A stretch of 20,046 bases of DNA from an uncultured delta proteobacterium (GTDB lineage: Bacteria > Desulfobacterota > Binatia > UBA9968), in the NCBI GenBank assembly GCA_963745835.1, contig CAVUZH010000012.1:1-20046 (forward strand). Direction: 5' to 3'. The position numbers and the translations under genes are program-made. Positions 1 to 20,046 of this stretch are shown in pieces (the stretch's first letter is position 1; the number at the start of each line of letters is the position of its first letter). The notes under the pieces are model-generated. The model saw only the letters and a list, made by a program, of their open reading frames with translations, was not told the DNA's origin and did no database searches.

Positions 1-1117
1 CATAGGCCATCGAATTGGGGGCGATACGGTTCGGCGCGCCGGCAATCAGGCCGATGAAAATTTCGCACTGCGGCGAGGGCAGACTCCCGGCAAACTCAAT
101 AATTGAATTCAACGCTCCGTCGGCAAGCTGTGTGAAGTTATGGGGAACTTCCAATAGTTCCTTGCACCGGGGGCGAGCAAGGGGTCGAACGCCTTCTGCC
201 AGTCGGCGTAGAGACTGAGCCCCGATGTGCTCGCCGAGGACATCGCCGAAGGCGCGCACGGACGATGAGTGTCTCCCCTTCCGCTACGGCACCGCAGTAG
301 AAGATAGGCAACACGACCACTTCTTTGCCGTGCACGTTTTCCGGAAGAAAGGGCAATGGAGGAGCCTGGCGCAGCACGGCCCAGACATTGAGCTCCTCGG
401 GTGCCGAATTTATGAATTGACGATACTCGGTGAGTATCTGTCGGGCCTGGCTGAACGGAAAAACTATCAACCCCGCGAGAATTTTGGGCCCCACCGGAAA
501 GAGTTGGAATTCGAATTGGGTGACCACGCCAAAGTTTCCACCGCCGCCTCGAAGTGCCCAGAAAAGATCCGGGTTTTCTTTTTCACTCGCGCGTATTTTC
601 TTGCCATCGGCCGTGATCATATCGACGGAGACAAGATTGTCGATGGTCATGCCGTATTTGCGAGTCAGCCAGCCGAAGCCGCCGCCTAGAGTTAGTCCGG
701 CAATGCCGGTGGTGGAATTAATCCCCACCGGGGTGGCCAGACCATGCACCTGGGTCGCCTGATCCAGATCCGCAAGCGTCGCGCCAGGCTCGACATACGC
801 GCGCTTCTTAGCGGCGTCTACCCGGACGTTCTTCATGTTCGAAAAGTCGATCGTCAGGGCGCCGTCAGAGAGGGCGTTCCGGCGATATTATGCCCGCCAC
901 CGCGAATCGAAATTTCCAGTTTGTTCTTCCGCGCAAATGCGATCGCGGGTGACACGTCGTCAGCCTCGGCGCACTGCACGATCAGCGCCGGCCGGCGATC
1001 GATCATGGCGTTCCATATCCGGCGAGCTTCCTCGTATCGCGGTTCATCTGGAATTAGCACGGGGCCTTTGACCGTGCCGCTGAGCTGGTCTTTCGCGTTT
1101 GATGCCTGCAGGTTCAT
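1..1117 (-). pseudogene. FAD-binding oxidoreductase, BBE/6-hydroxy-D-nicotine oxidase-like (FAD_binding_4); four frameshifts; 3' end outside the window
   Basis: ATG at 1117 with AAGGAG RBS. Motifs YEEARRIWNAMIDRRP, RGGGHN (FAD-linking His), GIAGLTLGGGFGWL, DLFWALRGGGGNFGVVT and ARNYWK-HNF. The product is split over ORFs 854..1156 and 138..836 plus other frames, with indels at about 879, 260, 212 and 145. These may be sequencing errors rather than real decay. Confidence 0.85.
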
Positions 1118-1149
1118 AATCTTGATCTCCTTGTTAGATTTTCTCGCCT

Positions 1150-2061
1150 TCAGCAAAAAGCCGGCGCCATTTCTTCAATCTGTTTGCGTGCCCCCGGTTT
1201 GATCGCCTCGACTGTGGCGAGGAAGTTCGGATGCGTCATGCCGGTACCGAGATAAGTCCAGCGCATTCCCTTCAGCACAGCATTCTTGACCTGCTCGCGC
1301 TCGGTGCTGGACAGATCTCTGCCGGTCGCTTGCACGAAACTCTCGACATCGAACTCGGCCTGCTGCTGAATGCCTCTATCGAGGAATGCTCCTATATCGG
1401 CGTATTCGGCAAAAGCCTGGTCAATCTCCTGGGCGGTGGAATTGACGACGACTTCCTCAACCATCAGGGTATCGAGCTTGGTGTGTTGGGATTCTTCCAG
1501 CCAATGATGCTTGAGCAGGCTCTTGAACTGAGTGTCAAGTTCCTGGCTGTCGCGCACGCCTTCGATATAGTGCCTGAGGGTAATCCATTCGATGTGGAGG
1601 ATCGCGATGCCGGTCCCGAGAGGGCTGTGCGACAACACAAAACGCGAGATATCCTCAGCCGGTCCGATGAAGTCGCACTTGCTGCCGAAGCCTGCCTCGA
1701 ATTCTTGGCGGAAGCGCTTGAACAGGTGAATGTGCTTGGCTTCCTCGCCAGCAAATTGAAGCAGCGCGCGCACGCGGTAGTCATCGCCAGAAAGCTGCGG
1801 ACGGGCATGATCGACCACGTAAGGAAGAATAAACTCCTCGACCAGACCGAACATCGACAGATACTCATGTCCGCGGATCTGGTTCAGTGTCACTTGCTGC
1901 TCTGGCGTGAGGAAGGATAGCTGCTTTACCTGCGCCAAGGATTCGGGCATGAACGGTTTGGTGAAGTCGAGCTTTTTATCGCCGCCGATAAGGTCGTCCA
2001 CTTTCCACCCTATGCGCTCCGATGCAGCCAGTGCCAATTGATATGTGTAGTTGTGTCCCAT
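1150..2061 (-). CDS. Ferritin-like diiron protein, AurF/CmlI-like ligand pattern
   Basis: 303 aa with AAGGAG RBS. E(VEEF)-x30-EEAKH, then HIEW, then HWLEESQH (H-x2-E-E-x2-H). Confidence 0.75.
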   Translation of the reverse strand: MGHNYTYQLALAASERIGWKVDDLIGGDKKLDFTKPFMPESLAQVKQLSFLTPEQQVTLNQIRGHEYLSMFGLVEEFILPYVVDHARPQLSGDDYRVRALLQFAGEEAKHIHLFKRFRQEFEAGFGSKCDFIGPAEDISRFVLSHSPLGTGIAILHIEWITLRHYIEGVRDSQELDTQFKSLLKHHWLEESQHTKLDTLMVEEVVVNSTAQEIDQAFAEYADIGAFLDRGIQQQAEFDVESFVQATGRDLSSTEREQVKNAVLKGMRWTYLGTGMTHPNFLATVEAIKPGARKQIEEMAPAFC

Positions 2062-2098
2062 TTTTTTCTCCTTTTCAGAGCAGTTATCGATCTCTAGC

Positions 2099-2113
2099 GC
2101 AGCTTGTGTGCCA
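2099..2113 (-). promoter_or_regulatory. sigma54 -24/-12 promoter of the diiron/FAD oxidase operon
   Basis: Minus strand reads TGGCAC-ACAAG-CTGC (GG-N10-GC), about 38 nt upstream of ATG 2061 and next to a sigma54 activator gene. Confidence 0.75.
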
Positions 2114-2182
2114 GATTCTTATGCTTCGAAGTTGTGGAATGATATCGAAGGGATAGCTAGATTAGAACGATTCATGATTCAC

Positions 2183-2235
2183 TGTGAGATCTCGCAAGTT
2201 ATGAAATCTCACGGTGCTAGTTGTGAGATCTCACA
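2183..2235. promoter_or_regulatory. Three palindromic upstream activator sites, consensus TGTGAGATCTCACA
   Basis: TGTGAGATCTCGCA at 2183-2196, TATGAAATCTCACG at 2200-2213 and perfect TGTGAGATCTCACA at 2222-2235. They lie 70-120 bp upstream of the -24 box. Confidence 0.7.
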
Positions 2236-2363
2236 CCCGGTATCTCGTTTCACGAACCGGCGGAACGAATCGGCAGTCAGTTTAAAGACGGGTGAAAAGT
2301 CAGGTTCTGAAATGGAACGGCGCGGCACTCTGCCGAGTACGCTGAGCCAACAAAGACGAACAC

Positions 2364-4316
2364 TTACCTCGGGCGTTGTATTCCGAGAGCGCGGATGCGG
2401 GAATTGAGAGTAGACGGATTGATTCCGAGCATGCTCGCCGCGCCGTCCCTGCCGGCGACACGCCAGCCCGATGAGTCGAGAGCGCGCAAAATGTTCTCTC
2501 GCTCCAGTTGCTGAAGCTCGCGAATCGGCAGAATTCGCTGCGCCGGCTGGATCACGCTTTCAATGGCCGGTACCGTTCCAGCAGCGACCTCCGAGGGGAT
2601 TTCCGGCAGAGCCCGGTCAAGGTTGATAGACCCATCCCGGGAGGTAATCACAGCCCGCTCGATCACATTCTGTAACTCACGCACATTGCCCGGCCAGGAA
2701 TAAGCCTTCAAACGTTTCTTGATCTCTTGTGAAAGAGACTCGATGCGCTTACCCATACGCTGCGCGAATTTGGCGGCAAACTCCGATGCCAGAATCACGA
2801 CATCTTCGTTTCTTTCACGCAATGGCGGCATATTGATCGGAAACACGTTCAAACGATAGTATAAATCCTCGCGAAAACGCCCTTCGCGTATCGCCCTTTT
2901 GAGGTCGCGGTTGGTTGCCGCGATGACACGCACATTCACTTTGCGCAGATGGGAGCCCCCGACGGGAGTGAATTCACCTTCCTGCAAAACCCGCAACAGC
3001 TTGGCCTGTAAATCGAGCGAAAGCTCGCCCACCTCGTCCAGAAAGATCGTGCCGCCGTCGGCCAAAGCAAAACATCCCTCGCGTCTCTGCGTCGCACCGG
3101 TAAAGGCGCCCTTCTCATGCCCGAAAAACTCGCTCTCCATGAGCGCGGCTGGGATCGCGGCGCAATTGATCGTGATCAGGGGTTTGTCGGCGCGACGGCT
3201 GGAGCCTTTAATCGCCCTGGCGATCAATTCTTTGCCGGTGCCGGTTTCGCCAAGAATCAGGACCGTGGTGTCGCCGACCGCGACTTGCTCGACATCCTCC
3301 AGCACCGTCTTAAGCGCGGCGCTTTGCCCGATAATTTGCTCAAAGCCGCCAAGCTTGTTAAGCGCTTCACGCAGATATTCGGCTTCGGCGGTGAGAGAGT
3401 TAATTTTCCGGTCGGCTTCGATTCGCTCATTGATGTTTCTCAAGATCACGGTGTAGAAGGTTTGCCTGCCAATTTCGAAGCACGAGATGGTGGCTTCTGC
3501 TGGAAACTCATTACCACCGCTCGCCACTCCGCGTAATCCGCCCGGAACCCATGCAGAGCGGCGTTCCGGGGGACACGGCTTGAACTCATCGATGAGCCTC
3601 AAGATCGTTTGATAGCTCTTGCTTGAAACGAACCGACTGAATTCACCGCCAACTGCCTGCCGCGCCGGACACTGAAATGCCTGCTCGGCGGCGGGATTCA
3701 CTCGGGTCACTTTGAGATTCTGATCAAGCTCGATAATCGCATCCATGGCGCTGTCAAATAGGCGCCGTAACTTCTCCTCGCGCTCTCGGACCTGTTTTTC
3801 GACGCTTTGCCGTTGCAACTCGGCCGCGGCTCTGGCGGCGAAGATTCTAAATAGAGCCTGAACCTTGGGTTCTTCTGGAATTGGCCGTCGATCGATCACC
3901 GCAAGATGGCCGAGAATTTTGCCATCGACGTCCTTCAGGGGCATTCCCAGATAGCTCACCGCGTTGATCGCGGTTATGTCCGGATCGTCTGGAAAGAGTT
4001 TAAAAAGATTATCGGGAAAATGAACTATATCGGCGCTGTCGATCACTTTTTCACAAGGGGTGCCGGCAATATCGGTTTCGTAGTCTTTTATCCATTGCCC
4101 ATCCATCCAAAAGGCAAGGGCGCGCAGCCGGCGGCGTTCCTGGATGTATTCAGTGACCCAGGCGCCGTGAGTGCTCAGCGCTCGCGCCAGATTTTCAACT
4201 AGCGCGGCAAAAAACCGCTCGCCGGTCTCATTTGCGGTGCCTTCCAGTATCGTCCGGAGCGCGAACTCTTCATCCAGCGCGGCGAGGGGGGTTATTCCAG
4301 GATCTTCGTTAATCAT
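2364..4316 (-). CDS. sigma54-dependent transcriptional activator (GAF-PAS-AAA+-Fis HTH)
   Basis: 650 aa. Walker A GETGTGKE, GAFTGA loop, FLDEVGE, FREDLYYRLNV, WPGNVRELQN and a C-terminal HTH. N-terminal GAF (YLGMPL..GHLAVID) and PAS (DAIIELD..VNPAAE) domains. Confidence 0.95.
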   Translation of the reverse strand: MINEDPGITPLAALDEEFALRTILEGTANETGERFFAALVENLARALSTHGAWVTEYIQERRRLRALAFWMDGQWIKDYETDIAGTPCEKVIDSADIVHFPDNLFKLFPDDPDITAINAVSYLGMPLKDVDGKILGHLAVIDRRPIPEEPKVQALFRIFAARAAAELQRQSVEKQVREREEKLRRLFDSAMDAIIELDQNLKVTRVNPAAEQAFQCPARQAVGGEFSRFVSSKSYQTILRLIDEFKPCPPERRSAWVPGGLRGVASGGNEFPAEATISCFEIGRQTFYTVILRNINERIEADRKINSLTAEAEYLREALNKLGGFEQIIGQSAALKTVLEDVEQVAVGDTTVLILGETGTGKELIARAIKGSSRRADKPLITINCAAIPAALMESEFFGHEKGAFTGATQRREGCFALADGGTIFLDEVGELSLDLQAKLLRVLQEGEFTPVGGSHLRKVNVRVIAATNRDLKRAIREGRFREDLYYRLNVFPINMPPLRERNEDVVILASEFAAKFAQRMGKRIESLSQEIKKRLKAYSWPGNVRELQNVIERAVITSRDGSINLDRALPEIPSEVAAGTVPAIESVIQPAQRILPIRELQQLERENILRALDSSGWRVAGRDGAASMLGINPSTLNSRIRALGIQRPR

Positions 4317-4468
4317 AAAAACACCTCGGCAACCCTCGGAAGGGTAATACCAGCCTGGGCGCCTAGTCCTCAGAACAGCCGTAATATCCGGGACCCATTT
4401 GCTTGTGTCAAGCGCTGGAACTTCCGTCTAACAGCGCTCAATCGGCTGGATCAGATTCTTGACCGTAA

Positions 4469-5335
4469 TCACCGGCTGGTAATCGTCACGATGCCTGCGA
4501 ACATGATAAGCGCGCCAAACACGATGCGCCGGTTGACCGTTTCCACCTTGCGCAGGAAAAGAACACTTAACAGCACGGTAAATAGCGGTGTGGTATTCAA
4601 GAGCGGAATAATCACCGACAACTCGCCTCTCCCTAATGCGACAAAATTGAGGACTTGAGCTGCCGTTGCCAGCAGCGCCGCCGCGAGAAAAAATGAAAAA
4701 CCCTGGCGTTCCATGCGCAGCGACTTGGCTCTGCCGGTAATCAGCACAAAAATCAAAAACAGAACCAGCGACACGGTGGTGACGATCGCTACGGCAACAA
4801 ACGGATCGGGTAAAATTTTCAGCCCTTGCTTGCGCAAGCTTTGCGAGATAGCAGAAACCAACGCCGCGGTGATCGGGAAAGCGGTATCGAGAAGTCGCCA
4901 CTTTGCCGCGCCGTCGTGCTGACCAGAGATCAACCAGAGACTTGTCATGATCAGTATCGTGCCCATATAAACCAGCGCGCCGGGCTCTTCGCGCAAAAAA
5001 CTCACGCCAATAATCGTCGCAAACAACGGCTCTGTGCCGCGCAGCGGACCGGCGCGAGCGACGCCGATTCGGGTAATTCCTTCATAGAACAGGGCTCGCG
5101 CCAGCAACGGTTGCACGCAACCGCTGATGACAAAATAGATCATCGCCGGCGAGGACAGGAACTCGAGCGAGGTGGTGGCAATCAGGTAGCTCCACATGCA
5201 CGCGGTCGAGACCGCGAAGCTCATCAACATCGCTGCGAAGATGTTGGATCGCCGTAAGCCCAGCCGGACCAGAACAGAATCGGACGCCCAGCCCATCGCG
5301 GAGAAAATAGCTGTGATTTCAGCAAGTAGAGACAT
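4469..5335 (-). CDS. DMT/EamA family transporter
   Basis: About 10 hydrophobic segments in two EamA repeats (RIGVARAGPLRGTEPLFA..LREE; LSVIIPLLNTTPLF..FLRKVE). Start placed at ATG 5335 (MSLLAE). Confidence 0.88.
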   Translation of the reverse strand: MSLLAEITAIFSAMGWASDSVLVRLGLRRSNIFAAMLMSFAVSTACMWSYLIATTSLEFLSSPAMIYFVISGCVQPLLARALFYEGITRIGVARAGPLRGTEPLFATIIGVSFLREEPGALVYMGTILIMTSLWLISGQHDGAAKWRLLDTAFPITAALVSAISQSLRKQGLKILPDPFVAVAIVTTVSLVLFLIFVLITGRAKSLRMERQGFSFFLAAALLATAAQVLNFVALGRGELSVIIPLLNTTPLFTVLLSVLFLRKVETVNRRIVFGALIMFAGIVTITSR

Positions 5336-5433
5336 GGGCGCGCCAAGATGTGGGAGATCCAGATAAACCCACGTCCTGATTATTTGCAACCGCCAAAATT
5401 CGGCATGAAGCGGCGTGTTTCTTCGATCGTGTA

Positions 5434-5463
5434 TTGCACAATAGCGACGACCTGACCTAGAAT
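5434..5463 (+). promoter_or_regulatory. Putative sigma70 promoter of the cupin gene
   Basis: TTGCAC-N18-TAGAAT, followed by an AGGAGG RBS before ATG 5509. Confidence 0.45.
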
Positions 5464-5508
5464 CGTGCCCGGTAGCGATGGAACAACCAACAACTAACAG
5501 GAGGGGTT

Positions 5509-5958
5509 ATGGAAAACGGCAAACAAACCGAAGCAAAAGTGGTTATGTTGCGAACTCAATTGGTGAAGGAGGGGCACACGCGCAACCTGCTGGCGGAAAC
5601 AGATTTAATGACATTGCGTATTCATTGCTACGCCCCGGGCATCGGCGAGAACGCGCTCCACTCCCACACCAAAGAGGATCATATTTTCCTGGTTCTTGAA
5701 GGAACCGCTGAATTCAACACGGGTCGCGACGGCAAAACCGTTCTCAATGCGAGCAAGCATCAAGCGATCGTTCTTCCAGCGGGTTGCTACTATCAGTTTC
5801 GCAATTCCGGAGATACCCCTCTGGTGATGACTCGAATCGGCGCCGGTCCGGATAAACAGGATCAGCGTCTGAACCCGGACGGCACACCGATTCCTGGAAG
5901 AACTCACGAGCAAGGCGCGGCAAAGCCGGTGCTGATTGAAGGAGCCTTTTTCGAATAA
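5509..5958 (+). CDS. Cupin domain protein
   Basis: GENALHSHTKEDHIFLVLEG (cupin motif 1), LPAGCYYQFRNSGDTPL (motif 2) and a strong RBS. Confidence 0.88.
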   Translation: MENGKQTEAKVVMLRTQLVKEGHTRNLLAETDLMTLRIHCYAPGIGENALHSHTKEDHIFLVLEGTAEFNTGRDGKTVLNASKHQAIVLPAGCYYQFRNSGDTPLVMTRIGAGPDKQDQRLNPDGTPIPGRTHEQGAAKPVLIEGAFFE

Positions 5959-6002
5959 TGTGACGGAATTTACAGAAGGCAATTACCCGCAGAAACCTAG
6001 AC

Positions 6003-6037
6003 GTGAACTGCGGCATTGCGGCGATGCCGCAGTTCAC
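6003..6037. terminator. Strong hairpin between convergent genes, probable bidirectional terminator
   Basis: GTGAACTGCGGCAT-N7-ATGCCGCAGTTCAC is a perfect 14-bp inverted repeat. There is no clear U-tract. Confidence 0.55.
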
Positions 6038-6040
6038 TAT

Positions 6041-6247
6041 TCAAGCTATTTTCATGCGCTCGATGGTAACCTGAAGCTCCCTCAGCTCAGTCACCAACCA
6101 TTCGTCCTTCAGCCGGTGCCGGGCAAGATGCGGCTTCAAAAGTGAACTGGGATAAATCTTGGCGCCACACTCGGCGCACTTTGCCGCATGCAATTTCTTG
6201 TTGGCGATTGATATCGCCACCTGGTTGCTCGCCAGTGCTGTTCGCAT
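6041..6247 (-). CDS. Small protein with a single classical C2H2 zinc finger
   Basis: 68 aa with AAGGAG RBS. CAECGAKIYPSSLLKPHLARH fits C-x2-C-x3-I-x5-L-x2-H-x3-H, followed by an amphipathic C-terminal helix. Confidence 0.75.
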   Translation of the reverse strand: MRTALASNQVAISIANKKLHAAKCAECGAKIYPSSLLKPHLARHRLKDEWLVTELRELQVTIERMKIA

Positions 6248-6286
6248 GTGCAGTCTCCTTAGTTGAAAAATTTGGAACGGTCATTG

Positions 6287-6303
6287 AGCAATGCTGATGC
6301 CAA
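6287..6303 (-). promoter_or_regulatory. sigma54 -24/-12 promoter of the zinc-finger gene
   Basis: Minus strand TTGGCAT-CAGCA-TTGCT is a near-consensus match, 40 nt upstream of ATG 6247. Confidence 0.75.
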
Positions 6304-6404
6304 TAGCATCTTGCGAACGAACGCAACTGGTGATGCGGGTTTTTGATTCCATTAACGTTATATCCGGTTCTTCCACTGCTCGATCTGACAGTAATCGTTT
6401 GACA

Positions 6405-6423
6405 TCGTGACAACCTGTCACGA
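6405..6423. promoter_or_regulatory. Palindrome, candidate enhancer for the zinc-finger promoter
   Basis: TCGTGACA-ACC-TGTCACGA, with further TGACA half-sites at 6386 and 6400, about 100-120 bp upstream of the -24 box. Confidence 0.45.
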
Positions 6424-6506
6424 CTCGATCCTGGCCGCGCTTCAATTGATAAACGCGGATGCAGTTACCGAACGGGAACGGTTGGTGGCTAGATGCGCGG
6501 CGGCGC

Positions 6507-7484
6507 TCAAGAATGAGCAAATAACTTCTTCACTGATTGGACAATTCGCTTCTGGCCAGGGAGAAATTCTTTCTCCAATGCCGGGCTGGCGGGAACCGGA
6601 GCGAACGGAGCCGCGACACGCAGAATTGGCGCGTCCAGATAGTAAAGCGCATGTTGTTGAACAGCCGCGGTAATTTCCGCGCCCACCCCGCCCTGTTCCA
6701 CGGCTTCGTGCGCGACAACCATGCGCCCGGTCTTTCTGACGGATTCGACGATAGTTCTGATATCCAGAGGTGCAACGCTGCGCAGGTCGATCACCTCCGC
6801 GGAAATTCCGCTGGCGGCCAATTCATCGGCTGCTGCCAATGCCGCGCCCACCATATTTGCCAGCGCGACAATAGTGACTTGTTGACCGGCATGCAGAACC
6901 GCCGCCTGGCCGATCGGCACCAGATGATCGCCGTTCGGCACGTCGCCGCGGGCCCAGTACAAACCACGATGCTCGATAAAGACCACCGGATTGTCGTCAC
7001 GAATGGCGGCCTTGAGCAGCCCTTTGGCGTCGGCGGGATTTGACGGCATCACAACCTGCAATCCCGGAACGTGCGCCAGCCACGACTCCAGGCTTTGTGA
7101 ATGATGCGCGCCCATGGCGCCGCTGATGCCGCATTGCACGCGCACAGTTAACGGGATCGCGAGCTGGCCGCCGGACATGTAATAGAGCTTGGCCGCATGA
7201 TTAACCAGTTGATCGAGAGCGAGCGTGATGAAATCGATGAACATGATCTCAATCACCGGGCGCAATCCTGCCGTAGCGGCGCCAATGGCCAACCCCATGA
7301 CCGTGCCTTCGCTGATTGGCGTGTTGACCACGCGTTGGCGCCCGAAGTCTTCCGCCAATCCTTTGGTGACGCCGAAGGGTCCGCCGAGTGAAACGTCTTC
7401 GCCGAAAACGTAAACCGCCGAGTCGCGGCTCATCTCTTCGTGAAGTCCGGCGCGAATCGCTTCTAAAAACGTCTGCTCTGACAT
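6507..7484 (-). CDS. 2-oxoacid/acetoin dehydrogenase E1 beta subunit (pair 1, canonical)
   Basis: FGEDV, NTPISE, LRPVIEIMFIDF, GAHHSQS, NPVVFIEH and EVIDLRSVAPLD motifs. Start placed at ATG 7484 (MSEQTF). Confidence 0.92.
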   Translation of the reverse strand: MSEQTFLEAIRAGLHEEMSRDSAVYVFGEDVSLGGPFGVTKGLAEDFGRQRVVNTPISEGTVMGLAIGAATAGLRPVIEIMFIDFITLALDQLVNHAAKLYYMSGGQLAIPLTVRVQCGISGAMGAHHSQSLESWLAHVPGLQVVMPSNPADAKGLLKAAIRDDNPVVFIEHRGLYWARGDVPNGDHLVPIGQAAVLHAGQQVTIVALANMVGAALAAADELAASGISAEVIDLRSVAPLDIRTIVESVRKTGRMVVAHEAVEQGGVGAEITAAVQQHALYYLDAPILRVAAPFAPVPASPALEKEFLPGQKRIVQSVKKLFAHS

Positions 7485-7567
7485 ATTCGATTTGGTTCCA
7501 AATGTTGAAGAAGAGGTTGCTACTTCCACGCGCGTTTCGTCGACGACATTGTCTCGGACCCTGGGAA

Positions 7568-8560
7568 TCAACTAAAAAAAGGCTGGGAGTTAATTGTGGT
7601 AACTTGAGTCGCGACTTCCTCGCTGGCTGGCCACGATGATGAGAGGGAAAAGCTGGCGGCTTCTTCAACCCGGGCGCGGGCTTCAGATTCAATCGCTTGA
7701 AGTCCCCTATCCGTCATCATCTTCTTGCTTTTCAGCAGGCGCGCGAATCTGGCAATCGGATCTTTCTTCTTCCACTCGGAAAGCTGCGACAACTCTCGAT
7801 ATTTGGCGGGGTCGCCTTCATAATGGCCGCGCAGCCGATGCGTTAAACATTCGATAAATACCGGTCCTTTGCGTGCGCGTGCGATCTCGAGCGCCTTGCT
7901 TGTCGCCGAACGCACGGCTAAGAGATCGTTGCCGTCCACCGTGCTGCTGGGGATCCCATAAGTCTTTGCATGCTGCGCCAACCGCTCGATCTTCGTATGC
8001 GCCGATAGCGGTGTGAATTCCGCATAACCATTGTTCTCGCACACGAAGATCACCGGTAACTGCCACAAGCTGGCGATGTTCAAAGACTCATGAAACGGAC
8101 CCGCTTGGCCGGCGCCATCGCCGAAAAAAACCACGGCGACTTGGCCTTGTTTTTTTTCCTTCCCGGCGAATGCTGCGCCGAGCGCCAACGGTATCGTTCC
8201 ACCGACCACCCCGGTGGCAGTGATGAAGCCCGCATTCAGCGCGACGATGTGCATCGAGCCGCCCTTGCCGCCGCAGTAGCCGGTGGCGCGACCGGCGATT
8301 TCCGCCATCAGCCGATTGACTTCCGCTCCTTTGGCCAGGGCATGACCGTGAGAGCGATGCCCGCCGAATACGAAATCGTCCGGGCGCAGCAAACCGCAGA
8401 CGCCGACCGCAACCGCTTCTTGGCCGATGCCCAGGTGAAGCAGGCCGACAATCTGCCTTTCGGCGTAAAGCGCCGAAACTTTTTCCTCAAAAGCGCGAAT
8501 CAACCACATGCGCCTCAGGAGATCGACGAGATCTTTTGAGCTTTCTTGTTTGCTGGCCAT
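7568..8560 (-). CDS. 2-oxoacid/acetoin dehydrogenase E1 alpha subunit (pair 1, canonical)
   Basis: HLGIGQEA, HRSHGH, GKGGSMH, ThDP motif GDGA...ENN and RLRGHYEGD. Confidence 0.93.
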   Translation of the reverse strand: MASKQESSKDLVDLLRRMWLIRAFEEKVSALYAERQIVGLLHLGIGQEAVAVGVCGLLRPDDFVFGGHRSHGHALAKGAEVNRLMAEIAGRATGYCGGKGGSMHIVALNAGFITATGVVGGTIPLALGAAFAGKEKKQGQVAVVFFGDGAGQAGPFHESLNIASLWQLPVIFVCENNGYAEFTPLSAHTKIERLAQHAKTYGIPSSTVDGNDLLAVRSATSKALEIARARKGPVFIECLTHRLRGHYEGDPAKYRELSQLSEWKKKDPIARFARLLKSKKMMTDRGLQAIESEARARVEEAASFSLSSSWPASEEVATQVTTINSQPFFS

Positions 8561-8696
8561 GGATGATCAGGAGCTGGGTAATGTCAAACGAAGGTCGGAA
8601 GGAGATAACTACCGATCACGAAGTGTGTCATCAGTTTACACTGGCCCACACAGAATCAAATGAGTACGTCCTTCAGGCCCTGATTCTCTGAGGAGT

Positions 8697-8776
8697 CTGT
8701 CATTCCCGCATGCTTCTAGCGGGAATCCAGGCGGAATTCGGACTGGACCCCCGATTAAAACATTCGGGGGTGACGG
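8697..8776. repeat. REP/REPIN-like double-hairpin palindromic element
   Basis: GTCATTCCCGC-ATGCTTCTA-GCGGGAATCCAG...CTGGACCCCCGA-TTAAAACAT-TCGGGGGTGAC forms two GC-rich hairpins bracketed by GTCA/TGAC. Confidence 0.7.
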
Positions 8777-8930
8777 TCTTGGGTAGTCGCATCTCTTCAC
8801 CTTCGCCGAAATTTTCGAAGGAGTACCACGAAGGTTTCAGATTCATTTGTTTTGACTTCGTACTCTTCATGGTGAATTTGATGTTTCACAGCTCGCAAGT
8901 TGCTGCTCAGTTTTCTGCAGGAATAGCAGA

Positions 8931-9902
8931 TCATGCCAACGCTGCGCGGATCGCATCGACGATGCGATCGTCTCGCGGCCCGATGTATTCTTCCAATGGC
9001 GGGCTAAAGGGCACCGGCACATCCAGAGTGGAGACACGGCGAATGCGCGTCTTCAACTTATCGAAACCGCTCTCGGCGATGCGCGCGGCGATTTCGGCAG
9101 CGACTCCGCAACTCTGATGCGTCTCGTCGACGAGCACCACGCGATGGGTCTTCTCGATTGAGGACAGGATGGTTGCCAGGTCGAACGGCACCAAGGTGCG
9201 TGGATCGATGACCTCGACGTCGATGTTCTCCTTGGCCAACTGCTCGGCAACTTTGAGGCAGCGCTGGACGGTGTATGAGGTTGCGATCACCGTCACGTCG
9301 CCGCCCTTGCGCTTGATGTCTGCAACACCGAATGGAATCGGCTTTTCGTCTTCGGCAACTTCACCGCGCACGTCCAGAAGCTTAACGTGGTCGACAAAGA
9401 TCGTCGGGTTGTCACTGGAAACGGCTGTCTTGAGCAGGCCTTTGACATCGCGCGGCGTGGATGGAAGCACGATCTCCAAACCAGGCACATTCCACAGCAT
9501 CGCCTGGGGGCTGCCCGAGTGCTGTGCCGCGCCACCACCGCGGAGTCCGTGAAATAGATGGAAGACCACCGGCACCCGGGTCTGGCCACCGGACATGTAA
9601 TAAGCGTTGGCCGCTTCATTGGCGACTTGCGGCCACGCCTCATAGATGAAACTACCGGTGCTCAGATCGACGATGGGACGGAGACCGGCCATCGCCGCTC
9701 CCGTGGCCAGCCCGCAGAAGCCAAGTTCGGAAATAGGCGGCGAGATCATGCGCTCCCGGTATTTCTGCAGAAGCTTCTGATAGACGTGGCGGTGCGGGCT
9801 CAGGCTCAGGAACGTGCCATTGATCAAGTGCACTCGCCCATCGCCGGCCATAATTTCGTCCAATGCCTCGAACTTCGCTTCGTAATAGTTTAGCTCTCTC
9901 AT
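8931..9902 (-). CDS. E1 beta-like subunit (pair 2, divergent)
   Basis: PPISE, GLRPIVD, AAQHS and EVIDPRTLVPFD motifs. GEDV is replaced by NGTF and EIMFxDF by DLSTGSF. Confidence 0.9.
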   Translation of the reverse strand: MRELNYYEAKFEALDEIMAGDGRVHLINGTFLSLSPHRHVYQKLLQKYRERMISPPISELGFCGLATGAAMAGLRPIVDLSTGSFIYEAWPQVANEAANAYYMSGGQTRVPVVFHLFHGLRGGGAAQHSGSPQAMLWNVPGLEIVLPSTPRDVKGLLKTAVSSDNPTIFVDHVKLLDVRGEVAEDEKPIPFGVADIKRKGGDVTVIATSYTVQRCLKVAEQLAKENIDVEVIDPRTLVPFDLATILSSIEKTHRVVLVDETHQSCGVAAEIAARIAESGFDKLKTRIRRVSTLDVPVPFSPPLEEYIGPRDDRIVDAIRAALA

Positions 9903-9912
9903 ATAAGGTCCT

Positions 9913-10038
9913 CAGGCTGCTGAAAAACACCCATATGCTTCGTTGGGCTCGATTTCCTCGCTCCGACGTACAAAAAAAGTACGCCTTCGCTCGTCGATAC
10001 TTCGCCCGTCTTGCATCTGGGTCTTTTTGAACAGCCTG
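9913..10038 (-). mobile_element. ~126-bp MITE-like structured repeat, copy 1
   Basis: Terminal inverted repeats CAGGCTGCTGAAAAA / TTTTTGAACAGCCTG. The reverse complement aligns end to end with the copies at 15747 and 16862. Confidence 0.8.
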
Positions 10039-10060
10039 TCAACATTTCTTAGAAGTTAAA

Positions 10061-11080
10061 TTAGGCGAAGAAGTCGCGCTCTGCTTCTTCGGGTTTCGGA
10101 TAGGGACTAGCCACTGCAAACTCAAAGGCGGAGGCGATTTCGTCTTTGACTTGCTGTTCCATGCCAGCGATCTCTTGACGGCTGGCGTGATTGGCATCAA
10201 CCAATTCGCGAATGTAAATCAGCAACGGATCGCAGGTGCGGTACCATTCGCGCACTTTCTCCGGAACGTTGCTGACATCCCACGCCAGCGAGCTATCCGT
10301 AGGCTGCGCCACTGCCGGCCAGTTGGTCTCGCTGCCTGGCCAGCGCACAGTCTGCGCCTCGACAAATTGCGGCCCTTCGCCATGGCGAATTTTTTCCACT
10401 GCTTGGGAAATTGTTGCATGCACAAGCCCGGAATCCAGGCCGTCGATCTGCTGCGCCGGAATTTTGTAAGCCGCCGGTAAGTCGGTTAAAGGATACGTCG
10501 CCATGGATGACGACTGCGCCGCGGCCGTGGCACGACCGCTGCCATACTTGCCGTTGTTCTCGCAAAGGAAGAGCACCGGCAATTTGTAGAGTGACGCGAG
10601 ATTGAACGCTTCCGGCGCCGCTCCTTCCTCCAGCGCGCCGTCACCGAACAGGCAAACCGTAATCCGGCCGTTCTTCAGCGCCTTGGCGGCGTAAGCGGTG
10701 CCGGTTGACAGCGGGATTATACCGGCCACCACTCCCGAGCTATGAAGAAATCCCAGAGAGGGCGCCACCGAATGGAAGGACCCGCCTTTGCCTTTGTTGA
10801 GGCCGTCGGCGCGTCCCAAAATTTCGGCGCACAACCGTTTGGGGTCAGCGCCGCGCGCCAATAAATGGCCGTGGTTCCTGTGGGTAGTGAAGAGATAATC
10901 ATCGGCACCCAGGCAGGACAACGCCGGCACGCCGGTGGCCTCCTGACCGATGTACAAATGATAGTGACCGCTAAAAACACCTCGATCATGCAGGGGCACC
11001 AGATTTTCTTCAAAATGACGGATCGTGAACATCCGCCGGCACAAATCCAACAACGCCTCGCGCGGTAAATTGGGTAACAT
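10061..11080 (-). CDS. E1 alpha-like subunit (pair 2, divergent)
   Basis: HLYIGQEA, THRNHGH, GKGGSFH and GDGA...ENN are present. RxxGH is replaced by RWPGS. Confidence 0.9.
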   Translation of the reverse strand: MLPNLPREALLDLCRRMFTIRHFEENLVPLHDRGVFSGHYHLYIGQEATGVPALSCLGADDYLFTTHRNHGHLLARGADPKRLCAEILGRADGLNKGKGGSFHSVAPSLGFLHSSGVVAGIIPLSTGTAYAAKALKNGRITVCLFGDGALEEGAAPEAFNLASLYKLPVLFLCENNGKYGSGRATAAAQSSSMATYPLTDLPAAYKIPAQQIDGLDSGLVHATISQAVEKIRHGEGPQFVEAQTVRWPGSETNWPAVAQPTDSSLAWDVSNVPEKVREWYRTCDPLLIYIRELVDANHASRQEIAGMEQQVKDEIASAFEFAVASPYPKPEEAERDFFA

Positions 11081-11108
11081 GAGCCTGAGATAATCAAAAG
11101 CCTTTGCT

Positions 11109-11132
11109 TTGTCAATGTCGAATGATTGACAA
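11109..11132. promoter_or_regulatory. Inverted repeat forming back-to-back TTGACA boxes in the divergent promoter region
   Basis: TTGTCAAT-N8-ATTGACAA lies between the divergent starts at 11080 (-) and 11188 (+). Confidence 0.5.
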
Positions 11133-11187
11133 CAATTTAATATCGCGACTATATCCGAATAGATGAAGTGCTCAGGAGGAATGATCG

Positions 11188-12186
11188 ATGGCTCGACATA
11201 GGATGTTCGTGTCGCTCAGCATCTATTTTATAAGTCTTTTCGTGCTCACTTCGTCGCTTTTCGCTCAAAGCAAATCGCTGAAAAAGATTCATGTCGGTGT
11301 GCCGGCGATCAGCATGGGCAATATGATCATCTTTTTCACCAAAGAGGCGAAGCTGTTCGAAAAGCATGGACTGGATGCCGATGTCGTCGTTATGAGCGGG
11401 TCGGGGATTTCTTCTCGAGCATTGGTCGGTGGCAGTGTGGAAATATCACCGATTGCCACGCCTACCGTGATGCTTTCGGTAGTGGCTGGATCGGACATGG
11501 TCATTCTCGCCCATACCATGCCAGGAGTGATTCAGTCGATGATGGTGCGGCCCGATATCAAGAAAGACGAAGATCTCAAAGGAAAAATCATCGGCGTGAC
11601 CACCTTTGGCTCCCTAACGGATTTTCTTGTGCGTCATCTTGCCAAAAAGAAAGGCATGAACCCTGACAAGGATTTTGCGCTGTTGCAAACCGGCGGCGAC
11701 GCCGAAAGACTGATCGCGCTAAGGCAGGGCAAAATCCATGCGGCGACTCTTTCCCATCCGGCATTCATTCTCGCGCAACGAGCCGGCTTTGTACCGTTGT
11801 GGGACTTTTTCAAGGAAGTTGACTATCCATGGAGTGAGATCGTGTCGCGGCGATCGACGATACAGAAGGACCGCGATCTGATCATGCGCTACATGAGGGC
11901 GCATGTCGAAGGCATCGCCTTGTTCAAAAAAGATCCTGATTTGGCCAAGAAAGTTATCAAGAAAACCCTCCGTCTGGATGACGACGGCTTGGCCCAGGAA
12001 TCTTGGGAGGTCTTCGCAAAGTACCGCCTGGCGGCGCCTTATCCAAATACAAAAGGCATGAAGACAAGTTACGAATACGTTGCCGCGACCCGGCCGGACG
12101 TTAACAAATACAAGCCCGAAGAGTTCGTCGATGCTAGCTTCGTAGAAGAACTCGACAAGAGCGGATTCATCAAAAAGCTCTACTGA
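11188..12186 (+). CDS. ABC transporter substrate-binding protein, SsuA/NMT1/THI5-like
   Basis: Signal peptide, LFEKHGLD, DLKGKIIGVTTFGSLTD and ALRQGKIHA motifs, AGGAGG RBS. Confidence 0.88.
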   Translation: MARHRMFVSLSIYFISLFVLTSSLFAQSKSLKKIHVGVPAISMGNMIIFFTKEAKLFEKHGLDADVVVMSGSGISSRALVGGSVEISPIATPTVMLSVVAGSDMVILAHTMPGVIQSMMVRPDIKKDEDLKGKIIGVTTFGSLTDFLVRHLAKKKGMNPDKDFALLQTGGDAERLIALRQGKIHAATLSHPAFILAQRAGFVPLWDFFKEVDYPWSEIVSRRSTIQKDRDLIMRYMRAHVEGIALFKKDPDLAKKVIKKTLRLDDDGLAQESWEVFAKYRLAAPYPNTKGMKTSYEYVAATRPDVNKYKPEEFVDASFVEELDKSGFIKKLY

Positions 12187-12201
12187 AGATGCTGCAGCGA
12201 A

Positions 12202-13137
12202 ATGAAAGTCAGAATCGGCATAACTCTCGGGCAACTTCTAGACACGGATAGAAAGCCCGAGGAGATTCTCGGCTTTGTCGATCATATCGAGGCTTTGGAC
12301 GTCGATTCGTTATGGGTTAGCGATCGCCTGGTTTCTTCCGCTCTGTCGCTCGAACCGATCACTTTTCTTTCCTATATCGCCGGACGGCTGCCTCGTATGA
12401 AGTTCGGCACCAGCACCTTGGTACTGTCGACCCGCAACCCGGTGATTCTCGCCAAAGAACTAGCGACGTTGGACTTTATCTCGCAGGGCCGTTTTTTCCC
12501 CGCGGTGGGACTCGGCAGCGATGACGCTAAAGATTTCGCCGCTGTGGGTGTCAGCAAAAAGGAGCGAGCCCCACGTTCGGATGAAGCCATCGTTTTGATG
12601 CGACGCTTGTGGACTGAAGAGAACGTCACCTTCGAGGGAAAATTCTACTCCGTCCAGGACGTGACGCTTACGCCACGACCGTGGCAGAAAGGCGGCCCAC
12701 CGATTTGGATCGGGGGACGGAGCGAAGCCGCGTTGCGCCGTACCGGACGCCTAGGCGACGGGTGGCTTGTATCCGCGGTCGCTGCCGGGGAAGTTGCTGC
12801 GGGGATCAAAGGCATTCGCGCCTACGCTTCTGAAGCCGGTCGGGCGCTACCGGAAGATCACTATGGCGTTTTGCTGCCGTTTTATTTCGCGCACACCGCC
12901 GATGAAGCTTATGAACACGCTAAGAAATCAATTCGTCCGCGTCCAGACCTGTCGCCATTGGAATTCACAGCCCTGGGCACTCCCGAACAAGTGCGTGAAA
13001 GAATCCAGCAATACCTCGACGCGGGTGCAACCAAGTTCGTGATGCGCCCGTGTGGTCCATTTGAGAAGTGGCGAGAACAGGTTGGACTACTTGCGCGGGA
13101 GGTGATTCAGCCACTGCAGACCCCGGACAACCATTAG
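12202..13137 (+). CDS. LLM-class flavin-dependent oxidoreductase, possibly F420-dependent
   Basis: DSLWVSD, RNPVILAKELATLD, PPIWIGGRSEAALRRTGRLGDGW, EDHYG and GATKFVMRP motifs. Confidence 0.9.
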   Translation: MKVRIGITLGQLLDTDRKPEEILGFVDHIEALDVDSLWVSDRLVSSALSLEPITFLSYIAGRLPRMKFGTSTLVLSTRNPVILAKELATLDFISQGRFFPAVGLGSDDAKDFAAVGVSKKERAPRSDEAIVLMRRLWTEENVTFEGKFYSVQDVTLTPRPWQKGGPPIWIGGRSEAALRRTGRLGDGWLVSAVAAGEVAAGIKGIRAYASEAGRALPEDHYGVLLPFYFAHTADEAYEHAKKSIRPRPDLSPLEFTALGTPEQVRERIQQYLDAGATKFVMRPCGPFEKWREQVGLLAREVIQPLQTPDNH

Positions 13138-13312
13138 GATGCACGTCAGTTTTGACCCGGTGACAAATTTACACAAATCCTCAGCTGTGAGCATTCCCTC
13201 TCGGCTCGGCGCTCGCCCCTTTCACAAGCGGTGACTTACCAATTGGATGAAAGGCCGATTCACGCCATAGACGGATTGCGCTTACTCCGGAGGGCTTGCT
13301 CCTCGACTCCTA

Positions 13313-14308
13313 TTAATAATCCGAATTGGTTAGCAGTACCGCAGCGCCGTTAACCTGACCCGATCGCAATTTCTCTAGAGCTTCATTGGCCCGTTCCAAC
13401 GGAAAAGTTTGCACCTCTGTGCGCACGGGAATGCGCGCCGCGAGCGGCAGAAATTCTTCGGCGTCACGGCGGGTCAAATTGGCGACCGAACGGATCGACC
13501 GTTCCTGCCAGAGAATTGAATAGGGAAATGACGGGATGCTACTCATGTGAATGCCGCCGCAGACTACAGTTCCGCCTTTTTTGAGCGCGAGCAGAGCTTG
13601 CGGCACGAGCTCGCCCGCCGGTGCAAAGATGATCGCGGCATCAAGCTTCACCGGCGGCAGCTCGCTGGAGCCTCCGGCCCAAACGGCGCCGAGTCGGCGC
13701 GCGAATTTCTGTGCCGCTTCATCGCCGGGCCGGCTGAAAGCGTAAAGCTCGCGGTTCTGATACTTTGCCACCTGCGCAATTATATGGGCGGCGGCACCGA
13801 AACCGTAAATCCCTAGCCGTTTACCTTCGCCTGCCTTTACCAAACTGCGGTAGCCGATCAATCCGGCGCACATCAGCGGCGCGGCTTCGGTATCACTGTA
13901 GGAGTCCGGAATGGCGAAACAAAAGCGCGGATCGGCGACCGCATAATCGGCGTAGCCGCCGTCGAGAGTGTAGCCGGTGAAACGCGCCTGATCACACAGG
14001 TTTTCGCGGCCGGATCGGCAAAACTCGCAGGCATCACAGGTCCAACCCAACCACGGCACGCCAACCCGGTCGCCAAGCTTGAAACGACTTACCCCGTCGC
14101 CGATTTTCTCCACCACACCGATGATTTCATGCCCGGGGATCAGCGGCAGCTTGGGTTCGTTTAGTTCACCGTCGGTGATATGTAGATCGGTCCGGCACAC
14201 GGCGCAGGCTCGCACCCGGATCAGAACTTGTCCCGCGCCAGCTTGCGGAGCAGTCAGCTCTGCCGAGCGCAACGGCTGGCCGGCTTTCTCAAAAAGCATC
14301 GCGCGCAT
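13313..14308 (-). CDS. Zinc-dependent alcohol dehydrogenase (AdhP-like family)
   Basis: CAVCRTD, PGHEIIG, structural zinc site CDACEFC...ENLC and GIYGFGAAA. Confidence 0.93.
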   Translation of the reverse strand: MRAMLFEKAGQPLRSAELTAPQAGAGQVLIRVRACAVCRTDLHITDGELNEPKLPLIPGHEIIGVVEKIGDGVSRFKLGDRVGVPWLGWTCDACEFCRSGRENLCDQARFTGYTLDGGYADYAVADPRFCFAIPDSYSDTEAAPLMCAGLIGYRSLVKAGEGKRLGIYGFGAAAHIIAQVAKYQNRELYAFSRPGDEAAQKFARRLGAVWAGGSSELPPVKLDAAIIFAPAGELVPQALLALKKGGTVVCGGIHMSSIPSFPYSILWQERSIRSVANLTRRDAEEFLPLAARIPVRTEVQTFPLERANEALEKLRSGQVNGAAVLLTNSDY

Positions 14309-14554
14309 AGGGTCAATCTATTCTTATCGTTGCCAGTTTAGAAGCGCGCAGACTGGCCAGGTCAGGCAATCATTAGGAGCCAAGAGATCTACGGCATTTG
14401 AAACTTGGTCAAAGCAAGCGTATGCACCTAAAGTTAACCTCTACCAGGGCAGCTTCTGAACTTCGAAAAATCCGGCTGTCAATATTACTGGCAATTCGAC
14501 TGGATTATTATTAGCAGCAAGCGTTAACAAAAGATCAGAGCCAGAGGAAATATC

Positions 14555-15601
14555 TTGAAGTTACTATTGGTCGCGCTCGGCGTTCTCATGATACTGGCCA
14601 CCGTGCTGCCGTTTTTGAAGAAAGATGAATGGTGGGTCAGAATCTTCGATTTTCCTCGCTTGCAGATTACTTTGATAATCGCTGTGGTCTTTGCCGCGTA
14701 CCTGCCCCTCAGAGGCAACTCCATCGCCGATTATGCGTTCTTAGTCGCATTGATACTGTGTCTGACATACCAAAGTTACATGATGTATCCGTACACGCGC
14801 TTGTCGCCCAAACAGGTGCAATGGAGTAAGAAGGCGGCGAAAGATTCGAGCATCAGCCTGCTGTTTGCAAACGTGCTGATACAAAACCACAACGCGGCTC
14901 GTTTGAAAGAAATCATCAAAAGAGCTGATCCTGATCTTATCTTGACTGCTGAAACCGACGACTGGTGGCGGGAACAACTAAAGGAATTCGATCAGACACA
15001 TCCGTATGTCGTCGCGCAACCGCAAGACAACAGCTATGGAATACTCCTTCAGTCCAGACTTGAATTGATAAATCCGCAGGTCAAATTCCTGGTTCAGGAC
15101 GACATACCTTCCATCCATACGCGAGTCAAATTGCGGTCAGGAATGGAAGTTGAGCTGCGTGGGCTTCATCCGCGGCCGCCGGTTCCAGAGGAGGATGGCA
15201 GGTCAACCGAACGCGATGCGGAGCTGCTTGTCGTCGGAAAGGAAGTCAAAGGAAAAAAGGATCCCATCGTGGTTTTGGGCGACTTAAACGATGTCGCGTG
15301 GTCGAGAACTAATAACTTGTTTCAGGACATCAGCGGACTATTAGATCCACGAATCGGGCGCGGCTTTTATCATACCTTTCATGCCAAATACCCGTTCATT
15401 CGATTTCCATTGGATCACTTCTTCCATTCGAATCATTTTCGCTTGGTGCAACTCCGACGGCTGCCGTACTTCGGTTCAGATCATTTCCCGGTCTACATCA
15501 AGCTGAATTACGAGCCGGATGCCGAGAAGGAGCAGGAAGAATTACATGCGGATCAGTCTCAGAAAGAAGAGGCCGAGGAGAAGATAGACCAGGTCAGGTG
15601 A
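14555..15601 (+). CDS. Membrane-anchored endonuclease/exonuclease/phosphatase (EEP, YafD-like) protein
   Basis: Three N-terminal hydrophobic segments, then ANV, AETD, LHPRPP, GDLND, LDH and GSDHFP motifs. TTG start with a GAGG RBS. Confidence 0.88.
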   Translation: MKLLLVALGVLMILATVLPFLKKDEWWVRIFDFPRLQITLIIAVVFAAYLPLRGNSIADYAFLVALILCLTYQSYMMYPYTRLSPKQVQWSKKAAKDSSISLLFANVLIQNHNAARLKEIIKRADPDLILTAETDDWWREQLKEFDQTHPYVVAQPQDNSYGILLQSRLELINPQVKFLVQDDIPSIHTRVKLRSGMEVELRGLHPRPPVPEEDGRSTERDAELLVVGKEVKGKKDPIVVLGDLNDVAWSRTNNLFQDISGLLDPRIGRGFYHTFHAKYPFIRFPLDHFFHSNHFRLVQLRRLPYFGSDHFPVYIKLNYEPDAEKEQEELHADQSQKEEAEEKIDQVR

Positions 15602-15746
15602 ATAGGTCCCTGGGTATTGCCGGATCTATCGGGCTGGAATTTGAATAACTATGAATCGACGCGAAGATCCCAGCCCGCCTTCGAGCCGATGTAAGCGGGC
15701 AGGACGACAAAGCGTAAGCCAAGAGATTGCGGAGAAACTCTGATTG

Positions 15747-15872
15747 CAGGCTGCTCAAAAAGATCCAGAGGCGAGGCGCGCGAAAAAATCGACGAGCTAA
15801 GGCGTACTTACAGTACGTTGCAGCGAGACGATTTGAGCGGAACGAAGCATATGGGTCTTTTTCAAAAGCCTG
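15747..15872 (+). mobile_element. ~126-bp MITE-like structured repeat, copy 2
   Basis: CAGGCTGCTCAAAAAG...CTTTTTCAAAAGCCTG followed by CTAG, with central hairpin GCGTAC-TTACA-GTACGT. Confidence 0.8.
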
Positions 15873-16181
15873 CTAGTCCAGATCGATATCCTTGATTGGC
15901 TTGGTGATCGGCTCTTCTTTTGCCTTCTTGAACAACTCTTGAAATTTGGCTTCTAGCACCTTGGATTTATTTTTTTCAGCGGCCGCAACCTGTTGATATT
16001 TTTCATCCCGCTTGGTCGCTTCAGCCTTGACGTACTGGACGGCATCCTTCAGATGATCTAACAGTTGTGGTTTGGGCGGCAATTTATGATCGAGAACGGC
16101 TGAGAGAACTGGATCGATCGTCAATGTCGCGCTGCAACAAGGACACGTTACCACAATATTGGAACTTTTCTCCTCTGACAT
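15873..16181 (-). CDS. Hypothetical protein with a CPCC knuckle, coiled coil and acidic DIDLD tail
   Basis: 102 aa with GGAGGA RBS. VVTCPCCSATLTID at the N-terminus and a K/E-rich helix. Confidence 0.8.
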   Translation of the reverse strand: MSEEKSSNIVVTCPCCSATLTIDPVLSAVLDHKLPPKPQLLDHLKDAVQYVKAEATKRDEKYQQVAAAEKNKSKVLEAKFQELFKKAKEEPITKPIKDIDLD

Positions 16182-16224
16182 TTTCAGTCCTCCGGTTTCT
16201 CCCCAAGTACCAGCTTACTCATCG

Positions 16225-16301
16225 ATTTTGGATTTTGGATTGCCAATTTTGGATTGAATTCAGAATCCGAGATCGGCAATCCAAAATCCGAAATCCAAAA
16301 T
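16225..16301. repeat. Inverted array of ATTTTGG/CCAAAAT heptamers forming a long hairpin
   Basis: Left arm ATTTTGG ATTTTGG ATTGCCA ATTTTGG ATT pairs with right arm AAT CCGAGAT CGGCAAT CCAAAAT CCGAAAT, plus one extra CCAAAAT. Confidence 0.8.
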
Positions 16302-16304
16302 GCG

Positions 16305-16673
16305 TCATCCCCGTAGTTCGATCTGCTCGCCGTCGGGCCCGGCGAAAACGACCCGACGCCAGCCTTCTTCTCGCGCTTCCCGAGCGGCGGTATCATGGGG
16401 CGCGCGGACTAATTGGACACCATTTTTTTTCAACGCTGCGACGGTTTGATCGAAGTTGTCGGTTTCTAAGCAAAAGTGAAACCCACTCATGGCGCCATCG
16501 GATTTATGCGTCAGCTCCAACACCGAATCTCCCAATTTCAAGTACGCGATCTGCATCCCTCCTGTGGCGGCATGCTGGAAGTAGTGCTTGAAGCCGAAGT
16601 GCTTTTGGTAGAATTCGATGGAGCGGCCAAGGTCTTTGACGTGGATCGCTACATGGTCGATGCGCTTGAACAT
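16305..16673 (-). CDS. VOC (glyoxalase/bleomycin resistance/epimerase) family protein
   Basis: IDHVAIHVKDLGRSIEFY, VLEL, HFCLETD and GPDGEQIEL motifs. Start at ATG 16673 with AAGGAG RBS. Confidence 0.92.
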   Translation of the reverse strand: MFKRIDHVAIHVKDLGRSIEFYQKHFGFKHYFQHAATGGMQIAYLKLGDSVLELTHKSDGAMSGFHFCLETDNFDQTVAALKKNGVQLVRAPHDTAAREAREEGWRRVVFAGPDGEQIELRG

Positions 16674-16825
16674 ACTGTGCTCCTTAGCTGAAGGATAGCC
16701 TCGTAGTGCGACGGTTTGCAAGCGAGTGAAAAAGCGCCGGCAAGAGAGTAAGCTAAAGCGATGTTAAGCCGCTGGTTGTGAATTCCGCTTCTCCTGACTG
16801 GTATGAAGCCCAGGGAAACGAGTAA

Positions 16826-16855
16826 TGTTTAGTAGACTTTCTGTTTAGTAGACTT
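16826..16855. repeat. 14-bp direct repeat, two copies, period 16
   Basis: TGTTTAGTAGACTT at 16826-16839 and 16842-16855. Confidence 0.8.
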
Positions 16856-16861
16856 CAATGT

Positions 16862-16982
16862 AGGCTGCTCAGAAAGATCTCAGAGGCGAGGCGCGCGAAG
16901 TTCGGCGAGCGGGGGCGTACGTTTTAGTACGTTGGAGCGAGCCGGGAAAGCGCAACGGAGCAAATGAGGCTTTCAGCAGCCT
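16862..16982 (+). mobile_element. ~121-bp MITE-like structured repeat, copy 3
   Basis: AGGCTGCTCAGAAAG...CTTTCAGCAGCCT with central GCGTAC-GTTTTA-GTACGT. Confidence 0.78.
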
Positions 16983-16997
16983 TACCAGGCTGATGGG

Positions 16998-17684
16998 ATG
17001 CCCATTTTTCGACTTGTCGACGAACCGATTTTCCCGCCGCCCGATTATGCCGATCCTAGCGGGCTCCTCGCGGTTGGCGGCGATTTATCGAGTGAGAGGC
17101 TGCTGGAGGCTTATCGGCTGGGCATTTTTCCATGGTATTCCGACGATCAGCCGATTCTCTGGTGGTCGCCGGACCCGCGCTTTGTACTGCAGCTGGAAGA
17201 ATTCCATATCTCAAGGAGCTTAAGAAAAACGCTGCGGCAGGGTCTTTTCCGGGTTACGATCGATCGGGCCTTCGACGAAGTCATCGCTGCTTGCGCTGCC
17301 GTGCCGCGGATCGGCCAGAGCGGCACTTGGATTACTCCGGAAATGAAGGAAGCTTATAGTAACCTCCACGGGCTCGGTTATGCGCATTCGGTGGAGACCT
17401 GGTTCGACGGCAAGCTGGCCGGCGGAATCTATGGCGTTTCTCTCGGCAAAGCATTCTTCGGCGAGTCTATGTTTCACCGCAAAACCAACGCCTCAAAGGT
17501 GGCGCTGGCCGCTTTGGTTGAAAAGCTGAAACGCTGGAGTTTTCATTTTCTTGATGCGCAGATGAGCACCGAGCACATGATGAGTTTGGGCGCGACAGAG
17601 GTTTCCCGACGCATTTTTTTGAAGCAGCTTCGTTTGGCGTTGGAGCATCCCACCAGACGCGGCAAATGGCGCATCGAAGACTAG
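16998..17684 (+). CDS. aat: Leucyl/phenylalanyl-tRNA--protein transferase
   Basis: GLLAVGGDLS, AYRLGIFPWY, WWSPDPR, GTWIT, AHSVETW, FFGESMF and ASKVAL motifs. Confidence 0.97.
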   Translation: MPIFRLVDEPIFPPPDYADPSGLLAVGGDLSSERLLEAYRLGIFPWYSDDQPILWWSPDPRFVLQLEEFHISRSLRKTLRQGLFRVTIDRAFDEVIAACAAVPRIGQSGTWITPEMKEAYSNLHGLGYAHSVETWFDGKLAGGIYGVSLGKAFFGESMFHRKTNASKVALAALVEKLKRWSFHFLDAQMSTEHMMSLGATEVSRRIFLKQLRLALEHPTRRGKWRIED

Positions 17685-17700
17685 CTGCGTGCTGAACAGG

Positions 17701-18237
17701 TCATTGACGTTGCTCCGGTGGCTCGAGCTTCTGAAGGACTGCCGAGAAAGATTTCTCTGAGGGAAATTCCACGATCAATAGGACCAGCGCCAGCGCCGAC
17801 AATAAATACTGGTCAAGCAAAAAGCGGCCCACCAACGCCATAATCATACCGTAGACCGCAATCGCTTCGATAATGGCAAAGAGCACGATCTTGCGGATGA
17901 CGTAAGTCGAAATCACCGCAGCGGCGCGCTCTTCATCGGCGCCTTTGTACTCTTCCAACGCACGCAGCCGTTTGCTCTTCTTGGCGTCGCGCTGCACTGC
18001 TTCCGGCGCCAGATAGCGCTTCCAATAAACGTAGTAGCCGAAATCAATTAGCGCGAGAAGCCAAAACACGGCTCTGGCAGCGGCAGCATAAGAAAACCCG
18101 CGCGCGAAATCGGGATTCGCCAGCAGGTGACGTGAGATGAAAAGGTAGATGGCGATGGATATTACAAAGAAACTCCAGATGATGACGGCCGCGCCGCGCT
18201 GGTCCAGCAATATTGTTTTGAATTCGGGACGAATCAT
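17701..18237 (-). CDS. Hypothetical membrane protein (about 4 TM)
   Basis: 178 aa with four hydrophobic segments and GAGGA upstream. TM3 reads FAIIEAIAVYGMIMAL. Confidence 0.75.
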   Translation of the reverse strand: MIRPEFKTILLDQRGAAVIIWSFFVISIAIYLFISRHLLANPDFARGFSYAAAARAVFWLLALIDFGYYVYWKRYLAPEAVQRDAKKSKRLRALEEYKGADEERAAAVISTYVIRKIVLFAIIEAIAVYGMIMALVGRFLLDQYLLSALALVLLIVEFPSEKSFSAVLQKLEPPEQRQ

Positions 18238-18460
18238 TCGGGTAATATCCTCGTGCGGGTCGATTTAGTTCTTCCTTCTAACTTGCCGCGAAGGTCCCGA
18301 CCCGCCTAATAGAGTACGCAGTTACATTATTCTTCCGCGCATTTCCTGTCCATGGAAAAGCTAGAGCCATGCAGCGGCCGAAGTCCAAACAGCGCGCGCG
18401 TCTTGTCGGATAAAAGCTGCGATGCTATAGCGGCAAAAGCGATTCTATACTGGAGGCGAA

Positions 18461-20046
18461 ATGGCTGAATTCGATATTGTCATTCATGGCGGGCAGATAA
18501 TCGACGGAACCGGCAACCCTTGGTTCTATGCCGATATCGGAATTAGAAATGGCAAGATTGCCGCCGTCGGCAAGATCAGTCCGGAGGCTGGCCAGCGGGC
18601 CGTCTCGGCTAAAGGCTTTGTTGTGAGTCCCGGCTACATCGACATGCACACCCATAGCGACCAGCCCGTCATCGCCGACGGCAATGCCGAAAGTAAAGTG
18701 CGCCAGGGAGTGACCCTCGATATCATCGGCGAGAGCCAGACAGTGGCGCCGCTTGAAGGCGCAGTGCTCGAAGAATATCGACTCGAGCACCGCCGGCGCA
18801 ATGGCATCGAGGCCGACTGGAAAACTTTCACCGATTACTTCAATAGGCTGATGAAGGACGGGACTTCGATCAATGTGGCTTCCGGCGTCTCGCCGCAGCA
18901 GGTTAAGCGGGTGGTATGCGGCTTTGAAGAACGCCCTGCCAGCGCCAGCGAGCAAGAGAAGATGAATCGCCTGGTGGCTCAAGCCATGGAGGAAGGCGCT
19001 CTCGGGCTCACCGCTGCATGGCATGCAAAAGGCCCTGAGAGTCCGGAAGAAGTTGTCGAGATGGCCAAAGTGGTCAAGCGCTACGGCGGCTACTACGGCG
19101 TTCACGTCGGCAGCGAAGGTTTCGATATGATGGAAGAGCTGGCGAAAACGCTGCGAATCGCCCGGGACTCCAAAATTCCAATCCATGTTTATCACTTAAA
19201 GATGCGAGCAAAGGCCAATTGGGGGCGCATTCGCCAGGTCATCGAACAACTCGAGGAGGCGCGCCGCGAAGGGCTGGAGATTACCGCGAATCAATACCCC
19301 TACACCGCCATGCAGCATCCCTGGCGCAGACTGTTTCCACGCTGGGTTCAGGATGCGCCGATTAATGAAACGATTTCACAGTTTAGAAGCGCAGTGTTTC
19401 GCGAGCGAGTCATGAACGATCCTGAGTTTGATCAATACGTCAACGAACATGGCGGCTGGGAAGGCATCGTTGCGGCGCGCTTGGACACCGAGCAGCTGAA
19501 GCATTTCGAAGGCAAAACCATCGCCGAGATCGCCAAAATCCGCGGACAGGATCCGGTGAGCACATGCTTCGACATGATCTACGAAGAGGGCGTGTTCATC
19601 CACGGCGTGCATCACACCATGTCGGAAGAGGACGTAAAGACGGTGATGCGGGTACCGTGGGTGTCGATCGGTTCCGACGGCAGCGCTTTGAATCTCAAGT
19701 TTCCCGGGAAGCCTCATCCGCGCAGCTTCGGCACCAACCCGAGAGTGCTGGGCAAGTACACGCGAGAGGAGAAAGTGCTCGGGCTCGAAGATGCTGTGCG
19801 CAAAATGACTTCTCTGCCGGCGCAAGTTCTCGGCTTGAAAGATCGAGGTTTGTTGCGCGAAGGTTATTGGGCCGATGTGGTCGTGTTCGATCCCGATCGG
19901 GTCGCCGACATGGCCACGTACGAAAATCCCAAGCAGTACCCGAAAGGCATCGATTACGTTTTGGTCAATGGCGCAATCGTCATTGACAACGGCCATCATA
20001 CCGGCGCGCGGCCCGGCAGGGTTGTGTACGGGCCGGGAAAACGGGA
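18461..20046 (+). CDS. N-acyl-D-amino-acid deacylase (D-aminoacylase)-family amidohydrolase; stop codon beyond the window
   Basis: Absent from the ORF track because it has no stop in the window. ATG 18461 follows GGAGG and reads MAEFDIVIHGGQIIDGTGNPWFYADIGIRNGKI..., PGYIDMHTHSD, IGSDG, PHPRSFGTNPRVLGKY, DRGLLREGYWADVVVFDP and HTGARPGRV. Confidence 0.93.
   Translation, partial: MAEFDIVIHGGQIIDGTGNPWFYADIGIRNGKIAAVGKISPEAGQRAVSAKGFVVSPGYIDMHTHSDQPVIADGNAESKVRQGVTLDIIGESQTVAPLEGAVLEEYRLEHRRRNGIEADWKTFTDYFNRLMKDGTSINVASGVSPQQVKRVVCGFEERPASASEQEKMNRLVAQAMEEGALGLTAAWHAKGPESPEEVVEMAKVVKRYGGYYGVHVGSEGFDMMEELAKTLRIARDSKIPIHVYHLKMRAKANWGRIRQVIEQLEEARREGLEITANQYPYTAMQHPWRRLFPRWVQDAPINETISQFRSAVFRERVMNDPEFDQYVNEHGGWEGIVAARLDTEQLKHFEGKTIAEIAKIRGQDPVSTCFDMIYEEGVFIHGVHHTMSEEDVKTVMRVPWVSIGSDGSALNLKFPGKPHPRSFGTNPRVLGKYTREEKVLGLEDAVRKMTSLPAQVLGLKDRGLLREGYWADVVVFDPDRVADMATYENPKQYPKGIDYVLVNGAIVIDNGHHTGARPGRVVYGPGKR

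Follow-up and report, generated by a model that had tools for sequence, protein, structure and literature searches.

Animals have no commoner DNA-binding domain than the classical C2H2 zinc finger. In bacteria such fingers are, to our knowledge, rare and almost unstudied, and work has centred there on the structurally different Ros/MucR proteins, which are about 140 amino acids long. Predicted bacterial examples of the classical type number 489, i.e. 0.003% of genes, in the count given in the 2013 paper on AFV1p06 (PMC3541406). AFV1p06 itself, from an archaeal virus, has 59 aa and a single finger and binds DNA, and in the phylogeny presented in that paper its finger type is reported as absent from bacteria (PMC3541406). 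[quoted passage not shown] That zinc mini-proteins can matter is illustrated by the C(P)XCG zinc-finger mini-proteins of Haloferax volcanii, which according to PMC6562870 consist of one domain, bind zinc, are shorter than 70 aa and have regulatory phenotypes.

The window analysed here, i.e. the whole stretch of 20,046 nucleotides, comes from an uncultured soil bacterium of the Binatia and contains on its minus strand a genuine, conserved gene for a 68-aa protein (6041-6247; 68 codons plus stop, ATG start), which belongs to the basic subfamily A of a family of one-finger mini-proteins. As the first-pass annotation had read it, codons 24-44 (6178-6116) spell C24-x2-C27-x12-H40-x3-H44, with I31 and L37 at both classical hydrophobic positions. 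In alignment A1, 33 of the 35 rows have the full set of four ligands, the exceptions being one frameshift-like row and one 38-aa fragment. When conservation of C24, C27, H40 and H44 was checked, as the annotation had proposed, these residues proved invariant in all 38 close relatives (alignment A2), at identities down to 34%, and the four ligands were likewise invariant in 47 of 47 distant relatives. Besides the ligands, the only invariant positions in A2 are K30, P33 and the start Met, and in the 47 distant sequences C, C, P, H and H are the sole invariant columns. The first core position is I, M, V, L or F in 38/38 rows of A2 (in the window protein it is aliphatic and not the usual Phe), and the second is L in 36, I once and M once. 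It is this conservation across relatives, and not a count of motif occurrences, that places the finger beyond chance; the four residues would be expected to bind zinc.

The gene had also been taken to be real and free-standing, which is borne out by 34 homologous clusters, the invariant ligands and mostly synonymous changes at larger divergence. Between the window and L006, 29.5 synonymous and 30.5 non-synonymous changes yield an omega of 0.15, which indicates purifying selection at larger divergence, and L025 and L038 differ by 37 synonymous against 5 non-synonymous changes. Omega is 0.10-0.39 in all family comparisons with dS > 0.1 in which it is computable, and dN is 0.2-0.3 with synonymous sites saturated; the closest pairs, such as the window and L001 (1 synonymous, 5 non-synonymous), have too few changes for judging selection. 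Contigs in four of four soil RNA libraries from four studies (90-97% alike) overlap the ORF, three of them spanning the greater part and the fourth just its final 58 nt; these contigs are assembled, carry no strand or 5' end information and may contain DNA. They end at 6219-6225, before the predicted start is reached, leaving 6226-6277 as an uninformative gap. An overlapping 108-aa frame (6087-6413, minus strand) was rejected as a gene; it spans the promoter and intergenic DNA that diverges among relatives. A third copy in genome G000, on its contig C19, is an assembly overlap and no paralogue, because window bases 1 to ~10,150 equal C19 540,205-550,359.

Mistaken, by contrast, was the expectation that annotation pipelines would miss the gene: gene callers do find the family, and its 34 clusters stand in the protein collection, albeit mis-named as 'uncharacterized OB-fold protein' (five) or 'methionyl-tRNA synthetase' (one), as 'hypothetical' (six) or unnamed (22). 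In DUF35/ChsH2-type proteins, a rubredoxin-like zinc ribbon with four Cys precedes an OB-fold domain. The OB-fold name, which JGI gives to five relatives, is ruled out by the Cys2His2 ligands and the predicted helix after the finger, and 68 aa leave no space for an OB fold. That the family is undescribed agrees with the lack of a Pfam or NCBIfam model for it and with literature searches that found no paper on it. In the Pfam scan suggested as a check for zf-C2H2, the window protein matches no family even at E <= 10, and no NCBIfam model captures it. Among the 47 distant members, zf-C2H2 Pfam matches occur in ten (best E = 0.002; the one printed score is 14 bits against a cut-off of 25.2), zf_UBZ (PF18439) matches in 12 (best E = 3.7e-5; these are E-values of whole proteins and judged sub-threshold, the Pfam cut-off being 25.6 bits) and zf-ChsH2 matches in only four (best E = 1.8e-4); membership of the window protein in zf_UBZ was rejected, as it has no match to this model. 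Four PHROGs families were each hit by one of the 47 (E = 0.0017-0.0065), a cluster look-up of ten distant members returned no names, and the nearest clusters in the ESM Atlas are hypothetical proteins of Binatota plus one cluster with DUF629 in 39% of its members, the latter being a lead only.

AlphaFold predicts a beta-hairpin and a long helix for the window protein (pLDDT 85.7), with strands at residues 22-23 and 30-31, a helix from residue 34 and a pLDDT of 94-97 over residues 21-60. The predicted helix is continuous over residues 34-67 (6047-6148, minus strand) and bears both histidines and then a hydrophobic stripe, which in the sequence follows a 3-4-3-4 pattern (L51, L55, L58, I62, M65); E54, L58 and M65 are conserved in this C-terminal helix in A2. 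The 12-residue spacer, the predicted beta-beta-alpha fold and the fact that the best matches, weak as they are, are classical eukaryotic C2H2 fingers all speak for the eukaryote-type finger seen in the first-pass annotation. Such fingers make up 32 of the 47 Foldseek rows shown for the PDB (e.g. SALL4, rmsd 1.1 over 26 columns), with nothing at E <= 0.001 in either the PDB or BFVD, and a wide fold search with VIA gave a best Z of 4.0 and mostly plain coiled coils. Searched against PDB sequences (E <= 10), the family profile matched C2H2 fingers in 25 of 37 cases, ligand aligned to ligand, with HKR3 as the best (E = 0.007). It also reaches multi-finger proteins, and of the seven tested, six contain zf-C2H2-clan Pfam domains above cut-off. 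A homodimer prediction from two copies and A2, run without controls, scored 0.02 against a mark of 0.42. The window protein is thus predicted to be a single classical (TFIIIA/Zif268-type) C2H2 finger whose helix is about 25 residues longer and amphipathic.

Within the order sampled, the gene was found in one bacterial family only (18/24 genomes versus 0/16 outside it), and it occurs there as two paralogue types, the B paralogue of genome G000 lying at C3:113314-113514. Net charge is +6 in the window protein and +5 to +13 across subfamily A; in the acidic subfamily B it is -3 to 0, so that the family, which comprises at least 168 clusters at 50% identity, is not basic throughout. The distant members have a median net charge of +5, and 36 of the 47 reach at least +3. 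Distant loci were sought with alignment A4, which led to one locus on viral contigs, and with the single protein P0184, which led to two loci on metagenome contigs; both of the two distant contexts examined are phage-like. A tblastn search with another distant member, P0129, had no match in either a phage or a plasmid collection.

At the level of regulation, the gene has a ribosome-binding site of its own, AAGGAG (6255-6260, minus strand), 7 nt upstream of the ATG, and GGAG-type sites are likewise placed in the relatives displayed. Further upstream, TGGCATCAGCATTGCT (6287-6302, minus strand) matches TGGCAT-N5-TTGCT and is the sole site in the window to fit TGGCAY-N5-TTGCW with zero mismatches; it has GG at -24 (6300-6301), GC at -12 (6288-6289) and the exact spacing, and is close to the consensus TGGCAC-N5-TTGCW. 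By itself such a site is not significant, as 79 of 100 shuffles yield at least one match with up to one mismatch. What marks it out as the sigma-54 promoter that had been proposed is its retention amid diverged flanking DNA: of the 17 distinct subfamily A loci, 16 have the consensus between -46 and -57 relative to the ATG, and all 15 loci of the other types have it near -60; in the one A locus without promoter the whole region is deleted. The genome G000 contains rpoN (one Sigma54_DBD match, E = 5e-62) and 33 Sigma54_activat matches, and 35 of its 48 exact sigma-54 consensus sites precede a Shine-Dalgarno site and an ORF. Several further sigma-54-driven genes in the same genome have 54-76 codons, a hint that sigma-54 signalling regularly yields small proteins in this group.

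A candidate enhancer further upstream consists of four TGTCA/TGACA half-sites (6386-6423, minus strand) and includes the perfect 8+8 palindrome CGTGACA-ggt-TGTCACG (6405-6423). Clusters of three to six half-sites between -270 and -60, where 0.3-0.9 would be expected, recur in 8 of 11 subfamily A loci, in line with the earlier proposal, and are absent from the other three; a window search for the fixed pattern TGTCAC-N3-GTGACA gave nothing useful elsewhere, half-site counts being more informative. Subfamily B has different upstream elements, i.e. AAAATGTCAA-N5-GGACA and TTGTAC-N8-GTACAA motifs. Three nt past the stop codon, between the small gene and a convergent cupin gene, lies the G+C-rich hairpin already noted (6003-6037, minus strand; 17-nt arms, -25.8 kcal/mol, z = -3.5, with none of 200 shuffles folding as well), and many relatives likewise have a strong hairpin after the stop codon, with varied sequence. 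A simple terminator scan found zero sites, and this hairpin fails it because it has no U-tract.

Besides the cupin gene, the catabolic neighbourhood includes two gene pairs for E1 alpha/beta thiamine enzymes and an EamA exporter. In 9/9 subfamily A loci with enough flank, the small gene is preceded on its own strand by the E1 alpha/beta genes and directly follows E1 beta, and EamA lies downstream in 9/10 loci. Also nearby is the gene for a GAF-PAS-AAA+-HTH enhancer-binding protein (2364-4316, minus strand; Pfam matches), a candidate activator of the small gene; counting this genome, nine have its orthologue and the small gene on one contig, 1.3-2.6 kb apart. Directly downstream of this enhancer-binding protein there is a sigma-54-like promoter (2098-2113) with its own repeated palindromes, unlike the TGTCA repeats, and the protein may have this different promoter as its target.

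An important question is what such a protein does. Its most likely function is that of a small nucleic-acid-binding regulator produced in response to an enhancer-binding-protein signal. The mini-protein gene would be transcribed alone from its own sigma-54 promoter, switched on by an enhancer-binding protein that, once activated, operates at the upstream TGTCA/TGACA cluster; we therefore propose that the mini-protein is made only upon such activation. Its transcript would end at the hairpin at 6003-6037, ahead of the convergent cupin gene. Being strongly basic, the protein would bind nucleic acid, most plausibly DNA, via the finger and the Arg/Lys-rich stretch that follows, and probably as an oligomer or in complex with a partner held through the C-terminal helix. 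It might thereby relay the signal to its presumed targets, the catabolic neighbours, i.e. the E1 alpha/beta pairs, the cupin and the EamA exporter. Nucleic-acid binding is favoured by the basic charge of subfamily A and of most distant members and, by analogy, by the DNA binding of AFV1p06. That the mini-protein is a small regulator is probable; a sigma-54-controlled, nucleic-acid-binding one-finger regulator linked to its catabolic neighbours is the best explanation as a whole, which we hold tentatively and regard as nearly an even bet.

Alternatively, the protein could be an adaptor whose finger and amphipathic helix dock on other proteins, such as the enhancer-binding protein, the sigma-54 polymerase (resulting in feedback) or the E1 enzymes. 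Other sigma-54-induced modulators do act by protein docking, e.g. PspA on PspF and HrpV on HrpS. In classical fingers, the helix positions that read bases are given as -1, +2, +3 and +6 (PMC3541406). The window protein has there P33, which is invariant, S35, the hydrophobic L36 and P39, i.e. not a typical base-reading set but exposed positions that are hydrophobic or proline, and the hydrophobic stripe runs unbroken over residues 51-65. Acidic subfamily B would suit an adaptor better than a nucleic-acid binder, whereas the strong basicity of subfamily A and most distant members would not. The 12 zf_UBZ matches among distant members, together with the UBZ domains of RAD18 and WRNIP1 and Sgf11 among the Foldseek rows, point in the same direction, but all the UBZ matches are rated sub-threshold by Pfam standards, and none comes from the window protein. 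As for docking on the enhancer-binding protein, its orthologue accompanies the small gene in the nine genomes mentioned, and in G002, where a ~290-bp deletion took the promoter and start of the small gene, that orthologue was not found either; subfamily B loci and several A loci, however, have no enhancer-binding protein within 6 kb. Taken together, an adaptor is possible, if on the unlikely side.

A two-part switch, in which basic A pairs with acidic B through the shared C-terminal helix, B titrating or retargeting A, and each type is made from its own sigma-54 promoter under different activators, seems improbable. It would make sense of the opposite charges, of the distinct upstream elements and of the co-occurrence of A and B in ten genomes of the bacterial family, and the C-terminal helix (EL[RK]KLQxxMxRMR) is indeed the best-conserved A-B stretch after the finger. 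Yet the two subfamilies occupy unrelated neighbourhoods, and G006, G020, G023 and G024 have a single type only, with the proviso that G006 and G020 are 80% and 86% complete. Less probable still is that the protein has no regulatory role and serves the adjacent E1 alpha/beta thiamine enzymes, as a small accessory subunit that holds zinc or as an assembly factor: the constant position directly after E1 beta speaks for it, but the gene keeps a separate, tightly regulated promoter instead of operon membership, E1 genes do not adjoin subfamily B in the five typical B loci annotated, distant members reside in phage-like DNA, and in G002 the small gene has lost its start codon though the E1 genes persist. 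That there is no zinc finger at all, the Cys/His pattern having arisen by chance in a small helical protein or the conserved region being non-coding, is barely credible given the near-exclusive invariance of the ligands, K30 and P33 (C, C, P, H, H in distant members), the saturation of synonymous sites at a dN of 0.2-0.3 and an Rfam search of 5800-6600 that had no match, even if curated models give no match and the fold matches are statistically weak.

Overall, our data reveal a coherent family of free-standing one-finger proteins with eukaryotic spacing that is conserved under selection and occurs both in phage-like DNA and in a soil lineage without cultured members. As such it is a minimal natural system for what one classical finger does alone and a new data point on the origin of the domain, and it exemplifies a sigma-54 promoter that serves a single mini-protein alone. 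A more far-reaching reading, which we consider decidedly doubtful, is that the true classical C2H2 finger has a so far undescribed lineage in bacteria and phages, in a free-standing one-finger form, wired in the Binatia into sigma-54 circuits as a pair of basic and acidic paralogues. If so, with eukaryotic spacing and fold in a free-standing prokaryotic form, this lineage would be a candidate source, prokaryotic or viral, of the eukaryotic zinc finger, or could derive from it by ancient transfer.

In comparison with known systems, the mini-protein shares with Ros/MucR a bacterial Cys2His2 zinc site, in its own case a presumptive one, in what is probably a regulatory protein, but it is rightly kept apart from this family, as the first-pass annotation had done: its spacer is 12 and not 9 residues long, it has one predicted helix and 68 aa, and it shows no ROS_MucR Pfam match. 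UBZ fingers also have a beta-beta-alpha fold, and the surface of their helix binds protein; no ubiquitin-like partner is evident near the small gene, and the likeness to zf_UBZ lies in the sub-threshold matches of distant members. The Haloferax volcanii C(P)XCG proteins are archaeal C4 zinc ribbons or knuckles and not C2H2 beta-beta-alpha fingers, with no sequence relation seen. In the designed Zif23-GCN4 chimera (PDB 1llm), a finger runs straight into a coiled-coil helix, so that a minimal unit binds DNA as a dimer; 1llm is artificial, has two fingers and came second in the VIA fold search, level with many plain coiled coils (Z 4.0, rmsd 7.2 over 62 residues), and because this match is weak it serves as an analogy only.

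Closest in the finger itself are the classical eukaryotic C2H2 fingers (TFIIIA/Zif268; PF00096 and its clan), which have the same C-x2-C-x12-H-x3-H spacing, two core positions that are likewise hydrophobic and the hairpin-and-helix fold predicted here, and which supply the best fold and profile matches, with ligands aligned. In contrast to these, the mini-protein is a single free-standing bacterial finger below every Pfam threshold, with an invariant Pro at helix position -1, a core Ile for Phe, no TGEKP-type linker, a helix that extends about 25 residues beyond the second His, and expression from a sigma-54 promoter. Among characterized single-finger mini-proteins, AFV1p06 comes closest: as described in PMC3541406, it too is free-standing and combines the classical finger fold with extensions, although it has Glu in place of the fourth ligand His, is monomeric and carries a third strand instead of the long helix, and our family profile, which matched 37 PDB sequences at E <= 10, did not pick it up. 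AFV1p06 is viral, and distant relatives of the mini-protein family are likewise phage-borne.

The open reading frame at 6247-6041 on the minus strand begins with ATG and comprises 68 codons plus a stop. Its product, MRTALASNQVAISIANKKLHAAKCAECGAKIYPSSLLKPHLARHRLKDEWLVTELRELQVTIERMKIA, carries a C-x2-C-x12-H-x3-H motif at residues 24-44 (6178-6116, minus strand), with I31 and L37 filling the classical hydrophobic positions of the finger, and a Shine-Dalgarno site, AAGGAG, lies 7 nt 5' of the start codon (6255-6260, minus strand). Rechecking on the window sequence found all coordinates of the first-pass annotation correct, and its proposal that this is a real gene is now borne out by homologues, invariant ligands and selection. 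A word-indexed protein search returned 34 homologous clusters of 62-94% identity, almost all 65-70 aa long, and 33 of 35 aligned rows have all four ligands, the two others being the frameshift-like P0033 and a 38-aa fragment. In a 38-row alignment of orthologues and paralogues from related genomes, with identities as low as 34%, only M1, C24, C27, K30, P33, H40 and H44 are invariant, and in 47 distant small proteins found by profile search the invariant residues are exactly C, C, P, H and H, i.e. the proposed zinc ligands hold throughout both sets. Codon comparison of the window with locus L006 gave 29.5 synonymous and 30.5 non-synonymous changes (dS 1.5, dN 0.22, omega 0.15), and the homologous loci L025 and L028 differ by 13 and 2, and L025 and L038 by 37 and 5, respectively; the closest pairs, such as the window and L001 (1 synonymous, 5 non-synonymous), have too few changes to judge selection. 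At sufficient divergence, these patterns show purifying selection, and a selected gene for a one-finger mini-protein is strongly supported. Soil RNA-library contigs from four libraries of four studies, 90-97% alike, overlap the reading frame (5965-6225, 5748-6219, 6007-6221 and 5506-6098, the last covering only its final 58 nt); these contigs, which are strandless, possibly contain DNA and end short of the predicted start, weakly support expression.

The family profile matched 19 of 41 genomes related to that of the window; by family, the counts were 18 of 24 for the family of the window and none among the 5 and 11 genomes of the order's two remaining families (the counts include the unpublished genome G018, with one match, whose sequences did not enter the analysis). 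Among 201 genomes sampled across the phylum, real matches occurred in the window's genome only. Twelve public loci are labelled as Candidatus Binatia (six), 'Deltaproteobacteria' or 'delta proteobacterium' MAGs (five) and a Udaeobacter-labelled MAG (one), and the ESM Atlas neighbours belong to Candidatus Binatota. Genomes usually encode two types, which occur together in 10 of them: subfamily A (68-72 aa), to which the window gene belongs, with a net charge of +5 to +13 (+6 for the window protein), and subfamily B (66 aa; C3:113314-113514 in the window's genome), with -3 to 0. An apparent third copy in this genome, on contig C19, stems from overlapping assembly and is not a paralogue: window 1-10150 is nearly identical to C19:540205-550359, the end of that contig, and this overlap may contribute to the 9.3% 'contamination' figure of the genome. 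The distant members have a median net charge of +5, and at least +3 in 36 of 47. Two of their genomic contexts were available, both phage-like: at L045 the member (5956-6177) lies between the large-terminase and portal genes of an IMG/VR contig that also has ParB-like and Mom-like genes, and at L046 (1154-1357) it belongs to a run of overlapping or tightly packed small same-strand reading frames before a phage-type endonuclease. The upstream DNA examined for these two contains no sigma-54 promoter, and a tblastn search with the distant member P0129 found no match in phage and plasmid record collections.

After the gene itself, control by sigma-54 is the best-supported point. The sequence TGGCATCAGCATTGCT (6287-6302, minus strand) fits the sigma-54 consensus with no mismatch and is the sole such match in the window, a count that is not significant by itself, since a match with at most one mismatch appeared in 79 of 100 shuffles. 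The promoter proposed from the sequence is, however, retained in relatives: TGGCAY-N5-TTGCT stands at -46 to -57 from the ATG in 16 of 17 distinct subfamily A genes, within intergenic DNA that cannot be aligned across the more distant loci, and a GG-N10-GC consensus site stands at about -60 in all 15 loci of subfamily B and divergent forms (12 found by regular expression, and TGGCATGCTCCTTGCG, TGGCATGCCGCTTGCG and TGGCACGGCAATTGCG by reading the sequence). The only promoter-less A locus, in G002 (L017 5985-6015), has lost about 290 bp relative to its close relative G007 (L006) in a recent deletion that removes half-site cluster, promoter, ribosome-binding site and the first ~7 codons, leaves no start codon and fuses the end of the E1 beta gene to about codon 8; what remains is still ~97% identical to the G007 gene. 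The window's genome contains one rpoN and 33 sigma-54 activator domain matches, and 35 of its 48 exact consensus sites have a Shine-Dalgarno site and a reading frame within 150 nt downstream. Exact consensus promoters also precede other very small reading frames (C22:457722, C3:1330600, C14:441068 and C3:325861, all plus strand), the products being a 54-aa protein with a C-x2-C-x12-H-x3-C finger, two excisionase-like helix-turn-helix proteins of 62-69 aa (judged by eye) and a 76-aa Cys-rich protein.

Further upstream, four TGTCA/TGACA half-sites (6386-6423, minus strand) contain the perfect palindrome CGTGACA-ggt-TGTCACG (6405-6423, minus strand). This candidate enhancer was recovered in part: three to six half-sites, often as inverted pairs, occur at -270 to -60 in 8 of 11 subfamily A loci, where 0.3-0.9 are expected, but the other three have 0 or 1. 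There is strong support for a sigma-54 promoter dedicated to this gene and for an element upstream of it. Subfamily B has other conserved upstream motifs, AAAATGTCAA-N5-GGACA and TTGTAC-N8-GTACAA, and because of this difference the two paralogues appear to answer to different activators. Just 5' of the subfamily B ATG, the leader GACAGAGAGGGACAA is almost invariant (L025 7940-8000 and the corresponding position of L026-L039); its conservation exceeds the needs of a ribosome-binding site, and it may be a translational control element. A conserved stretch also follows the promoter. The hairpin after the window gene (6003-6037, minus strand; 17-nt arms, -25.8 kcal/mol, z = -3.5) likewise has counterparts, G+C-rich and of differing sequence, after the stop codon at many loci, and an Rfam scan of the gene region matched no family.

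The window also encodes a neighbouring activator, of GAF-PAS-AAA+-HTH type by its Pfam domains (2364-4316, minus strand). Eight further genomes have an orthologue of its sensory half on the contig that carries the small gene, at a distance of 1.3-2.6 kb (tallies including the unpublished G018); none was found in G002, a 96% complete genome. Directly after the activator gene come three GTGAGATCTCAC-type palindromes (2184-2195, 2201-2212 and 2223-2234, minus strand), and a second sigma-54-like site, TGGCACACAAGCTGCG (2098-2113, minus strand), lies ~37 nt 5' of a 303-aa reading frame without a Pfam family (1150-2061, minus strand), palindromes and site both being conserved in the homologous loci L015 and L016. 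Because these repeats are unlike the TGTCA cluster, the activator may serve the promoter at 2098-2113 and not the small gene. Among 469 loosely defined sigma-54-like sites scanned across the genome, only one besides the window gene and its C19 duplicate has four upstream TGTCA/TGACA half-sites; it precedes a 64-aa Flp-type pilin gene (L048 6284-6551, i.e. C13:~89283-89550, minus strand), followed by genes that by eye, not by Pfam, look like prepilin peptidase, CpaB and secretin. PilR-type activators reportedly bind tandem TGTC repeats, and the pilin and mini-protein genes may share an activator.

The position of the gene at the end of a catabolic cluster is stable, again with strong support. 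Genes for E1 alpha and E1 beta of a thiamine-dependent dehydrogenase, usually as two pairs, lie upstream on the same strand in all nine A loci with enough annotated flank (the window, L016, L017, L019, L020, L022, L023, L024 and L035), three of them with an inserted aldo-keto reductase or amidohydrolase; an EamA exporter lies downstream in 9 of 10 loci, and a convergent cupin has a Pfam match in 4 of 10. The two successive pairs of the window (6507-11080, minus strand) adjoin genes for an NMT1-type binding protein, a luciferase-like monooxygenase and a zinc alcohol dehydrogenase, and the window lacks genes for an E2 or E3 component. Subfamily B genes have a different setting: in four of five typical loci they are transcribed divergently from an ECH_2 (hydroxyisobutyryl-CoA hydrolase-like) gene, and in three of the five they adjoin a gene for an NMT1-type binding protein.

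Pfam and NCBIfam gave no match to the window protein up to E <= 10. AlphaFold2, run with the 38-row alignment, predicted short strands at 22-23 and 30-31 and a single helix at 34-67 (mean pLDDT 85.7, pTM 0.56; pLDDT per ten residues 58, 76, 94, 94, 97, 97 and 84). Foldseek against the PDB found nothing at E <= 0.001, and among the 47 matches listed 32 are classical C2H2 fingers (among them SUPERMAN, ZNF484, ZBTB20 and SALL4, the last with an rmsd of 1.1 over 26 columns); SAGA DUB-module chains account for ten others, and ubiquitin-binding fingers of RAD18 and WRNIP1 for two. The family profile matched 37 PDB sequences at E <= 10, 25 of them C2H2 fingers aligned ligand to ligand, with HKR3 best (E = 0.007) and alone below 0.01. 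Against 1.84 billion representative proteins it gave 168 matches at E <= 0.001 and 42 at E <= 1e-10, mostly of 47-130 aa; the few long multi-finger proteins among them, whose E-values sum many weak stretches, have zf-C2H2-clan domains above Pfam cut-offs in six of seven scanned. Pfam matches of the distant set are all sub-threshold (zf_UBZ 12, CpXC 12 and zf-C2H2 10 of 47). From predicted fold, structural and profile matches, the mini-protein is best placed in the classical beta-beta-alpha C2H2 class, as a divergent member, absent from the catalogues, with a helix ~25 residues longer, in which L51-M65 form a 3-4-3-4 hydrophobic stripe on the zinc-ligand face (sequence and predicted model). The JGI name 'uncharacterized OB-fold protein' (5 of 34 clusters) is a mislabel, an OB fold being absent; the label is that of DUF35/COG1545 proteins, which carry an N-terminal zinc ribbon that probably caused a partial match. 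Ros/MucR identity, already discounted in the first-pass annotation, is ruled out by spacer, 12 residues here versus 9 there, and by architecture, which in the excerpted text of PMC9779718 is a 58-aa beta-beta-beta-alpha-alpha domain with an N-terminal oligomerization domain ahead.

As to function, our leading, still tentative reading, to which we give slightly less than an even chance, is a small nucleic-acid-binding regulator, because proteins of subfamily A, like most of the distant ones, are very basic and because an Arg-rich stretch (e.g. TRHRRRQRW in 69-aa forms) continues the finger helix into a heptad-like segment. Against it, the classical base-reading helix positions are P33, S35, L36 and P39, the B paralogue is acidic, and a lone zinc finger normally needs help for DNA binding. 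The same three observations speak for an adaptor that binds protein, the main rival, which we consider a less likely but serious candidate, set against the basic charge just described. They also speak for a switch between basic A and acidic B, a more speculative and rather improbable idea. The five readings weighed leave a small share of probability for functions outside them.

In the main texts of mostly open papers, no account of the present family, or of any sigma-54-driven C2H2 mini-protein, was found, the nearest literature being on Ros/MucR, haloarchaeal C4 mini-proteins and AFV1p06. The C2H2 domain class and classical-type motifs in bacteria are already known, with 489 bacterial examples counted in 2013 in the part of PMC3541406 consulted; what is new is that these fingers form an uncatalogued family in which they stand alone and have a lengthened helix, and that in Binatia this family is under sigma-54 control. 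The mini-protein, its function so far inferred, would serve well as a minimal model and has a bearing on where the C2H2 domain came from. Its closest characterized counterpart, AFV1p06, is likewise a single-finger mini-protein and binds DNA according to the same excerpt, which speaks for the nucleic-acid-binding regulator, as does an architecture recalling, with a weak fold match, the designed finger-zipper chimera 1llm.
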